Sequence record: NC_007023.1
Strand: one strand, 5' to 3'
DNA from: Escherichia phage RB43
DNA: 64,000 nucleotides
The notes beneath the pieces are model-generated. The model did not search any database. It was not told where the DNA came from and was given only the letters and a program-made list of their open reading frames with translations. Every line of letters starts with the position of its first letter. The first letter of the stretch is position 1. The position numbers and the translations under genes were made by a program. Positions 1-64,000 of the stretch are shown piece after piece.

Positions 1-17
1 TTTCGTATCTTCTAATT

Positions 18-422
18 TCATTTCATATCCCATAATTCATATTGTGCGCGAAGGATAGCGTACAGGCTACCTATGTGGATCGTGTCTACCGGACACTGGA
101 ACATATCACTACGCATCATGTTAAACTCAATATCGTTCTGTTCAACGAAGTTGCCGATCATTGATGTCCAGCCCATCACCAGGTTATAGCCGTCCTCCGA
201 TAACCCGTAAGCCAGCTTAACCATGATACAGCGTTTATCAGCCAGTTCTACGCGCATATGGGTACTGCTATGCGTGACCTTGCTGGGGAATCTGCGGAAC
301 ATCTTGGTAAGGAGTTTAGCCGTTTCAATATTGAACGCCAGTTCTTGATCCTTACTAACCTGATTATCATGACGACGATCCAGGTATTTTTTCATCTTAG
401 GGTTAGTGTTCACATGTTGCAT
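18..422 (-). CDS. hypothetical protein (134 aa)
   Basis: ORF in co-oriented minus-strand early-gene block; no recognisable motif. Confidence 0.45.
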   Translation of the reverse strand: MQHVNTNPKMKKYLDRRHDNQVSKDQELAFNIETAKLLTKMFRRFPSKVTHSSTHMRVELADKRCIMVKLAYGLSEDGYNLVMGWTSMIGNFVEQNDIEFNMMRSDMFQCPVDTIHIGSLYAILRAQYELWDMK

Positions 423-595
423 AATGTATCCTTAAAACGTTCTTTTCCAGTGCCATTGCATGAACTGCATTTTGGCGATCCGTGGTTATCATACCGACCC
501 GAACCGTTACATGCAAGACATTTCCGTAATTTCCAACCATACACGAACCGCATATAGTAATCGGTTCGTGCGGCTTTGCGTTCGTGGAAGTTCAT
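410..595 (-). CDS. small Cys-rich zinc-ribbon-like protein (about 61 aa)
   Basis: Two CxxC pairs (CLACNGSG...CSSCNG); ATG at 595 overlaps upstream stop (ATGA); ORF-track N-extension trimmed. Confidence 0.4.
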   Translation of the reverse strand: MNFHERKAARTDYYMRFVYGWKLRKCLACNGSGRYDNHGSPKCSSCNGTGKERFKDTLCNM

Positions 596-798
596 ACTTT
601 GCTGTAAACCTGAACCAACCACATTTCGATGTTCGGCGCGTAAGTAACGTTTACCATCGGCATAGTGCGGTATTTGTAAGCGGCTTTGTATGCTTCCAGT
701 TCGGTCGCAACACAGAAAGAGAAACCGTTGTCATAACGTTCTGCGTTAGCAACTTCACAACCAACAACAGCAGCAATGTTTTTGTTCATGTTCATGAT
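592..798 (-). CDS. hypothetical small protein (about 68 aa)
   Basis: ATG at 798 preceded by AAGGAAAA; translation MNMNKNIAAVVG... Confidence 0.4.
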   Translation of the reverse strand: MMNMNKNIAAVVGCEVANAERYDNGFSFCVATELEAYKAAYKYRTMPMVNVTYAPNIEMWLVQVYSKV

Positions 799-842
799 GA
801 TTTTCCTTTCTCTGTTTCGTTTCGATGTGTGTAATATAACAA

Positions 843-868
843 AGACCCTGCACGGATGCAAGGGCTTT
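843..868 (-). terminator. terminator-like hairpin (CCCTGCA-CGGA-TGCAAGGG)
   Basis: GC hairpin just downstream of a minus-strand stop; near-identical hairpin at 4890-4911. Confidence 0.35.
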
Positions 869-875
869 AATGAAA

Positions 876-1176
876 TTATTTCGATTCTTTTGGCAATTGT
901 TCGATAATCGATTGAGTTTGTTTAAGTTCTTCACTCAAATTATTTCGATATGTAGCAAGTTCGCGGATTCTCGCGTTCGCATATGTGATGACCCTTTCCT
1001 CAGTCACCGCATAATGATAACCACCATTAGAAGTAAGTTCCAAACGGTAATTATCCCCCGTTAGGTACTTTGATATGCTGGTACTGTAAAAATACCTTTA
1101 CTGCTTCCAGAAGATTATAGTCTTCTTTACCGATAATAAACTGGTTCGGTTCCATTTCTTCAATATCAGGATTCAT
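876..1176 (-). pseudogene. hypothetical ~100-aa protein gene needing a 1-nt frame change at a C5/G5 run (1055-1059)
   Basis: ATG at 1176 (ATGA overlap with upstream stop) gives 41 codons then TAA; downstream frame stays open to 876 with no ATG; joining restores one ORF. Confidence 0.4.
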
Positions 1177-1709
1177 TTTGTAGCCTTATACATTTCAATT
1201 ACGCGTTTCATGTGCTCTTGTGATTGAGGCACACCAGCGAAGTTCAGTTTAATAAAGAATTCAAGACGATCTTTTTTATTGCATTCATCCAGCCCCAGGG
1301 CAGGTAATGACAGGTTTTCAAAGGCGCGTTGTTCGTGTCGCTGCATATCGTCCCAGAACAGACGGGAACCATCCGGCATAGGAATCCCTATCTCACCTTC
1401 ATAAACCTTGATGATCGTCGTCAATCGTTGTTTGCCGTCGATTACTTCGACCCAGTGAGATTCGTTAAACTCGCTATCAACAGCGATCGCGATAATACCG
1501 CAAGGGAACCCAGTGATCAAAGTTGTCAAGAATTCATCTTGTTCTTTCTGCGTCCACACATAAGGGCGCTGATAGGATGGATTCAGATCCAGATCCTTAT
1601 TTTTCCACCAGTGAATATAACTTCCAACAATGATCGCATGTTCACGGCTTCTGAAAGTTATCTGTTCGCGAATCCGGTTTCTTGCCGGAATATCATCTTT
1701 ATTAGACAT
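1173..1709 (-). CDS. DUF262 / ParB-like NTPase-domain protein (GmrSD N-terminal domain family), standalone
   Basis: Motifs SYQRPYVW...LITGFPCGIIAI...VIDGKQRLTT match the DUF262 signature; no nuclease domain follows. Confidence 0.6.
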   Translation of the reverse strand: MSNKDDIPARNRIREQITFRSREHAIIVGSYIHWWKNKDLDLNPSYQRPYVWTQKEQDEFLTTLITGFPCGIIAIAVDSEFNESHWVEVIDGKQRLTTIIKVYEGEIGIPMPDGSRLFWDDMQRHEQRAFENLSLPALGLDECNKKDRLEFFIKLNFAGVPQSQEHMKRVIEMYKATK

Positions 1710-2040
1710 GTTTGACTACCCACATCAATAAACCAGCATTGATAATAGCAAAAGTAGTACAAATCGCAGCATAAACACGCGCATTATGAACGTAGGTTTT
1801 CAGTTCTGCGATCTCTTGATCCTTTTCACTTTCGAACTCTTCACGGGTTCCGTAGTAACCAGGATCAGCAGGAGTAGCAACGCGCACAGCATCTTTTTCG
1901 AATAATGTCGATTTACCATGATCAGGCCCAACAACACCCAAAATGTCACCACGGTCGGTGTTAACGATTCCGTGTGTTCCGGCTTTGGCAAATTTACAAT
2001 CTTTGATTGTGACTACACGATCGCCAGCTTTGTAATTCAT
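1702..2040 (-). CDS. hypothetical protein with C-terminal hydrophobic helix (112 aa)
   Basis: ORF; C-terminus AAICTTFAIINAGLLMWVV is hydrophobic. Confidence 0.45.
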   Translation of the reverse strand: MNYKAGDRVVTIKDCKFAKAGTHGIVNTDRGDILGVVGPDHGKSTLFEKDAVRVATPADPGYYGTREEFESEKDQEIAELKTYVHNARVYAAICTTFAIINAGLLMWVVKHV

Positions 2041-2054
2041 AATATATCCTCAAA

Positions 2055-2068
2055 GGGGCCGAAGCCCC
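2055..2068 (-). other. intergenic GC hairpin (GGGGC-CGAA-GCCCC)
   Basis: Perfect 5-bp stem between two minus-strand ORFs; weak U-tract, so attenuator or processing site rather than strong terminator. Confidence 0.3.
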
Positions 2069-2325
2069 TATTTCGCTTTCTGTTGGAGGTACTCTAACAG
2101 TTTACCTTCTTCCTGCAAAGCAGAAACTTTATTCAGCTTTGCAATGTTCTGGAAATCAGATTGATCGGAATACTCCCAAACACCATCATCAGCAATAATT
2201 GCACCTGCTGATTCTCCGGTATGTGGATTGCGAGTCAATGCCAGCCCCAGGGGATGCAGGATCTCTTTATTGATTTTCCAGAGCAACCCCATTTCAGACA
2301 GAGTATTGAAATCGACGGTTTTCAT
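2068..2325 (-). CDS. hypothetical protein (85 aa)
   Basis: ORF in co-oriented block, overlapping stop/start with neighbours. Confidence 0.45.
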   Translation of the reverse strand: MKTVDFNTLSEMGLLWKINKEILHPLGLALTRNPHTGESAGAIIADDGVWEYSDQSDFQNIAKLNKVSALQEEGKLLEYLQQKAK

Positions 2326-2708
2326 TTTGCAATAATGCCGAAAGCAAGCAAACCACCGCGATGATCGTTATCCGCACTCTCCTGGAAGAAAAAGTATTCA
2401 TCACCGGAAATACTGGTAACACGAACACCTTCTTTCAGATACGGTAACAGATACAGAGGGATCAGCATGATTTCTAAATCATCGCTCCATTTACGGAACC
2501 CCAGATTTTTCATTTCTTCCATCGTCAGGTCATTAGGATCGACGGGTTCAAAATCAGGTGATGCCTGGAGTCGTCCAGGAAGTGAACGTATATGGTTGAG
2601 AGCAAATTCTTCTCCCCATGACTGATACGCGATAGGTTCAGCGGCACGGGTTGCAGTAGCCAACAGAATCATTTGGCAGATTTGGAAAGTCGTTGCTTTT
2701 GTTTTCAT
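2322..2708 (-). CDS. hypothetical protein with hydrophobic N-terminus (128 aa)
   Basis: N-terminus MKTKATTFQICQMILLATATRAA resembles a signal peptide. Confidence 0.45.
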   Translation of the reverse strand: MKTKATTFQICQMILLATATRAAEPIAYQSWGEEFALNHIRSLPGRLQASPDFEPVDPNDLTMEEMKNLGFRKWSDDLEIMLIPLYLLPYLKEGVRVTSISGDEYFFFQESADNDHRGGLLAFGIIAK

Positions 2709-3118
2709 GATGTATATCCCACAAGTTTAGTAAGGAGGTGTCCCATAGTCTTACGCGCATGATCGCGGATTTCGCTATAAGGAACATATTTGAAACCGTC
2801 CATTTCTGTAATGGTTCGACCGTTCTTCACGAACGTTGACGCACAGAAACATTTATCGGCTTCGGGGTAATTATCGCCTTTGTAGATGAACAATGCAAGT
2901 TTTTTCTTACTTGTATAATCCAAAACACCCAGGCTGATCAGTTGGTCAGGACGCACTTCGAAACCAGTTTCTTCGAAGCATTCGCGAATAGCAGCATCAT
3001 ATGGGCTTTCACCCTTTTCTACATGCCCCTTTGGAATATCCCAGTGGGGCGTTTCGGTAGCGTGACCCATTAGAATACTGCCGTTATTCAGAAAGAGAAT
3101 ACCAGCAGATAATTCCAT
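2705..3118 (-). CDS. nudE: NUDIX hydrolase
   Basis: Nudix box GHVEKGESPYDAAIRECFEETG (Gx5Ex7REUxEExGU). Confidence 0.8.
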   Translation of the reverse strand: MELSAGILFLNNGSILMGHATETPHWDIPKGHVEKGESPYDAAIRECFEETGFEVRPDQLISLGVLDYTSKKKLALFIYKGDNYPEADKCFCASTFVKNGRTITEMDGFKYVPYSEIRDHARKTMGHLLTKLVGYTS

Positions 3119-3354
3119 TATGCGTTTCCTGAACTAAATTTCTCGTCGTATGCGGAAAGCGCATTATCTGCACGTTTTTTCGCTTCTGTATGTCCACGGC
3201 TATCATTGATACCGCGACGATACATTTCGATCCAGAAAGAACGTCGAGTATCTTCGTTCATTTCGGTCAGTTTAATATCGCGAAATACGTTTTGTTCTTT
3301 GATCAGTCGTGCCAGTTCAGCATCTTGTTCAGTTCTTGATAGTACAGTGTTCAT
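3118..3354 (-). CDS. hypothetical protein (78 aa)
   Basis: ORF in co-oriented block. Confidence 0.4.
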   Translation of the reverse strand: MNTVLSRTEQDAELARLIKEQNVFRDIKLTEMNEDTRRSFWIEMYRRGINDSRGHTEAKKRADNALSAYDEKFSSGNA

Positions 3355-3375
3355 AGTTCACCTATTTCTTTCAGT

Positions 3376-3603
3376 TCAGTTTTCAGTTTTTCGAGGAGTG
3401 GATTGGTATTGGATTTGTGAATCACTCAACCGCGCATAGAACAGAGTACGGGTTTCGTTGATTTCAGACAATACCTCTTGATCGAGTTTTTCGATACCCG
3501 CACCGAATGCCATTTGAAACAGAGTTTCAGCAGTTTGCGCGAATCCGTGTTGAAACATTCGATCGAATTTTGGTTCGTATTGTATTAAACGGACACTAGC
3601 CAT
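3376..3603 (-). CDS. hypothetical protein (about 75 aa)
   Basis: Internal ATG chosen to avoid long overlap with 3596-3889 ORF. Confidence 0.35.
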   Translation of the reverse strand: MASVRLIQYEPKFDRMFQHGFAQTAETLFQMAFGAGIEKLDQEVLSEINETRTLFYARLSDSQIQYQSTPRKTEN

Positions 3604-3889
3604 AATATTCTTCGTAATCCTCACAATCTGGGAGGTATGTTTCGCAGAACATACAGAGTGTGAAAAATGCGGTTTGGCGAATGCCTGGGTTATCCGGTAG
3701 ATACATCCAGAATGTGTTTGCAAACACAATGAACGTTTTCAGATTTTCAACGGTTACTTCGCTGATACCATCATAACCAGATTGCGCGATCGCTCGCTCC
3801 AGAGGAACAGGATATTGCTGGCAGTAGTCAGCGTAATGTTCACTCGTTACAAGGTCATTAGCGACCTTCACTAAATTGGTGATTTTCAT
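3596..3889 (-). CDS. hypothetical protein (97 aa)
   Basis: ORF in co-oriented block. Confidence 0.4.
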   Translation of the reverse strand: MKITNLVKVANDLVTSEHYADYCQQYPVPLERAIAQSGYDGISEVTVENLKTFIVFANTFWMYLPDNPGIRQTAFFTLCMFCETYLPDCEDYEEYYG

Positions 3890-4152
3890 TCAATATACCC
3901 CCAGCGAATCATAATATTATTGTCATCGGCAGGACCGTATACCGAAGGGTACGGATAAACTTCTGCTTTATAAAGATACACGATAGAATGCTTACGCATT
4001 TCATTGATAATATCGCTAAACGTACCTACTGATGTTTTTAGAGGCAGTGCCATTGGATTATCGCTGGTTTCTACTGTTGCTATCGGTCCATCAACCAGGA
4101 TAACACGAACTATCGTATGTTCGGTCAAATAAGCATATATTTTGTTTTTCAT
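3886..4152 (-). CDS. hypothetical protein (88 aa)
   Basis: ORF in co-oriented block. Confidence 0.4.
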   Translation of the reverse strand: MKNKIYAYLTEHTIVRVILVDGPIATVETSDNPMALPLKTSVGTFSDIINEMRKHSIVYLYKAEVYPYPSVYGPADDNNIMIRWGYIE

Positions 4153-4469
4153 GCTTTTACGTATTCCACTTTAACAGGTTTTGCGACAAGGCGGTCTTTG
4201 GTGTAACCTTGCCCGTTACAGATATCACACACGTACTTGATATCTTCCATTTGGTCAACCCATCCAGAATCAGGCAAGCCAGAAGGATATGTGTTAACAC
4301 GGCGCACAACATATCCCTTACTTTCGCATTTCGGGCATTTGTGGGGATATTTTGATTTCAGTTCATTGGAGATCTGACGCAGCGTTTTCTCACCGCCGAG
4401 AACGGCGCACATGTGTTCGAGATCTGGAATTCTTAAATCAGCAGCCGTAACCAGGTTGAACTTTGACAT
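4149..4469 (-). CDS. zinc-ribbon protein (about 106 aa)
   Basis: CPKC...CDIC motifs; internal ATG (MSKFNLV...) preferred over ORF-track start. Confidence 0.4.
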   Translation of the reverse strand: MSKFNLVTAADLRIPDLEHMCAVLGGEKTLRQISNELKSKYPHKCPKCESKGYVVRRVNTYPSGLPDSGWVDQMEDIKYVCDICNGQGYTKDRLVAKPVKVEYVKA

Positions 4470-4479
4470 AATATATTTC

Positions 4480-4620
4480 TCACTTAAAGAATTTTTTGAT
4501 GAAAGATAGGAACAAGCCACCACCGAACATGATCCAGTAACCAGCACCATCGCCATGAAACAAGACATAGACGGCAACACCGTAACAAAATAGTTCTGCA
4601 ATGTTCAGTAAGTTTCTCAT
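4480..4620 (-). CDS. small hydrophobic membrane peptide (46 aa)
   Basis: Strong SD AAGGAGGAAGG before ATG; MRNLLNIAELFCYGVAVYVLFHGDGAGYWIMFGGGLFLSF; below ORF-track size cut-off. Confidence 0.4.
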   Translation of the reverse strand: MRNLLNIAELFCYGVAVYVLFHGDGAGYWIMFGGGLFLSFIKKFFK

Positions 4621-4709
4621 ACCTTCCTCCTTTGTCTACACCAGGTATTTTACCAGAATATAGACCATAGTCAACAACAAAGTTTTATCAACAATACGAT
4701 CGCCTGTCA

Positions 4710-4850
4710 TTAGTAGTCTCCCATAGGTTGAGAAGATGCGACACTCAGAACTTTGAAAGTGCATTTGTTCCACTCACAATAAGTTTTTGCACAGTGAACG
4801 CTACCTTTCATAACAAACCCATTTGAGAAAATAAGCCAGTACAGTTTCAT
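4710..4850 (-). CDS. small protein (about 46 aa)
   Basis: AAAGGAG SD before ATG at 4850. Confidence 0.3.
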   Translation of the reverse strand: MKLYWLIFSNGFVMKGSVHCAKTYCEWNKCTFKVLSVASSQPMGDY

Positions 4851-4885
4851 GATTGTCTCCTTTGTTTCAACACCCCCAATATAGC

Positions 4886-4917
4886 AAAAGCCCCTGCACG
4901 AATGCAAGGGCTTTTTT
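4886..4917. terminator. rho-independent terminator (GCCCCTGCACGAATGCAAGGGGC plus T-run)
   Basis: Hairpin 4890-4911 flanked by A-run and T6; follows stop of minus-strand gene 4917-5453. Confidence 0.45.
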
Positions 4918-5453
4918 CAAATACTTTTCAACATGCGTAGTTGAGGTGGACAATCTGGGGAAGCAATCAGGCGATCCAAGCGCGACATAACGCGACGGTA
5001 GCCGTCATACTCGAACTTGATTTTAGGCGGTACATAGTTAACGTTGATTGCGTTTCTCGCGTTAATGTTCGCCTCATACTCAGGGATCACGGTGCGCAAG
5101 CGTAACGCAATCACTGGCTTTTCTTCTTCGAACAATTGGACAGTACAAACACAGGCAAACACTTTACCGTTAACGCGACGGTATGCGATAAGCTCCCGTG
5201 CTCCACCACCTTTAGTTTGTACTGCGTGATACAGAACGTTACACGAATAATGTTTTGCAAGGCTATGCAAAATGTCACGGTACAACTCAAAATCTTTTTT
5301 GATTGATGCAGAGCGATCGATAAAACGGTCTGCAATATGATCTCGCGTTGCCGATACCTTGACGGTATAGAAATCGCCCAACACCATATTAAACAAGTCG
5401 TTTACTTCTTTGCGTACATCGTTGATACGTGACATTAATCGTGTTCTGTTCAT
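4917..5453 (-). CDS. hypothetical protein (178 aa)
   Basis: ORF immediately downstream of 57B homolog. Confidence 0.5.
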   Translation of the reverse strand: MNRTRLMSRINDVRKEVNDLFNMVLGDFYTVKVSATRDHIADRFIDRSASIKKDFELYRDILHSLAKHYSCNVLYHAVQTKGGGARELIAYRRVNGKVFACVCTVQLFEEEKPVIALRLRTVIPEYEANINARNAINVNYVPPKIKFEYDGYRRVMSRLDRLIASPDCPPQLRMLKSI

Positions 5454-5456
5454 AAA

Positions 5457-6080
5457 TCACCCATTATGTTTAAAGTATTCGATCTGACGCAGACGTTTTT
5501 CTGCTGCATCTTTCGAATCATATTCACCAAGTTCTTTCGTGCGGTCCTGATTGAGTATAACCCATTTATCGCCGCGCTGTTCGATGTGCTCCGTGATATC
5601 TTCAACAGTCTTATCGAGATCCAACGATTCAGCATCTTCCTCGATAATAGTCAAATCAACAGGCAGTGTCAACAGCCTTTTCACTCCGCTGATATCTTCT
5701 ATGCGGGAATCATACGCAAGCGTAACATGCGGTTTGTAATCGTCGAAATCATACGTTGCTCCGGCATCCATCGCATCTTTGAAACGGCTATGCAGATAAT
5801 CAGACTCCAGAACACCAACGATTGTATTACCATATTTCGTGTCCCACTTTTCGACATCAACCAAACGGGCAGGTTCAGAGATACCGGACGCAGGGAACAA
5901 ATCAACCGTTTTGCGGCTATACACAATCGTTGTATGCAGTTTTGCAGCAGAAACAGGATTCTCTACACCCAGAAGTTTTTGCACCTGTGCAAGCGCTTCA
6001 CAGGAAGCCTGATCGAACTTCGCACACATATACACACCTGGATCTTTCACAGGTTTTGCAACTTCAAGAAAACTTTTCAT
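5457..6080 (-). CDS. 57B: 2H phosphoesterase, T4 gene 57B / Acb1-like
   Basis: Two H-x-T/S-x motifs (HTTIVYS, HVTLAYD); position next to 57A and gene 1 as in T4; GGAG SD before ATG. Confidence 0.6.
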   Translation of the reverse strand: MKSFLEVAKPVKDPGVYMCAKFDQASCEALAQVQKLLGVENPVSAAKLHTTIVYSRKTVDLFPASGISEPARLVDVEKWDTKYGNTIVGVLESDYLHSRFKDAMDAGATYDFDDYKPHVTLAYDSRIEDISGVKRLLTLPVDLTIIEEDAESLDLDKTVEDITEHIEQRGDKWVILNQDRTKELGEYDSKDAAEKRLRQIEYFKHNG

Positions 6081-6091
6081 GTGTACTCCAA

Positions 6092-6116
6092 ATAAAAAAG
6101 GGGCTTTCGCCCCTGA
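6092..6116 (-). terminator. rho-independent terminator (GGGGC-TTTC-GCCCC)
   Basis: Hairpin 6100-6114 followed on minus strand by U-run; between 57A and 57B. Confidence 0.5.
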
Positions 6117-6138
6117 TGGTTAAACGCCTAAGCGTTAA

Positions 6139-6420
6139 TTATGCCTTTGAGCGGTCGATCGCTTCGTCGTCTGCTTTCGCTTCATCAGCTTCTGGAAGCA
6201 GTGCTTTGATAGCACCGATCAGAGCATCAGCGGATACGCCCTGGGAACCGTCGATTTCCAACAGTTGACAAATCTGGCCTACCAGTTGGCGATGATTGGT
6301 CAGCTCTTGTTCTTTACCCTGAATGATTTCATTCAGATCGAAAACACGCGCTTTCAGGATCAGTACATCGTTTTGCAGTTGCTGGGTTTGATTTTGGGTT
6401 TGTTCAGTCATTTTATACAC
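6139..6420 (-). CDS. 57A: gp57A-like tail fibre assembly chaperone
   Basis: Small coiled-coil protein (MTEQTQNQTQQLQNDVLILKARVFDL...) beside gene 1 as in T4. Confidence 0.5.
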   Translation of the reverse strand: MYKMTEQTQNQTQQLQNDVLILKARVFDLNEIIQGKEQELTNHRQLVGQICQLLEIDGSQGVSADALIGAIKALLPEADEAKADDEAIDRSKA

Positions 6421-6422
6421 TC

Positions 6423-7085
6423 TTAAAAGTTAATTACACTAAGCACGTTAGCTTTCAATTCACTAAGCGTACCATTATTTAGGATGATAATATCAGTTGG
6501 TTGAGGGTTCAAACCTTTCTCAGTTGAATGGCTGTCATCCTCTCCGGTTTTCTCGTTCGATGAATACGAACTTAGGCCCCGAACTTGCTCAGGTATTTTA
6601 TATTCATGTTTTTGTCGAACATCCGTAATGATAAAGTTATCTTTATCGGAACGCAACATTTTCTTCAATACAATATCGACCCATACAATATCGTTATGAT
6701 TACACACGATATCAGTACCGAAAACCTGCATCAGTCGGCGTATTGTCCAGGGCTGTGTATTGGTTCTACAGATTTCATATACTGCTGTATCAACAGCACC
6801 AAGCCAATAGCCCCGCTTCTCTAACCGCTTAACCCCGAAGTCGAAGACTTTTAGTGCATCTTCGTTAGACATCAACAGGGGCGCTTCTCGATCGCCTGTA
6901 TAGAATGGGTTGGTTTTAGTCAGTTCACGCAAGTAACGGTTTCCCGATTCCTTCATCCCGTCCGACAGAATACTTTTGATCTCGTCAGCGAGCGCGAACG
7001 CTTCGACGTTTTGATAGTCATCTAAAACGAACTGGGTAGCGGTGTCTTTACCCGTTCGTTTTTTACCACAAATGCAATAAATCAT
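6423..7085 (-). CDS. 1: deoxynucleoside monophosphate kinase
   Basis: P-loop GKKRTGKDT; RRLMQVFGTD, ITDVRQKHE, NNGTLSEL match T4 gp1. Confidence 0.85.
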   Translation of the reverse strand: MIYCICGKKRTGKDTATQFVLDDYQNVEAFALADEIKSILSDGMKESGNRYLRELTKTNPFYTGDREAPLLMSNEDALKVFDFGVKRLEKRGYWLGAVDTAVYEICRTNTQPWTIRRLMQVFGTDIVCNHNDIVWVDIVLKKMLRSDKDNFIITDVRQKHEYKIPEQVRGLSSYSSNEKTGEDDSHSTEKGLNPQPTDIIILNNGTLSELKANVLSVINF

Positions 7086-7087
7086 TG

Positions 7088-7621
7088 TTATTTTTTCCGT
7101 GGAGTCGGCACGATTACCTTTCCGTCAATTTCAATCTCCATATATGCGAAGTTGAACATAGCCATACAGGAAACGGCTTCATCCGAATCATTAGTGTACA
7201 TAAGCTCAAGCTCTCCCAGGTTGGAGGGCCAAGCACCATAAAAGCGAAATGTCGCCACAGTTTTTGATTGCGAGTTATCCAGGATATGCAAAGCCATTGC
7301 CTGTTGTGATTCACTCCATCGAATAGATTCGAAGGTGTTAAAATCGACGGTTCCAAGCATCCATAGGTAAACACCAAGATAGGATCGCAATTCTTCATCA
7401 ACAGCAAACCGAATAGTTAACGGATCGAACTCCATTGCTGAACCAGGGATCTTACTACGGATCATTGGGTTCAAGGGTGCATCCGTAATCGGTATTTTGA
7501 TAGATGGTAGTGTAACACCCTGAACCTGTAGTTTCAACCCTTTCATGTAATCATTATCAGGAATGTCTAAAAGAAAGTTGGTTGGTGAAATTTGGTTCAG
7601 GATCATAGCAGTTGTATTCAT
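7088..7621 (-). CDS. 3: tail completion / sheath stabiliser protein gp3
   Basis: 177 aa; tube-like fold pattern paralogous to gp19; T4 synteny (1-3-2-4-53-5). Confidence 0.65.
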   Translation of the reverse strand: MNTTAMILNQISPTNFLLDIPDNDYMKGLKLQVQGVTLPSIKIPITDAPLNPMIRSKIPGSAMEFDPLTIRFAVDEELRSYLGVYLWMLGTVDFNTFESIRWSESQQAMALHILDNSQSKTVATFRFYGAWPSNLGELELMYTNDSDEAVSCMAMFNFAYMEIEIDGKVIVPTPRKK

Positions 7622-7661
7622 AACATGATCTCCGTTTATAGATATTTATAACCAAGACCGT

Positions 7662-7829
7662 GAGCGAAGCGAACACACGAACGAAGTGAGTGTTTGGTAA
7701 CTCAACTACAGAACTACATAATTATATTTTAATATTTTATATATAGAGAAAAATGTAGTTTTTGGTATACTTTTTGTACAGATGTTAACTATCCGTCTTC
7801 GCTTCGCTTGACGGAACTCGCTTCGCTCG
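7662..7829. repeat. dyad-symmetric intergenic element, copy A
   Basis: Arms GAGCGAAGCGAA...CGAACGAAGTGAGTG / CTCGCTTCGCTCG around a 57-bp core (7712-7768) identical to 42423-42479; core is itself palindromic (AACTACAT...ATGTAGTT). Confidence 0.75.
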
Positions 7830-7903
7830 TAACCTTGAAAAAGTTATTGATCAATTCAATAAATAGGTATATCATACCCATACTTTCAAAAGAGATTGAA
7901 AAC

Positions 7904-8512
7904 ATGAAATCATTCAAAGAACTTATTTCTGAATCTGTTCAGAACAAAAAATTTGCAAAGACAGTTGATCTGGTTGACCGTGGTAATGCTTCAAAAGGTC
8001 AGATCGGTTTCTTACACTTCGCACATGGTGCTGACTACGATGTGTATGCTCCTGATTCTCACGATCTGGCTTACTTCGGTAAAGGCGTTGTTCGTTTGAA
8101 AGGTAAAACCACTGGCAAAACTCAGGCTGCTTATGTTGACTGGGCGAAAGGCACGGTTTCATTCTACAGCGGTGATCCTGCTGATGACCTGAAATTTGAC
8201 AAGCCAGCAAAATTCAAAGGTGCTTCCCTGTACAAAGAAGCGGAAGAGAACATTGATCTGTATAACCAGTTAGCGGAAGATTTCGAAATCGATCTTCCTC
8301 TGGATGAAGCGCTGGTGAAAGGCGGGATCTATAAACTGCCGAGTAACGATATGCACTTGCTGTATACCGGACGCACCAAAACCAAACCAACTGGGGAATA
8401 TGCGGTATTCACTGTTGTTGATGCTTCTGGTAAACCTCGTCTGGTATCCGGCGCACGATTCACCCAGGAATACAAAGGCGACGTAGTAGCCAAACTGGAA
8501 AAAGTCAAATAA
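7904..8512 (+). CDS. internal-protein-like protein with capsid targeting sequence (about 203 aa)
   Basis: N-terminus MKSFKELISE matches T4 CTS consensus MKTYQEFIAE; + gene inside minus-strand block; ATG at 7904 preferred over ORF-track start 7808. Confidence 0.6.
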   Translation: MKSFKELISESVQNKKFAKTVDLVDRGNASKGQIGFLHFAHGADYDVYAPDSHDLAYFGKGVVRLKGKTTGKTQAAYVDWAKGTVSFYSGDPADDLKFDKPAKFKGASLYKEAEENIDLYNQLAEDFEIDLPLDEALVKGGIYKLPSNDMHLLYTGRTKTKPTGEYAVFTVVDASGKPRLVSGARFTQEYKGDVVAKLEKVK

Positions 8513-8516
8513 AAAT

Positions 8517-8547
8517 AAAGCCCCTTCCTTTCGGTTGGGGCTTTTTG
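8517..8547. terminator. bidirectional rho-independent terminator
   Basis: AAAGCCCCTTCCTTTCGGTTGGGGCTTTTT; identical hairpin at 43536-43557. Confidence 0.6.
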
Positions 8548-9402
8548 TTAATATCTGTTCCAGACTTTTTTTGCCGAGAACGGTTTTCCTTTCGACACAA
8601 ACGCCTGTGTAGGCAACCAGACAGCTTTAGCCCAATCTTTCGGGGCTATTTCTGCAAGTGGTGAACGCAAATGGGCTGGTAGGTAGACTTTGATCATTTG
8701 ATCAGCCCCGCGCATTCCTTTTACGTTGTTCCAGTTGATTTTCAATCTGGTTTTGTTTGAAAGGCGATCCGTAGATCCGTAACCGCGTTTCAAGAGTTCT
8801 TCTAAGAATTCCTGTCGTGCTTTCGGTGGCGCATAGTGCAAGTTCAATCCATATAGAACCACGTTACCCGCTTTAGAACGTCCTGAACCCAGGAAGATGA
8901 TTAGCGGGAACCGATCCCAGTACGGTAGGGTGTCTTTATACTTCGCGTCATACACGAACGTATACAGGCGACCTGTTGCTGGTTTCGCTACCCTGTGCGT
9001 CTTGATACTGGTTTTGATGAAGTCACCAAACCATTCAGTCGATTCTTTCTGACGTTTCGCAGCGGGAACACCAACTGTAATTTTCCTTAAACTGTTTCGG
9101 AAATCGTTGATGATGTCAACCGTATGTTTTTTGCGATAGTCGTTACGTTTTCGTCGGGCTTCGGTTTCTGCCGTGCGTCGTGCGATTTCGTCATCAATTT
9201 GCTGTTTGTAACGGTGCATCGACTTCGTGAACGTCGCATATGCAATTCCGTTATCGTCTGCGAATTTTTTGGCTGTCATGCCTTTTAATTTTGCGCGTCG
9301 GAATTTAATACCAATCTCAACCCATTCCCCCAGCTTTCGCTTCGGTGGCGGTTTTGGCTTATCTTCTTCTGCGATGATCTCGAATTCAAATATAAAGCTC
9401 AT
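8548..9402 (-). CDS. 2: DNA end protector protein gp2
   Basis: 284 aa, basic; position between gp3 and gp4 as in T4. Confidence 0.6.
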   Translation of the reverse strand: MSFIFEFEIIAEEDKPKPPPKRKLGEWVEIGIKFRRAKLKGMTAKKFADDNGIAYATFTKSMHRYKQQIDDEIARRTAETEARRKRNDYRKKHTVDIINDFRNSLRKITVGVPAAKRQKESTEWFGDFIKTSIKTHRVAKPATGRLYTFVYDAKYKDTLPYWDRFPLIIFLGSGRSKAGNVVLYGLNLHYAPPKARQEFLEELLKRGYGSTDRLSNKTRLKINWNNVKGMRGADQMIKVYLPAHLRSPLAEIAPKDWAKAVWLPTQAFVSKGKPFSAKKVWNRY

Positions 9403-9423
9403 AATTCCCTCCGTTTAGGGTAT

Positions 9424-9891
9424 TTATTGCCCTTTCCATCCGAACACACGTTTTAACGTATCTTCTGTGATGATTTTAAATTCCCAGCCCTTTTGCTTCG
9501 CTGCTGTGTTCGCTGCTTTCCATTTGTCAATGTTCACTGCATAAGTATACAGGGCATCGACAAATTTCTTTTTGTTGTGAACATTATTGTTCGCTGGTTT
9601 AGGCGGGGGCAATGTTTCTTTCATTGGCTTGACTTCCCATAGGTAAGTAACGCCATTATCCATTTCAACATAAAAATCCATGAAGTAACGCCGTCTTTTA
9701 CCGTCTGCGTTGCTGAAATATGGGATCACTACCTCTTCACTGTTCCAGCGTTTTACATGCGGGTTTCTATCAAGCCAGTTCATGATGTATTTTTCCCAGC
9801 TTGAACGATACGTTATCTTTCGCGGATCGCCTTTATATTTTGATATGTTCTGGGGCATAAAAGACCCCTTGTACGTCTGTCTTCCAGCCAT
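9424..9891 (-). CDS. 4: head completion protein gp4
   Basis: 155 aa; MAGRQTYKGSFMPQNISKYKGDP...SEEVVIPY resembles T4 gp4; synteny. Confidence 0.65.
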   Translation of the reverse strand: MAGRQTYKGSFMPQNISKYKGDPRKITYRSSWEKYIMNWLDRNPHVKRWNSEEVVIPYFSNADGKRRRYFMDFYVEMDNGVTYLWEVKPMKETLPPPKPANNNVHNKKKFVDALYTYAVNIDKWKAANTAAKQKGWEFKIITEDTLKRVFGWKGQ

Positions 9892-9935
9892 TATAGATCC
9901 TAAATATAGTAAACATTAGATAGGGGAAATTACAA

Positions 9936-10490
9936 ATGTTATTTTCGTTCTTTCCACCAGTTGATTACAACGGTACACCAACTACTGATATCTTTCGTGA
10001 TTATCGTTTTTACTTTAATCGTGTGATCAGGAATTATAAGCCGCGTACATATCAACTGACAGGTTCATTAAGACCTGAACAATTAGCTGAAACGCTATAC
10101 GGAAACCAACAATATTATTGGGTTATCCTGATGCTCAATGACAACTATGACCCGTTTTATGGTTGGATCACAGATCAGGAAACAGCTTATCAATGCGCTG
10201 TTCAACGTTATTCAAAAGTAGGTGGTGAGCAGGTTCTTTATCACATGGATGGGAAAAACAACCGATATTACAATCTGGTTGAAGATCCTAACAACCCTGG
10301 TCATTGGTATGACAAAGGTGATAAAGACATGCGTTATTTGCAGTATCAGGGAACATTAGTCCCTATTGATATTTATGAAGACGCAGTGTTGAAAAATGAA
10401 TCAATGCGAACCATTAAGATTATTAACCCTTCGGATATTCAATCGTTTGTAAGCGATTATATCAAGGAAATGGAAAAGGCAAACACATGA
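9936..10490 (+). CDS. 53: baseplate wedge protein gp53
   Basis: MLFSFFPP...TDIFRDY...NDNYDPFYGWIT...WYDKGDK...IKII matches T4 gp53. Confidence 0.85.
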   Translation: MLFSFFPPVDYNGTPTTDIFRDYRFYFNRVIRNYKPRTYQLTGSLRPEQLAETLYGNQQYYWVILMLNDNYDPFYGWITDQETAYQCAVQRYSKVGGEQVLYHMDGKNNRYYNLVEDPNNPGHWYDKGDKDMRYLQYQGTLVPIDIYEDAVLKNESMRTIKIINPSDIQSFVSDYIKEMEKANT

Positions 10491-12256
10491 AATACGGTGG
10501 AAACCCATATTCCCCTTTCTTCGAAGGGGTGGTCGAAAATGTCGATGATCCTCGTTATCTGGGGCGCGTACAAGTTCGTGTGTTCGGTGAACATCCGGCA
10601 CAGAAACAAAAATCTGAAACTATCGGTATTCCGGTAGAAGAATTGCCGTGGATGATCCCTATCCAGGACATCACAAGCGCTGCTGTATCGGGTGTGGGTT
10701 TCTCTCCTACTGGTATCGTAAGGGGTAGCTTCGTTGTAGGTTACTGGCGTGATAAATGGCATCAGGACGGGGTTATATTAGGAACCTATGCAGGACAGTA
10801 CACAGAAAAGCCGGATACGCAGAAAGGCTTCTGTGACCCTCTGGGTGAATATCCACGTTATGTGGGTAACGATGTCAACGTTCTGGCTCGTGGTGGTTTA
10901 GACGGTAAAACATCGTCAAGTGTTGTTATCCGTGATGCAAACAGCACACTCGCTGTTAATCCAGACGATAGGCCGTTAGATGAAATTCCAGAAGATAACC
11001 GACCGGATACTGGGGGCTTTACAATTGAAAAAATGATCCGTGGTGATGAAGGTATTCGATTGACATGGTATTATGATGTCAAAGGGTATACCATCGGGAT
11101 TGGACACTTTTTCTTAACCGCTCCACAAGGTACAGATCCAGCAGTTGTTAACGCAGCGTTATCTAAACAAATTGGTAGAACTGTTACGGGTGTTCCTGGA
11201 TCAATCACAGCAGAAGAAGCGGGTGTTTTATTCCAGCAAGATTTGGCTAAAGTTCGTAACGATATTCAGAATAACAGCAAAGTTCGTGAAGTTTATGTTG
11301 GGTTAAATCGCCCACGTCAAATGGCGATCGAAAACATGTGCTTCCAGATGGGTGTTGGTGGTGTCGCCAAATTTACGAATGCTCTTGCAGCAATGAAAGC
11401 ACAGGATTGGAAGACAGCCTATAATGAGTTGCGAAATTCAACATGGGCTAATCAAACTCCTGGGCGTTCTTCGCGCGTATCTAAAATCGTGTTGACAGGA
11501 AACCTTGAATCATATGGTGTTATGGTTCCAGATCCAGAAGGACGCAGTTTAAGTGCTGCTTTTTCTGGTGTTGTTTTGCAAACTGATTCAAACCCAGAAG
11601 ATCCGTTTGTTCCTGGCGATACTCGCGTAATGTTCGAAGAACCGAAATCATCGTATAACGCATCATATCCATATAACATGGTATTTGAATCACGTTCAGG
11701 GCATATTCAGGAATTCGATGATACACCAGGTTATGAACGATATAACCGAGTACACCCAGCAGGAACATATGAAGAAATTCGACCTGATGGAACCCGCGTT
11801 GTTAAAATAGTTGGTGATGATTATCTTATTGTTCAACAGGGCAGAAAGGTAAACATCAAAGGCAATTTACAAGTGGTAATTGAAGGTGACGCGTTCATTT
11901 ACAATATGGGTAACGTTCAACAGACTGTTGACGGAAACGTGACTGAGTTTGTACGCGGAAATGTTAACCAGACTGTCGAAGGTGAATACGTTGGACGCAT
12001 TAAGGGCAACGCTGAATTGACTGTTGAAAAAGATGCTACCGTAAACGTTGACCAGAATTTAATGGCTAACGTTAAACAAAACGCAACTGTTCACGTCACA
12101 GAGGATGCACTTGTTACCGCGAAAAACGCAATGATGGATATTGAGCAAGATTTCGATCTTAACGCAGAAAATATCACAATGGTTGCGCGAACAAATACAT
12201 TCATCGATTCCGGTTCTCTGACTAAGATAACTGGTGGAACGGTTCAGGTGGGTTAA
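10487..12256 (+). CDS. 5: baseplate hub subunit and tail lysozyme gp5
   Basis: N-terminal OB region, lysozyme motif GYTIGIGHF, C-terminal beta-helix VxGxxxxx repeats. Confidence 0.9.
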   Translation: MKYGGNPYSPFFEGVVENVDDPRYLGRVQVRVFGEHPAQKQKSETIGIPVEELPWMIPIQDITSAAVSGVGFSPTGIVRGSFVVGYWRDKWHQDGVILGTYAGQYTEKPDTQKGFCDPLGEYPRYVGNDVNVLARGGLDGKTSSSVVIRDANSTLAVNPDDRPLDEIPEDNRPDTGGFTIEKMIRGDEGIRLTWYYDVKGYTIGIGHFFLTAPQGTDPAVVNAALSKQIGRTVTGVPGSITAEEAGVLFQQDLAKVRNDIQNNSKVREVYVGLNRPRQMAIENMCFQMGVGGVAKFTNALAAMKAQDWKTAYNELRNSTWANQTPGRSSRVSKIVLTGNLESYGVMVPDPEGRSLSAAFSGVVLQTDSNPEDPFVPGDTRVMFEEPKSSYNASYPYNMVFESRSGHIQEFDDTPGYERYNRVHPAGTYEEIRPDGTRVVKIVGDDYLIVQQGRKVNIKGNLQVVIEGDAFIYNMGNVQQTVDGNVTEFVRGNVNQTVEGEYVGRIKGNAELTVEKDATVNVDQNLMANVKQNATVHVTEDALVTAKNAMMDIEQDFDLNAENITMVARTNTFIDSGSLTKITGGTVQVG

Positions 12257-12258
12257 TC

Positions 12259-14331
12259 ATGATCATGGATTATGAATCAATAATTGATGGTATTATGCAA
12301 GATTTTCAGCATCCGTGTGATGCTGAAATACCTGCTGGATCGTACAGGCGTATTATCTGGCAGGGACACACAGAAGATTACCCCGCTGTTGGGGTAGAAT
12401 GGGATACAGAAATCATTCCGATCGGGACGCATCTTTACACGCAATCCCCGTTTGGACAGAAAAGCGATCCGCTTCCGGTTGTCAACTCCCCAGGTACAGA
12501 TCCGGGTACTGGGGAAGCAACAGGGATTCTCGTTGCTAAAATTGGTTATTATTTCGCTACTCAACAAGAAATTGATGACTATATCACCTCTATCGGGGCT
12601 ACTAAGCTCGCAGGTAATGATTGGTATGGTGCGGATCTGACAAAAGCGAACCTGTTCAAAAACCCAGGCGAACTTGCAATGTACAAGGTCGAGAACTCAG
12701 GCGGTTATCTACTGACTTCTGGCCCACAATGCGATCAGCGTATCAGACAGGCGTATAATAGCGACACAGGCGCGTTTACAAGCGTTGATTACTATTGGAA
12801 TGGTAATCGTATTGCCTACATGAAACATGACGACACAGGGGCGCACAATTGCAAATACGTGGGTATGGTGGTTAACACCAACGCAGACACAAGCATTCCC
12901 CCTGTACCTCCGGCTATGCCGTCAATTTACGGGGCATTGCCTAGCGAAATTTCAATGATGCGCTCCGGTTTGGGTTGTCTTCCTGCAACGGTAGGTTTTG
13001 CGTACACGAATATCAGTGATGCAATGCTATCCGCATGGAACGAAACGCGCAAGTCGTTTAAGCTCGTGTTTGATATGCTTACGGGTATCACTAAAACGGG
13101 TTCCGGTGGTATCTCCACGATGTACGATGGTTTGTCTATCGCAATGGAGGAAATCACAGCGGGTGCTCTTGCGTTGTCACAGCAAGCATGGCAAGCCGCA
13201 ATTAAGGTGTTCAAAGATATTATGTCTTCTGCGTTAAACATCGTAGGTGGTGCGTGGAACATGATAATGAGTTTTTTACCAACTGTTACGATTCTGGGTG
13301 TTTCAATAAACATCTATGATCTGATTTTCGGTGATAACTCAGTGCAGACACTGAAAGATTCATTCCAGGCGATCATTGATGCTGGTACAGAAACCTATGA
13401 GAACGTCATAAACGCAATATACAGCGCTATAGGCAGTGCATACAATTATACCGTTGAATATGTCAAGGCTGGCGCTCGCGACCTCGTGGATGCTTGCAGT
13501 ACGCTTTTTGACTGGTGTATTACCATGTTTCAAAATGGTTGTGTTGCTCTGGTGGATCTGTATGGGCGAATAATGCAAATCTGGGCTATGCCTCCAACGG
13601 TTCCAAACCCTTTATGGGCTGCTGTTCTGGCTATCCGTAACATTATGATGCAGATCAAGCCGCTTGATGTGATCCTGGGTGGAAACTTCCCTGGGTTTAC
13701 GGCAATGGATTTGTACCAAATGGCACAGGAGAAGGTGAAAGAGTTTATCGATCAGTCGTATGCGCAAATACGCGTGTATTATGAACAGGTGAAGGATCTG
13801 ACTAGCACGTTGACTACACAGACACAAGAAAGGGATGCGATTAAACGCAAGTTCGATCAATACCTTAACTGGATGTGGGGCGCTGTTACAGATGCTGCTA
13901 CCGCTGCATATCAGGCTGCATTAGATGCTGCAAACGAGGCAATCGAGCAAACCAAAGCGCTTATCGCTGGCGTTAAAGCACAGATAGCCGCTCTACAGGA
14001 CGCGATGAAAGATACGTACAGCCTTGCGATGGAAGAACTTAAAAAACTTCCTTTGATGCAGCAGATTAATGAATTCTTAGGCTTCTGTGGGATTGCTTTT
14101 GATGATCTGCTGAAAACCTATGATAACGCGGTTACTGGGGCGAAATCATTATATAAAAACTTTGTTGACAGTTCCCGATCGTTTAAGGATACATGCAAAG
14201 TCATATATAACCAGATATGCACACTTGCTCTAAGTAAGGTGACTCAATACGTGAATAAACTGTTGTCTTTAATCGGACTCGCGATCACTTTTGCGTCAAT
14301 TAATATCTGCGTCCCTATGATTCAACTATAA
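12259..14331 (+). CDS. hypothetical 690-aa protein at the gp5-gp6 junction (helical, coiled-coil, hydrophobic segments)
   Basis: Long ORF tightly coupled to gp5 stop; no PAAR-like or other recognised motif. Confidence 0.6.
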   Translation: MIMDYESIIDGIMQDFQHPCDAEIPAGSYRRIIWQGHTEDYPAVGVEWDTEIIPIGTHLYTQSPFGQKSDPLPVVNSPGTDPGTGEATGILVAKIGYYFATQQEIDDYITSIGATKLAGNDWYGADLTKANLFKNPGELAMYKVENSGGYLLTSGPQCDQRIRQAYNSDTGAFTSVDYYWNGNRIAYMKHDDTGAHNCKYVGMVVNTNADTSIPPVPPAMPSIYGALPSEISMMRSGLGCLPATVGFAYTNISDAMLSAWNETRKSFKLVFDMLTGITKTGSGGISTMYDGLSIAMEEITAGALALSQQAWQAAIKVFKDIMSSALNIVGGAWNMIMSFLPTVTILGVSINIYDLIFGDNSVQTLKDSFQAIIDAGTETYENVINAIYSAIGSAYNYTVEYVKAGARDLVDACSTLFDWCITMFQNGCVALVDLYGRIMQIWAMPPTVPNPLWAAVLAIRNIMMQIKPLDVILGGNFPGFTAMDLYQMAQEKVKEFIDQSYAQIRVYYEQVKDLTSTLTTQTQERDAIKRKFDQYLNWMWGAVTDAATAAYQAALDAANEAIEQTKALIAGVKAQIAALQDAMKDTYSLAMEELKKLPLMQQINEFLGFCGIAFDDLLKTYDNAVTGAKSLYKNFVDSSRSFKDTCKVIYNQICTLALSKVTQYVNKLLSLIGLAITFASINICVPMIQL

Positions 14332-14334
14332 ATA
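14327..14334 (+). promoter_or_regulatory. T4-type late promoter box TATAAATA
   Basis: Exact TATAAATA about 20 nt upstream of gp6 ATG. Confidence 0.4.
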
Positions 14335-14354
14335 CCCGATAAAGAGGGGTAATA

Positions 14355-16269
14355 ATGGCTACCGTAAAGAAACAAATTAATCAGATCCCCGATATTTTTG
14401 TCGGGGCTACTTTTGATGAAATCAAATCGGAGTTTGATTAACTGGCTCCGAGGTCAGGACGAATTCAAAGATTATGATTTCTCTGGCTCGCGTATGAACG
14501 TGCTTGTTGACCTGCTGTCTTACGCGACATTGTATATTCAACAGATGGGTAACAGTGCTCTATTCGAATCATTTATTCGAACTGCGGCGCTTCGTAGTTC
14601 TGTTGTGCAACATGCTCAGGATTTTGGTTATATGCCGGATTCCCGTACTGCTGCAAACACTTCGATTCTGATTACAGCAAATAACCCACTGAACCCAACT
14701 TCAATTCGTATTCCTCGTGGTACGAAATTCATTGGTACAGTAAAAGATACGAACAGCTTCCCGTTTGTTGTGTCTGATGACGTTGTAATCGTTCGTGATA
14801 AAGATAACAACTATGTGTCGATGCTGAATATCGTACAGGGGCGTTTGGTTCGTACCGAAGTAATCTATGATGGTTCTACTATCCTGATCCGAGATCCGAA
14901 CATTGACCGTAGTCAGGTTCGAGTGACGATCAACGGCGCACAGTGGGACGATTGGACAAACGAAAGTATCGTTAACGCAACGGGCGCAAGTACCGTTTTC
15001 TATATGCGTGAAACGGTAGACGGACATACAGAGGTTTATTTCGGTGAAGGTGAGACAAGTCAACAGGTCGCGGGTGGTGCTCTTACCGCTGACTATATCG
15101 GGGGCTTGAAACCTGCAAACGGTTCTGTCGTTGTTATTGAATACATTTCAACCAACGGCGAAGAAGCAAACGGTGCTGAAAACTTTGTTTACGTGGATAC
15201 GTTGACAAACATCAGCATTACAAGTATTGTTGAGAACCCGACCAACTCTGCTGATTATGTCGGTGCTGATGGTGGTGGTGAACCGGAAGACATTGAACGA
15301 ATTCGAGAATTAGCCCCGATCATGCGTGAAACGCAGCGTCGTTGTGTTACTGCATCGGATTACGAATCATTCCTGTCGCATCGTTTCGGCTCTGTGATTC
15401 AGGCGGTTCAGTGCTTTACCGATAGTGAAAAACCTGGATATGCGTTCATCGCGGTTAAACCGAAATCAGGGTTGCGCCTAACCTCAGTACAGAAAGAGGA
15501 TATGCAAAACTATCTGGCTAAGTATAACCTTGCGACAATTACGCCGTCGATTCTCGACCCTAACTATCTGTATATCGTACAAAGCATTAAAGTCACGTAT
15601 GATATCAGTAAGTTAATCGAGTCAGAAGAATGGCTACGTGGTCAGGTTATCAATGAAATTGACAAGTATTACACTGATAACGTTGAAATTTTCAACAGAT
15701 CATTCAGTAAATCGAAGATGTTGACTTATGTCGATAACGCTGATGTGTCAATCATTGGTTCCTCTGCGACGATTAGCCTGTTGCGTGAACTGGATAACTA
15801 TTACAGTGCGCCGATGTCTGGTATTCACTTCTTAAACCAGGTTGCGTCAAGATCTGTTATTTCTAACGGGTTCAAATATACCAACGCAGATGATGATTCA
15901 TATGATGTGCGCTATGCGTCAACTGATATGGATACATCGACCGGACGTGCTAAGATTGTAATTGGCCCGTTTAAAGATGGTGATATTGCGATAACTCCGT
16001 ATGCTGGTAACGATTTTGATAAATACCCAGGGGTGACAGACAGAACGAAATACTATGAGGTTGGCTATATCGAACATTATAGCGATTTCATCAGCTTCGA
16101 TCTGGGTGTGCTTAACGTCCCAGCAGAACGCTTTAGCGCTGCATATATCGAACTGACTGCAAAACCATTGGAAGAAACCATTTTTACTCGTGATGGTTCT
16201 CTGATTGTATTTGAAAATGACCTTCGTCCTCAGTATACCACGCTGACGATGAATCCAATCAGTCAATAA
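14355..16269 (+). CDS. 6: baseplate wedge protein gp6 (needs +1 frame change near codon 26)
   Basis: ATG 14355 with AGAGGGG SD encodes MATVKKQINQIPDIFVGATFDEIK (matches T4 gp6 N-terminus) then TAA at 14439; rest of gp6 is in +1 frame from about 14434. Confidence 0.85.
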
Positions 16270-16274
16270 TTTTA

Positions 16275-16302
16275 ACCCCTGTCTTATGGCAGGGGTTTTT
16301 TG
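16275..16302 (+). terminator. terminator-like hairpin (CCCCTG...CAGGGG plus T-run) between gp6 and gp7
   Basis: 6-bp GC stem followed by TTTTTTGTTT. Confidence 0.45.
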
Positions 16303-16347
16303 TTTGCTAAATATGGGATATAAGTAACGCAAATTTGGAGAAACATA

Positions 16348-19300
16348 ATGATTAAAGCGCCATCAATTACCAGTTTGCGCGTTGATAAACTGGCTGCTAA
16401 CTTCGTTTATTTGAAGTGGGATAGCGTCGGCATGGATTTTTACTATGTCGTAGAAATGGCTGAAACTCGCGGCGCGGGTGGTGCAGTGATTCCAGATGCG
16501 GATTTAACATGGTTTCAGTTAGGCTATGCTTATGCGAACGAATGGTTCTCTACTGCTGTGCAGCCTAATAGCTTCTATAAATTCCGTATTAAGGTTACGC
16601 ATCAGGGCTTTGAACCGTCTGATTGGGTTTACAGTGATGAACTCTGGACATTCACTCTCAACGCCTACGCATATTCAACCATGCGAGAATTTACACCGAG
16701 TGACGCATTTATAAACGAAAAATTCGCTAAAAACAATCAGAACTATGTGAACTTTAACAATGATGTGATCATGGCAGCGCTGATGAAAGAAGACTTTGTT
16801 TTCTCTCCGCTGTATACGGACGTATCCCAGATCAGTGATAAAATTCTTACTCAGGAAAACTATCACGAGATACAGGATCATATTGAACACGTTTGTAATG
16901 ACATTAACAGAACGTTTCTGGTTGCGTCAAATGGTTTGTTATACCTGTTCGAACGTTTTCAGAACATGGCTAAGGTATCCAATGACAAGGGCCAAACATG
17001 GCATTACTACAAAGCGTTTAACGACCGCGTAGGAAACCCTGTAGCGCGTTCTATCGCGTACCAAAGCACAAACACAACTTACGTATTGGGTTACGATCGT
17101 ATCTTCTACGGGCGCACCTCAACGGATATTCGCTGGTCTGCTGACGATGTGCGATTCTCTGCTGACGATATCACCTTTACAAAACTGGGGAACCAGACAG
17201 GGTTAGATTTTGATGTTGACTCATACAATACCTTTGCAAAACTTCCTGGTGATGTATCGAAATATGCAGAAGCAATGGCATGTTCCGACGATTGGCTTTA
17301 TGTTGCAGCGAAAAACATAGTTCGTCGTATTGCTCTGAAACAAACACCGATCGACACCGATCCGAGTTCTCCAACTTTTGGGGAAAAGATTTTCGACGAA
17401 ACAAGCTATACCATTGTTCCAGGCAATGATAAAATTGTTGTTAAGAAAATGGATGTGATGGACAGCAAACTTTACGTGCTCGTTACAGGCGAAGTTAAAG
17501 TTGCTCTGCAAGATCCAACAAAACCGGAAAACGTAGTTCCTTCTGTTGATTCTGGTGTGTATCAGTGGCAAGAAGACACTAAAACCTTTGTGCGCCTGTA
17601 TGGGAACACTGAGGAAGAACGTTTCTTCATTGAACATGAATACACCAATATGTCAACAAACGGAAAAGAAATTTATATTTCTGTTGCCAACTACAAATAC
17701 CCAGGAACTTTGCCAGATCCTGAACTGCTGATAACTAATCCTGAATTGGTTGCTGCTGTTAAGTATGATTTGCGTCCTGGCTATACTGCTAGTCTGTCTA
17801 TCAACTTTGCTACTATTCGAGCAAATATTGATGATCCGACCGTGTGGAAATTCGGCGCACAGGAATACTACAACGAGGCAAATTATAGCTGGTTCTTCCG
17901 TGATTCTGTTCGTACATGGATCACGAATGATAACCGTCCGTTGGTTGTGTATCCGAAAATTGTATATGAAATGGTAACTGATACCGCTGGACCTTCTTCT
18001 ACGTTGCGCGTCAACAAAGAGGTGTGGGATCGTGGACATGTTACAATTTACATTAACAACATTAAATTTACCGGATTTACCAAATACACTAACGGTGTGT
18101 TGTTGTATAAAAGTTCTGGTGAAATTATCGGGTTCTTTGAACTGAGTTACCGCGCTCGTGATAGCCTTACGATTTTCTGGAAACCAGATAACACATTACT
18201 GATTGCGGATCTTATTCAGCAGGAAAGGGAACAACCTTATGTACCGGATTTGTCGCCCGGTTTGATTGATCCTGATTTAAGCCATATGATTACTCGCTTT
18301 GCACCACAAAGCTATCTGGATCAGGAATATTTCGAGAAGTTTGGTGAATATTATTTGCAGTTCGTTTCGTTGGGTGAAAACACCTACTATAACAAATTGC
18401 TGAACCTTATCAGGAACAAATATCCACGCGAGAAGAACTGTGTTGAATATTTGTGGTCGGAAGTAAACCGACGCAATATCTATCTGGATAAAACGAAGCG
18501 TGATCAAGTTGTGCGATTCTTTGAATCCCGTGCGAGTGATTTTTACTCCACGAAAGGTATCGAGGCAAGTTATAAATTCCTGTTCAAACTGCTGTACAAC
18601 GAAGACGTATCCGTAGAAATCGAGAGTTCAAACACTCTGGAATATGATATACTGGTTTCTTCGACTAACATCAGTCAGGACATTGTAGGGCGCACGATTT
18701 ATACACCAACAGCAAGAGCAAACGTGACATATATCGAACGTGATTATGAAGACGGGCAATTGCGATGGTCTATGACTCTGCATAACGTGATCGGTAACTT
18801 CCTTGAAGGACAGGTTGTTAAGTCAGAAAAGACTAATTTCACGGGTAGTATTCTGCGTGGTGTTCGTGGTAAGCAAATGGCGAACAACTCGATCGACTAT
18901 TTCAACCGTGGGCGTTCATACTACGTGATGAAAATCCGTTCAAACCTTCCGGCTTCTCGTTATAAAGATGACGTGTTGCGGTTTGTGCATCCGGTAGGTT
19001 TTGGCTTTATCGGGATCACTATGCTGACGGTGTTCATTAACTCCGGTTTGTCGATGACCCATAGTGAAACAATCATTGATATCCTCCGAAACTATCGCTT
19101 TGATAGCGGATATCCTAAGTATTGGCCCGATCGTGTTGCACGTCTTGACGGTAACGGAAACCAGACATTTGACCTTGTAACAGGTGAAGCATTATATGAA
19201 CCACACCCTAAAGCGGGGCAACCGTTCGATGTTCCACCACAATATGACATTGATGAACAACCGTTAAACGGTGTTTTGCCGTCTGCGCGTCGATTCGATC

Positions 19301-19431
19301 AAAGTCCTCTGTTCGATAGTTCAGCGGTTAAATACTCTCAGTTCCGTAACTTAGTGGAAAAACGATTGAAAGACGATGCGGGTAATCCTCGTGATCCGAA
19401 TCCACCGACTCAGAGAAAGGTAGGAAAATAA
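16348..19431 (+). CDS. 7: baseplate wedge protein gp7
   Basis: 1027 aa; size and synteny with T4 gp7. Confidence 0.9.
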   Translation: MIKAPSITSLRVDKLAANFVYLKWDSVGMDFYYVVEMAETRGAGGAVIPDADLTWFQLGYAYANEWFSTAVQPNSFYKFRIKVTHQGFEPSDWVYSDELWTFTLNAYAYSTMREFTPSDAFINEKFAKNNQNYVNFNNDVIMAALMKEDFVFSPLYTDVSQISDKILTQENYHEIQDHIEHVCNDINRTFLVASNGLLYLFERFQNMAKVSNDKGQTWHYYKAFNDRVGNPVARSIAYQSTNTTYVLGYDRIFYGRTSTDIRWSADDVRFSADDITFTKLGNQTGLDFDVDSYNTFAKLPGDVSKYAEAMACSDDWLYVAAKNIVRRIALKQTPIDTDPSSPTFGEKIFDETSYTIVPGNDKIVVKKMDVMDSKLYVLVTGEVKVALQDPTKPENVVPSVDSGVYQWQEDTKTFVRLYGNTEEERFFIEHEYTNMSTNGKEIYISVANYKYPGTLPDPELLITNPELVAAVKYDLRPGYTASLSINFATIRANIDDPTVWKFGAQEYYNEANYSWFFRDSVRTWITNDNRPLVVYPKIVYEMVTDTAGPSSTLRVNKEVWDRGHVTIYINNIKFTGFTKYTNGVLLYKSSGEIIGFFELSYRARDSLTIFWKPDNTLLIADLIQQEREQPYVPDLSPGLIDPDLSHMITRFAPQSYLDQEYFEKFGEYYLQFVSLGENTYYNKLLNLIRNKYPREKNCVEYLWSEVNRRNIYLDKTKRDQVVRFFESRASDFYSTKGIEASYKFLFKLLYNEDVSVEIESSNTLEYDILVSSTNISQDIVGRTIYTPTARANVTYIERDYEDGQLRWSMTLHNVIGNFLEGQVVKSEKTNFTGSILRGVRGKQMANNSIDYFNRGRSYYVMKIRSNLPASRYKDDVLRFVHPVGFGFIGITMLTVFINSGLSMTHSETIIDILRNYRFDSGYPKYWPDRVARLDGNGNQTFDLVTGEALYEPHPKAGQPFDVPPQYDIDEQPLNGVLPSARRFDQSPLFDSSAVKYSQFRNLVEKRLKDDAGNPRDPNPPTQRKVGK

Positions 19432-20423
19432 TGGCTCAACAAAACATCTACCGTGCGGTAGTAACAGGAAAATTCCGCACGGAAAACATGATGAACTTTC
19501 GTGATATGATCGGGGATGACCCCGATCACAACTCGATTTATATGTCAATCGGGAGAACTGAACAATGGGCTGATAACGAATCAGATCCTGAATTCGCTCC
19601 CCCGTATCCAAACGATGATACAGATGGTATTGTTGATATGTGGACGCATATGATCGGGGCGACAAAAGTTCCTGGCGAAATGATTGATGCAATCGTTCCG
19701 CGTAAAGATTGGGGCGATACTCGCTATCCAAACCCTAAAATATTCTATGTGAATGATATCGTGGTTGTCAACTCCGCACCTTACAACCGTACTGACTACG
19801 GGAAAGGATGGATGATTTACCGCGTTGTAGACGTTCCTGATATTGGTTCTTGTTCTATTTCCAGTATCACAGGTAAAGTCGAATGTGTGCGCATTGGTGG
19901 TATCTGGACACCGACCCATGAATCTGTTGAACCTCCACGCGGAGAAGCAAACGGAATTGATATGGGCGACGGGTACAAGTGGGAATATCTTTATACGATC
20001 CCGCCTGATGTCGTTATCAACCGATGCACAAACGAACATATCGTTGTTCCGTTCCCTGATGAACTGGAAGAAGATCCGGTACGCTGGGGTTATGACAACG
20101 TGATCAAATGGTATCCAGATATGTATGATCTGGTGTTCCGTATGAAAGTTCATTCAATGCGATTCCGTGCGTATATGGATTCTCTATTTTTCCCGCAAGC
20201 CTCGCTACCTGGCAACCGTGGATTCCGTCAAATCAGCGTGATTGTTAACCCGCTGTTGAAAAAGGCGCAACCAACAGACCCAGAAGTGAAAGCAACCGGA
20301 CAATTCTATACAAAGGATCAATTCGAACTGGATTCTGGACAGATGATCTATATGGAAAACAGACAACCGATTATTCGATCCCCAGATCAGACCGAAGAAG
20401 TCAGTATTATTTTCGAATTCTAA
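19431..20423 (+). CDS. 8: baseplate wedge protein gp8
   Basis: Extensive match to T4 gp8 (YRAVVTGKFRTE..., IVPRKDWGDTRYP, GYKWEYL, MIYMENRQPII). Confidence 0.9.
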   Translation: MAQQNIYRAVVTGKFRTENMMNFRDMIGDDPDHNSIYMSIGRTEQWADNESDPEFAPPYPNDDTDGIVDMWTHMIGATKVPGEMIDAIVPRKDWGDTRYPNPKIFYVNDIVVVNSAPYNRTDYGKGWMIYRVVDVPDIGSCSISSITGKVECVRIGGIWTPTHESVEPPRGEANGIDMGDGYKWEYLYTIPPDVVINRCTNEHIVVPFPDELEEDPVRWGYDNVIKWYPDMYDLVFRMKVHSMRFRAYMDSLFFPQASLPGNRGFRQISVIVNPLLKKAQPTDPEVKATGQFYTKDQFELDSGQMIYMENRQPIIRSPDQTEEVSIIFEF

Positions 20424-20433
20424 GGAAACCATA

Positions 20434-21297
20434 ATGGCATATCAAACAGGTAAAAAATTAATTGACGTGGGGCAGATCGGCAACCCGTCAACTGGTGACC
20501 CGCTGTATGACGGCGGTGTTAAACTTAACGAAATCATCACCAACGTGTATAATGCGTTCGGTGATGTGCGTTTGCTGACTGCAAATGATGGTGTTGGTAC
20601 AATGCTGCTTCATGCAACTGGATATTTCCAGAAGTTGCCAAGAACGTATTATTCAGCAAACCCGATCGAACTGGGTTCATTGCATGATATGGATACAGCA
20701 ACAGGGCCAATTACGGTTGTTCTTCCGTCTGGTAAGGCTGGCGAAGGGTGCTATTTCATAAATAGTAACGGTAGTATTTCTGTTGATCGTCCTGTTGTAT
20801 TTCGTCCTCAAGTAGGCGATAACATCAAAGGGGTTAAGGATCAGCTTTATATCACTTCTCCTTACACCCAGATTAAATTATGGTGTGTGAAGAAAGAAGG
20901 TTCAGTAACCACATGGGATTATTCAGTCGAATCTATGTTCGGCTCTAAAACAATGCCCGTGGATACTACCAAACTAATTTTGAAAGCATCACCGACCGCA
21001 ATTCCTTTATTCGGTTACAGTGAATTCAGCGGGGCTAAGTTGCTAGTATATGCTGAAAATATGACAGGTACAGTCAACAAAATGGCTGAACTTCTCCTGT
21101 CTGTGGATCGTATCGCAAGGGGCGTATATTCTACGGAATATGCTGTACTGAAAAATAGCGATGATGACATGTATTCACTTACTTTCACTGTCGGTGCTGG
21201 TGACATTGTATATGCAAACGTCCAATCGGTACTCGAAGATCGAATTAAGTTCTCGATTAAAGCGGTTGACACCATTAAATCAGGGATCGCAGCATGA
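20434..21297 (+). CDS. 9: baseplate wedge tail fibre connector gp9
   Basis: 287 aa; synteny and size. Confidence 0.85.
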   Translation: MAYQTGKKLIDVGQIGNPSTGDPLYDGGVKLNEIITNVYNAFGDVRLLTANDGVGTMLLHATGYFQKLPRTYYSANPIELGSLHDMDTATGPITVVLPSGKAGEGCYFINSNGSISVDRPVVFRPQVGDNIKGVKDQLYITSPYTQIKLWCVKKEGSVTTWDYSVESMFGSKTMPVDTTKLILKASPTAIPLFGYSEFSGAKLLVYAENMTGTVNKMAELLLSVDRIARGVYSTEYAVLKNSDDDMYSLTFTVGAGDIVYANVQSVLEDRIKFSIKAVDTIKSGIAA

Positions 21298-23111
21298 AAC
21301 AAGAAATTATTATTGGTAACGTGGTTGATGATGGCGCTGGCGATTACTTACGCCGTGGTGGTCAGAAAACAAACGCGAACTTTACCGAACTATACGAAAA
21401 GCTGGGTGATGGGGAGATCCCACACCCAGCGGGTGCATGGAAAACACATTCAGCACCGACTCTGAACCCGATTTTCGGTGATTCATGGGCGCTGAATACC
21501 AGCAACAACCGTATTACTGTAAACCTCCCTAAAGGCGGCGTAGGCGATTATAACAAGGTTATTCGTCTGCGTGACGTATGGAGTAAATGGGCTGTAAACA
21601 ACGTCCGTATTGTTCCTGCAACTGGTGATACCATCAAAGGATCACCAACTTACAAAGAACTGTACAAAGATTTCATGGATGTTGAGTTAGTTTATTGTGC
21701 GCCTGGTCGTTGGGAATATGTCGAAAACAAACAGGTTGACAAAATCACAACTTCCGATCTGGCTACTGTAGCAAAAGAAACATATATTGCTACACAAGGA
21801 CAGACAGATTTCCCGAATGTGTTTGGCCCTGGTAACTCGTACAACGTCCGTGCTCTGGAAGTTTACTATCGTGGTAACTTGCTGTACATCGACGACAAAA
21901 ACGGATTTGTTGAAGCAAACAGCGATTATGGTTCACCTGGTACAAACCCTGGAGAATTGATTGACCTTGATGGTACTAACATACGCCTTAAACGTCCGTG
22001 TAACGCTGGAGACACGCTTCAATTCGTAACCTATATGGATGGTATAGCGACATGGCGATCGACGTATGAGGCGCATACTATGCGCGTATACAACACGGGT
22101 GATACTGAACTGGTAAGCGTACCTGGTGAAATCTGGGTTGGCAACCTTGCAACCAAAAAAGAATTTACCACTGCTGAATTCGGGATCAGTTCTCGTGTAT
22201 TGATTAATCCGAACTCTTTCGAACTGCTGTTGAACGGTCGCCAACTTGTTAAAGCAGGTGACGCGGATCTTCCTACATTCGTGTGTGAAGGGGCAGAAGG
22301 TTATGATGAAGATAGCTGTTTAGCTAACTCCGGTGCGTGGGTTCCTTCTGGACAGGACTACAGTTTGATCTTTGTTGATTCCATTGTAACAGGTATCAAA
22401 TTCAGTCAACCTCTTGAAAGTCGCGATGTTGTTACGATCCGTTGGTTCAATAACGATATCGGAACTGTAATGGAATGGGAAGGTGTTGGCGGTATTAAAG
22501 AGCATACCGATAAAATCTATCTGAACAACGAAGAAGAGTTAACCCTAGTTGGACGGATTGAATATACCGACTATAACAACCCGTCGCAGAAAACGATGCG
22601 TAAAATTACGGAACCTTTCAGCGGTCGATTGCTGGATCTGCAAGCGTTTTTTGATGTGATTCATCCGATCGGGACGATCTACGAAAACGCGCATAACGAC
22701 GCAAACCCAGGCGAATACATGGGCTTCGGTATCTGGAAACGGTACGCAGAAGGTCAATTTATCGCTGGTTGGACAACTGATGCAGCAGATAGCGATTTTG
22801 GTTTAAACAACAACGATTTGGATGGTTCTGGACAGCCTACACACACAGCAGGTGGTTCTGGTGGTGAACGTGGTTATGAAATTCATCCGATCAACGTTCC
22901 ACAAATTGAATCAACCGATAAAGTTCTGATTAAGGACGACAACGGGATCATTATCATTGGTGGCTGTCAGGTTGACCCAGATGCAACAGGGCCAGGATAC
23001 ACTAAATACCGTGAGGATGTATTGAAAGTAAATCAGGGTAACACTACCCCAGATAAACTTAAAACGCTCCCTCCGTATATTACTGCACATCGCTGGATAA
23101 GGGTAGCATAA
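21294..23111 (+). CDS. 10: baseplate wedge subunit and tail pin gp10
   Basis: 605 aa; synteny and size. Confidence 0.85.
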   Translation: MKQEIIIGNVVDDGAGDYLRRGGQKTNANFTELYEKLGDGEIPHPAGAWKTHSAPTLNPIFGDSWALNTSNNRITVNLPKGGVGDYNKVIRLRDVWSKWAVNNVRIVPATGDTIKGSPTYKELYKDFMDVELVYCAPGRWEYVENKQVDKITTSDLATVAKETYIATQGQTDFPNVFGPGNSYNVRALEVYYRGNLLYIDDKNGFVEANSDYGSPGTNPGELIDLDGTNIRLKRPCNAGDTLQFVTYMDGIATWRSTYEAHTMRVYNTGDTELVSVPGEIWVGNLATKKEFTTAEFGISSRVLINPNSFELLLNGRQLVKAGDADLPTFVCEGAEGYDEDSCLANSGAWVPSGQDYSLIFVDSIVTGIKFSQPLESRDVVTIRWFNNDIGTVMEWEGVGGIKEHTDKIYLNNEEELTLVGRIEYTDYNNPSQKTMRKITEPFSGRLLDLQAFFDVIHPIGTIYENAHNDANPGEYMGFGIWKRYAEGQFIAGWTTDAADSDFGLNNNDLDGSGQPTHTAGGSGGERGYEIHPINVPQIESTDKVLIKDDNGIIIIGGCQVDPDATGPGYTKYREDVLKVNQGNTTPDKLKTLPPYITAHRWIRVA

Positions 23112-23773
23112 TGACACAATTTATTTCAAAGACAAGGGAGGGGGCGAAAGTCCCTTCCCGTGAAGCAGACTTTTTGCAATATGAAATGGGTACTAAAGAC
23201 CCTCTTATCGGTGGTAAACGTACTATCGGTGGTGCAAACGTCGATCAGCTTCGTAAAGGGGTAGATTATCCCAACGTGCAATCAGCAATCGATGACCTGT
23301 ATACTCTGTCTCAACAGATCCCGATCAACGGGGTTATCATGATGACAGAAGACAGTCCTCCGACCGCTGTTCAGCAGGTAGAGACTATAACTTTTGATGG
23401 TACTGTACAAAACACAGATCCAGACCAGACAAAAGCAACAATTCATGTTTATGGATTCCCGTTCGTGTTCGATAACACAACGAACGCATCAACCGTATGC
23501 GAAACAGTCTACAACAAGTTTACTGAATTTGTCAATGACGAAAAATATTTCGATCTGGTAACTCGCAAGGGCTTGAACGGTGAAATTCTGGAAGTTCGGT
23601 TTATTGATTGTGTTCCGCATCCGGTAACAAATACTACTGAAAACGGAATATCTATGGTAGGAACAATCGATGTACAGGCACGATCTGGTTACGGTACGTG
23701 GTCGAAACTGGGTGAGGTGGATCTTGCTGTAACTCCGGCAGTTCCAATTTTCTACTTTAAACGTATTGCGTAA
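23111..23773 (+). CDS. 11: baseplate wedge subunit and tail pin gp11
   Basis: 220 aa; synteny and size. Confidence 0.85.
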   Translation: MTQFISKTREGAKVPSREADFLQYEMGTKDPLIGGKRTIGGANVDQLRKGVDYPNVQSAIDDLYTLSQQIPINGVIMMTEDSPPTAVQQVETITFDGTVQNTDPDQTKATIHVYGFPFVFDNTTNASTVCETVYNKFTEFVNDEKYFDLVTRKGLNGEILEVRFIDCVPHPVTNTTENGISMVGTIDVQARSGYGTWSKLGEVDLAVTPAVPIFYFKRIA

Positions 23774-23782
23774 GGATAACCA

Positions 23783-25174
23783 ATGAGTAACAACACAATT
23801 AACCACGTAAGCGATGCGTCCGTTTACGTGACTTTTGATCCGGCAGGTACGCAATGGCCCTCGACTTTCGTCAACGTACAGCAAGCATTAGCCTCTATAG
23901 GCCCGTGGGCGCGTACTGATGTTGGTTTGCCTAACGCGGCTCCTGGTATGCGTGGTATTGCTGCTATTGCTACCGAGGCGATGATTGACGCAGGGACAGA
24001 CAACGAAACGATCGTTACTCCTGCATTGCTGGCATATCGTTTACAAAATCCTCATGCGTCACAAACCGTTTGGGGATATACCAAATACGCAACTGATGCG
24101 GAAGCGGTTGATGTCGCAAACGATCTGGTTTCATTAACTCCGCGTTCGATCAATGTGGTTTTCAATACCAGACACGCATCAGAAACCGTGTGGGGTTCTT
24201 CTAAACTGTCAACGACAGCACAGGCAACAGCGGGTACTGATGATACAACCTCAATGACACCATTGAAGGTAAAACAAGCAATCTCTGCTCTGGTTCCGGT
24301 ACAATCCAACGCAACAGAAAGCGCGTTCGGTTTGGTTCAGTTGGCTACGGTTTCAGAAGTCCGCGCGGGTACTATTCGCGACGGTTTCGCAATTTCACCG
24401 TATACGTTTATTCGTCTGAATGCAACAGAAAGCGATCTGGGTATTGTTCGCCTAGCAAGTCAGGCAGAAGTAAACGCAGGAACTGATGATACCAAAGCCG
24501 TTACCCCGTTAAAACTGGCTAACCTTAAAGGCTCCGGTGGTTCTTTCGGTTTGGTTAAATTATCAACAGAAGTAAACGCAGGGCTGGCTAACACTGCTCT
24601 TTCTGCGGGTGCTAACGTAGTACCGAGCAACCGTGACAGCGCTATCACTGGTGGTGCATTGTATCAGGGTTCAGTTGCTGCTGCTAATAAATACCAGACA
24701 CATAGCGATATCGAAGCATCGTTACCGATTGGCTGTATGATGATGGCTGCATTTAACTCCGATTACGGAAACCTGTGTATTGCCAACGGTCGCGGGATGT
24801 ATACATACGAATACCCTGAACTGTTTGCACTTATAGGTTATACGTATGGCGGTAGTGGTAACATTTTCAACCTTCCCGATATGCGAGGCGTGGTTGCTCG
24901 TGGATTTGATGCGGGACGTGGTTTAGACCCAGGTCGCGGTTTTGGTACATACCAGCATCACGAAGTACAGTCACATGAACACCCTCTGCAAATGATCTAT
25001 CAGTCTGGTGGTAACTTACCATCATGGCAGTGTGTTTATGAACTGCGTACTGCGGAGAAAAACGACCAGCAATTATACTGGCCTGATCCTTCACTCAGTA
25101 AAGCAATGGCTGTTGGCGGCAACGAAACGCGAATGAAGAACCTTGCGATCAACTATGTAATTCGAGTACGATAA
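23783..25174 (+). CDS. 12: short tail fibre protein gp12
   Basis: Repeats (SQTVWGYTKYATDAEA, SETVWGSSKLSTTAQATAGTDDT, SAFGLVQLAT, GSFGLVKLST) and C-terminal His-rich site HHEVQSHEH. Confidence 0.85.
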   Translation: MSNNTINHVSDASVYVTFDPAGTQWPSTFVNVQQALASIGPWARTDVGLPNAAPGMRGIAAIATEAMIDAGTDNETIVTPALLAYRLQNPHASQTVWGYTKYATDAEAVDVANDLVSLTPRSINVVFNTRHASETVWGSSKLSTTAQATAGTDDTTSMTPLKVKQAISALVPVQSNATESAFGLVQLATVSEVRAGTIRDGFAISPYTFIRLNATESDLGIVRLASQAEVNAGTDDTKAVTPLKLANLKGSGGSFGLVKLSTEVNAGLANTALSAGANVVPSNRDSAITGGALYQGSVAAANKYQTHSDIEASLPIGCMMMAAFNSDYGNLCIANGRGMYTYEYPELFALIGYTYGGSGNIFNLPDMRGVVARGFDAGRGLDPGRGFGTYQHHEVQSHEHPLQMIYQSGGNLPSWQCVYELRTAEKNDQQLYWPDPSLSKAMAVGGNETRMKNLAINYVIRVR

Positions 25175-25186
25175 AGGGGTTAATCC

Positions 25187-27475
25187 ATGATTTCAAAACT
25201 TAACCCGTTACCAAAGATCCCGTTTGTTGATGGTGTCCCTTCGGACACCACACAAACCCCGATCAACTGGATAATTAACGGCGAAACTCTCGATGGTGCT
25301 AAAACCAAAGTCACTAACGAGGGTTCTTTAAACAGGTGCGGTGTTCTGGTACAAAAGAACGCGGTGCAATTAGAAACCAACACCATTACACAGACTGCAA
25401 AAATCAACGAAGTTATCGATCAGGTTAACCTCATTAGTGAAAACCTCGCGGCTATTTCTGATGAAAGCGTGATTGACAAACTGGATCAGGTTGTTGCTGA
25501 TGTAGAAGTGTTGAAAGTTGATATGACTGCGGTTCAAGGTTCTACTGCAAGCAATACCCTGAAAATCCAGGATCTCGATAAAGAGATCGGGACGTGGGAC
25601 GCTTCAACAGATCCTAAACACCGTACCATTCGAAAAGATATTATTTTCCTGAAAGGGGAAATGGGTGCGTACCCTGGGTTTAACGAAAACGGCGACGTAG
25701 ATCCGACATCAACGGGTTCCGGCATGAAATACAAAATCATGACGAACGCGCAAGCGATTTCGATTCATGAAGGACGTATTACGCGCCTTGAAGATGATTG
25801 GGCTAACTCAGACGTAGGTCATTTAACTGATGAAGTAACCGATCTGCGTAACGAAATGGGGCCAAAACATTTAGCGACATTTGAATCTGTATATGTTCGC
25901 CTGAACACTATCGGTACTGAGATCACTGGTATCAATTCCGAACTAACCAGCATCAACCAATATATCGGTCGTACTGGCACGGGTGGAACTGGTAGTATTT
26001 CTGCGCGTATGACTACGGCAGAATCGAATATCGCAACCCTGCAAACGCAGATGAATGATTCTGCTACTGGTGTATTACCTCGCGTAATTTCTTTGGAAAA
26101 TGCTGTCGGTAACTCTCAGATCCCTGGTAGTATTCGTTACGACATCAGCGCAATCAAACGTGACATCGGTGATATCAACATGATCGTCGGTGAATCAAGC
26201 GATGATGGTCTTCGTGGGGAAATGGCTCAGGTTATGACCGATATCGGTACTGATTCACAGCCTACGAGCATCAAAGGCCGTTTGCTGAACGTTGAGAACA
26301 CCCAACGTGACGATCATCAGAAACTGATTGACGTTGAATCTGTTGTTGGTAATACTTCAAGTGGACTCGTTGCGGCTAATATCGCGATGGGTAAAGCTGT
26401 TTACGGTGATGCAACGAGTTCTGATCCATTCCTGAAAGACGGTATTCAGAAAACAGCGCGTGACAGTAAAGCGGCTATCGGTGTAAACACAACCGGATCT
26501 GAAACAGGGATCTATAAACTGATTTCGGATTTGACTGCTCGTGTTGCTGCACTTGAAAGCGGTACTGGTGGCGAACTTGAACAACGTGTTTCTGATTTGG
26601 AAACCAATAAAGCATCGCATCAGGACGTTGCAAACGCATTGGTTCCGTATATTACCGAAGCGGAAGCAGATGTTAAGTACGAACCGAAGAAAATTCCGTT
26701 ATCGTTTACGCAAAACCTTGTTGGGCGTGGCGATTATATCGAAGGTGATGACATTTCTTTCATGGTTACGGTAACAGGTGGTAAACTGCCTTATGTCTAC
26801 CAGTGGAAGAAAGGAACCGCTGATGTAGGTACTAACGCATCGAGCATTCTGATCCAAAGCATTACCTCTGCCGACGCTGGCGTGTATAAAGTTGTTGTTA
26901 CCGATGCAGACAACACCGTAATTACTTCTGACGAAGTGACGGTTGCTGTTTATCCGGTTCCTCAGTTTGATACTAACCTGGCTGACAAATCGGTGGTTGA
27001 CGGTGATCCTCTGACTCTGGAAGTTGTATACAGCGGTGGTAAACCTCCGTACACTTACGAATGGTTCAAAGATAACTCTGTTATCTCTGGGGAAACATCA
27101 GCAACATTTACCAAATCTGCTGTTACAAGCGCTGATGCTGGTGAATACTATGTTTCTGTAACTGACGCAATGAACAACCAAAACGATTCAGTGAAAGCAA
27201 CCGTGACTGTAACACCTCGTCCGGCTCTTGCATTCACTACGGATCTGAGTGCTACTAAATCATACAGCACAGGTGCTAACATGGATCTTGCTGTTGTCGT
27301 GACTGGTGGTAAAACACCATATACGTATAAATGGTTTAAAGACACTGCGGAAATTTCCGGTCAGACAGGTGCAAGCCTTACCACTGTAGCAGAAGATGGG
27401 GTGTATAAAGTCGAAGTGACGGATGCACTAACGACTAAAATCACATCAACTGAATGCACGGTAACTGTGGCATAA
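25187..27475 (+). CDS. wac: fibritin (neck whisker) with C-terminal triple Ig-like domain array
   Basis: N-terminus LPKIPFVDGVP...NEGSLNR like T4 wac; coiled-coil middle; C-terminus has three repeats with PYxYxWxKD...SADAGxYxVxVTD; no foldon. Confidence 0.8.
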   Translation: MISKLNPLPKIPFVDGVPSDTTQTPINWIINGETLDGAKTKVTNEGSLNRCGVLVQKNAVQLETNTITQTAKINEVIDQVNLISENLAAISDESVIDKLDQVVADVEVLKVDMTAVQGSTASNTLKIQDLDKEIGTWDASTDPKHRTIRKDIIFLKGEMGAYPGFNENGDVDPTSTGSGMKYKIMTNAQAISIHEGRITRLEDDWANSDVGHLTDEVTDLRNEMGPKHLATFESVYVRLNTIGTEITGINSELTSINQYIGRTGTGGTGSISARMTTAESNIATLQTQMNDSATGVLPRVISLENAVGNSQIPGSIRYDISAIKRDIGDINMIVGESSDDGLRGEMAQVMTDIGTDSQPTSIKGRLLNVENTQRDDHQKLIDVESVVGNTSSGLVAANIAMGKAVYGDATSSDPFLKDGIQKTARDSKAAIGVNTTGSETGIYKLISDLTARVAALESGTGGELEQRVSDLETNKASHQDVANALVPYITEAEADVKYEPKKIPLSFTQNLVGRGDYIEGDDISFMVTVTGGKLPYVYQWKKGTADVGTNASSILIQSITSADAGVYKVVVTDADNTVITSDEVTVAVYPVPQFDTNLADKSVVDGDPLTLEVVYSGGKPPYTYEWFKDNSVISGETSATFTKSAVTSADAGEYYVSVTDAMNNQNDSVKATVTVTPRPALAFTTDLSATKSYSTGANMDLAVVVTGGKTPYTYKWFKDTAEISGQTGASLTTVAEDGVYKVEVTDALTTKITSTECTVTVA

Positions 27476-27481
27476 TTTAAC

Positions 27482-27503
27482 AAGGGGCGCAAGCCCCTTT
27501 TGA
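27482..27503 (+). terminator. rho-independent terminator (GGGGCGCAAGCCCC plus T4)
   Basis: Hairpin after wac stop; same hairpin at 63675-63688. Confidence 0.5.
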
Positions 27504-27510
27504 GGATCAT

Positions 27511-28434
27511 ATGATTACGAACAATCCTGAACAATTGAAGGATGAAATTCTTCGTCGTCTGGGCGCACCAATCATCAAAATCGAAATCACACAAGACCAG
27601 ATTTACGATTGCATTCAACGCGCACTGGATCTGTATGCGGAATATCACTACAACGGAACAAACAAAAGTTACATTATCCTTACGTTAGGCGAAGACAACC
27701 CGCGAAACGTATTTGATTTGAGTAAAGAACATATTTTCGCGGTTACAAAAGTATTGCGTACAAATATCGGTTCATTGGTTTCTATGGACGGTACAGCGGT
27801 TTATCCGTGGTTTACTGATTTCCTGATGGGGCTTACTGGTGGTTCTCTGGGCGGTCGCTGTGCATCAAGCGTGTACGGTATGAATGCATATGGCGCGGAT
27901 CTGGGGTATTTTACACAGATGATGTCATATCAACGTTCAATGCAAGAGTTGCTGGCTCCATTACCTGATTACTGGTACAACGATGACACTGGTCAGTTTT
28001 GTGTATGGGGTAAAGTCAACAACGGTGATATTATTGTCATTGAAGTGATGGTAAGATCCTTTGTCGATGTTCCTAGTGCCGTAGGAAGCGTTGCAGGATA
28101 CGCTACAGCGGGTTCTAACGCAGTAGAAGACCAATCCATAGCCGACATCTACGATAACCCGTATAACGCGGTTGTGGGCGGTGTACGAGCGGGACAGGGT
28201 ACAACTGTTACTGGTGGAACCTCTGCATATAACAACCGTTGGGTAAAAGACTACTCAACCGCGCTGGTAAAAGAAATCAACGGGCAAATTCTGGCTAAGT
28301 TTCAGGGTATGCAATTGCCTGGTGGTGTTGCTCCAGATGGAACACGACTGATTCAGGAAGCGGAAACCAAATTACAAGGATTGCGCGACGAACTGATTTC
28401 TATGTCTGACGCAGTTCCTATTATTATGGTGTAG
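27511..28434 (+). CDS. 13: neck protein gp13
   Basis: 307 aa; synteny after wac. Confidence 0.85.
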   Translation: MITNNPEQLKDEILRRLGAPIIKIEITQDQIYDCIQRALDLYAEYHYNGTNKSYIILTLGEDNPRNVFDLSKEHIFAVTKVLRTNIGSLVSMDGTAVYPWFTDFLMGLTGGSLGGRCASSVYGMNAYGADLGYFTQMMSYQRSMQELLAPLPDYWYNDDTGQFCVWGKVNNGDIIVIEVMVRSFVDVPSAVGSVAGYATAGSNAVEDQSIADIYDNPYNAVVGGVRAGQGTTVTGGTSAYNNRWVKDYSTALVKEINGQILAKFQGMQLPGGVAPDGTRLIQEAETKLQGLRDELISMSDAVPIIMV

Positions 28435-28442
28435 GGGGAATA

Positions 28443-29189
28443 ATGCAAAACTGGGATGAAAGTTTATTCGCTCAGTTGTCAACGGGGGAGGGAGTCGATC
28501 GCAACTTAAAGGATCAAGTCACTAACCCGTATGTAAACTGGTACAAATATAACCCAACACAACAGCTACATGATTCACTTACAGCAGAATCAATCCAGAT
28601 GAAATCACCTGATATGTATTATGTCAGACGTGAATTTGTGAATATAGATAAAATTCTGGGTGAAGACCGAGAGTCTAAATTCACGAAATCGTGGAAGATC
28701 GCTGCATATATTGAATCATATGCTAACTATGAAGGACAGCGGGACTTCTTTAGCAAATTCGGGTTGAGTTCTAACGACGAAATGACGCTGGTACTAAATC
28801 CGCGTTTATTTGCACATCAAACTGATGGTGGTATTCCGGTGCTGGGGGATTTGGTTTATTTCCCAATGGATAACAGCTTGTTTGAAATTACATGGGTGGA
28901 AGCAGATCCGTTCTATCAGTTCGGTGATCGTCCTCAACGTAAAATCAACCTGGCTAAATTCATCTACACGGGCGAAGAATTGGCTCCTGAATTGCAGCGA
29001 AACGAAGGAATCCATATCGAACCTGATGCAGAACTGGATCTTGAACCTATTCGAAATCTTGACGGGCTGGCAGATATTAACATTGAACAGTACGAAGAAG
29101 ACAAAGAATTTGAAAGAGAAGGTGACGAGTTTATCGAATCTTTTGATGTTGTCAACGGTCGCGGTTCTCCGTTTGCTACACTGCCCTAA
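28443..29189 (+). CDS. 14: neck protein gp14
   Basis: 248 aa; synteny. Confidence 0.8.
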   Translation: MQNWDESLFAQLSTGEGVDRNLKDQVTNPYVNWYKYNPTQQLHDSLTAESIQMKSPDMYYVRREFVNIDKILGEDRESKFTKSWKIAAYIESYANYEGQRDFFSKFGLSSNDEMTLVLNPRLFAHQTDGGIPVLGDLVYFPMDNSLFEITWVEADPFYQFGDRPQRKINLAKFIYTGEELAPELQRNEGIHIEPDAELDLEPIRNLDGLADINIEQYEEDKEFEREGDEFIESFDVVNGRGSPFATLP

Positions 29190-29261
29190 ATACAAATAGG
29201 GGAAACCCTATATATGTTGGGGTGTATGGTGAAAACCTGCACCCGATTCAAAGAGGATCTT

Positions 29262-29876
29262 ATGATATACACAAAACTTAAAGAATGGTTGCCTCATGAT
29301 CTATACGTTGAGTATGTTGATATCATAACGGCTTCACCAAAAACAGAATACACAGAAAAACATCATATATTACCACGATCGCTATTTCCTGAATTTGAAA
29401 ACGACCCAGACAACTTAGTAGAACTTGATGTGATGAAGCATTTGATGGCTCATAGGACATTAGCAAAAACCAATGACCATAAAATGATTCTCGCGTTTTT
29501 CATGATGTTCACCTACGAACATAAACGTTATTCTACATTGTCAGAACAGGAACAACAATTTATTCTTGAAGAAAAGACAAAAGCCCGTGAAGCAATGCGT
29601 GTTGTTAAAAAAGAACAGATGAAAGGTAAATATGATGGTGAAAACAACCCATTTTACGGAAAACGACATACTGATGAATTTAAGAAAATGATGGGTTCTG
29701 TGCATAAAGGTAAGAAGTTATCACCAGAACATTTAGCAAATCTCGTTGCCGCACACAAAGGCAAAAAACGAGAAAAAGTAAAATGCCCCCATTGTGGGAT
29801 AATGTGCGCCGCTAATACAGCAAAGCGCTGGCACTTCGATAACTGTAAGTCTGGACTTGTCCAGCAGGGGGATTAG
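29262..29876 (+). CDS. free-standing HNH homing endonuclease (NUMOD3-type repeats)
   Basis: EKHHILPRS HNH core; NPFYGKRHTDEFKKMM and HKGKKLSPEH repeats; C-terminal CPHC; inserted between gp14 and gp15; ATG 29262 with AAGAGGA SD. Confidence 0.7.
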   Translation: MIYTKLKEWLPHDLYVEYVDIITASPKTEYTEKHHILPRSLFPEFENDPDNLVELDVMKHLMAHRTLAKTNDHKMILAFFMMFTYEHKRYSTLSEQEQQFILEEKTKAREAMRVVKKEQMKGKYDGENNPFYGKRHTDEFKKMMGSVHKGKKLSPEHLANLVAAHKGKKREKVKCPHCGIMCAANTAKRWHFDNCKSGLVQQGD

Positions 29877-29927
29877 AAAATTTTCGGATATTGGTATAAT
29901 AGTTCGCTGCGTAACTATATCGTTCTT

Positions 29928-30703
29928 ATGGGACAATTGTTTAACCATGTTCAAGTTAAACGAGTGCGTGGCGAACAAGAAAAATTCATTAAGGTTCCGA
30001 TTACCTATGCTTCAAAAGAGAAGTTTCTCGCTTCCATGAACAAACTCAACTACACGTTGAGTCAGGAAAACGTAGCGAAAACGGAAACCATTTTACCGCG
30101 AATGAATCTATCACTGGTGGACCTGCAATATAACGCAATTCGTAAAACCAGTATCGCGGTTAACCAGAAAATGTCGCAGTTACAAGCACCGCGTAAAACG
30201 ATCACACAGTTTAACCCTGTGCCATATCGTCTAATCTTTGAACTGGGTGTGTACACTCGTTACGAAGACGATATGTTTCAGATCGCAGAACAGATTTTGC
30301 CTTATTTTCAACCGCATTTCAACTGCAAGATTACCGAACTGCATAAGAACGAAATCAAAGTTGACCGAGACATCAAAATTAGTCTCCAATCGGTTGCACC
30401 AGATACAACGTTTGAAGGTGATGTTACCCAGCGCCGACACGTTGAATGGTCTTTCATGTTTGAATTACAGGGTTATCTGTACCCGCCTGTGACTGATGTC
30501 AAAGGTGAAATCAGAACAGTATACACGGATTTCTTTGCAAATATGAACCCACTGGACAAGGATAACTTTGAATCAGTGGACAGTCAAGCAGATCCGGTTG
30601 ATTTACCGCTTCAAGATTATACAGGCGAAGAATACATTCAGACTTATTCGCGCAACACGCCGATCCCGTCTGGTGATGAACCTCCGAAGCCGAGGGGAAC
30701 ATA

Positions 30704-30704
<1 letters not shown>
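29928..30704 (+). CDS. 15: tail sheath stabiliser / tail terminator gp15
   Basis: KFIKVPITYASKE, TILPRMNL, YTRYEDDMFQIAEQILPYFQPHFN match T4 gp15. Confidence 0.85.
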
Positions 30705-33038
<2,334 letters not shown>

Positions 33039-33055
33039 ATTAGAGGAAATCTATA

Positions 33056-35050
33056 ATGGCTTTACAATCTCCAGGTATTGAAACCAAAGAAACATCGGTA
33101 CAATCTACCGTTGTTCGAAATTCAACTGGTCGCGCTGCCATTGTTGGTAAATTTTCATGGGGGCCAGCTTATCAGATCCGTCAGATTTCTAATGAAGTCG
33201 AACTGGTAAACTATTTTGGTGCTCCAGACAACCTAACCGCTGACTATTTCATGAGTGCTGTTAACTTCTTGCAGTACGGTAATGATCTCCGTCTGGTTCG
33301 TGTTGTTGATAAAGATGCCGCAAAAAACGCAAGCGCAATTTTTAACCAGATTAAAACAACTATCGCATCACAGGGTTCTAACTATAACGTTGGCGACGTG
33401 ATCAAGGTAAAATATAGCAACACCGTAGTAGAAGAAAACGGTAAAGTAACTCAGGTTGACAGTAACGGTAAGATCCTTGCGGTAACTATCCCCAAGCGAA
33501 AAAAATCGTTGCTCGTGCTAAACAGATCGGTACTTACCCAGATATTTCTACTGGTTGGAACTACTGAAATTGTTTCTCAGTCTTCCGGTGTATCTGCGTC
33601 AATCACGATCGATGGTATCGAAAGCGATTCTGGGATCACTCTGTTGAACCTGGACATTGCAAAAGAAACCATTCAGGGAACTTCGTTCCAGACGCTGACC
33701 CAGAAATATCAGATCCCGTCTGTTGTGGCTCTGTATCCTGGTGAACTGGGTTCTACTGTACAGGTAGAGATCATTTCCAAAGCTGCTTACGACACTGGCG
33801 CTATGATTTCCGGCTATCCTTCTGGGATCTCCGTTAAAAACAGCGGTCGTTCTGTGATGACCTATGGTCCACAAACCGATAATCAGTACGCTTTTGTTGT
33901 GCGTCGTGGTGGTATTGTACAAGAATCTTTCATCGTGTCAACCGATAAAACCGATAAAGATATCTATGGCGTAAATATCTACATGGATGACTTTTTCGCG
34001 AACGGTGGTTCTCAGTACGTATTCGGTACTTCTATGAACTGGCCTAAAGGTTTCTCCGGTATTCTGGAATTTGGCGGCGGTCTGTCTTCAAACGACACCG
34101 TAGGCGCTGATGAACTGATGACGGGTTGGGATATGTTCGCAGACCGCGAAGCCTTACACGTTCCGCTGCTGATTGCAGGTGGCTGTGCTGGTGAAAGCGT
34201 GGAAATCGCTTCTACTGTTCAGAAACATGTTATTTCAATCGGTGATGAACGTCAAGACTGTACGGTTTTCGTATCGCCTCCGCGCTCTCTTCTGGTTAAT
34301 ATTCCGCTGGCAACTGCGGTTGATAACATCGTTGAATGGCGTACTGGTTATAAAATCAGTGGTGGTACTCCGGTAGACAATAACCTGAACGTAAGTTCAA
34401 GCTATGGCTTCCTGGATGGTAACTATAAATATCAGTATGATAAATACAATGACGTGAACCGTTGGGTTCCGCTGGCAGGTGATATCGCTGGCCTGTGTGT
34501 TTACACTGATAGCGTTGCTAACCCGTGGATGTCTCCGGCTGGTTATAACCGTGGTCAGATCCGTAACTGTATTAAACTGGCTATTGAACCGCGCACAGCA
34601 CACCGTGACGCGATGTATCAGGTTCAGATTAACCCGGTAACTGGTTTTGCAGGTGGCTCTGGTTTCGTTCTGTACGGTGATAAAACACTGACTAGCGTTC
34701 CAAGTCCGTTCGATCGCATAAACGTTCGTCGCTTGTTCAACATGATCAAGAAAGACATTGGCGATAATGCGAAATACAAACTGTTCGAAAACAACGACGA
34801 TTTCACCCGTGCTTCGTTCCGTATGGATACTGGTCAGTACATGACGAATATTCGTGCGCTGGGTGGTTGCTATGATTACCGTGTAATCTGCGACACCACG
34901 AACAACACACCAGACGTAATCGATCGTAACGAGTTTGTAGCGACTGTTTACGTGAAACCGCCTCGTTCTATCAACTACATCACTCTGAACTTCGTAGCAA
35001 CGTCTACAGGTGCGGATTTCGATGAATTGGTAGGCCCACAAGCCGTATAA
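33056..35050 (+). CDS. 18: tail sheath protein gp18 (about 22-codon segment out of frame relative to T4)
   Basis: Strong match to T4 gp18 throughout except codons at 33494-33562, where the alternative frame gives the conserved AKKIVARAKQIGTYPDISTGW. Confidence 0.9.
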   Translation: MALQSPGIETKETSVQSTVVRNSTGRAAIVGKFSWGPAYQIRQISNEVELVNYFGAPDNLTADYFMSAVNFLQYGNDLRLVRVVDKDAAKNASAIFNQIKTTIASQGSNYNVGDVIKVKYSNTVVEENGKVTQVDSNGKILAVTIPKRKKSLLVLNRSVLTQIFLLVGTTEIVSQSSGVSASITIDGIESDSGITLLNLDIAKETIQGTSFQTLTQKYQIPSVVALYPGELGSTVQVEIISKAAYDTGAMISGYPSGISVKNSGRSVMTYGPQTDNQYAFVVRRGGIVQESFIVSTDKTDKDIYGVNIYMDDFFANGGSQYVFGTSMNWPKGFSGILEFGGGLSSNDTVGADELMTGWDMFADREALHVPLLIAGGCAGESVEIASTVQKHVISIGDERQDCTVFVSPPRSLLVNIPLATAVDNIVEWRTGYKISGGTPVDNNLNVSSSYGFLDGNYKYQYDKYNDVNRWVPLAGDIAGLCVYTDSVANPWMSPAGYNRGQIRNCIKLAIEPRTAHRDAMYQVQINPVTGFAGGSGFVLYGDKTLTSVPSPFDRINVRRLFNMIKKDIGDNAKYKLFENNDDFTRASFRMDTGQYMTNIRALGGCYDYRVICDTTNNTPDVIDRNEFVATVYVKPPRSINYITLNFVATSTGADFDELVGPQAV

Positions 35051-35096
35051 CGTCAAGGGGGCTGAAAAGCCCCCATAAATAATCCGAGGTTAAAAA

Positions 35097-35582
35097 ATGC
35101 TTACTGACATTTTACGTGCCTTTGAATCCGGCGATTTCGCACGTCCGAACTTGTTCGAAGTAGAGATCCCGTATCTGGGCAAAAATTTTAGATTCAAATG
35201 TAAAGCGGCAACCATGCCAGCGGCTACAGTTGAAAAAGTTCCCGTAGGCTACCAGAACCGCAAAATAAACGTTGCTGGCGACCGTACCTATGACGATTGG
35301 ACAATCACAATCTATAACGATGACGCGCATAATACGCGTGATGCCCTGGTAGCATGGTCAAACATGATGCACGGAATGGGTGATCAGATTAGTGGTGATA
35401 TTCCAGCGAACTACAAGAAAACCGCTACGGTTAAACAGAAAAACCGTAACGATGAAATTACCGCTGAACATACCATTCATGGCCTTTTCCCGACCAACGT
35501 TGGTGAAGTAACCCTTGATTGGGACAGCAACAACGAAATCTCAACCTTTGAGTGTACGTTTGCGCTGGATTGGTGGGAATAA
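35097..35582 (+). CDS. 19: tail tube protein gp19
   Basis: 161 aa; synteny after gp18. Confidence 0.9.
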   Translation: MLTDILRAFESGDFARPNLFEVEIPYLGKNFRFKCKAATMPAATVEKVPVGYQNRKINVAGDRTYDDWTITIYNDDAHNTRDALVAWSNMMHGMGDQISGDIPANYKKTATVKQKNRNDEITAEHTIHGLFPTNVGEVTLDWDSNNEISTFECTFALDWWE

Positions 35583-35587
35583 AGAGT

Positions 35588-35595
35588 TATAAATA
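35588..35595 (+). promoter_or_regulatory. T4-type late promoter box TATAAATA
   Basis: Exact TATAAATA upstream of gp20, followed by a hairpin. Confidence 0.45.
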
Positions 35596-35636
35596 CAGGG
35601 GTAGCAATACCCCTATCATTATTTTTCGGAGTTACT

Positions 35637-37211
35637 ATGAACTTTTTGGGCTTTGGCAATGTACTTAGCTTTTTCAAGAATTTCGCCCGTGAGGATGAAA
35701 TTGAACTTGAACAGCAATTAAAAAATGATACAGGTTCGGTCGCGCCTCCTAAAAATAATGATGGTGCATATGAAATTGAAACCGACCTGAATAACCAGAA
35801 ATATGCTGGTGTATTTCAGCAGTTTTATTCTGGACAAGATCCGGCGATTCAGAACAAAGAACAATTAATCAATACCTATCGCGGTATCATGTCTTATCCA
35901 GAAGTTGAAAACGCTGTTTCAGAAATTATTGACGATGCGATCGTTAATGAACAGGGTAAAGATATCATTACAATGGATTTGGCTAAGACTAATTTTAGTA
36001 AAGCAATCCAGGATAAGATCGTTGAAGAGTTTGACAACGTTCTAAATATCTATGACTTTGATAACATGGGCGCTCGCTTGTTCCGTGATTGGTATGTGGA
36101 TTCTCGAATCTACTTCCATAAAATCATGCACAAAGACGAGTCCAAAGGTATCCGTGAATTGCGCCAACTTGATCCGCGCTGCATGGAACTGATCCGCGAA
36201 TCTATCACAGAAACCCTTGACGGTGGCGTGAAAGTATTCCGTGGTTATCGCGAATTTTTTGTGTATAGCGCACCGAAAGCGGGCTATACATACAACGGGC
36301 AGATCTACCAGGCTAACCAGAAAATTAAAATCCCGCGTTCCGCTATCGTGTACGCACATTCTGGTCTGGAAGATTGCAGCAACAACATTATCGGATATCT
36401 GCACCGCGCTGTCAAGCCAGCAAACCAATTACGTTTGTTGGAGGATGCGATGGTCATTTACCGCATCACCCGCGCACCTGAACGCCGTGTGTTCTATATC
36501 GACGTAGGTCAGATGGGTGGCAACAAAGCTACACAGTATGTAAATAACATTGCACAGGGGCTTAAAAACCGCGTTGTGTACGATGCTCGCACGGGTACTG
36601 TGAAGAACCAGCAAAACAACCTGTCTATGACAGAAGATTACTGGTTGATGCGTCGTGACGGTAAAGCGATCACAGAAGTTTCTACACTGCCTGGCGGTCA
36701 GAACTTCTCTGATATGGACGATATCAAATGGTTTAACCGTAAGCTCTATGAAGCACTGCGTGTGCCGTTAAGCCGTATGCCTCGCGATGATGGGGGTATG
36801 CAAATTGGTGGGGGTGGTGAAATCACCCGTGATGAACTGAAATTTAGTAAGTTTATCCGCACACTGCAAATTCAGTTCAGCCCTGTGCTTTCCGATCCGT
36901 TAAAAACTAACCTGATCGCGAAGAAAATTATCACAGAGGATGAATGGGAAGAAAACGTAAGTAAAATTTCGTTTGTATTCCAGCAAGATTCATATTATGC
37001 CGAAGTTAAAGACATCGAAATACTTGAGCGTCGTCTGAATCTAATGTCTCAGGTTGAAGGTGTGGTCGGGAAATATGTCTCCCATAAATACATTATGAAA
37101 GAGATTCTTCGAATGTCCGACGAGGATATTGATGAACAGGCGAAACTGATCGAAGAAGAATCTAAAGAAGAACGTTTTAAAAATCCAGAAGCGGAAGAGG
37201 AAAACTTTTGA
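35637..37211 (+). CDS. 20: portal vertex protein gp20
   Basis: 524 aa; SGLEDC..IIGYLHRAVKPANQLRLLEDA, RITRAPERRV, TEDYWLMRRDGKA match T4 gp20. Confidence 0.9.
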   Translation: MNFLGFGNVLSFFKNFAREDEIELEQQLKNDTGSVAPPKNNDGAYEIETDLNNQKYAGVFQQFYSGQDPAIQNKEQLINTYRGIMSYPEVENAVSEIIDDAIVNEQGKDIITMDLAKTNFSKAIQDKIVEEFDNVLNIYDFDNMGARLFRDWYVDSRIYFHKIMHKDESKGIRELRQLDPRCMELIRESITETLDGGVKVFRGYREFFVYSAPKAGYTYNGQIYQANQKIKIPRSAIVYAHSGLEDCSNNIIGYLHRAVKPANQLRLLEDAMVIYRITRAPERRVFYIDVGQMGGNKATQYVNNIAQGLKNRVVYDARTGTVKNQQNNLSMTEDYWLMRRDGKAITEVSTLPGGQNFSDMDDIKWFNRKLYEALRVPLSRMPRDDGGMQIGGGGEITRDELKFSKFIRTLQIQFSPVLSDPLKTNLIAKKIITEDEWEENVSKISFVFQQDSYYAEVKDIEILERRLNLMSQVEGVVGKYVSHKYIMKEILRMSDEDIDEQAKLIEEESKEERFKNPEAEEENF

Positions 37212-37459
37212 TGAAAGAATTTATCGAAGCAATCAAAAGCGGCGATCTGGTGGAGGCTAAAAAGCAATTTTACTCCATCATGGAAGACCGTACCGAAGCC
37301 CTTCGCCAAGAAATGCGCGTTGAAATTGCAGAAGCAGTACGAATCGAAGGTGAAACCGACGAAGACGACAGCGACGACGACAAAGACGACAAAGAAAATG
37401 GCGACGGCGACAAAGAAAAAGACAAAAAGCCGTCTGATAAAGACGACAAAGACGAATAA
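37208..37459 (+). CDS. 67: prohead core protein gp67
   Basis: 83 aa, acidic tail; position after portal. Confidence 0.75.
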   Translation: MMKEFIEAIKSGDLVEAKKQFYSIMEDRTEALRQEMRVEIAEAVRIEGETDEDDSDDDKDDKENGDGDKEKDKKPSDKDDKDE

Positions 37460-37471
37460 GAGGTGTAAATA

Positions 37472-37879
37472 ATGCAACTCGAACTCGAAGAAATTAGTGT
37501 TGAAGAACTCGAACCCCATTTAACCGAAGCGAAAGCCCGTGTTGATATTCTGGGGATCGATGAAGCCACTATTAAGATCATCGAAAATTTGGCGGTCGAT
37601 GAACCTCATTTAGCACTTGCGATGATGTCCATTGTCGAGGGTTTGAGTTTAGATGAAGTCATTGTTAAACACGTTGATTCTCGTGGTAATGTTGAGCGTC
37701 GAAAAGACCGCAAAACCCGTGAACGTAACGCGTATCAAACAACTGGCCTTACTAAGTCTCAACGTCGCCAAATCGCGCGTCGTGCTATGAAAACGAAACG
37801 TGCAAATCCTTCTATTACAACCCGCGCACAACGTAAGCGCAAAAAAGCGCTCCGTAAACGCGCCGCATTGGGGCTATAA
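37472..37879 (+). CDS. 68: prohead core protein gp68
   Basis: 135 aa, basic C-terminus; synteny. Confidence 0.75.
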   Translation: MQLELEEISVEELEPHLTEAKARVDILGIDEATIKIIENLAVDEPHLALAMMSIVEGLSLDEVIVKHVDSRGNVERRKDRKTRERNAYQTTGLTKSQRRQIARRAMKTKRANPSITTRAQRKRKKALRKRAALGL

Positions 37880-37881
37880 AT

Positions 37882-38529
37882 ATGAATGAATCCCAACTCA
37901 ATGAAAACGGCGATATGCTGCTAATCGAGGAATGGGGTTTACCTTGTGCGGATATTTCTGATTCTATTTTGGAATCGGTCGGAACGTCGAAAGACGGTAA
38001 ACTTAGGATTGAAGGTATTTTCCTGCAAGCCGAAAAAGTTAACCGAAATAAACGACTGTATCCGAAAAAAGTATTAGAAGAAGCAGTAAATGACTATATC
38101 AGAACTCAGGTTAATACCCGTCAAGCTCTGGGTGAAATGAATCACCCGCCGCGACCGAACGTCGATCCGCGTAATGCTTGCATCCTCATTGAAAAAATGT
38201 GGTGGAAGGGTAATGACGTTTGGGGCCGTGCTGTTGTTGTCGAAGGTGACAATGGTGATGGTGATAAACTTGCAGCGTTAATTCGTGCTGGTTGGGTTCC
38301 TGGTGTTTCTTCTCGCGGATTAGGTAAACTTGCCGATTCTGGTAAAGGTTACGGTATCGTACAAGAAGGTTTTAAATTGGCAGTAGGTGTTGATGTTGTT
38401 TGGGGGCCAAGCGCTCCAGATGCTTACGTTAAGCCAATTACCGAATCTCAGCAGACAAAACCGCTTGTTGAGAATATTAGTGCTGATGACGCTTTCAGAA
38501 AACTTTCTGAACGTTTGAAAGGTCTATAA
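37882..38529 (+). CDS. 21: prohead core protease gp21
   Basis: NRNKRLYPK, NHPPRPNVDP, MWWKGNDVWGRA, GWVPGVSSRGLG match T4 gp21. Confidence 0.9.
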   Translation: MNESQLNENGDMLLIEEWGLPCADISDSILESVGTSKDGKLRIEGIFLQAEKVNRNKRLYPKKVLEEAVNDYIRTQVNTRQALGEMNHPPRPNVDPRNACILIEKMWWKGNDVWGRAVVVEGDNGDGDKLAALIRAGWVPGVSSRGLGKLADSGKGYGIVQEGFKLAVGVDVVWGPSAPDAYVKPITESQQTKPLVENISADDAFRKLSERLKGL

Positions 38530-38532
38530 ATA
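38525..38532 (+). promoter_or_regulatory. T4-type late promoter box TATAAATA
   Basis: Exact TATAAATA about 28 nt upstream of gp22 ATG. Confidence 0.45.
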
Positions 38533-38559
38533 ATATCATATCAAACAGGAAACTTAGAA

Positions 38560-39348
38560 ATGCTAAAAGAACAACTGTTGGCAGAAGCCCAGAACCTGGA
38601 TACCCCAGTTGAGTTAGACAGCATTTTCGAATCAGTTGAACTTTCTGATGAAGTGAAAGCGAATTTCACCACTGTATTCGAACAAGCTGTAAAAGCAAAC
38701 GCTGTTAAACTCGCTGAATCCCATATCAATCAGATCGCGGAACGTTCCGACGAATTGGTTGAAGCCCAGGTTGCCGAAAAAGCTGGCGAAATCGAAACAC
38801 GACTGTACGAAGATGCAAATAAATACTTCGACCACATCGCGCAAGAATGGCTCTCTGAAAATAAAGAAGCCGTATCCCGCGATATTAAGGCCGACCTATT
38901 CGAATCTCTGGTTACTGGCATGAAAGAATTGTTCGTTGATCACAACGTAATTATTCCAGAAGCCCAGGTTGATGTTGTTGCAGAACTCGAAGATGAACTG
39001 ACCGAAAATCAGCAGGAAGTTAAACGCCTGTTCGAAGCAAATCAGGCTCAGGCTAAAGAGATCGCCAACATGAAACGCGATACCATCGTTTCAGAAAAAA
39101 CCAAAGATTTAACTGAATCTCAGGTTGAGAAAGTTCACAATCTGATCGAAGGTTTGGAATATTCCGACAAGTTCGAATCCAAACTGACCGCAATTGTCGA
39201 AATGGTAGCGACTAAAGCGGAAAAACAGGTTGACGAGAGTACCACTACTCAGACAACCAAAGACGATTTTGTTCCGGTGAATGAAAACACTCCGGCAGAG
39301 AAATCGAAGATCAATAAATATGTTGAAGCGGCTAAACGCCTTTCCTAA
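38560..39348 (+). CDS. 22: prohead core scaffold protein gp22
   Basis: 262 aa acidic coiled-coil; synteny. Confidence 0.8.
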   Translation: MLKEQLLAEAQNLDTPVELDSIFESVELSDEVKANFTTVFEQAVKANAVKLAESHINQIAERSDELVEAQVAEKAGEIETRLYEDANKYFDHIAQEWLSENKEAVSRDIKADLFESLVTGMKELFVDHNVIIPEAQVDVVAELEDELTENQQEVKRLFEANQAQAKEIANMKRDTIVSEKTKDLTESQVEKVHNLIEGLEYSDKFESKLTAIVEMVATKAEKQVDESTTTQTTKDDFVPVNENTPAEKSKINKYVEAAKRLS

Positions 39349-39369
39349 TCTTTTATAAGGTAAGAAACA

Positions 39370-40944
39370 ATGTCTAAGAAAAACGAATTGATGGAAAAAT
39401 GGAACGATCTTCTGGAATCTCAGGAAGGTTTACCGGATATCGCTACCAAATCCAAAAAACAACTGGTTGCTGCCATTCTGGAAGCCCAGGAAAAAGACGC
39501 TGAAACCGATCCGGTTTATCGCGACGAAAAAATCGTGGAATCCTTCGGTGGTTTCCTGGCCGAAGCAGAAATTGCTGGCGACCACAACTATGACCAGACT
39601 AACATCGCGTCTGGTAAATCCAGCGGTGCTATCACCAACATCGGTCCTGCTGTAATCGGTATGGTTCGCCGTGCGATCCCTAACCTGATTGCATTCGACA
39701 TTTGCGGTGTTCAGCCTATGACTGGCCCTACTGGTCAGGTGTTCGCTCTCCGTGCTGTCTACGGTAAAGATCCTCTGGCTGGCGGTACTCCGGCAGATGT
39801 TCGTGAAGCGTTCCATCCGATGTTTGCCCCGGATACCATGTATTCTGGTGAAGGTGCTCACACCGCATTCGCGAAAATCACCACTGGTACAGCGATCGCT
39901 ACTGGCGCTATCGTATACCACATTTTCCAGGAAACTGGTATTGCATACTTCCAGAACGTTACCTCCGGCAACGTGACTGTAACTGGTGCTGATCCGGCTG
40001 CTCTGGATGCTGCTGTAATCGCAGAGAACGAAAAAGGTACTCTGGCTGAAATCTCTGTTGGTATGGCTACCAGTGTAGCAGAACTGCAAGAGAACTTCAA
40101 CGGTTCTAGCGCTAACCCGTGGAACGAAATGGCTTTCCGTATCGACAAACAGGTTATCGAAGCCCGTAGCCGCCAACTGAAAGCACAGTATTCTGTTGAA
40201 CTGGCACAGGATCTTCGCGCTGTTCACGGTATGGATGCTGACGCAGAACTGTCTGCAATTCTGGCAACTGAAATCATGCTGGAAATCAACCGCGAAATCG
40301 TTGATCTGATCAACTATACCGCTCAGGTTGGTAAATCTGGTTTCACCCAGACCGTAGGCTCTAAAGCTGGTTCCTTCGACTTCCAAGATCCGGTAGATAT
40401 TCGCGGCGCTCGTTGGGCTGGTGAAAGCTACAAGGCTCTGCTGATTCAGATCGACAAAGAAGCAAACGAAATCGCACGTCAGACAGGCCGTGGTGCTGGT
40501 AACTTCATCATCGCTTCCCGTAACGTGGTTTCCGCTCTGGCTCGTATCGACAGCGGCATCACTCCGGCAAGTCAAGGTCTCCAGAAGACTCTGAACGTTG
40601 ATACCACGAAAGCAGTATTCGCTGGTGTTCTGGGTGGCACTTACAAAGTGTACATTGACCAGTACGCACGTCAGGATTACTTCACCGTTGGCTTCAAGGG
40701 CGACAACGAAATGGATGCTGGTATCTACTACGCGCCATACGTTGCACTGACCCCGCTGCGTGGTTCTGATCCGAAGAACTTCCAGCCAGTAATGGGCTTC
40801 AAAACTCGTTACGGTATCGGTATCAACCCGTTTGCGAACTCTCGCTCTCAGGCTCCGGCAGATCGTATCACCTCTGGTATGATCAGCAAAGAAATGTGCG
40901 GTAAAAACGCATACTTCCGTAAGGTCTGGGTTAAAGGTCTGTAA
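39370..40944 (+). CDS. 23: major capsid protein gp23
   Basis: Near-colinear with T4 gp23 (GPAVIGMVRRAIPNLIAFDICGVQPM, DAGIYYAPYVALTPLRGSDPKNFQPVMGFKTRYGIGINPFA). Confidence 0.95.
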   Translation: MSKKNELMEKWNDLLESQEGLPDIATKSKKQLVAAILEAQEKDAETDPVYRDEKIVESFGGFLAEAEIAGDHNYDQTNIASGKSSGAITNIGPAVIGMVRRAIPNLIAFDICGVQPMTGPTGQVFALRAVYGKDPLAGGTPADVREAFHPMFAPDTMYSGEGAHTAFAKITTGTAIATGAIVYHIFQETGIAYFQNVTSGNVTVTGADPAALDAAVIAENEKGTLAEISVGMATSVAELQENFNGSSANPWNEMAFRIDKQVIEARSRQLKAQYSVELAQDLRAVHGMDADAELSAILATEIMLEINREIVDLINYTAQVGKSGFTQTVGSKAGSFDFQDPVDIRGARWAGESYKALLIQIDKEANEIARQTGRGAGNFIIASRNVVSALARIDSGITPASQGLQKTLNVDTTKAVFAGVLGGTYKVYIDQYARQDYFTVGFKGDNEMDAGIYYAPYVALTPLRGSDPKNFQPVMGFKTRYGIGINPFANSRSQAPADRITSGMISKEMCGKNAYFRKVWVKGL

Positions 40945-40957
40945 TCGACTTTACACT

Positions 40958-40990
40958 AAAAGGCAACCTACGGGTTGCCTTTTTTGTTTG
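40958..40990 (+). terminator. rho-independent terminator (GGCAACC-TACG-GGTTGCC plus T-run)
   Basis: Perfect 7-bp stem and TTTTTTGTTT after gp23 stop. Confidence 0.7.
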
Positions 40991-41037
40991 TGTAAATAGA
41001 TACAGGTAAAACACCATATAATTCAGGAACCATAGAA

Positions 41038-42360
41038 ATGAGTGATAAACACTACACAATTCACAAGTTGATGCGTCAGTCTACGCTTCCGTCTGGTAAA
41101 CGCGAAAAGGTTATCAACGAAGCAACAGGCACGACAGATATCAACGTACAGAACACGCGCCCAGAACTGGTTTCTTTAACTCGCGCCGTGAACAACCTGA
41201 TCTATCATGAACTGGTTGCAGTACAAGAAACTGATTTACCAGTAGCAACGCTTTTTGGTGTTCGTTATCGTAACCCTAACGGCGATATGACTTTCTCCAG
41301 CGCTGCAACCTATTCAGGCCGAATTTCAGGGCGTACAGGCATCGATGATATCGATCTGGCTAAAGCATACGTTAAGGGTGATTTATTCAAGCACGATGTC
41401 ACTGACGTTGTTTATGAGGTTATCGCACCGATTACGCTAAACACCCTGGATACTGACAAAGACACCGCACTGATGAAAGGTGTTTTCCAAAGTAAAATTC
41501 GTCTGGTGAGTGAAGCCGCTGATACATCGAAATACGAAACAAGCGAAGATATCGCATCAACTTCGTTCCAGATGGATCGCTGGAATATTCCGGTACGCTC
41601 TCGTAAGTTTAAAACCGAAATGACGGTTGAACTTATACAGGATCTGGAAGCAAACCAGTTTGAAGCAGATGGGGTTATCGAGGATATTCTGGGTACTGTT
41701 GCCAGTGAAGAAGTTAACAAAGATATCATCCAGACTCTGATCACCGTATCTAAGCGTTATAACGTTAACGGTGTTGTGACTGACGGTATTTTTGATGCTA
41801 CCACGTCTTACACTGCTGCTGATGCTCCGGCATTAGGCCGTATGCTGTATCAATTAGCGTGTGAAATGGGGCAGGAAATGAATAAAACCACTTCATTTGA
41901 TGCTACCTACGTCCTTTGCTCTGCTCGCGTCACAGGCATTCTGGCTGCGTCTGGTTGGATGACCGAAACTGACGAACAACACCCGCTGGCAACTGGTAAG
42001 CTACAGAACGGTTATTATGTCTATACAGACACGAACACCCCGTTTGATTATCTGCTGACAGGCTGTAAGTACGATCTGGGTGATATGGACCATGTTGGTT
42101 CTCTGTTCTTCACTCCGTACACCGAAGCCGACGAAGCAGGTTCAATCAAGGTATCCGTAGATCCGGCATCACTGCAACCGAAAGTAGCAATTCTGATGCG
42201 TTACGGTTTGTCTGTGAACCCGTATACAACTGAAACCGATTCTGATCGCCTGATCAAAGGTGACGATTGGTCTAACCTCGCAGGTAAATCTAAATTGAGT
42301 CAGATCGTAGGTGTTAAATTACCTACCTGGGTTAATCATGTTTTGAGAAGACCATTATAG
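41038..42360 (+). CDS. 24: head vertex protein gp24
   Basis: 440 aa; gp23-like fold motifs (VELIQDLEANQFEA, SLQPKVAILMRYGLSVNPYT). Confidence 0.9.
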   Translation: MSDKHYTIHKLMRQSTLPSGKREKVINEATGTTDINVQNTRPELVSLTRAVNNLIYHELVAVQETDLPVATLFGVRYRNPNGDMTFSSAATYSGRISGRTGIDDIDLAKAYVKGDLFKHDVTDVVYEVIAPITLNTLDTDKDTALMKGVFQSKIRLVSEAADTSKYETSEDIASTSFQMDRWNIPVRSRKFKTEMTVELIQDLEANQFEADGVIEDILGTVASEEVNKDIIQTLITVSKRYNVNGVVTDGIFDATTSYTAADAPALGRMLYQLACEMGQEMNKTTSFDATYVLCSARVTGILAASGWMTETDEQHPLATGKLQNGYYVYTDTNTPFDYLLTGCKYDLGDMDHVGSLFFTPYTEADEAGSIKVSVDPASLQPKVAILMRYGLSVNPYTTETDSDRLIKGDDWSNLAGKSKLSQIVGVKLPTWVNHVLRRPL

Positions 42361-42384
42361 TAATAAAGATCAACAAGGTCAAAT

Positions 42385-42543
42385 GAGCGAAGCGAATTTT
42401 CACGAACGAAGTGAGTGATAGGAACTACATAATTATATTTTAATATTTTATATATAGAGAAAAATGTAGTTTTTGGTATGGTTTTTAACCAGATGTAAAC
42501 TAACATTCACTCACTACGTTCGTTCATGTACTCGCTTCGCTCG
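42385..42543. repeat. dyad-symmetric intergenic element, copy B
   Basis: Same arms and identical 57-bp core (42423-42479) as copy A; arms form an imperfect ~34-bp inverted repeat. Confidence 0.75.
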
Positions 42544-42548
42544 TAAAT

Positions 42549-42576
42549 TTGACTTCTTGATCATAGTGGTTATAAT
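42549..42576 (+). promoter_or_regulatory. sigma70-like promoter (TTGACT-16-TATAAT) upstream of uvsY
   Basis: -35 TTGACT 42549-42554, -10 TATAAT 42571-42576. Confidence 0.4.
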
Positions 42577-42599
42577 GATTCTTTGTTTTGAGGTGATAC

Positions 42600-43022
42600 A
42601 TGACTGAACTAAAACTTGAAGATTTACAGGCTGAACTCGAACAGGATATGTTGATTGATCCTCTGAAACTACAGAGTGAATCAGCAGACATTCCGAAGAT
42701 TTGGTCAAAATGGCTTCGATATCATTCGAATGCTAAGAAAAAACTGATCCAGCTACAGGCCAGGAAAGAAGCAGATGTTAAAGAACGTCTTCTGTATTAC
42801 ACTGGACGGCATGAGACTGAAATGACTGATGTCATTTACACAGGTTCAGGTGAAATTAAGATTGCGATCAATGGTGATCCGAAAATTGTTGAGGTTAACA
42901 AGCTGATCCAGTATTTCGAATTGATTGCAGAATTCACCAGCAAAGCGCTGGACATTGTTAAGAACAAAGGATATTCTATCAAAAATATGTTGGAAATCCG
43001 AAAACTTGAGAGTGGTGCATAA
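42600..43022 (+). CDS. uvsY: recombination mediator UvsY
   Basis: LEDLQAELEQDMLIDPLKLQ, YSKWLRYHS, RLLYYTGR, AFEAG-like C-terminus match T4 UvsY. Confidence 0.85.
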   Translation: MTELKLEDLQAELEQDMLIDPLKLQSESADIPKIWSKWLRYHSNAKKKLIQLQARKEADVKERLLYYTGRHETEMTDVIYTGSGEIKIAINGDPKIVEVNKLIQYFELIAEFTSKALDIVKNKGYSIKNMLEIRKLESGA

Positions 43023-43023
43023 A

Positions 43024-43215
43024 ATGTCAAATCAATTTGAAAGCCAGCACGACGCTAAATGCGTGGTGTGCAAACGTCCAATGGTAACAGCTACTGGGTT
43101 TGTTACCGAATCCGGTCCCGTTTGTGGTCCTATCTGTGCTCAGTATCTGATTGAGCGTGATAAATCTGGACTGAACGAAGCCGACGATCTGAACGAAGTT
43201 CAAATGTTGCTGTAG
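43024..43215 (+). CDS. uvsY.-2-like small Cys-containing protein (63 aa)
   Basis: ATG 43024 just after uvsY stop; CVVCKRP...CGPIC. Confidence 0.5.
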   Translation: MSNQFESQHDAKCVVCKRPMVTATGFVTESGPVCGPICAQYLIERDKSGLNEADDLNEVQMLL

Positions 43216-43532
43216 GTGGGAATATGAACACGGAAGATGTTGACTTTTTCGACGAAAGGCCGGATCTGATTGATTCCGGTTGTTTCGAAGATGAACACCC
43301 AGATTTTTAATCAGTAAATAGATGTGTACCCCTTGTTGGGCTTGGGCTTGCCGTATGGCGTACCCATTTGCGCCGTCCGATAGAATTTACTTTCGGCGGG
43401 GTGATTGGTAAAATACCTTCGAGTAAAGGCCAGTGAATAGTAATTCGGAATAGTACCGCACCGAAATAAATAAATGTACTTCCTCGCGGTTCTGTTATGC
43501 CGCTGTTTATATGACTGCGGTTATATAAAATT

Positions 43533-43566
43533 AAAGCCCCTTCCTTTCGGTTGGGGCTTCTTTTTT
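43533..43566. terminator. bidirectional rho-independent terminator
   Basis: AAAGCCCCTTCCTTTCGGTTGGGGCTTCTTTTTT; hairpin identical to 8520-8541. Confidence 0.6.
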
Positions 43567-43795
43567 AGAACTTCTCTTCTTCTCCGGTTTCAAGTTCGGC
43601 TTTGAGTTCTTCACGCCGTCCCTTGATCGCGTCACGCATTGAAATGTCATCGGATGCTGCAACTTCAACTTCCTTGACCCGCGTATTGTAATACTTTTCC
43701 AACTCTTTCAAACCGTCCAATGTACGGCACGAAGCAACTTTATTCATGAAATCATCAATTGCGGCTTCGTTAACGAATTCAGTAAAACTTTTCAT
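43565..43795 (-). CDS. small capsid-targeting-sequence protein (76 aa)
   Basis: N-terminus MKSFTEFVNEA matches T4 CTS; GAGG SD; co-transcribed downstream of uvsW. Confidence 0.55.
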   Translation of the reverse strand: MKSFTEFVNEAAIDDFMNKVASCRTLDGLKELEKYYNTRVKEVEVAASDDISMRDAIKGRREELKAELETGEEEKF

Positions 43796-43804
43796 CTTAA
43801 CCTC

Positions 43805-45304
43805 TTAAATTTCTACCTGTTTGATCACGTAGTCGAATCGTTCTTCATTGTAGATCCGCACACGTTCCATAGCATGTTTCATGCCGTAGTTAGTTGCACT
43901 ATATTTATTTTTGGCTGTCTTCGACTTCGCCAGCGTTGCCAGGTTATCGACGATATCCCATACAGTAGCCAGCGCTTTCGAACCATGCTTACGCAACACG
44001 CGCCCGATCGACTGCTTAACAACAACGGCAGATTTGCAAGGGTGTGCAAAAATGATGTGATGCAGGTTCTTGATTGAAATACCTGTACTCAGTACCCCGA
44101 TCGAACCGATTACAATCAAACCCTTTGTTGATTCCGCAATCTTTTTCATTTCGTTGCGGTCGTCAATGTCCGTATCGCCGTTGATCAACACAACGTTGTC
44201 ATAAACCTTGCTCAACTTCTCGTACAGCCATTTTCCGTGTTCTTTATACCGGAACATCACGAATGTGTTTTCGTTCTTCTCACGGGCTAATTTAAGCGCT
44301 AATTTTAGAATCCATGCGTTGCGCCGTGTATGGCTTGTAACGTACTTGATTTCTGTCTGGTAGTCCGCACCTTTTAACTTCTTAACCTCTTCTTCTTTGT
44401 ATCGAAGAAAGATTGTGTTAATTTTCAGGTTGGTGACTTGTCCATCATCCATCAAACGACGCGTATCAACTGGTTTAAAGACTTTACCGAACGCACCGAT
44501 GTATTGCATCATGTTCGTTTTCCCTTCTTTCAGGGAACCGGATAACCCCAGTTTGAAAATGCACTGATCCATTGTGTCGATAATCTTTTTGATGCTCAAC
44601 CCTGTTGAGAGGTGGCATTCATCAACCATCAGGCACATGAACTGCTGGAACCACTCAGCAGGCATTTTAACCGCTGATTGCCAGGTTGAAACATAGATTA
44701 GCGCGTTGCTGTTCTTAGCAGTACCGGAACGAATACCCAGCATTGCCGATTTCGGAAACAGTCGATAGTTTGCGATGTCCTCGATCATTTGGTCAACCAG
44801 CGCCGTAGTTGGAACGATAATCAGCACTTTACCGCTGTAATGTTCCAGACACCAACGGGAGATAAGACCCTGAATCAGTGATTTACCCGCTGACGTTGGC
44901 AGGTTCAGAACACCTCGACGGTTTTTGATACCGTGGAATACGGATTCGCGTTGATACCAGTAAGGATCGATCTTTTTGTCGCCGTCATAAACTGGATGCT
45001 CGTTTACCCACTTGTCAAAATCTTCTTGCGTGATATCCTCTGTCTCGTGGATCTTCGGATCTACCCAGATTGAATACCCGCGCGATTCTGCGAATTTTGC
45101 TACCAGATAGGCTAATCCATACGGGAGTTTTCCGTTGTAGTCCATCAGGTAAATGTACCCGTTCCATCCACCATATTTGTACTTGTTTTGGTACTGATAG
45201 CCTGGAGGCTGGAATGAAAAATAGTCACGCAGTTCATAGACAATGTTTGCTTCTGCCTGAATCTGTACGTGGCTTGTGTTTAAATATTTGACTTCAATAT
45301 CCAC
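43805..45304 (-). CDS. uvsW: DNA/RNA helicase UvsW
   Basis: LNLPTSAGKSLIQ (Walker A), MVDECHL (DECH box), GRVLRKHGSKALATVWD; near-colinear with T4 UvsW. Confidence 0.9.
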   Translation of the reverse strand: MDIEVKYLNTSHVQIQAEANIVYELRDYFSFQPPGYQYQNKYKYGGWNGYIYLMDYNGKLPYGLAYLVAKFAESRGYSIWVDPKIHETEDITQEDFDKWVNEHPVYDGDKKIDPYWYQRESVFHGIKNRRGVLNLPTSAGKSLIQGLISRWCLEHYSGKVLIIVPTTALVDQMIEDIANYRLFPKSAMLGIRSGTAKNSNALIYVSTWQSAVKMPAEWFQQFMCLMVDECHLSTGLSIKKIIDTMDQCIFKLGLSGSLKEGKTNMMQYIGAFGKVFKPVDTRRLMDDGQVTNLKINTIFLRYKEEEVKKLKGADYQTEIKYVTSHTRRNAWILKLALKLAREKNENTFVMFRYKEHGKWLYEKLSKVYDNVVLINGDTDIDDRNEMKKIAESTKGLIVIGSIGVLSTGISIKNLHHIIFAHPCKSAVVVKQSIGRVLRKHGSKALATVWDIVDNLATLAKSKTAKNKYSATNYGMKHAMERVRIYNEERFDYVIKQVEI

Positions 45305-45375
45305 TATGATTACCCTATGTACAAAGTATATAGGTATTTATTGCCTAAATATTGAATAAACACTGGAGATAGACA

Positions 45376-46296
45376 ATGAAAATTGATTACGAATTGGTAG
45401 AAGGGTTCCGTGCTCTGCCTACTAAAGAACAGAAAGGCGCACTGGCTGACTACGCTCAAAGCACCTTTGAAGTAAAATTGAACAAACAAAAATCATTCGA
45501 TAACATGCTGGCTGATCTGGAAGCTGCTGTACCAGCGGAAGAAGAAAAACCGGAACTGCTGATTGATTCCCCAGAATCCGCGATCGTTTCGTACACTGGT
45601 AGCGTTGCAATGGATGAACCTGTTGTTAACGCTCCGAACATTCCTGATGTTGTTGTCGATGTGTCGCAGGACTTTATGGATTACGTCAAAGACGTTGCGC
45701 CGGAAGTGGCTGATCAGATTAAATTAGTCCCTGATGTTGTTGTCGATGTGTCGCAGGACTTTATGGATTACGTCAAAGACGTTGCGCCGGAAGTGGCTGA
45801 TCAGATTAAATTAGTCCCTGATGTTGTTGTCGATGTGTCGCAGGACTTTATGGATTACGTCAAAGACGTTGCGCCGGAAGTGGCTGATCAGATTAAATTA
45901 GTCCCTGATGTTGTTGTCGATGTGTCGCAGGACTTTATGGATTACGTCAAAGACGTTGCGCCGGAAGTGGCTGATCAGATTAAATTAGTCCCTGATGTTG
46001 TAGAAGCGTCTGTAACCGCTTCTGACGAGTCCAAAGCTGATATGGCATGGTTGGACGGGTTTAGCCCTACAATCGTTCTGATGGGGCGTAGCGCTCGTTC
46101 TAACGGCTATTATACGTGTCCCTGGTGGATCTACGATTGGATTAAGAAAAATCCAGATTGGTACAAAGATCCTGACCAGTGTCCACACTACAGCGCACGG
46201 GATACCCTGAAATCGCTGGTGTACTACATCAAACGTGATGGTCAAGTTACTGTGCGTGAAACGCGCAACAGCAGTTTCGATACCTTCAAATTTTAG
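45376..46296 (+). CDS. hypothetical protein with 4 identical 29-aa repeats and C-terminal PWWIYD domain
   Basis: 306-aa ORF; repeat PDVVVDVSQDFMDYVKDVAPEVADQIKLV x4; C-terminal YYTCPWWIYDWIKKNPDWY. Confidence 0.6.
   Translation: MKIDYELVEGFRALPTKEQKGALADYAQSTFEVKLNKQKSFDNMLADLEAAVPAEEEKPELLIDSPESAIVSYTGSVAMDEPVVNAPNIPDVVVDVSQDFMDYVKDVAPEVADQIKLVPDVVVDVSQDFMDYVKDVAPEVADQIKLVPDVVVDVSQDFMDYVKDVAPEVADQIKLVPDVVVDVSQDFMDYVKDVAPEVADQIKLVPDVVEASVTASDESKADMAWLDGFSPTIVLMGRSARSNGYYTCPWWIYDWIKKNPDWYKDPDQCPHYSARDTLKSLVYYIKRDGQVTVRETRNSSFDTFKF
45643..45990 (+). repeat. perfect tandem repeat, 4 x 87 bp (plus 11-bp partial fifth unit)
   Basis: Units at 45643, 45730, 45817, 45904 identical by eye; in-frame inside CDS. 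Confidence 0.9.
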
Positions 46297-46317
46297 CACT
46301 TTTTGCTAAAAATCTGG

Positions 46318-46346
46318 TTGACTCGTACCCCGCTTTAAAGTATATT
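46318..46346 (+). promoter_or_regulatory. sigma70-like promoter (TTGACT-17-TATATT)
   Basis: Upstream of ORF 46397. Confidence 0.35.
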
Positions 46347-46396
46347 TGTACTCGAAGGCGGGGGAAAGGCTCTCGCAGTGAAAGAAGGAAAGCAAA

Positions 46397-46714
46397 ATGA
46401 AAAACGAAATGATGAAAAATGCTTATTATCCGGTTTTGTTTGTTTGGGGCGGGGAAAAAGTTAAAACTATCGTTAATTCACAAGCTCCGTATTACACTGT
46501 AGGTGAAGCACTTCGTCACGCCGCCGAAGCTGATTATCCGGTATCATTTGAACCTGGTTATGCTCGTTGGAACGGTTCTAAGTGGGTTGCTGATAGCTGG
46601 GACAACTACGAAGAATCAAGAATGGAACATGATCCTGATTATGTTTCTCGCCAGATGGAAGCGCACATGATTGCAGACCGTCGCCTCGATAATGAAGCTC
46701 GCGGATTCTGGTAA
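46397..46714 (+). CDS. hypothetical protein (105 aa)
   Basis: ORF with GAAGGAAAG SD. Confidence 0.5.
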   Translation: MKNEMMKNAYYPVLFVWGGEKVKTIVNSQAPYYTVGEALRHAAEADYPVSFEPGYARWNGSKWVADSWDNYEESRMEHDPDYVSRQMEAHMIADRRLDNEARGFW

Positions 46715-46720
46715 AATTTA

Positions 46721-46745
46721 AGGGGGCGAAAGCCTCCTTTTTTAT
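46721..46745 (+). terminator. terminator-like hairpin (GGGGGCGAAAGCCTCC plus T-run)
   Basis: Imperfect GC stem followed by TTTTTTAT. Confidence 0.4.
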
Positions 46746-46787
46746 AGGTGAATAATGAATAAATAAAATCATGAATGTCTGAAAGAT

Positions 46788-47324
46788 TTGTCAGATGGTA
46801 AAGAAATCGAGAACGTTATATTCCTCGATATTGACGGCGTGTTAAATAATATGCGCTCTATGAAATTCGGTGAACATATGGACATCGAATGTGCGCGACA
46901 TCTACGCCGGATCGTCAACCATGCAAATTGTGATATCGTTGTTTCTTCAACGTGGCGCATTGGGAACACGACACACACCCTACGCGAAATCCTGTACCCC
47001 TGGGGCTTGTATCGCGTTATCGGTCGAACCTGTAGCAACATGGTTGGTAATTGTGTGCGTGGTGATGAAATAAAGGCGTGGATCGATACGTTCGGATGTA
47101 AGAACTACATGATCCTTGATGATGATTGTGATATGTTGCCAGAACAAAAAGATCACTTCGTCAGAACAGATCCTGAAATCGGGCTTACCGAAGAACAATC
47201 AACCTTTGCGATCCGCAATATATTTGGAGTAACAACCCCGTTTTGTCCTGAATGCAACGGCTATGGGCGCGTGAACCAATACGATAAATGCGGTAGCTGT
47301 AACGGTAAAAAATTGCGTCTATAA
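46788..47324 (+). CDS. HAD-superfamily phosphatase-like protein with C-terminal zinc ribbon
   Basis: FLDIDGVLNN (motif I), ILDDD, CPECNGYG...CGSCNG; start ambiguous (TTG 46788, or ATG 46775 if A3 run 46782-46784 is read as A2). Confidence 0.5.
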   Translation: MSDGKEIENVIFLDIDGVLNNMRSMKFGEHMDIECARHLRRIVNHANCDIVVSSTWRIGNTTHTLREILYPWGLYRVIGRTCSNMVGNCVRGDEIKAWIDTFGCKNYMILDDDCDMLPEQKDHFVRTDPEIGLTEEQSTFAIRNIFGVTTPFCPECNGYGRVNQYDKCGSCNGKKLRL

Positions 47325-47327
47325 ATA
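47320..47327 (+). promoter_or_regulatory. T4-type late promoter box TATAAATA
   Basis: Exact TATAAATA about 19 nt upstream of ATG 47346. Confidence 0.4.
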
Positions 47328-47345
47328 CAGAAAAACTAAGAGGTT

Positions 47346-47855
47346 TCAATAATGGCTACTGAAAAATGGACTACGGTTCACCCTATCCCGTGGCGTAACA
47401 CCAGCTTTACCTATCTTCCGTGGTGGATCTATGATATCATCGTTGCTGCTAATACGGCAGGTGGAGATTGGCGTGATTACGCAGAAGAAAAATATGCGAA
47501 AGAATTCGTCACGCTGAAACAAGCATACATCGACTAGACCGATGTTGATTTCATCGAATCTCGCAACGGCTACCTGTACAAACTCAGTGATTTTACTCCG
47601 GCTGATCCGGTTGTTACTATCACCCCGAAAACTGCCCCTGCTGATTTTAAAGTAGGCGATCCTGACCTTGCTGCAACCGATCTGTTTACTATCGATCCGA
47701 GCGGTACGGCTATGACTCTGACTGTGGATTCCTCTGGTCATGCGTCGATCGTTGGCGGTAAACTCCATGCTATAAGCGCTGGTGATGTTGTTGTAACGGC
47801 GACCTCCGGTTCTGTTACTGCAAACCTGACTGTAAATGTTAAAGTTGCTCCATAA
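47346..47855 (+). CDS. late gene: PWWIYD N-domain plus Big_2-type Ig-like domain, interrupted by in-frame TAG (47535-47537)
   Basis: 61-codon ORF ends at TAG; same frame continues 106 codons with ...TVDSSGHASIVGGKLHAISAGDVVVTATSGSVTANLTVNV and no start codon of its own. Confidence 0.5.
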
Positions 47856-47870
47856 CTAAGAAGGTAAAAC

Positions 47871-48371
47871 ATGCTTCTATTCGAATTCAATGATGTATTC
47901 GCGAAGTTTAGTGATGCAATTCAGGCAAAATTCGGCAAACGTCCCGAAAACATGACAGAAACAGAATACAATACTGCTGTTTCGTCCCTGGTTCGTACAG
48001 ATTTCTATGAAAAGCTGGCGATCGAGGTGTTGGGCTGGGACATGATGAAATGGGGTATGACTTATCGCGATCGCGAAGTTGGTTTCATTCTCGTCAATGA
48101 GGTTAAAAGCCCTCTGTGGGTAAACAACCAAAAAGTTGCATACATGGATAAGGTGTGTGCGGAAATGGGTATTGTGCGTCTGGATTTCTGGACGTGTAAG
48201 GATCTGAATGAACTGAAAGGTCATGCTTATCGTTGCCCTCTGATTTCTCGCAATGAGAAACATCGTCAAGCATGGGATAGCGCTGGCAAGTATCGCAGTG
48301 TATATCTGAATGATGACATGAACATCACTATTCAGGATGTGAACCGCGCCTTTGCGGATTACACACCATAA
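47871..48371 (+). CDS. hypothetical protein (166 aa)
   Basis: ORF with GAAGG SD. Confidence 0.5.
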   Translation: MLLFEFNDVFAKFSDAIQAKFGKRPENMTETEYNTAVSSLVRTDFYEKLAIEVLGWDMMKWGMTYRDREVGFILVNEVKSPLWVNNQKVAYMDKVCAEMGIVRLDFWTCKDLNELKGHAYRCPLISRNEKHRQAWDSAGKYRSVYLNDDMNITIQDVNRAFADYTP

Positions 48372-48379
48372 ACAAAAAA

Positions 48380-48408
48380 GGGAACCGCAATGGTTCCCTT
48401 TCTTTTTA
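48380..48408. terminator. bidirectional terminator (GGGAACCGCAATGGTTCCC plus T-run)
   Basis: 8-bp stem between convergent genes. Confidence 0.5.
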
Positions 48409-48867
48409 CAGCTTTCTAACTTCTTTCAACGCTTCTTCTTTGCTACCAACGAAGAGGATCGCTTTTCCTCCCGCTTTCCTGAAAGGTAGTACCGCTTTCG
48501 CTCTGTCATCGAACAGTACACCCTGACCTGCATAGGCTGCTTTTTCGCCGCTGCTTTTGGTGTAGTGGAATTCAGGCAGATATCCTAACAGTTTAACAAG
48601 CGCTTTGCGTTTTTGTTCTGCAACTTCTTCGGAATTGTATTTACCGACACTGGTCAAGATCGCAACCTCGCCTAATGTTCTCATATGGCAGAACAGCGCA
48701 ACACCTTCTTCAATCGGTTTTAAATTTTCGTAGAAGTCGGTTTTAGATATTGCCTCTTTTGCCTTTTTGAGTTCATCCTGTGGCATTCTTGCTGGATCAC
48801 CATACATCGGTATGAAAGAACCTTCCCAATCAAACAGTACACCATCCATATCAAAGAAAAATTTCAT
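48406..48867 (-). CDS. HAD-superfamily 5'-nucleotidase-like protein
   Basis: FDMDGVLFDW motif I; internal ATG (MKFFFDMDG...) preferred to avoid overlap with 48917-49750. Confidence 0.55.
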   Translation of the reverse strand: MKFFFDMDGVLFDWEGSFIPMYGDPARMPQDELKKAKEAISKTDFYENLKPIEEGVALFCHMRTLGEVAILTSVGKYNSEEVAEQKRKALVKLLGYLPEFHYTKSSGEKAAYAGQGVLFDDRAKAVLPFRKAGGKAILFVGSKEEALKEVRKL

Positions 48868-48916
48868 ATCAATTCCTCGCTTTGTGTGTGCATCATATTC
48901 ATATATGTTCTCATTG

Positions 48917-49750
48917 TCAACCCCATGTATCGGTTTTGGGTGCGTATGCTGCAACTTTAGCAACCAATTCCTTATCAAGCTGGTCAATAGATTTCTGTGC
49001 TTTACCTTTTGACTTAACTTTGATGTAGTTAGACTTGACAACAAACATACCGCCTTTGTCAGATTTTTTGATCTCGCTATCGATACCAACTTTGTTAAAG
49101 CTGATCCAGATATCACCATCCATATACTGTTTCAGTGAATCGCCCATGTTCAGGATCTTAGCCATAGTAAGAGCGGCCCCTTCGTGGGTATCCATGAGGA
49201 TCTCTTTAGGAACCACACGGTCACGTTTCAGGTTCTGCTGCATAGCAATATGAACATCGTTCATTACCCAAACGATATGGATGTTTTCTTTATGGTATCC
49301 CAGCGTTTCAACGTCACGGGCAATGCTTGCCAGCTTGCTCATGCTTTTTAGGGTAACGTCGAAAATCAGGTTTGGTTTGCGGTCTTCTGGTGCTGCTGCA
49401 ATACCAGCATAAACACGCGCCTGGTTTTTGTTGGATACGTTGAAAACGTCTGCGATCACATGATGCAGGGTTGCCACGTTATCCGGGTTTTTCAGGTTCA
49501 TGGTTTTAACATCATGACCAGTTTTAGCTTTGATTTCTGCCGCCAGTTTGGTGCTACCCATTACCAGCTTTTTCAGTGCGTCAACGTCCAGTGTGATTCC
49601 TTCGATACCTAACAGTTTTTCGAGGGTAAAACCTTTACCGGAACCCGCACCGCCAGCCAGGATCACAACCTGACCAAATTTAGGATATGCCTTGCCGCCA
49701 AACGTAATCAACGCTTCGTCAAGGGATACAAAGTCTTTGAATGATTTCAT
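48917..49750 (-). CDS. capsid-targeting-sequence protein with P-loop kinase-like domain
   Basis: N-terminus MKSFKDFVSLDEA (CTS-like) followed by Walker A VVILAGGAGSGKGFT. Confidence 0.6.
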   Translation of the reverse strand: MKSFKDFVSLDEALITFGGKAYPKFGQVVILAGGAGSGKGFTLEKLLGIEGITLDVDALKKLVMGSTKLAAEIKAKTGHDVKTMNLKNPDNVATLHHVIADVFNVSNKNQARVYAGIAAAPEDRKPNLIFDVTLKSMSKLASIARDVETLGYHKENIHIVWVMNDVHIAMQQNLKRDRVVPKEILMDTHEGAALTMAKILNMGDSLKQYMDGDIWISFNKVGIDSEIKKSDKGGMFVVKSNYIKVKSKGKAQKSIDQLDKELVAKVAAYAPKTDTWG

Positions 49751-49782
49751 CTTAGAACTCCAGGGTTATTTTAATATATTTA

Positions 49783-49812
49783 TTGACACCGTTTATTGGT
49801 TGGGTTTATAGT
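49783..49812 (+). promoter_or_regulatory. sigma70-like promoter (TTGACA-18-TATAGT)
   Basis: In divergent intergenic region upstream of ORF 49863. Confidence 0.4.
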
Positions 49813-49862
49813 GAAGTTGTTCGACGGATAAGCCGGAAGAACTTAACCATAAGGTAAACATC

Positions 49863-50783
49863 ATGAAACTTGAATTAAACCGCTTCATCAAAGCCGCTGC
49901 TGCTGGCGACCAGTCAAAATACAAATCCCGTCGCGATACCCTGATTGACGATTTCTGTAATCTGCTGGGGTTCAAGCGCTGGCATACTCCGTCTATGCGT
50001 CCAGACTGTGATCCAAAATGGGATTACTTCAAATGGACTCCCCGCGATCGTGGTTATGTCGATAACGTCCGCGTAATGACATTCACTCATATGTACGCAA
50101 ATGCAATAATAGAAGTTGCCAAACGTAATAATTCTACGTACCCGAACGGGTGGAAGGTTGCAGAAGTCATTGAAACCCTGATGCAACTGCGCCGTGAATA
50201 TAAAGCTGGAATGATGATGCAACTGCGCCGTGAATATAAAGCTGGAATGATACGTAAATTGGAAGAACAATCCGAAAGACATGAATATAAAGAATGGTCT
50301 ATCGTCGCAAAATATCTGCTGAACATCACCTATTCGGTTTTCTGTCGCTTCGGAACAAAAGAAATCGGGTTCGGTTCTCATGATATCATTGCAGAAGCCC
50401 GTCATCGCCTGACATACGCGATCCTGAAAATTCAAAATTCCGGTGGTCTTGTTCTGGCTGCATTCTGTGATGAAATTGTGTACTACGGCGATCAGGTTGA
50501 AGTTGAAGGTGTTCACCACGAAAAATTCAACAAACTTGTGTTCGGACAATATAACAGCTATTCATACGGAAACGATATCCGCGTGATGATGCACCCGCGT
50601 ATTATGCTGGATATGGAAGGGTGGGAACCTGGACACGGGATCGGTGATATCGAAAGCCAGCGTGAACGCCGTGTTCGTTCTGTCGCAAAAGCTCGCGAAT
50701 TGATGACGGGTAGCCTTACTGATTACCTGTTCAGAACAAAAGAAGACGTTGAAAAAGAATTTGTTGACTTGTCGGGCGAATAG
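49863..50783 (+). CDS. hypothetical protein (306 aa) containing a 36-bp tandem duplication
   Basis: ORF; MQLRREYKAGMM / MQLRREYKAGMI duplicated in frame. Confidence 0.55.
   Translation: MKLELNRFIKAAAAGDQSKYKSRRDTLIDDFCNLLGFKRWHTPSMRPDCDPKWDYFKWTPRDRGYVDNVRVMTFTHMYANAIIEVAKRNNSTYPNGWKVAEVIETLMQLRREYKAGMMMQLRREYKAGMIRKLEEQSERHEYKEWSIVAKYLLNITYSVFCRFGTKEIGFGSHDIIAEARHRLTYAILKIQNSGGLVLAAFCDEIVYYGDQVEVEGVHHEKFNKLVFGQYNSYSYGNDIRVMMHPRIMLDMEGWEPGHGIGDIESQRERRVRSVAKARELMTGSLTDYLFRTKEDVEKEFVDLSGE
50181..50252 (+). repeat. tandem duplication, 2 x 36 bp (35/36 identical)
   Basis: ATGCAACTGCGCCGTGAATATAAAGCTGGAATGAT(G/A) repeated head to tail. Confidence 0.85.
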
Positions 50784-50819
50784 CGATAAGCTGTAATCAC
50801 TGAAAACAAGGAGATAACC

Positions 50820-51138
50820 ATGAATACCATTCACTGCCGCAAAGAGTTCGTTGAGTTCTATCACGGATCATGTACTGCTGCCGGAATCGAAAGGCATGTT
50901 GTTACCTCCTTGTGCGTCTGAAACTCTGTCAGAGAAAGGCAGAAAGAAAAACTTAGACCGTGTTTTCTTCACCGCTGATATAGGTTTAGCCCGTATCTAT
51001 GCTGGAAGGGCTGCACGGTCAATCGGTGGTGATCCGGTACTGTATCGGGTTGTGTGTCCAGTTGACGCGGTATGTATGAACGACGACAAAGGCGCGAGTG
51101 TTTATCATGCTGCATGGGCTTTTTGTGAGGAAATATAA
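50820..51138 (+). pseudogene. small Arr-like (F-Y-H-G motif) ADP-ribosyltransferase-fold candidate; needs +1 frame change
   Basis: ATG 50820 with strong SD AAGGAGATAACC gives MNTIHCRKEFVEFYHGS... then TGA after 33 codons; +1 frame continues ...RVFFTADIGLARIYAG...LYRVVCPVD to 51138; A3 run at 50890-50892. Confidence 0.4.
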
Positions 51139-51275
51139 TGGAAATTTTGGTTCCTTTACTTGTTATTATGTTTATCGTGGTTTGGGTTATTGGTCCACTC
51201 ATTTTCATAGGTTATATCCTTTCAGAACACCAAAAATTTAACGAATGTTTGCGAAAAGGAATAAAATATGAATGA
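51138..51275 (+). CDS. small hydrophobic membrane peptide (45 aa)
   Basis: ATG overlaps upstream stop (TAATG); MEILVPLLVIMFIVVWVIGPLIFIGYIL. Confidence 0.35.
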   Translation: MEILVPLLVIMFIVVWVIGPLIFIGYILSEHQKFNECLRKGIKYE

Positions 51276-51435
51276 TCGTGTTTTAGCAATTCTCGTTTTC
51301 CTTCTGGGGTATCGGGTTGAGGTGTTCGGTGGACACATGATGCTTAATGGTGACTTGACCGCAATTTGGATGGTTGCTGTTGGTGTTATGTTCACTTTCT
51401 TATCATTTGCGATTGTCAACGAGGCTACCCAATGA
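51268..51435 (+). CDS. small hydrophobic membrane peptide (55 aa)
   Basis: MNDRVLAILVFLLGY...IWMVAVGVMFTFLSFAIV; overlaps neighbours. Confidence 0.35.
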   Translation: MNDRVLAILVFLLGYRVEVFGGHMMLNGDLTAIWMVAVGVMFTFLSFAIVNEATQ

Positions 51436-51758
51436 AACTATTTCATGTAGTGTATAGCGGTATGGTTAATGTTGATGTTCCCTTGCTTTCCGTCGAAACG
51501 ATTGATACACTCGAAGGGAAGATCGGAAAACGTTTTAAAACTACCGTATCCGAAATCAGTACGGTGTTTGTTGACCATCCGTCAGATCTGGAAAATTTAA
51601 TCAACACTCTCGATGATTTACAAATCCCGTTTGCGGAAATTTTTCATCATCAATCGGGGCTGTATCTGATTGTGACATTTGTTCTAAAAAATGTTGACAG
51701 CAGAAATCCAGAAGTGCTAGATTTTATCCGTAACATTGATTCAAACAAAGGAAAGTGA
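51432..51758 (+). CDS. hypothetical protein (about 108 aa)
   Basis: ATG 51432 (ATGA overlap) preferred over ORF-track start. Confidence 0.45.
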   Translation: MKLFHVVYSGMVNVDVPLLSVETIDTLEGKIGKRFKTTVSEISTVFVDHPSDLENLINTLDDLQIPFAEIFHHQSGLYLIVTFVLKNVDSRNPEVLDFIRNIDSNKGK

Positions 51759-52099
51759 TTATGAAAATCGTTCAGCGTAATATCAGCGAAGTTAGCCAGG
51801 AAGAAAAAGTTCAGATCCATTTCAAATTCAATGATCTGAAACGTGGTTATGCAGAAATTGCCCGTGTTCATAAGTTGGACAATGGCGACATTTATATGAT
51901 TGTCCAAGAAATTGAACGAATCCGCGCTTTCCGTGCCGAAAACCCGAAAGTAAAACGTGTTCTTCGTCGTGTGTATGTGAATAAACATCGTAAGGCTGCG
52001 AAACCAGTTAAACCAAAACGCGAACCGCGTCCAGACAACAAACGCAAAGCAATTAACGGTGCTATGGCGCTGGCTTTCCAGGAAGCAGGTTTAGTGTAA
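51755..52099 (+). CDS. hypothetical basic protein (114 aa)
   Basis: Lys/Arg-rich C-terminus; possible nucleic-acid binding. Confidence 0.5.
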   Translation: MIMKIVQRNISEVSQEEKVQIHFKFNDLKRGYAEIARVHKLDNGDIYMIVQEIERIRAFRAENPKVKRVLRRVYVNKHRKAAKPVKPKREPRPDNKRKAINGAMALAFQEAGLV

Positions 52100-52108
52100 G
52101 GGGTTAAC

Positions 52109-52636
52109 ATGAGTCGTAGAAATATGGAACGCTGGAATACTATTGTAACCAGCAGTATCAAACCAGTTGCGCCAGCGTTCAAGGAAGTTGTAGAAGAAAC
52201 TCCAGTTAAAACACAGACTGTTGTATCTTTGTGTGAAGAAGATTTAGAGCACCGTCGCCGTGCGAATCAAATTGAATTCGATCTGCGTATTGCCCGTTCA
52301 TACAACAGTAAAAACGATGATGCGCGTAGCCGTAACCTGCAATTTGCTCTTACGTTGAGCGATTGGACTGTGTTAATGAGTCAAACTACTTGTGCGTATT
52401 CCGGTAAGGTGTTTAGCACTCGCGGAGACAGCCCGAACTCTCGAACGATGGAACGTATTAACCCGATGTTGGGTTATACCCCAGAAAACACGATCGCAGT
52501 GACAAAAGCCGCTAACAGTGAAAAATCATCACTTGATGCGTTCATGAAGGGTTCTGTAATCCTTCCTGAAGTAAAACTGAAATTGTTACGCAAAGCCGCG
52601 TACCAAATTGAAAAACAATTGAAAATTAAAGGTTAA
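52109..52636 (+). CDS. hypothetical protein (175 aa)
   Basis: ORF upstream of rnlB. Confidence 0.5.
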   Translation: MSRRNMERWNTIVTSSIKPVAPAFKEVVEETPVKTQTVVSLCEEDLEHRRRANQIEFDLRIARSYNSKNDDARSRNLQFALTLSDWTVLMSQTTCAYSGKVFSTRGDSPNSRTMERINPMLGYTPENTIAVTKAANSEKSSLDAFMKGSVILPEVKLKLLRKAAYQIEKQLKIKG

Positions 52637-52640
52637 TATT

Positions 52641-53684
52641 ATGTTTGTGAAATATTCTTCTCTTACGAACCATTATGAAGGTAAATTCATCAATGGTGTG
52701 ATCATGAATGGTTTGACGGGCGGTGTGTGGGTTGCTCGTGAAAAGATCCACGGTGCTAACTTTAGTCTGATTACTTCTGACGGCGAAAGGGTTATTCCGG
52801 CAAAGCGTAGCGGTGAAATCCTTCCTACTGAACAGTTTTACGGTTGCGAACCTGTTGTTGCCCGATATGCCCCAGCAATCCGCAAACTGTGGGATGTCAT
52901 CAATACCGCACAACAGGTTAGCGGGATTTACGTTGATTCTCTGGTAATTCAGGTGTATGGTGAATTTGCGGGGCGCGGTGTTCAGAAAGATGTTGATTAC
53001 GGTGAAAAAGATTTCTACGTGTTCGATATCCGCGTAAATGGTAAATTCCTGCATGATAACATCGTTGCGGTGTATGCAAAAACTGTTGGCTTGAAAATGG
53101 CCCCGCTGTTAGCATACGGTACTTTTGACGAGATCCGAGCACTTCCGATCACGTTTGATTCAGTGGTTAACCTGGCGAACTCCGGCGCGATTCCTGCACA
53201 TAACGGGGTTGAACCTGAATTCAAAAACTTCATGACGCTGAAAGATGGTGAAGGTGAGAACATCGCAGAAGGTTTTGTTATGAAGCCCGTACACCCTGCT
53301 TTCATGCCGAACGGTGAACGTGTTGCAATTAAATGCAAAACGACGAAGTTTAGCGAGAAGAAAAACAAACAAGCGAACCGCTTCAATGCTCCGGCTGAAC
53401 TGTCGGAAAATGATAAAGTTAAACTGGATGTGTTCACCTGCTACCTGACAGAAAACCGCGTTAAAAACGTCCTGTCTAAAATTGACAGCACGAACCTTAC
53501 CGCGAAAGACTTCGGTCGCGTCATGGGGCTGACTGTACAGGATGCTCTTGAAGAAATCGAACGCAACTACGGACCGTTTATCGAACAGTTTGAAAACCCG
53601 ACGCTGGCGAAGAAAACTTTCACCAACGAAGCCTCAAGCCTGATTCGTACAAACTGGGGCGCAATCCTGAACAATGAATTTTAA
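52641..53684 (+). CDS. rnlB: RNA ligase 2
   Basis: VAREKIHGANFSL (ligase KxHG motif), VAIKCKTTKFSEKK, GRVMGLTVQDALEE match T4 Rnl2. Confidence 0.85.
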   Translation: MFVKYSSLTNHYEGKFINGVIMNGLTGGVWVAREKIHGANFSLITSDGERVIPAKRSGEILPTEQFYGCEPVVARYAPAIRKLWDVINTAQQVSGIYVDSLVIQVYGEFAGRGVQKDVDYGEKDFYVFDIRVNGKFLHDNIVAVYAKTVGLKMAPLLAYGTFDEIRALPITFDSVVNLANSGAIPAHNGVEPEFKNFMTLKDGEGENIAEGFVMKPVHPAFMPNGERVAIKCKTTKFSEKKNKQANRFNAPAELSENDKVKLDVFTCYLTENRVKNVLSKIDSTNLTAKDFGRVMGLTVQDALEEIERNYGPFIEQFENPTLAKKTFTNEASSLIRTNWGAILNNEF

Positions 53685-54257
53685 AACTGTTCTCGAAAAC
53701 GCAAAAACGGCTACCCTGATCGGTAGCCGTGAACCCCCCGAACGTATAGCAAACATCGCTATCAAGATCGGACGGCATTAAGTGATCGAGACATTTTAGC
53801 TTATTCTGGTGGTGCTCCTGGAATGGATAGCCATTTCTTGTTTGACTACGCACCAGAAAGACGGCGCATAATTCTCCCTGAAAACGGTTTTAACGGGCTT
53901 TACTCGAATGGTATGGATATCATCGACTATAACGAGTTAGACACGTACAAAGCCGCTGACGAAGCGAGAAAGGTAGCTGGGAACTTCGATTACCAAAATG
54001 AATGGACACAAAGGCGTTATGCGAGAAATGCAGTTCAGATATTGCGCGAAAATTTAGACAGCCCGACTGACTTCGTGTTATTTTGGGCTATCGAAAAGGA
54101 TTTTTGTGTCAAGGGCGGTACGGCTATCGCAACACGCCTTGCACGATTATACGGTGTTCCCAGTTTCAACCTGTGGAAAGAAAACGTATTGAATGATGTT
54201 TGTGATACTTTGGGGATTAATATCAAACCTCCAACTTTGGATTTTCTCTGGTGCTAA
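53674..54257 (+). pseudogene. DprA/SLOG-like (Rossmann) protein candidate; needs 1-nt frame change near C6 run 53734-53739
   Basis: ATG 53674 gives MNFKTVLENAKTATLIGSREPP... then TAA; adjacent frame continues ...DILAYSGGAPGMDSHFL... to 54257. Confidence 0.4.
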
Positions 54258-54323
54258 CTCCCGAACAATCACGTAATTACGAACGCCTCTCAGTTGAAGA
54301 GGCACTTAAAAAGGTTAAGAACA

Positions 54324-54527
54324 ATGGTAGAGATCAACGGAATCGGGGTGAACCCGAACGCATTAATTTCAAAGAACGATCCTCGTTGCGGTCGTAGTCC
54401 TACGCTGGCAGAACGTGCGCGTAAGCTGGTAGAGGAAACAAACGGCAAGATGTTTGAAACATGCCGTGAAGAAATCACCCGCAACATTCTAAGTTTTCCA
54501 ACAAAACAATCATACACGTTGATATGA
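54324..54527 (+). CDS. hypothetical protein (about 67 aa)
   Basis: Internal ATG with AAGG SD preferred over ORF-track start. Confidence 0.35.
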   Translation: MVEINGIGVNPNALISKNDPRCGRSPTLAERARKLVEETNGKMFETCREEITRNILSFPTKQSYTLI

Positions 54528-54745
54528 AACGTTTTGTTGGTACGACGATGGGGCAAGAATGCACCAAACGTGCGTTTGATATGATCGGGGAATGGCTGAC
54601 CGAAGAAGGTTTAACCTATGAAACCCAAGCGGTAAGAACGTCTGCCGCAATACAATATGCAATGAGTAACCGCCGTATTTCAGGAAACGCCCCTGTAACT
54701 GAAAGAACTGGGTATAGCGAATACACGTATTTCATCACCTGGTAA
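54524..54745 (+). CDS. hypothetical protein (73 aa)
   Basis: ORF with overlapping start/stop. Confidence 0.4.
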   Translation: MKRFVGTTMGQECTKRAFDMIGEWLTEEGLTYETQAVRTSAAIQYAMSNRRISGNAPVTERTGYSEYTYFITW

Positions 54746-54832
54746 AAAAGTTTGAAATAGTTGTTGACGGGAGTTCTGATTATGATAAGATAGCTCCCGT
54801 AGACAAGACAACTAACCCAGAAGGAAAACATC

Positions 54833-55090
54833 ATGGAAATCAAATTAATCCCTACTTGCGCTGGTTACTGCTTGGCACTGAACGGTGTAGCAAACAACGG
54901 CAAAGGCTTACGGGCTAACGTTGAAGCAATGCTGAATGAACTGGCGTTGCGGAGTGAACCTGGGATGCAGTATGAGTATGATGACGTTGCAACCAGCGTT
55001 AAAATCTCTAATCTGGTGATGAATGGTGTTGACTGTGCGGGTGGTGGGATTGCTACATCGACTATGCAGACAATCGGGTTTTCTTACTGA
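54833..55090 (+). CDS. hypothetical protein (85 aa)
   Basis: ORF with GAAGGAAAA SD. Confidence 0.4.
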   Translation: MEIKLIPTCAGYCLALNGVANNGKGLRANVEAMLNELALRSEPGMQYEYDDVATSVKISNLVMNGVDCAGGGIATSTMQTIGFSY

Positions 55091-55109
55091 CCAGCAACTA
55101 AGGAATGTT

Positions 55110-55520
55110 ATGAAAGATTATATTTCAGAAGCAGAAGCGCTTGAAGAAAGCGGTTTTCAAGTCACCATTGACGATGAAGAAGATGGTGGCTATGATGGCG
55201 GTGTTATGTGGGGGCTTAAACGTCCACAACGTAAAACCCCTGTTCAATATTCTGATGGTTCAGTAAGATACGAAACGGTTGTTAAAGAAGTAAACGGGCG
55301 CGTCATTACGTCCGAACGGCAGAAGGACATTAAACAATTGTATGATGTCGCAAAAGCCGCTAAAGTAGGAACCGAGATTGTTTGTCCGGTGTGCAAAGAG
55401 AAACACAAGAAGACGACCTATCATAAGGTGTTCTGCTCTAATGGCAAAAAATCCAGGAAAGACTGCAAGAGTAAATACTGGAACACGATTCATCCTGAAC
55501 GTTTGGATCGTATCTTTTAA
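55110..55520 (+). CDS. hypothetical protein with C-terminal Cys/His cluster (about 136 aa)
   Basis: ATG 55110 with AAGGA SD; CPVCKEKHKK...HKVFCSNGKKSRKDC. Confidence 0.45.
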   Translation: MKDYISEAEALEESGFQVTIDDEEDGGYDGGVMWGLKRPQRKTPVQYSDGSVRYETVVKEVNGRVITSERQKDIKQLYDVAKAAKVGTEIVCPVCKEKHKKTTYHKVFCSNGKKSRKDCKSKYWNTIHPERLDRIF

Positions 55521-55542
55521 TCAAAACGTGGAGTACGTTTAA

Positions 55543-56973
55543 ATGCAAACTTTTAATGAACTGAATAGCATCATCACCTCAACCGATTCCTACAAAGTGT
55601 CTCACTGGATGCAGTATCCGCAAGGCACTGATGCAGCGATGTTCTATATCGAATCTCGCGGTGGTAAATTTGATGAAGTAGTAACCGCTGGCGTTAACTA
55701 CGTTGCGCGGGTTCTCGCTGAACCAATTACCATGAAGCAGGTTGAGTTAGCGCGGGTACTTTACCGTAAACACTTCGGAAAAGAGATCTTTAACTACGAA
55801 GGGTGGAAAAAGATTGCTGAACTGGGTTACACCCCTGTAATTTTCCGTGCGATCCCAGAAGGTACGGTGTTCCGGGAAAAATGCCGTGCGACTGTGTACG
55901 CCGAAAACGAATTCTCGTGGCTGGCTGGGTGGCTGGAGACAATGACGATTCGCGGTATTTGGTATCCGTCATCTGTAGCAACGCTATCGCGTGAGTGTAA
56001 AAAGGTTCTGGCACACTACCTGGATATGACTTCTGACCTTACTGGCGAAGCATATAACATCACACTGGGTACACGTCTGCATGATTTTGGGGCGCGGGGC
56101 GCGACCTCTGCTGAATCTGCTGGCATTGGTGGGCTGGCACACCTTTATAACTTCATCGGCACTGATACCGTAGAAGGGATGATTATGGCAATCAGCCTCT
56201 TTGCGGATTATCAAACACTGTTTGATGAAGTTGAAAACGTAGAAGTAGCTGGGGTTTCCATCCCTGCTCGTGAGCATTCAACTACGATTTCCTACGGTAA
56301 AGAAAACGAAGACGAAGCATATAAAAACAGCATTGAAATGTTCGGTGATGGGTTCTACGCTTGCGTATACGATTCATGGGACTACAAAGCCGCTGTTGAC
56401 CGGATCGATAGTTATAAAGAGAAAATCATTGCATCTGGCGGTGTGTTGGTAGTGCGTCCAGACTCAGGGGATATGATAGACAACATCATGTACACCTTGC
56501 GCAAACTGGGGCAAATCTTCGGATATACTGTCAACTCCAAAGGGTACAAAGTTCTTCATAACTCTGTTCGTATCATCCAGGGTGACGAGATCCACGGGCC
56601 TGAAACAATCAACCGTGTATTAAGCTGGATGGAAGCGAACAAATGGTCGAGCGAAAACATTGCGTTCGGTATGGGTGGCGGTTTGCTGCAAGAAGTTACC
56701 CGCGATACCCAGAAATATGCTGAAAAACTTTGCGCTATCCGTATCAACGGTGTGTGGAAAGGCGTTTACAAATGCCCGAAAGGTTCGGAATGGAAAAAGA
56801 GCAAGAAAGGTTTATTGATGACCATCACTAACGGGATGGAATTCAAGACAATCGATTCTCTCGAAGAATCTATTCCTGCTGGGTGGTTTGATGCGATGGT
56901 AACTTATTATGACAATGGTTATCTGAACAAAACTGACACTTTAGGGGAAATTCGTGAGCGTAGCCGGATTTAA
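55543..56973 (+). CDS. nadV: nicotinamide phosphoribosyltransferase (NAMPT)
   Basis: TDSYKVSHW, GTRLHDFGARGATS, VVRPDSGD, IQGDEI, FGMGGGLLQ are NAMPT signatures. Confidence 0.85.
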   Translation: MQTFNELNSIITSTDSYKVSHWMQYPQGTDAAMFYIESRGGKFDEVVTAGVNYVARVLAEPITMKQVELARVLYRKHFGKEIFNYEGWKKIAELGYTPVIFRAIPEGTVFREKCRATVYAENEFSWLAGWLETMTIRGIWYPSSVATLSRECKKVLAHYLDMTSDLTGEAYNITLGTRLHDFGARGATSAESAGIGGLAHLYNFIGTDTVEGMIMAISLFADYQTLFDEVENVEVAGVSIPAREHSTTISYGKENEDEAYKNSIEMFGDGFYACVYDSWDYKAAVDRIDSYKEKIIASGGVLVVRPDSGDMIDNIMYTLRKLGQIFGYTVNSKGYKVLHNSVRIIQGDEIHGPETINRVLSWMEANKWSSENIAFGMGGGLLQEVTRDTQKYAEKLCAIRINGVWKGVYKCPKGSEWKKSKKGLLMTITNGMEFKTIDSLEESIPAGWFDAMVTYYDNGYLNKTDTLGEIRERSRI

Positions 56974-57262
56974 TATCCGCGCCAACGATAACGGATCTGT
57001 AATCTTCTATAACAATCAGCCCCTTGTTGCTCGCAAGGGGCTTTTTTGTAAGTTAGTTGGGTATGGGTTCAAGTTGGAACAGGTGGATAATGCAACACTA
57101 AAAGAGATCGTGCGCATAGCCTATCTCCTGAAAGATAAGAAAGATGAACATAAGGCGGTTGCAATGCTGGAGAAATTGGGAGAAAATCATTGCTTCATCA
57201 TAAATCGTGGATACAAATACGATACAATCGCTTTATTTGAAAAAGGGCTTAGTGAACTATGA
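56954..57262 (+). CDS. hypothetical protein (102 aa)
   Basis: ORF between nadV and dam; start codon uncertain (GTG). Confidence 0.35.
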   Translation: MSVAGFNIRANDNGSVIFYNNQPLVARKGLFCKLVGYGFKLEQVDNATLKEIVRIAYLLKDKKDEHKAVAMLEKLGENHCFIINRGYKYDTIALFEKGLSEL

Positions 57263-58110
57263 ATTATTTGGGTGTGATACCTTACACGGGCAACAAACAG
57301 GATCTATTGCATAAGTTGTTTGAACTGTTTCCCGACCACCGACACTATCGTAGATTTGTCGATTGCTTCTGTGGTGGATTGAGCGTGTCGTTAAACGTTC
57401 CCAAACCAGTTCTAAGCAACGATTTCGATAAGACACTGATTGATGTATATAAGGTTCTTAAACGCGCTCCTGATCTCTCAGAGGTGCGAGAATTGATTGC
57501 TAAGAAGGGACTGAACAAAGAAAACAAAGATGCGTACCTGGCTTTTCGTGAAGAATACAACCAGCATCGCGATCCGCTGTGGCTGTACGTTCTGATCCTT
57601 CATTCATTCAGCAATGTCAACCGCACCAATGAGAAGGGAGAGTTTAACGCGCATTTTGGATACCGGACGATAAACGCATCAACGGTTAAGCGCTTTGAAC
57701 ACTTCAAGGCAAACGTAGCCGGAATTGAATTCACTTCTGGTTCTTACTCTGATATTGAAATCAGGGACACCGATTTTGTATACTGCGATCCTCCGTACCT
57801 GATTACGGATGCGGTGTATAATAAATTCTGGAATGCTGATCGCGAACGCGAGTTATACGCATTTCTTGACTCGCTTAACGAGCGGGGCATTTGGTTTGGA
57901 TTGTCCAACGTGACACACCATGCCGGAAAACAAAACGATATCCTGATTGAATGGATGAAGAAATACACCGTTCACAACCTGGATAAAAAGTATCTGTTAG
58001 GCCAGCATACAGAATCCTATGAGCAAAACAAAACTCAGGAGGTGTACGTGTGCAACTATCAGAAACGTGATGTAAATACATTCCCCTTAACACTCGATGA
58101 TTTAATGTAG
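57259..58110 (+). CDS. dam: DNA adenine methyltransferase
   Basis: Motif I DCFCGGLSV and motif IV DPPY. Confidence 0.85.
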   Translation: MNYLGVIPYTGNKQDLLHKLFELFPDHRHYRRFVDCFCGGLSVSLNVPKPVLSNDFDKTLIDVYKVLKRAPDLSEVRELIAKKGLNKENKDAYLAFREEYNQHRDPLWLYVLILHSFSNVNRTNEKGEFNAHFGYRTINASTVKRFEHFKANVAGIEFTSGSYSDIEIRDTDFVYCDPPYLITDAVYNKFWNADRERELYAFLDSLNERGIWFGLSNVTHHAGKQNDILIEWMKKYTVHNLDKKYLLGQHTESYEQNKTQEVYVCNYQKRDVNTFPLTLDDLM

Positions 58111-58116
58111 GTTAAC

Positions 58117-58389
58117 ATGTTTAAAATTTATGGTTATATTCCATCCGTTTATAATTGCGCTCCATGCCTGAACTGTAAGCGACTGCTGGACGCGAAAAAA
58201 CATGAATATGAATTCGTATCCGTTGCCGATTCCAAAGGCGAAGACGGGAAGCCGATCCTGAATGAATCGGTGATTGACGAACTCGAAGGACTGTTAGGAA
58301 CACGCCGGATGACCATGCCTCAGATTTTCCATGACGGGAAACACATTGGCGGGTTTGACCAACTTCGGGATTACGTTCGCACCCTGTGA
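58117..58389 (+). CDS. nrdC: thioredoxin/glutaredoxin
   Basis: MFKIYGY, TMPQIF, HIGGFDQLRDY match T4 NrdC. Confidence 0.8.
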   Translation: MFKIYGYIPSVYNCAPCLNCKRLLDAKKHEYEFVSVADSKGEDGKPILNESVIDELEGLLGTRRMTMPQIFHDGKHIGGFDQLRDYVRTL

Positions 58390-58408
58390 TAAATAATGAC
58401 ACCTTACT

Positions 58409-58906
58409 TTGAATGGTGTTATTATGCTGACGAAACGAATTACCAAAAAAGATTACCCCTCAATCAAGCAAGCTCTCTTTGACAAACAAGGGGGCTGCTG
58501 TGCTTTATGCAAGCGTCCTTTAGAGGGAGACATTGAAAAACATCACCTCGATCATGACCATGCTTTAGACGGCGAAAACGCCGGACGTGTGCGCGGCCTA
58601 CTGTGTAACCTATGCAACGGTACAGAAGGTATTGTAAAGCACAAATTTAACCGATCCGGTCTTGTGTCTCGTGATGTTGATTATATTGTCTGGTTGGAAA
58701 ACCTGCTTGCATATCTGAAACAAGATTATTCCGAAAACCGTATTCATGACAAATTCATACCAGATAAGGTAAAATGGTTTTCAAGACTTACCAAACCTGA
58801 TATGATTGCCGAAATGGTTTCTATGGGCTTCGAGTACGCCGAAAAAGACGAACGCAAAGCCTTAACCGCAAAATATAGAAAGCAATTAATGAAGGCAACG
58901 AAATGA
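58409..58906 (+). CDS. 49: endonuclease VII (Holliday junction resolvase)
   Basis: CALCKRPLEGDIEKHHLDHDHALDGENAGRVRGLLCNLCNGTEGIVKHKFNRSG near-identical to T4 gp49 motifs. Confidence 0.85.
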   Translation: MNGVIMLTKRITKKDYPSIKQALFDKQGGCCALCKRPLEGDIEKHHLDHDHALDGENAGRVRGLLCNLCNGTEGIVKHKFNRSGLVSRDVDYIVWLENLLAYLKQDYSENRIHDKFIPDKVKWFSRLTKPDMIAEMVSMGFEYAEKDERKALTAKYRKQLMKATK

Positions 58907-59409
58907 ATGAAAAATATACGGAACTTGATGAACTTCTCAAGTGCGTAAGTGTAGACATTTGTAGCGGTGTTGTTACGTGGACTAAGCCAACAAACCGAAA
59001 AATTTGTATAGGCCAATCTGCTGGTGTTGTTGATAAAAACGGGTATACTGTTATCGGGTTCAAAGGGAAGAAATTCTTCCGACACCACGTTATATGGTAT
59101 GCGATTCATGGTACACTACCAGAAAAACCGTATGTTATTGATCATGTTCACGGAGTTGAACGTGGCGATGGGGTTTCGAACCTACAAAAGATTACACAAC
59201 AACAAAACATCATGAAGAAAAAGGTTCAGAGAAATAATAAATCTGGACATAAAGGCGTACATTGGTGCAACACATACAACAAATGGGTTGCAAAAATAAA
59301 GTTCAATGGAAAATCAATTTATATCGGAGAGTATGACGATTTGAATGATGCTATCAACGCAAGAATTCGCAAATCTCAAGAACTCTTTGGTGAGTTTGGA
59401 GAAATATAA
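58903..59409 (+). CDS. HNH homing endonuclease with AP2-type DNA-binding domain
   Basis: HNH core IDHVHGVERGDGVSNLQKIT; AP2-like SGHKGVHWCNTYNKWVAKIKFNGKSIYIGEYDDLNDAINA; inserted between gene 49 and nrdD. Confidence 0.7.
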   Translation: MNEKYTELDELLKCVSVDICSGVVTWTKPTNRKICIGQSAGVVDKNGYTVIGFKGKKFFRHHVIWYAIHGTLPEKPYVIDHVHGVERGDGVSNLQKITQQQNIMKKKVQRNNKSGHKGVHWCNTYNKWVAKIKFNGKSIYIGEYDDLNDAINARIRKSQELFGEFGEI

Positions 59410-61532
59410 TGCTTGTAGAAAAACGCGACGGCAAAACCGTTGATTTTGATAAAGAAAAAATCCGTATTGCTGTAGAAAAAGCTGGCGGGACTATGACGGA
59501 TGCTGATGCCGCAATCATGCTGGTTCAGTACAATCAGATCCGCGATGGTAGCGCAATGAAGATCGCCCGTATCCAGGAACTCGTTGAAGAATCCCTGATG
59601 AAAACGAACCCAGCGGTCGCCCGTGCATACATCGAATATCGTCACGATCGCGATATTGCCCGTGAACAGAAAAGTAAGCTGTTCAAAGATATCTCCGGTA
59701 TGGTGAATCTGTCCAACAAAGAGATCACCAACGAGAACGCGAACAAACACGCAAGGGTATTCCCGACACAGCGCAATTTGCTGGCGGGTATTGTAGCGAA
59801 GCATTTCGCCCGTAATCATATCCTTCCGAAACATATCGTAGAAGCGCATGACTCCGGCGACATCCACTATCATGATCTGGATTACAGCCCGTTCACGCCA
59901 TACACAAACTGCTGTCTGGTGGATTTGAAAGGTATGCTGGCTAATGGCTTCAAGATGGGTAACGCAGACATCGAACCCCCGAAATCAATCGGTGTTGCGA
60001 CTGCTCTTATGGCACAGATCACCGCACAGATTGCTTCTCACCAGTACGGCGGGACAACCTTTGCAAACGTGGATAAAGTGCTGGCTCCGTATGCAGAAAT
60101 GACATATGAAAAGCATGTTAAGGATGCTAAAAAGTATAAAATTTCGTTAGATCGTACATATGCGATGGAAAAGACTGAAAAAGATGTGTTTGATGCTTTC
60201 CAATCGTATGAATACGAAGTTAACACGCTGCATACTGCCAACGGACAAACACCTTTCGTTACTATTACTTTCGGTACTGGTACGGGAATGTTTGAACGGA
60301 TGATCCAGAAAGCTATTCTGAAAAACCGTATCCGTGGCCTGGGTAAAAAAGGTATTACTCCGGTATTCCCTAAACTGGTTATGTTCATGGAAAAAGGCAT
60401 TAACCTTGATCCAGAGGATCGCAACTATGACATCAAACAACTGGCTCTGGAATGCGCTTCAAAACGTATGTACCCAGATATCATTAGTGCATATAATAAC
60501 CGTCGCATCACTGGTTCTAGCGTTCCTGTATCTCCTATGGGTTGTCGCAGTTTCCTTAGTGTGTGGCATGATGATAACGGTAATGAAGTTCTGGATGGAC
60601 GTAATAACCTGGGTGTGGTGACAATCAACCTCCCGCGTATTGCTCTTGAAGCACAATCGCAGGAAGATGAAGACGCACATGACGCATTCTGGCGTATCCT
60701 TGATGAACGTCTGGAACTGTGCTTTGAAGCCCTGATGACTCGCATCGATAGCCTACGCGGTGTTAAAGCCAGTGTAGCCCCGATCCTGTACACGGAAGGT
60801 GCATTCGGTGTTCGTCTGAATCCTGATGATGAAATCCTGGAACTGTTCAAAAATGGGCGTAGCTCTATCAGTCTGGGTTATATCGGATTGCATGAAACGC
60901 TGTTAATGTTCGGCTCCGGTCAACATCCGTTCGATCGTATTGGCTCTCAAAATGTGGGTAAACTGATTCTGGAATATCTACGCGCCGCGACCGAGGCATG
61001 GAAAAAGAAAACTGGATTTGGTTTCAGTCTGTATTCAACCCCTGCCGAATCTCTCTGCCATCGCTTCTGTAAGCTGGACTTTGAGAAGTTCGGGAGTGTG
61101 AAAGGGATCACGGATAAAGGCTGGTACACAAACAGTTTCCATCTGGACGTAGACCGCACAGTGACACCGTTCGAGAAAATCGACTATGAAGCCGATTATC
61201 ATTACATTGCATCTGCTGGTCATATCAGTTATGTCGAATTCCCTGATATGAAAAACAACCTGCAAGCCCTGGAAAAAGTCTGGGATTATGCAATGGAAAA
61301 ACTGGACTATTTCGGAACTAACCTTCCGGTCGATAAGTGCTTTGAATGTGGTGCTGATGATGAATTCACTCCTACAGAAGACGGTTTCCACTGTAAACAT
61401 TGTGGTAATCACGATCCGGCAAAAATGAGCGTTACACGCCGTACATGCGGTTATCTGGGTGCTCCTGCTGTCCGTGGTTTCAACGAAGGTAAGAACAAAG
61501 AAATGATGCACCGCACTAAGCATCAAAATTAA
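59409..61532 (+). CDS. nrdD: anaerobic ribonucleoside-triphosphate reductase
   Basis: ATP-cone N-terminus, C-terminal CxxC pairs and glycyl-radical motif RRTCGYLG; uninterrupted. Confidence 0.9.
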   Translation: MLVEKRDGKTVDFDKEKIRIAVEKAGGTMTDADAAIMLVQYNQIRDGSAMKIARIQELVEESLMKTNPAVARAYIEYRHDRDIAREQKSKLFKDISGMVNLSNKEITNENANKHARVFPTQRNLLAGIVAKHFARNHILPKHIVEAHDSGDIHYHDLDYSPFTPYTNCCLVDLKGMLANGFKMGNADIEPPKSIGVATALMAQITAQIASHQYGGTTFANVDKVLAPYAEMTYEKHVKDAKKYKISLDRTYAMEKTEKDVFDAFQSYEYEVNTLHTANGQTPFVTITFGTGTGMFERMIQKAILKNRIRGLGKKGITPVFPKLVMFMEKGINLDPEDRNYDIKQLALECASKRMYPDIISAYNNRRITGSSVPVSPMGCRSFLSVWHDDNGNEVLDGRNNLGVVTINLPRIALEAQSQEDEDAHDAFWRILDERLELCFEALMTRIDSLRGVKASVAPILYTEGAFGVRLNPDDEILELFKNGRSSISLGYIGLHETLLMFGSGQHPFDRIGSQNVGKLILEYLRAATEAWKKKTGFGFSLYSTPAESLCHRFCKLDFEKFGSVKGITDKGWYTNSFHLDVDRTVTPFEKIDYEADYHYIASAGHISYVEFPDMKNNLQALEKVWDYAMEKLDYFGTNLPVDKCFECGADDEFTPTEDGFHCKHCGNHDPAKMSVTRRTCGYLGAPAVRGFNEGKNKEMMHRTKHQN

Positions 61533-61539
61533 TCAAAAA

Positions 61540-61568
61540 GCCCCTTGCGAAAGTGAGGGGCTTTTGTT
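61540..61568 (+). terminator. rho-independent terminator
   Basis: GCCCCT...AGGGGC hairpin plus TTTTGTT after nrdD. Confidence 0.6.
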
Positions 61569-61603
61569 ATATTACACATACCGAAACGATGGAGGATGAA
61601 AAG

Positions 61604-61837
61604 ATGAAACTGACAAGAAAAATGACTGATGTTGTTGGGTGTGCATTCGCTTTGGGTTATGAAGTGAAAAATCATCCTACTCGTATTGAGATCATCAACC
61701 CTATCAAGGGTCGCGCGGGGTTGGTTCTGTGTGAAGATGGTACAGCATATCGTAATGATGTTCAGTTGGATCTGGCTATCGCTCTGCGTACCGCAAAACA
61801 AATGAAAGACGTGCTTATAGCAGGTGCTAAAAAATAA
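61604..61837 (+). CDS. hypothetical protein (about 78 aa)
   Basis: ATG 61604 with GGAGGA SD preferred over ORF-track start. Confidence 0.4.
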   Translation: MKLTRKMTDVVGCAFALGYEVKNHPTRIEIINPIKGRAGLVLCEDGTAYRNDVQLDLAIALRTAKQMKDVLIAGAKK

Positions 61838-61847
61838 GGGTTATATT

Positions 61848-62325
61848 ATGTACTGGACAAAAGACAAATTCGTGTTTCGTGATGATGAAAGTTTTGGCAC
61901 GGTATACCGAAATTTAGCTTTGCGTGGTAGTGCTTTATCACCAAATCAACTATCGTCTGTTGTAATGCCGATAAAGGTTACTCACTGTGACCGTTTTGGT
62001 GTCAATGGTCTTGTTGATTCCGCTGGCACTTCCTGGTATTCGAACTGTTCTTATCTGTTAGACAACAACGATCGTGATCTCTTCAAGAAAGCTGTCCCAG
62101 TTGTTAAGAAGTCAAGAATCTGGATGTTCAAAACTTCTGGACTGTGCGCATCTTCTGGGACGAGTTTACGTTAATGGAAAACTGGTCACAAAACAGGGTG
62201 ATCTTGAAAAATATCTTCGTAAACAACGTGAAGTTGCGTTGAAAGAAACAGAAAAAACAGTCAATCGGTTGACCAAATCGTTAGCCGAAGAAACAAAAAA
62301 TCTGAAACTGTTACGGGGTGAATGA
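61848..62325 (+). CDS. hypothetical protein; two overlapping frames joinable at A4 run 62130-62133
   Basis: Frame 1 from ATG 61848 ends 62174; frame 2 (62074-62325, coiled-coil-like) overlaps. Confidence 0.3.
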
Positions 62326-62564
62326 TGTTTCCATTAAAAGCGCGTGTTCGCAACAAAACAGGAACACAGGAATGGATGGAATGTATACGGGAAACAAAAC
62401 ATTTCTACATTTCTCAGGCAGTGGACAACAACGGAAAGAACATCCGTTATAATAAAGTTGGTGGTAAACGTGTGGGTATGGATCAATATCTCCAGGTTGG
62501 TACTGTTCGGCCTGTCAACGTTCCATTTGATTTAAGAATTCCTAACGGTAAACCTGTGATATGA
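62322..62564 (+). CDS. hypothetical protein (80 aa)
   Basis: ORF with overlapping start/stop. Confidence 0.4.
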   Translation: MMFPLKARVRNKTGTQEWMECIRETKHFYISQAVDNNGKNIRYNKVGGKRVGMDQYLQVGTVRPVNVPFDLRIPNGKPVI

Positions 62565-63070
62565 TCGGGAAAATCCTTGATATCCTGTTTCCCTCCCGTG
62601 TACGTGAGCGGGAGAAACAACAACAATTCGACGACATGTTAGAAGAAGTTATGTTCAATTCTTTTATGATGTGGAAGAAAAAACGCGAAGACGAGAAGCA
62701 CCCAAACGCACAAATGGCAAAGGGTGTTTCTAAATGCGCGGTTGGTCGTTACTGGGTTGAAAAAGATTATATTGATCTGATAGGCGCTATAGCTCCTGGG
62801 GTAACGCTGGAAGACTTTTCCCGTGCAACGGGGCGTTCGTATACTGGCTGCATCAATCGTCTGCGTATGCTGTCTATAGTGGTGCGTAGCAAGAATTACG
62901 GATATCGTGATGTTATCCGTCCGGTGATTCCGGTAAGCCGATTAAAAATTCACACGGCTAACGGAAAAAGACTTGACCTGACGGATGAAATGTGTAGAAT
63001 AGGCTATATCAGAGAGGGGAAAGTGTTAAAAGCCCCTGAATGGCTCACTAAACAATTTGAAATAAGGTAA
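62561..63070 (+). CDS. hypothetical protein (169 aa)
   Basis: ORF. Confidence 0.5.
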   Translation: MIGKILDILFPSRVREREKQQQFDDMLEEVMFNSFMMWKKKREDEKHPNAQMAKGVSKCAVGRYWVEKDYIDLIGAIAPGVTLEDFSRATGRSYTGCINRLRMLSIVVRSKNYGYRDVIRPVIPVSRLKIHTANGKRLDLTDEMCRIGYIREGKVLKAPEWLTKQFEIR

Positions 63071-63074
63071 TCAC

Positions 63075-63667
63075 ATGATTAAGAAAATATTTTCGTTCCT
63101 CAACAACAAAGTAGAAACCGTCATCGAGCAAAACACCTCCCCAGAGGACGCATGGCGTAGCGCTGCACGTATCCTGATCAAGAGATTGACCGTCTGCAAC
63201 ATACCCGCATCACGGCTGCTCATGAGATCGCGAAACTAAGCAAAAAAGTTGTTGAGCACAAAGCTCTGCATGAAAGCAAAGAAGCAGAAATCAAAAAACT
63301 GCTGGCTGCTTCTCAGGAAGTTTCAAACAGTCATTACATTCTGGCACTGCAACACCGCAATATCTGGCAGGGGTTGAAAGAAAAGATCAATGAACTGGCA
63401 GAAATGAACAAACAGATCGATCTGTCTGTTGTTGAACTCGATAAAAAACTGGCTGATGTCAAAATGAACCTGGAAATTATCGAACTGAACAAACAGACTG
63501 AAAGCCTGGGTCTGACTGTGCCGGAAGATGTGATTGCAAGCGTGGGTCATACCTCCGTGAACGTCGATACTATCGTAACGAAGATTGATGTTCTGCTGGG
63601 TGGTAAGAACGCCGCCTCCGTGACTTCCGCTGATGTAAGTGCATACATCGAAGCCCTGAAAGCATAA
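63075..63667 (+). pseudogene. hypothetical coiled-coil protein; needs frame change between 63161 and 63237
   Basis: ATG 63075 frame stops at 63237; long downstream coiled-coil frame is open from 63161 with no ATG. Confidence 0.35.
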
Positions 63668-63672
63668 TGAGG

Positions 63673-63694
63673 AAGGGGCGCAAGCCCCTTTTTG
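63673..63694 (+). terminator. rho-independent terminator (GGGGCGCAAGCCCC plus T5)
   Basis: Same hairpin as after wac. Confidence 0.5.
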
Positions 63695-63697
63695 CCT

Positions 63698-63895
63698 ATG
63701 TATTATATTGAGCGTGATGAATTCGATAATTACTTTGTTGTTGATACTGTCCGTATGATTCATGAACCTCTGCCGTTGACTTGGTACTATTTGACCGAAT
63801 CTAAAAGGAAGAGATCGCGAATCAAGTTTACAGAGATGCGCTGTATGCGAAAACCGATATCAAAAGCGCGGCAATACAATCCAAATGTGAATTGA
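63698..63895 (+). CDS. hypothetical protein (about 65 aa)
   Basis: ORF; no clear SD. Confidence 0.3.
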   Translation: MYYIERDEFDNYFVVDTVRMIHEPLPLTWYYLTESKRKRSRIKFTEMRCMRKPISKARQYNPNVN

Positions 63896-64000
63896 TGAAA
63901 GCCCAAACAACAATCAATGTTAGTAGACTTCTTGTTGATGGCAATCAACCGTTTGGTTATAATTGTATAGAAGATGCTTATACAAAAGAGGATGAAAAAA

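What the first reader, a model, noticed from the sequence alone, without database searches (positions are those of the whole stretch)
55543..56973. Phage-encoded NAMPT (NadV): NAD salvage and possible counter to NAD-depleting defences
The 476-aa ORF has the hallmark NAMPT motifs. T4 itself lacks this gene. Phage NAD+ reconstitution enzymes have been linked to overcoming defence systems that deplete NAD+. No NMN adenylyltransferase partner is evident in this window, though a NUDIX hydrolase (nudE) is present at 2705-3118.
Basis: partly seen in the sequence, partly recalled or inferred. Interest (0 to 1): 0.55.

Follow-up and report, generated by a model that had tools for sequence, protein, structure and literature searches.

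The report
Phage NAMPT gene, known NAD+ salvage
This is a genuine nicotinamide phosphoribosyltransferase gene of coliphage RB43, one half of an already described two-enzyme phage pathway (NARP2) that rebuilds NAD+; its partner enzyme is encoded elsewhere in the same genome, so the finding is correct but ordinary.

Summary
The 476-aa ORF at 55543-56973 (+) is real and is a full-length nicotinamide phosphoribosyltransferase (NAMPT/NadV). It has both NAMPT domains and passes the NCBIfam cut-off. It matches the solved Xanthomonas (E 5e-101) and human/mouse (E 4e-83) enzymes, and every substrate-binding and catalytic residue I checked is conserved. The window is phage RB43 (99.8% nt identity to RB43-GVA). 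The RB16 orthologue (97.7% aa) is annotated as NAMPT and is listed by Osterman et al. 2024 as an 'Nmnat-associated' Nampt, i.e. NARP2. It is a 352-aa bifunctional NMN adenylyltransferase/Nudix protein, 41% identical to KVP40 NatV, at RB43-GVA 78938-79996, about 16 kb before the window starts. No Adps/Prs-like gene was found, and the protein lacks the Namat 'selectivity clamp', so it is not NARP1. The most likely mechanism is: nicotinamide + PRPP gives NMN (NadV), then NMN + ATP gives NAD+ (NatV-like). This replenishes NAD+ during infection and probably counters NAD+-depleting defences. That role is shown for KVP40 and only inferred here. One oddity is that the window's copy has three single-T deletions that scramble seven conserved residues (aa 110-116). 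This is probably a sequencing error in the source record. Verdict: already known, low interest.

The parts
55543..56973 (+). nadV: nicotinamide phosphoribosyltransferase CDS (476 aa in this window; 477 aa in RB43-GVA and RB16)
   Evidence: ORF list; Pfam NAMPT_N + NAPRTase; NCBIfam NF006629 above cut-off; PDB matches to Xcc and human/mouse NAMPT; catalytic residues conserved; 49.5% identity to KVP40 NadV
55530..55533 (+). GGAG Shine-Dalgarno, 9 nt upstream of the ATG; the upstream ORF stops at 55520
   Evidence: Sequence read directly
55868..55891 (+). Aberrant patch: three single-T deletions relative to RB43-GVA and RB16. They turn the conserved V-P-V-K-N-A-V-A into F-R-E-K-C-R-A (aa 110-116) and restore the frame.
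   Evidence: DNA alignment; protein comparison; indel positions 55869, 55876, 55887; V-[VI]-P conserved in human, Xcc, KVP40, FADO and Bas63 homologues
57018..57049 (+). Terminator-like hairpin (10-bp stem, 6 G-C pairs, then a T run) 45 nt after the nadV stop, inside the overlapping 102-aa ORF 56954-57262; possible 3' end of the nadV transcript
   Evidence: Consensus scan; RNA fold -19.4 kcal/mol, z -3.55. Function not shown.

Best explanation
The ORF is the nadV gene of the T4-related coliphage RB43. It encodes a type II phosphoribosyltransferase that condenses nicotinamide with PRPP to give NMN. Catalysis is probably boosted by ATP-driven autophosphorylation of His245, the equivalent of human His247. 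A second phage gene lies outside the window (RB43-GVA 78938-79996, about 71 kb from nadV). It encodes a NatV/NadM-type bifunctional protein. Its N-terminal domain adenylylates NMN to NAD+. Its C-terminal Nudix domain can split ADP-ribose into AMP and ribose-5-phosphate, which host Prs can turn back into PRPP. Together the two genes form the known NAD+ reconstitution pathway 2 (NARP2). This pathway raises NAD+ in infected cells and lets a phage replicate in hosts whose defence systems (Thoeris I, DSR1/2, SIR2-HerA and similar) destroy NAD+. Shown here: family membership, conserved active site, presence of the partner, absence of the NARP1 partner. Inferred: enzyme activity, early expression, and the anti-defence benefit.
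For: NAMPT domain pair and curated-cut-off hit. Best solved relatives are true Nampts: Xcc 341.8 bits and human/mouse about 283 bits, against SPbetaL1 Namat 9W5X at 185.6 bits. All mapped ligand and catalytic residues are conserved: Y17, F182, R185, D208 (nicotinamide-specifying Asp219), H245, R305, D307, G347-D348, G378-G379, R387, K395, K410, K418. Identity is 49.5% to the biochemically characterised KVP40 NadV, against 31% to FADO Namat and 25% to Bas63 Namat. The motif GMGGGLLQEVTRDT matches KVP40 (GMGGGLLQQLDRDT), not the Namat clamp (GIGSFTYQYNTRDT), and the beta1-beta2 loop is short as in Xcc and KVP40. For the partner, the RB16 and RB43 353/352-aa protein has CTP_transf_like + NUDIX domains and matches the NCBIfam bifunctional NMNAT/Nudix model at E 5e-77. 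It also matches the solved NadM-Nudix 2qjo at E 5.5e-55 over its full length and is 41% identical to KVP40 natV. The RB16 orthologue is listed as 'Nmnat-associated' by Osterman et al.. The same paper reports that 94% of KVP40-type Nampt phages carry Nmnat and that NARP2 abolishes Thoeris and DSR2 defence. In a related 176-kb Klebsiella Straboviridae phage carrying nadM + NAMPT, nadM deletion collapsed the host range. The gene's position is conserved in a Klebsiella phage whose NAMPT is 72.7% identical.
Against: No experiment exists for the RB43 or RB16 proteins. The window's copy carries a scrambled 7-residue segment in a strand conserved from phage to human, which could impair this particular allele if it is real. 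The NMNAT/Nudix partner scores below NCBIfam's curated equivalog cut-offs (259 against 397 bits). Its Nudix box ends in R-I rather than G-U (read). The two genes are not co-transcribed, being about 71 kb apart and on opposite strands. The anti-defence role is extrapolated from KVP40 genes expressed in Bacillus subtilis.
Confidence: 0.85

Rival explanations
1. The enzyme pair is a general auxiliary metabolic module. It boosts NAD+ supply for phage nucleotide and redox metabolism in any host, and counter-defence is at most a side benefit.
For: NARP2 raises NAD+ even in cells without a defence system. The gene sits among nucleotide-metabolism genes: rnlB, dam, nrdC, nrdD, nrdG. KVP40 salvage was first described as metabolism, before the defence link.
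Against: NARP2 expression is costly or toxic because it drains PRPP, which argues for a specific selective benefit. Knock-in of NARP2 overcomes Thoeris, and co-expression abolishes Thoeris and DSR2 defence. nadM deletion narrows host range in a related phage. The biochemistry is the same in both readings, so they are not mutually exclusive.
Confidence: 0.3
2. The protein is a Namat, the NARP1 enzyme that joins nicotinamide to ADPR-pyrophosphate to give NAD+ directly, so it needs no NMNAT.
For: Namat and Nampt share both Pfam domains and the catalytic core. KVP40 Nampt can make some NAD+ from ADPR-PP in vitro.
Against: No Adps/Prs-like gene lies next to it or anywhere in the RB16 genome, the window, or RB43-GVA 50-96 kb (tblastn with FADO and Bas63 Adps, best E 0.97; annotation). 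The clamp aromatics F392 and Y396 are G380 and E384 here, and the SCL loop is short. Identity to verified Namats is only 25-31%. The orthologue is classed as Nmnat-associated.
Confidence: 0.03
3. The protein is a nicotinate phosphoribosyltransferase, as several GenBank records and the NCBIfam model name say. It would feed the Preiss-Handler route through host NadD and NadE.
For: The product name of NF006629 and many phage annotations read 'nicotinate phosphoribosyltransferase'.
Against: It has the NAMPT-specific N-terminal domain. The Asp that specifies nicotinamide (human Asp219) is conserved as D208 (the role of Asp219 is from my knowledge of the human NAMPT structural literature). The closest characterised relatives are all nicotinamide enzymes. 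The PncB-type model NF006696 scores only 14.6 bits against a cut-off of 503.
Confidence: 0.03
4. In the isolate from which the window comes, nadV is a damaged allele, attenuated by a real triple single-base deletion. NARP2 would then be impaired in that stock.
For: Three T deletions within 19 nt replace the conserved V-P-V-K-N-A-V-A segment while keeping the frame. NARP2 is costly or toxic in E. coli, so attenuation in laboratory passage is conceivable. The variant string is absent from IMG/VR, which does contain the consensus version.
Against: Across the window, differences from RB43-GVA are dominated by single-base indels (23, against 14 substitutions). Several of these split otherwise conserved ORFs. 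That pattern is typical of base-calling errors in one record. RB16, sequenced independently, agrees with RB43-GVA.
Confidence: 0.1

Closest known systems
Vibrio phage KVP40 NadV + NatV (NARP2; Lee, Li & Miller 2017 J Bacteriol, from my knowledge; Osterman et al. 2024)
   Same: The Nampt has the same two domains and is 49.5% identical. The NMNAT-Nudix partner is 41% identical over 98% of its length. In both phages the two genes are far apart rather than in an operon: KVP40 nadV at 138 kb and natV at 94.5 kb. Both are T4-related Straboviridae.
   Different: The RB43 proteins have never been assayed. KVP40 additionally carries NadR- and PnuC-like genes, and none is annotated in RB16. The host is enterobacterial rather than Vibrio.
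Escherichia phage RB16 gp239 (YP_003858539) and relatives in Pseudotevenvirus, Karamvirus and Slopekvirus-type phages
   Same: 97.7% aa identity with identical synteny. It is annotated as nicotinamide phosphoribosyl transferase and listed as 'Nmnat-associated' in Osterman Table S2.
   Different: RB16 and RB43-GVA encode 477 aa with the conserved VPVKNAVA segment. The window encodes 476 aa with FREKCRA.
Cellular Nampt: Xanthomonas campestris (PDB 7YQO) and human/mouse NAMPT (PDB 2GVG, 2GVL)
   Same: Full-length alignment at E 5e-101 and 4e-83. About 40% identity to the mouse enzyme. All mapped active-site residues are conserved, including the phospho-histidine.
   Different: The beta1-beta2 loop is short like the bacterial enzyme and lacks the 10-residue insert of the mammalian enzyme. 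Human Ser275 is Ala here, as in Xcc.
NARP1 Namat (SPbetaL1, FADO, Bas63) with Adps
   Same: Same fold and same catalytic core.
   Different: Namat has the adenine 'selectivity clamp' (G-S-F/Y-T-Y-Q-Y and a longer SCL loop) and an adjacent Prs-like Adps gene. The window protein has neither.
NadM-Nudix bifunctional enzymes (Synechocystis slr0787 and Francisella FTT0672 structures, PDB 2QJO and 2QJT; organism names from my knowledge)
   Same: The RB43 partner protein aligns end to end at E 5.5e-55 and 1.3e-44. It has the GRFQPFHxGH motif and a Nudix box.
   Different: It is phage-encoded, and its scores fall below NCBIfam's curated equivalog cut-offs.

Membership tests
Nicotinamide phosphoribosyltransferase (NAMPT/NadV, EC 2.4.2.12) | Domain architecture NAMPT_N (PF18127) followed by the type II PRTase barrel (PF04095), full length | tested here: met
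   Pfam E 2e-24 and 3e-38; NCBIfam NF006629 442.7 bits against cut-off 405, profile positions 5-462 of 465; PHROG 448 E 1.5e-158
Nicotinamide phosphoribosyltransferase (NAMPT/NadV, EC 2.4.2.12) | Active-site residues of human NAMPT: Tyr18 and Phe193 stacking; Asp219 (nicotinamide specificity); His247 (phospho-His); Arg196, Arg311, Asp313, Gly353-Asp354, Gly383-Gly384, Arg392 | tested here: met
   All are conserved: Y17, F182, D208, H245, R185, R305, D307, G347-D348, G378-G379, R387 (from the HMMER alignment to 2gvl_A). The roles of the residues are from my knowledge of the published structures and from PMC12774641.
Nicotinamide phosphoribosyltransferase (NAMPT/NadV, EC 2.4.2.12) | NMN formation from nicotinamide + PRPP | not testable with these tools
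   Needs an enzyme assay. Shown for the KVP40 homologue at 49.5% identity.
Nicotinamide phosphoribosyltransferase (NAMPT/NadV, EC 2.4.2.12) | Intact conserved core sequence throughout | tested here: inconclusive
   Residues 110-116 deviate from a segment conserved in all homologues compared, because of three 1-nt deletions. This is probably a record error.
NARP2 (phage NAD+ reconstitution pathway 2) | Nampt of the KVP40-type, 'Nmnat-associated' clade | tested here: met
   Closest characterised phage homologue is KVP40 NadV. The RB16 orthologue is labelled Nmnat-associated in Osterman Table S2.
NARP2 (phage NAD+ reconstitution pathway 2) | An Nmnat homologue encoded in the same phage genome | tested here: met
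   RB43-GVA 78938-79996 and RB16 77775-78836 carry CTP_transf_like + NUDIX domains. They are 41% identical to KVP40 natV and match 2qjo at E 5.5e-55. The gene lies outside the 64-kb window.
NARP2 (phage NAD+ reconstitution pathway 2) | Restores NAD+ and rescues phage from NAD+-depleting defence | not testable with these tools
   Shown for the KVP40 genes. Genetic support for nadM comes from a related Klebsiella phage.
NARP1 Namat | Adjacent or co-occurring Adps (Prs-like ADPR pyrophosphokinase) | tested here: not met
   tblastn with FADO and Bas63 Adps against the whole RB16 genome, RB43-GVA 50-96 kb and the window gave nothing below E 0.97. The neighbours are small hypothetical ORFs.
NARP1 Namat | Adenine selectivity clamp: aromatic SCH residues (SPbetaL1 F392, Y396) and an extended SCL loop | tested here: not met
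   The window has G380 and E384 and a short loop, as in KVP40 and Xcc (clamp defined in PMC12774641).
Nicotinate phosphoribosyltransferase (PncB type) | Match to PncB-type models and absence of the nicotinamide-specifying Asp | tested here: not met
   NF006696 scores 14.6 bits against cut-off 503; D208 is conserved.

The most novel reading that the evidence does not exclude
The triple single-T deletion in nadV (55869, 55876, 55887) is real rather than a sequencing error. The RB43 stock behind this window would then carry an attenuated NAMPT, selected because PRPP-draining NARP2 is costly in defence-free laboratory E. coli. That would be a natural example of a phage shedding a counter-defence pathway under relaxed selection.
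Probability: 0.08. Interest if true: 0.3.

Novelty: already known. Interest (0 to 1): 0.12.

Why it matters
Phage-encoded NAD+ rebuilding is a broad-spectrum way around abortive-infection systems that destroy NAD+. Knowing which phages carry a complete pathway therefore matters for host-range prediction and for choosing therapeutic phages. For this locus, the gene, its family, its partner and the pathway are all already in the databases and the literature. RB43 adds only one more member whose activity has not been tested.

Tried and rejected
1. I looked for an NMNAT in the window with tblastn, using the RB16, RB43 and KVP40 NatV proteins. Only the Nudix box of nudE gave a weak hit (E 0.03). 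The partner is outside the window.

2. I tested the Namat/NARP1 reading and rejected it: there is no Adps and no selectivity clamp.

3. I followed a literature hit linking 'RB43' with nicotinamide and SLOG/YpsA proteins (PMC6459960). There 'RB43' is a Bacillus strain name, so it was a false lead.

4. I searched IMG/VR for the window's aberrant 33-nt patch and found 0 hits. The consensus version gave 1 hit, a 176,788-bp contig of RB16's length. This is weakly informative only.

5. I tried to read Lee et al. 2017 (J Bacteriol, KVP40 NadV/NatV). It is not held, so its content is cited from Osterman's account and from my own knowledge.

6. I scanned the flanking small ORFs with Pfam and PHROGs. 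They match only families of unknown function, apart from a DprA-like protein.

7. The sigma-70 promoter scan around nadV gave 17 sites against 13.3 expected, so it is uninformative.

8. I did not run structure prediction, the large homology searches, or a direct search of the T4 genome. The answer did not depend on them.

Full report
**Observation.**
A GGAG ribosome-binding site lies 9 nt upstream of the ATG. The window has uniform composition of about 43-45% G+C.

The product carries the NAMPT-specific N-terminal domain (PF18127, E 2e-24) and the type II phosphoribosyltransferase barrel (PF04095, E 3e-38). It exceeds the curated cut-off of NCBIfam NF006629 (442.7 against 405 bits) over the whole profile. 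It also matches PHROG 448 'nicotinamide phosphoribosyl transferase' at E 1.5e-158. This is far beyond chance.

**Source of the window.**
The nadV gene is 99.8% identical in nucleotides to both RB43-GVA records and 98.5% to RB16. About 55 further Enterobacter, Cronobacter, Citrobacter and Klebsiella T4-related phages match at 80-90%. The whole window aligns to RB43-GVA 95598-159337.

In RB16 the orthologue (RB16p239) is annotated 'nicotinamide phosphoribosyl transferase'. It lies in the order srd, rnlB, DprA-like, three small ORFs, nadV, small ORF, dam, nrdC, homing endonuclease, nrdD, nrdG. The RB43-GVA record carries no functional names at all. The same gene order is kept in a Klebsiella phage whose NAMPT is 72.7% identical.

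**Is it a working NAMPT?**
The best solved relatives are true nicotinamide enzymes:
- Xanthomonas campestris Nampt (7YQO): E 5.5e-101.
- Human and mouse NAMPT: E about 4e-83, about 40% identity.
- SPbetaL1 Namat (9W5X/9W5W): E 1.3e-53.

I mapped the mouse enzyme's native numbering onto the window protein. Every residue I checked is conserved:
- Tyr18/Phe193 map to Y17/F182.
- Arg196 maps to R185.
- Asp219 maps to D208.
- His247 maps to H245.
- Arg311/Asp313 map to R305/D307.
- Gly353-Asp354 map to G347-D348.
- Gly383-Gly384 map to G378-G379.
- Arg392 maps to R387.
- Lys400/415/423 map to K395/K410/K418.

Human Ser275 is Ala here, as it is in the Xanthomonas enzyme. The roles of these residues come from my knowledge of the human NAMPT structures and from PMC12774641.

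**Nampt or Namat?**
Osterman et al. showed that phage NAMPT-like proteins fall into two clades:
- Namat uses ADPR-pyrophosphate and is always paired with a Prs-like Adps. This is NARP1.
- True Nampt co-occurs with an Nmnat in 94% of phages that carry it. This is NARP2.

PMC12774641 defines what sets Namat apart: a 'selectivity clamp' with aromatic residues F392 and Y396 and an extended beta1-beta2 loop.

In an alignment with KVP40 NadV, FADO Namat and Bas63 Namat, the window protein reads GMGGGLLQEVTRDT. KVP40 reads GMGGGLLQQLDRDT, while the Namats read GIGSFTYQYNTRDT and GVGSYTYQYMTRDT. The window protein also has the short loop of KVP40 and Xanthomonas.

Identity is 49.5% to KVP40 NadV, 31% to FADO Namat and 25% to Bas63 Namat. 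FADO and Bas63 have a 'ribose-phosphate pyrophosphokinase' (Adps) immediately upstream. tblastn with both Adps proteins found nothing better than E 0.97 in the whole RB16 genome, RB43-GVA 50-96 kb or the window. The protein is a Nampt, not a Namat.

**The partner.**
No NMNAT is encoded in the window. The Nudix ORF at 2705-3118 (minus strand) is the nudE homologue. It is not an adenylyltransferase.

The RB16 annotation lists a 353-aa 'cytidyltransferase' at 77775-78836, which GenBank HM134276 calls 'putative bifunctional protein: NMN adenylyltransferase/NUDIX hydrolase'. The evidence for it is as follows:
- It has CTP_transf_like and NUDIX domains.
- It matches NCBIfam bifunctional NMNAT/Nudix models end to end at E 5e-77, although below their equivalog cut-offs.
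- RB43-GVA has the syntenic 352-aa gene at 78938-79996, with 319 of 353 residues identical.
- The RB43-GVA protein matches the solved NadM-Nudix structures 2QJO (E 5.5e-55) and 2QJT (E 1.3e-44).
- The RB43-GVA protein is 41% identical to KVP40 natV over 98% of its length.
- It has a conserved GRFxPFHxGH motif and a Nudix box.

This gene lies about 16 kb before the window start and about 71 kb from nadV. KVP40 also keeps nadV (138 kb) and natV (94.5 kb) apart.

The supplementary table of Osterman et al. lists the RB16 protein (HM134276_00238) as 'Nmnat-associated'. The pathway is therefore complete and already classified as NARP2.

**Mechanism.**
- Step 1: NadV converts nicotinamide + PRPP to NMN + PPi.
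- Step 2: the NatV-like N-domain converts NMN + ATP to NAD+ + PPi.
- Step 3: the Nudix domain probably hydrolyses ADP-ribose to AMP + ribose-5-phosphate, which host Prs can convert back to PRPP.

For KVP40 these activities are reported in the literature. The two KVP40 genes abolished Thoeris and DSR2 defence and raised NAD+ with or without a defence system. They also carried a fitness cost. A 2026 study of a 176-kb Klebsiella Straboviridae phage carrying nadM + NAMPT reports that deleting nadM collapses its host range.

For RB43, family membership, the active site and the partner are shown here. Activity, expression timing and anti-defence benefit are inferred. A rival emphasis, general NAD+ supply rather than counter-defence, uses the same biochemistry and cannot be separated from it computationally.

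**An oddity in this copy.**
Relative to RB43-GVA and RB16, the window lacks three single T's at 55869, 55876 and 55887. This replaces V-P-V-K-N-A-V-A with F-R-E-K-C-R-A (aa 110-116) and shortens the protein from 477 to 476 aa. The replaced V-[VI]-P segment is conserved in human, Xanthomonas, KVP40, FADO and Bas63 proteins.

Across the whole window, differences from RB43-GVA are 23 single-base indels against 14 substitutions. Some indels form frame-restoring clusters (3000/3007 in nudE; 6548/6575/6596; 33493/33499/33559). Others are isolated and split ORFs just upstream of nadV (53775, 54519, 55042). This pattern, together with RB16 agreeing with RB43-GVA, points to base-calling errors in the window's source record rather than biology.

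A real attenuated allele is not excluded; I put that at about 0.1. The variant string is absent from IMG/VR, which does contain the consensus version.

**Comparison and novelty.**
The locus is a member of a known family (NAMPT) within a known system (NARP2). It has a characterised homologue pair in KVP40, and its near-identical RB16 orthologue is already catalogued. Nothing in its anatomy departs from that system. Novelty is 'already known' and interest is low (0.12).

Noticed in passing
window 55868-55891: Three single-T deletions relative to RB43-GVA and RB16 scramble seven residues of NadV (FREKCRA instead of the conserved VPVKNAVA) and then restore the frame. The variant was not found in IMG/VR. 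It is probably a sequencing error in the source record.
   Followed up: yes
window 1-64000 against HE981739.1 95598-159337: Differences from RB43-GVA are dominated by single-base indels (23, against 14 substitutions). Frame-restoring clusters occur at 3000/3007 (inside nudE), 6548/6575/6596 and 33493/33499/33559. Isolated indels at 53775, 54519 and 55042 break up the ORFs between rnlB and nadV. For example, the 194-aa DprA-like ORF of RB43-GVA appears truncated as 53823-54257 in the window.
   Followed up: partly
window 45643-46001 (ORF 45376-46296, +): A perfect 87-nt (29-codon) tandem repeat is present in 4.1 copies inside the homologue of the RB16 'inh' minor head protein gene. RB43-GVA is 261 nt (three copies) shorter here, so the copy number differs between two RB43 records.
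   Followed up: partly
window 57018-57049 (+): A strong terminator-like hairpin (10-bp stem, then TTTTTTG; -19.4 kcal/mol, z -3.55) lies 45 nt after the nadV stop. It sits inside the annotated 102-aa ORF 56954-57262 (PHROG 7497, unknown function), which overlaps the nadV 3' end by 20 nt. In Klebsiella phage Roth23 the corresponding ORF is shorter and does not overlap nadV, so the annotated GTG start may be wrong.
   Followed up: partly
window 53674-54257 region; L013 19001-19582: A DprA-like (PHROG 768; SLOG-type, Pfam DNA_processg_A only E 1e-4) gene lies 1.3 kb upstream of nadV. It keeps that position in Klebsiella phage Roth23. SLOG/YpsA-clade proteins have been linked in the literature to NAD/ADP-ribose and phosphoribosyltransferases (PMC6459960). 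Whether this neighbour has any NAD-related role was not tested, and no such gene is annotated next to KVP40 nadV.
   Followed up: no
window 7711-7832 and 42422-42546: A direct repeat of about 125 nt at 84% identity occurs in two intergenic regions. By RB43-GVA coordinates these lie between divergent genes near gene 3, and between gp24 and uvsY. It may be a shared regulatory element.
   Followed up: no
window 58409-59409: RB43 has an endonuclease VII-like ORF (58409-58906) followed by a 168-aa ORF (58903-59409) directly before nrdD. RB16 instead has a single 1080-nt 'homing endonuclease' gene at this position. This looks like a mobile-element polymorphism between close relatives.
   Followed up: no

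What the first reader, a model, noticed from the sequence alone, without database searches (positions are those of the whole stretch)
58903..59409. HNH-AP2 homing endonuclease between endonuclease VII and nrdD
The ORF combines an HNH core with an AP2-type DNA-binding domain and sits at the nrdD locus, a known hotspot for homing endonucleases and introns in T-even phages. nrdD itself appears uninterrupted.
Basis: partly seen in the sequence, partly recalled or inferred. Interest (0 to 1): 0.4.

Follow-up and report, generated by a model that had tools for sequence, protein, structure and literature searches.

The report
HNH-AP2 homing endonuclease beside nrdD

Summary
The window is coliphage RB43. 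The ORF at 58903-59409 (+, 168 aa) is real and is a two-domain protein. The N-terminal part is an I-HmuI-like HNH ("HNN") nuclease: Pfam HNH_3 scores above its cut-off, and D80, H81, N93 and N102 are intact. The C-terminal part is an AP2 domain, confirmed by a family profile against the PDB and by a pLDDT 92 model.

The gene lies between endonuclease VII and an uninterrupted nrdD. It uses the ATG that serves nrdD in relatives lacking it, and its last codons give nrdD a new Shine-Dalgarno and start.

About 9 of 175 related phage records carry it, always immediately 5' of nrdD, behind three different upstream genes. It is 99.8-100% identical in nucleotides where the adjacent nrdD is only 77-92% identical. 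RB43 is about 99% identical to the HEG-less phage GuL6, except for the gene plus about 880 bp of nrdD that match IME-CF2/Xman. That is a co-conversion tract.

It is therefore a recently mobile free-standing homing endonuclease gene. Cleavage itself is untested. HNH-AP2 endonuclease genes, three in RB43, are already in the literature.

The parts
58903..59409 (+). Free-standing HNH(HNN)-AP2 homing endonuclease gene, 168 aa plus stop.
   Evidence: ORF. Pfam HNH_3 and AP2. PHROG_99 E 3.7e-52. Present in about 9 of 175 related records. Only 0-1 nucleotide differences across 10 backgrounds.
58960..59220 (+). I-HmuI-like nuclease module (aa ~20-106): beta-hairpins plus the beta-beta-alpha-metal core. 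Pfam HNH_3 covers aa 60-102 (59080-59208). Catalytic D80-H81, N93 and N102.
   Evidence: Family profile against 1U3E, E 1.7e-7, aa 33-106. Foldseek top hit is 1U3E: 95 columns, 27% identity. H81 and N102 are invariant; D80 and N93 are kept in 72 of 73 sequences.
59242..59397 (+). AP2 DNA-binding domain (aa 114-165): three-stranded sheet plus a long helix.
   Evidence: Pfam AP2 21.2 bits, below the cut-off. Family profile against WRI1, TEM1, ERF096 and AtERF1 AP2 domains, E 4.6e-12 to 2e-3. Model strands 119-122, 127-134 and 137-144, helix 147-165. Rmsd 1.3 A to 7ET5 and 1GCC.
58892..58907 (+). Left junction AAGGCAACGAAATGAA. This is the former nrdD Shine-Dalgarno and ATG, now used by the endonuclease gene. 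The ATG (58903-58905) overlaps the endonuclease VII stop TGA (58904-58906).
   Evidence: Alignment with the empty sites of Miller and Fraggle. This is the only left-flank sequence shared by all HEG-bearing contigs, whatever gene lies upstream.
59398..59414 (+). Replacement translation start for nrdD carried by the 3' end of the element: SD GGAG (59398-59401), stop TAA (59407-59409) overlapping the nrdD ATG (59409-59411), and a new codon 2, CTT, where empty sites have AAA.
   Evidence: Sequence. Alignments.
59415..59431 (+). Right junction GTAGAAAAACGCGACGG (nrdD codons 3-8), identical in filled and empty sites. Together with the left junction it forms the inferred homing site.
59415..60290 (+). 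Co-conversion-like tract: about 880 bp of the nrdD 5' part that is IME-CF2/Xman-type within an otherwise GuL6-type RB43 backbone. The left breakpoint lies between 58829 and 59413; the right breakpoint lies between 60285 and 60298.
   Evidence: Sliding identity. Informative-site runs: 123 of 126 sites are IME-CF2-type between 59451 and 60284, and GuL6-type on both sides.
58424..58906 (+). Endonuclease VII (T4 gp49 homologue), the upstream neighbour. It is not part of the mobile element.
   Evidence: Pfam Endonuclease_7 and Endonuc-dimeris. PHROG_423. A 160-aa gene call in RB43 and relatives.
59409..61532 (+). nrdD, the anaerobic ribonucleotide reductase large subunit. It is uninterrupted, and is both the downstream neighbour and the presumed target gene.
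   Evidence: Pfam NRDD 1-562/562, ATP-cone, Gly_radical. A terminator-like hairpin follows at 61536-61565.

Best explanation
This is a free-standing homing endonuclease gene of the HNN-type HNH + AP2 class, inserted as a promoter-less cassette exactly at the translation start of nrdD in phage RB43.

Inferred mechanism: during mixed infection, the 168-aa protein binds the intact endoVII/nrdD junction of a phage that lacks it. The inferred site is about AAGGCAAYSAAATGAAA|GTAGAAAAACGCGACGG, that is, the nrdD ribosome-binding site plus its first codons. Binding would use the AP2 domain and the N-terminal hairpins. The I-HmuI-like beta-beta-alpha-metal site (D80/H81/N93/N102) would then nick or cut nearby. 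Recombinational repair from the HEG-bearing genome copies the gene, plus a variable stretch of nrdD, into the recipient.

The insertion splits the site. It takes over nrdD's old SD and ATG, which leaves it translationally coupled to the endonuclease VII stop. It gives nrdD a new SD and ATG inside its own last codons, so nrdD stays expressed and imprecise loss of the element would damage the nrdD start.

Shown: the domain architecture, intact catalytic residues, purifying selection, exact-site presence/absence, near-identity across diverged backgrounds, and the co-converted tract in RB43.

Inferred: the cleavage activity, the identity of the target site, and whether the enzyme nicks or makes a double-strand break.
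For: Architecture:
- HNH_3 scores above Pfam's cut-off and AP2 has E 3.6e-4; PHROG_99 E 3.7e-52.
- The family profile hits I-HmuI and plant AP2 structures.
- The pLDDT 91.9 model has I-HmuI and AP2 domains as its top PDB folds.
- D80, H81, N93 and N102 are conserved.

Mobility:
- The gene is present in 9 of about 175 related phage records and absent from the rest with a clean empty site.
- The exact protein is indexed in 56 blocks of public assemblies. In all 10 places shown it lies immediately 5' of nrdD, behind three different upstream genes: endoVII, a 108-aa ORF, or a 359-aa SegE-like gene. Only about 16 nt on the left and 17 nt on the right are shared.
- There are 0-1 differences in 507 nt, against 77-92% identity in the adjacent nrdD.
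- pN/pS is 0.14 against the one diverged copy, VQ22.
- RB43 is about 99% identical to HEG-less GuL6 except for the HEG plus 59415 to about 60290, which is 99-100% IME-CF2/Xman-type. GuL6's allele is unique in the collection, so RB43 is the recipient.

Literature:
- RB43 has three HNH-AP2 HEGs (PMC2993671 Table 5; PMC4299905; PMC1524935).
- T4 free-standing HEGs are promoter-less cassettes, often with a start overlapping the upstream stop, and they target nrd genes (PMC2988022).
Against: - No cleavage data exist for this protein. I found none for any T4-like phage HNH-AP2 enzyme in the library searched.
- Apart from the insertion itself and nrdD codon 2, no flank polymorphism separates filled from empty sites. 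Self-immunity must therefore rest on the split site, or be absent, as with I-HmuI.
- The protein departs from the family consensus at three nearly invariant columns: N89D, R95Q and N105K.
- The Pfam AP2 score is below the gathering threshold.
- The gene is rare (about 5% of relatives) even though the putative site is conserved in most of them.
- The RB43 tract could in principle come from ordinary homologous recombination.
Confidence: 0.85

Rival explanations
1. The gene is a passively carried or inactivated remnant. It spread between phages only by general homologous recombination of the nrdD region, and its protein no longer cuts DNA.
For: T4-like phages are highly recombinogenic and mosaic; other patches are visible. 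The protein departs from the family consensus at three near-invariant columns, N89D, R95Q and N105K. The gene is present in only about 5% of relatives.
Against: The catalytic D80/H81/N93/N102 are intact. pN/pS is 0.14. The copy is 99.8-100% identical in at least 10 backgrounds in which conversion often stops within about 20 nt of the ORF ends. That points to a process centred on the gene itself rather than to random mosaic exchange. No truncated or frameshifted copies were seen, apart from records whose assemblies are fragmented throughout (CPRSA/B).
Confidence: 0.08
2. The protein has been recruited for a phage function other than its own spread. It could be an AP2-type repressor or regulator acting at the nrdD start, or a nickase used in replication, recombination or packaging.
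For: The AP2 domain is a sequence-specific DNA binder and sits at the nrdD translation start. T4 intron endonucleases are known to double as autorepressors (PMC2988022). The new nrdD SD lies in a hairpin, z -2.05.
Against: Most close relatives, including the 99%-identical GuL6, lack the gene altogether, so it is dispensable. It is not near the packaging genes. The population pattern is that of a selfish element.
Confidence: 0.05
3. The gene is a weapon in competition between phages. It cuts co-infecting relatives to exclude their markers, and its own spread is only a by-product.
For: This uses the same molecular steps as homing. The HEG-bearing phages infect overlapping enterobacterial hosts: Escherichia, Citrobacter, Enterobacter and Klebsiella.
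Against: These data cannot distinguish this from homing. It is a statement about selective benefit, not a different mechanism.
Confidence: 0.3

Closest known systems
I-HmuI (Bacillus phage SPO1 intron-encoded HNH endonuclease, PDB 1U3E; Pfam HNH_3)
   Same: It is the best structural and profile match for aa ~20-106. It shares the same 'HNN' catalytic arrangement (DH...N...N) and N-terminal beta-hairpins that contact DNA. By analogy, this protein may be a strand-specific nickase.
   Different: I-HmuI is intron-encoded, and its C-terminal DNA-binding part is NUMOD/helix-turn-helix. Here the gene is free-standing and the C-terminal module is AP2. Identity over the aligned core is only 27%.
Phage HNN/HNH-AP2 endonuclease genes (RB49, RB16, RB43, JSE, KP15; Xanthomonas phages Xp10/OP1/Xop411)
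   Same: The two-domain architecture and size are the same, and all are free-standing and sporadically distributed. RB43 is listed with three such genes (PMC2993671, PMC4299905, PMC2248197). EC-W2 and EC-F2 annotate the identical gene as 'putative homing endonuclease RB16 6'.
   Different: This copy is under 50% identical to every other phage HNH-AP2 protein in the collection. It has its own site, the nrdD start. The usual 'DNR' and 'NLR' boxes read GDG and NLQ.
T4 free-standing HNH genes mobE (nrdA/nrdB) and mobC (nrdG/nrdD)
   Same: They are promoter-less cassettes between nucleotide-metabolism genes, with a start codon overlapping the upstream stop. They target ribonucleotide reductase genes and co-convert flanking DNA (PMC2988022).
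   Different: The mob proteins belong to a different HNH lineage and have no AP2 domain. Here the element replaces the target gene's own translation start.
Plant AP2/ERF DNA-binding domain (AtERF1 1GCC, TEM1 7ET5, WRI1 7WQ5)
   Same: The fold of aa 114-165 is the same (rmsd 1.3 A) and the signature is conserved: (Y/H)xGV...W.A.I...G....LG.F....AA.AY.
   Different: The plant domains are parts of transcription factors with no nuclease. The DNA sequence read by the phage domain is unknown.

Membership tests
HNH_3 / I-HmuI-like HNH (HNN) endonucleases | Match to Pfam PF13392 at or above the gathering score. | tested here: met
   29.6 bits against a cut-off of 24.8, aa 60-102.
HNH_3 / I-HmuI-like HNH (HNN) endonucleases | Catalytic D-H general base, structural Asn and metal-binding Asn on a beta-beta-alpha fold. 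| tested here: met
   D80, H81, N93 and N102 are present. H81 and N102 are invariant; D80 and N93 are kept in 72 of 73 homologues. The model has strand 77-81, strand 94-98 and helix 99-105. The top PDB fold is 1U3E.
AP2 domain (PF00847) | Match to the Pfam model at the gathering score. | tested here: not met
   21.2 bits against a cut-off of 33.3, E 3.6e-4. Most homologues in the family do carry a precomputed PF00847 hit.
AP2 domain (PF00847) | Three-stranded antiparallel sheet packed on a C-terminal helix, homologous to solved AP2/ERF domains. | tested here: met
   Family profile against WRI1 (4.6e-12), TEM1 (1.3e-7), ERF096 (1.7e-4) and AtERF1 (2e-3). Rmsd 1.3 A over 52 columns to 7ET5 and 1GCC.
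Free-standing homing endonuclease gene | Sporadic presence or absence at one precise site among close relatives, with clean empty sites. | tested here: met
   9 of about 175 records carry it. The empty site in Miller, GuL6, Xman, EcRAM-01 and phi5 is GAAATGAAA|GTAGAAAAAC with no remnant.
Free-standing homing endonuclease gene | The element is much more similar between genomes than its flanks are (recent horizontal spread). | tested here: met
   0-1 differences in 507 nt, against 77-92% identity in the adjacent nrdD.
Free-standing homing endonuclease gene | Co-conversion of flanking markers with the element. | tested here: met
   The RB43 backbone is GuL6-type, but the HEG plus about 880 bp of nrdD are IME-CF2/Xman-type. 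In other backgrounds the tract is under 20 nt.
Free-standing homing endonuclease gene | Site-specific cleavage or nicking of the HEG-less allele, and super-Mendelian inheritance in crosses. | not testable with these tools
   This needs biochemistry and phage crosses.

The most novel reading that the evidence does not exclude
Because the identical gene sits behind three unrelated upstream genes, the shared flanks narrow the homing site of a phage HNH-AP2 enzyme to about 34 bp: AAGGCAAYSAAATGAAA|GTAGAAAAACGCGACGG, the nrdD ribosome-binding site plus codons 1-8. The AP2 domain may read the GC-rich CGCGACGG.

The element may also enforce its own retention by carrying the only SD and ATG of nrdD inside its last codons, partly closed in a hairpin, which would make nrdD translation depend on translation of the endonuclease.

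If confirmed, this would be the first defined target and DNA-recognition example for the phage HNH-AP2 class from which plant AP2 factors are proposed to derive.
Probability: 0.3. Interest if true: 0.35.

Novelty: already known. Interest (0 to 1): 0.15.

Why it matters
It matters little beyond good annotation. The RB43 records in the collection label this gene 'protein of unknown function', but the literature already counts three HNH-AP2 homing endonuclease genes in RB43.

The comparative data here add a clean natural example of intron-less homing: exact insertion point, take-over and replacement of the target gene's translation start, an ~880-bp co-conversion tract, and spread across Escherichia, Citrobacter, Enterobacter and Klebsiella phages. 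They also give a narrow candidate target site that would make a biochemical test of a phage AP2-domain endonuclease straightforward.

Tried and rejected
- A single-sequence phmmer search against the PDB gave only a chance lectin hit. The family profile was needed.
- NCBIfam has no model for this protein.
- The first word-indexed homologue search gave only 6 hits. Re-searching with their alignment gave more than 5000.
- No paralogue of the gene lies elsewhere in the window (tblastn). The other two RB43 HNH-AP2 genes lie outside it.
- Sigma-70-like promoters were not enriched in 56900-61900; terminator-like hairpins were about twice the shuffled count, but none lies within or beside the gene. 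No T4-type late promoter motif TATAAATA lies within 11 kb. I therefore treat the gene as a promoter-less cassette.
- I looked for fixed sequence differences between filled and empty flanks that could confer immunity. None was found apart from the insertion and nrdD codon 2.
- I considered that GuL6, rather than RB43, was the recombinant. I rejected this because the RB43 tract is 99-100% identical to another lineage, while GuL6's allele matches nothing else better than 93%.
- The Magnani et al. 2004 paper is not held, so it is cited only through PMC1524935.
- Searches were input errors.

Full report
**Identity of the window and of the ORF.** The region 57800-60400 is 99.8% identical to two records of Pseudotevenvirus RB43. 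Its ATG overlaps the TGA of the upstream gene (ATGA). Its TAA overlaps the ATG of the downstream gene by one base (TAATG).
- The upstream gene is endonuclease VII, with Pfam Endonuclease_7 and the T4 endo VII dimerisation domain plus PHROG_423. Its start is probably the ATG at 58424, giving the 160 aa called in RB43 and relatives.
- The downstream gene is nrdD, 707 aa. It has a full-length match to the NRDD model (1-562 of 562), an ATP-cone and a glycyl-radical domain, so it is not interrupted.

**Domains.** Pfam gives HNH_3 at 29.6 bits, above its cut-off of 24.8, for aa 60-102. It gives AP2 at 21.2 bits, E 3.6e-4, below its cut-off of 33.3, for aa 114-153. PHROG_99 'HNH endonuclease' matches aa 1-166 at E 3.7e-52.

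Because the AP2 call was formally sub-threshold, I tested it independently.
- A profile of 73 homologues was searched against PDB sequences. It hits plant AP2/ERF domains (WRI1 4.6e-12, TEM1 1.3e-7, ERF096 1.7e-4, AtERF1 2e-3) with positions 108-161. It hits the HNH homing endonuclease I-HmuI (1U3E, 1.7e-7) with positions 33-106.
- An AlphaFold2 model built on that alignment has mean pLDDT 91.9.
- By Foldseek, the model's best PDB match is I-HmuI (95 columns, 27% identity), followed by AP2 domains of TEM1 and AtERF1 at 1.3 A rmsd over 52 columns.
- The catalytic pattern is the 'HNN' variant. H81 and N102 are invariant, and D80 and N93 are kept in 72 of 73 homologues.
- The RB43 protein departs from the family at three nearly invariant columns (N89D, R95Q, N105K). 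A few other members share these departures.

**Comparison of the junction across relatives.** Of about 175 related phage records, only nine carry this gene at 95% protein identity or more: RB43 twice, IME-CF2 twice, EC-W2, EC-F2, CPRSA, CPRSB and vB_CRKPVQ_22. Every other HNH-AP2 protein in the phage collection is below 60% identical (about 49% at best).

In Miller, GuL6, Xman, EcRAM-01 and phi5 the site is cleanly empty...AAGGCAACGAAATGAAA|GTAGAAAAACGCGACGG.... There the endonuclease VII TGA overlaps the nrdD ATG. In RB43 that same SD and ATG now start the endonuclease gene. The element's last codons, GGA GAA ATA TAA, supply a new SD (GGAG, 59398-59401) and, through the TAATG overlap, a new ATG for nrdD. 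nrdD codon 2 changes from AAA to CTT. The net insertion is 506 nt.

**Evidence of recent mobility.**
- The 507-nt gene has 0 differences between RB43 and EC-W2, EC-F2 and CPRSB, 1 against IME-CF2, and 20 against VQ22. For VQ22, pN/pS is 0.14, which indicates purifying selection on the protein.
- A look-up by exact protein sequence finds it in 56 blocks of public assemblies. In all ten places shown it is immediately 5' of nrdD.
- The upstream gene differs among those places: endonuclease VII, a 108-aa ORF of unknown function, or a 359-aa SegE-type GIY-YIG gene.
- Only about 16 nt on the left (AAGGCAAYSAAATGAA) and 17 nt on the right (GTAGAAAAACGCGACGG) are common to all.
- Across these backgrounds the gene is 99.8-100% identical, while the adjacent 887 nt of nrdD are 76.8-91.2% identical and the next 1200 nt are 86-92% identical. 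At that divergence, 60-115 differences would be expected in 507 nt.

**A co-conversion tract in RB43 itself.** RB43 is 97-100% identical to the HEG-less Buttiauxella phage GuL6 over most of the 7.5 kb compared, the main exception being 59409 to about 60335, where identity falls to 55-96%; a second, smaller divergent patch lies at about 62350-62750. In that interval RB43 is 99-100% identical to IME-CF2 (HEG+) and Xman (HEG-), to which it is otherwise only 81-94% identical.

At sites where GuL6 and IME-CF2 differ, RB43 follows GuL6 up to 58703. It follows IME-CF2 at 123 of 126 sites between 59451 and 60284, and follows GuL6 again from 60299. GuL6's allele of this stretch is unique in the collection; its nearest match is 93%. 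RB43 is therefore the recipient.

So the RB43 lineage acquired the gene together with about 880 bp of downstream nrdD from an IME-CF2/Xman-like donor. This is the signature of homing with asymmetric co-conversion. In other backgrounds the converted flank is shorter than about 20 nt.

**Mechanism.** The most likely account is classical intron-less homing, as established for T4 seg and mob genes (PMC2988022; PMC2993671).
- The protein recognises the intact junction, or sequence just inside nrdD, in a co-infecting HEG-less genome.
- It nicks or cuts there. Its closest structural relative, I-HmuI, is a strand-specific nickase; that statement rests on my knowledge of 1U3E and not on a test here.
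- Repair then copies the gene.
- The gene appears to be a promoter-less cassette. No enriched promoter-like sites and no terminator-like site within or beside the gene were found, and there is no T4 late-promoter motif nearby. It is translationally coupled to endonuclease VII, like T4 mobE to nrdA.
- The new nrdD SD lies in a modest hairpin (59374-59402, z -2.05). Whether this couples nrdD translation to the endonuclease ORF is speculation.
- Cleavage activity, the exact target and the type of break are inferred, not shown.

**What is known, and novelty.**
- AP2-HNH homing endonuclease genes in RB43 and RB49 were noted in 2006 (PMC1524935).
- Petrov et al. list three HNH-AP2 genes for RB43 (PMC2993671 Table 5).
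- The Miller genome paper repeats this count (PMC4299905).
- The 'HNN-AP2' class is described for Xanthomonas phages, with RB43 cited (PMC2248197).
- The identical gene is annotated 'homing endonuclease' in IME-CF2, EC-W2 and EC-F2.
- The nrd genes are a documented target of phage homing endonucleases: the I-TevII intron in nrdD, mobC at nrdG/nrdD, and SegH.
- In this clade, relatives carry Seg-like GIY-YIG genes just 3' of nrdD and, in Slopekvirus-like genomes, in place of endonuclease VII.

The finding is therefore correct but already known. What this analysis adds is the exact insertion anatomy, the population evidence for recent spread, and a narrow candidate target site.

**Verdict.** Novelty: already known. 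Interest: low (0.15).

Noticed in passing
L002:2599-2925 (Klebsiella phage Fraggle_ER53); same junction as window 58907/59415: A 108-aa ORF of unknown function occupies exactly the same endoVII|nrdD junction in 73 phage records, and is at least 99% nucleotide-identical in 56 of them. It matches phrog_22516 but has no Pfam or NCBIfam hit. Its 3' end repeats the 15 nt GGCAACGAAATGAAA that precede nrdD. In some contigs (L018, L019, CPRSA/B) it lies directly upstream of the HNH-AP2 gene. It looks like a second mobile cassette with no recognisable nuclease.
   Followed up: partly
L017:2925-4004, L018/L019:2602-3681, L003:3842-4582: Slopekvirus-like contigs carry a 359-aa SegE-type GIY-YIG gene between nrdC and nrdD, where RB43 has endonuclease VII. 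No Endonuclease_7 gene is called at that position in them.
   Followed up: partly
L005:9776-10627 (EC-W2); also L014, L018, L020 at 6678-7535 and Fraggle L002:5087 onward: A 283-aa Seg-like GIY-YIG homing endonuclease (I-TevI_DNA-bd, NUMOD3) lies immediately 3' of nrdD in several relatives. RB43 instead has small unannotated ORFs at window 61553-62325. nrdD is thus flanked by mobile endonuclease slots on both sides in this clade.
   Followed up: partly
L009 (GuL6), equivalent to window 59495-59582: GuL6 nrdD has an in-frame ~90-nt patch in the ATP-cone region that is only about 55% identical to every other relative examined. VQ22 is also unusually divergent there. The cause is unknown. One possibility is an escape allele for some endonuclease.
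   Followed up: partly
window 62350-62750: This is a second patch where the otherwise ~99%-identical RB43 and GuL6 diverge (about 80-87% identity, or unalignable). It indicates another mosaic exchange downstream of nrdD.
   Followed up: no
window 59374-59402: A hairpin pairs UCUC with the new nrdD Shine-Dalgarno GGAG. The 81-nt fold has dG -18.2 kcal/mol and z -2.05. This could couple nrdD translation to the endonuclease ORF.
   Followed up: partly
L005:4624-5463 (EC-W2): EC-W2 carries an extra N4-cytosine DNA methyltransferase gene just upstream of dam. It is absent from RB43 and the other relatives examined.
   Followed up: no
window 58409-58423: The mechanical ORF list starts endonuclease VII at a TTG (58409). 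Gene calls in RB43 and relatives use the ATG at 58424 (160 aa).
   Followed up: yes
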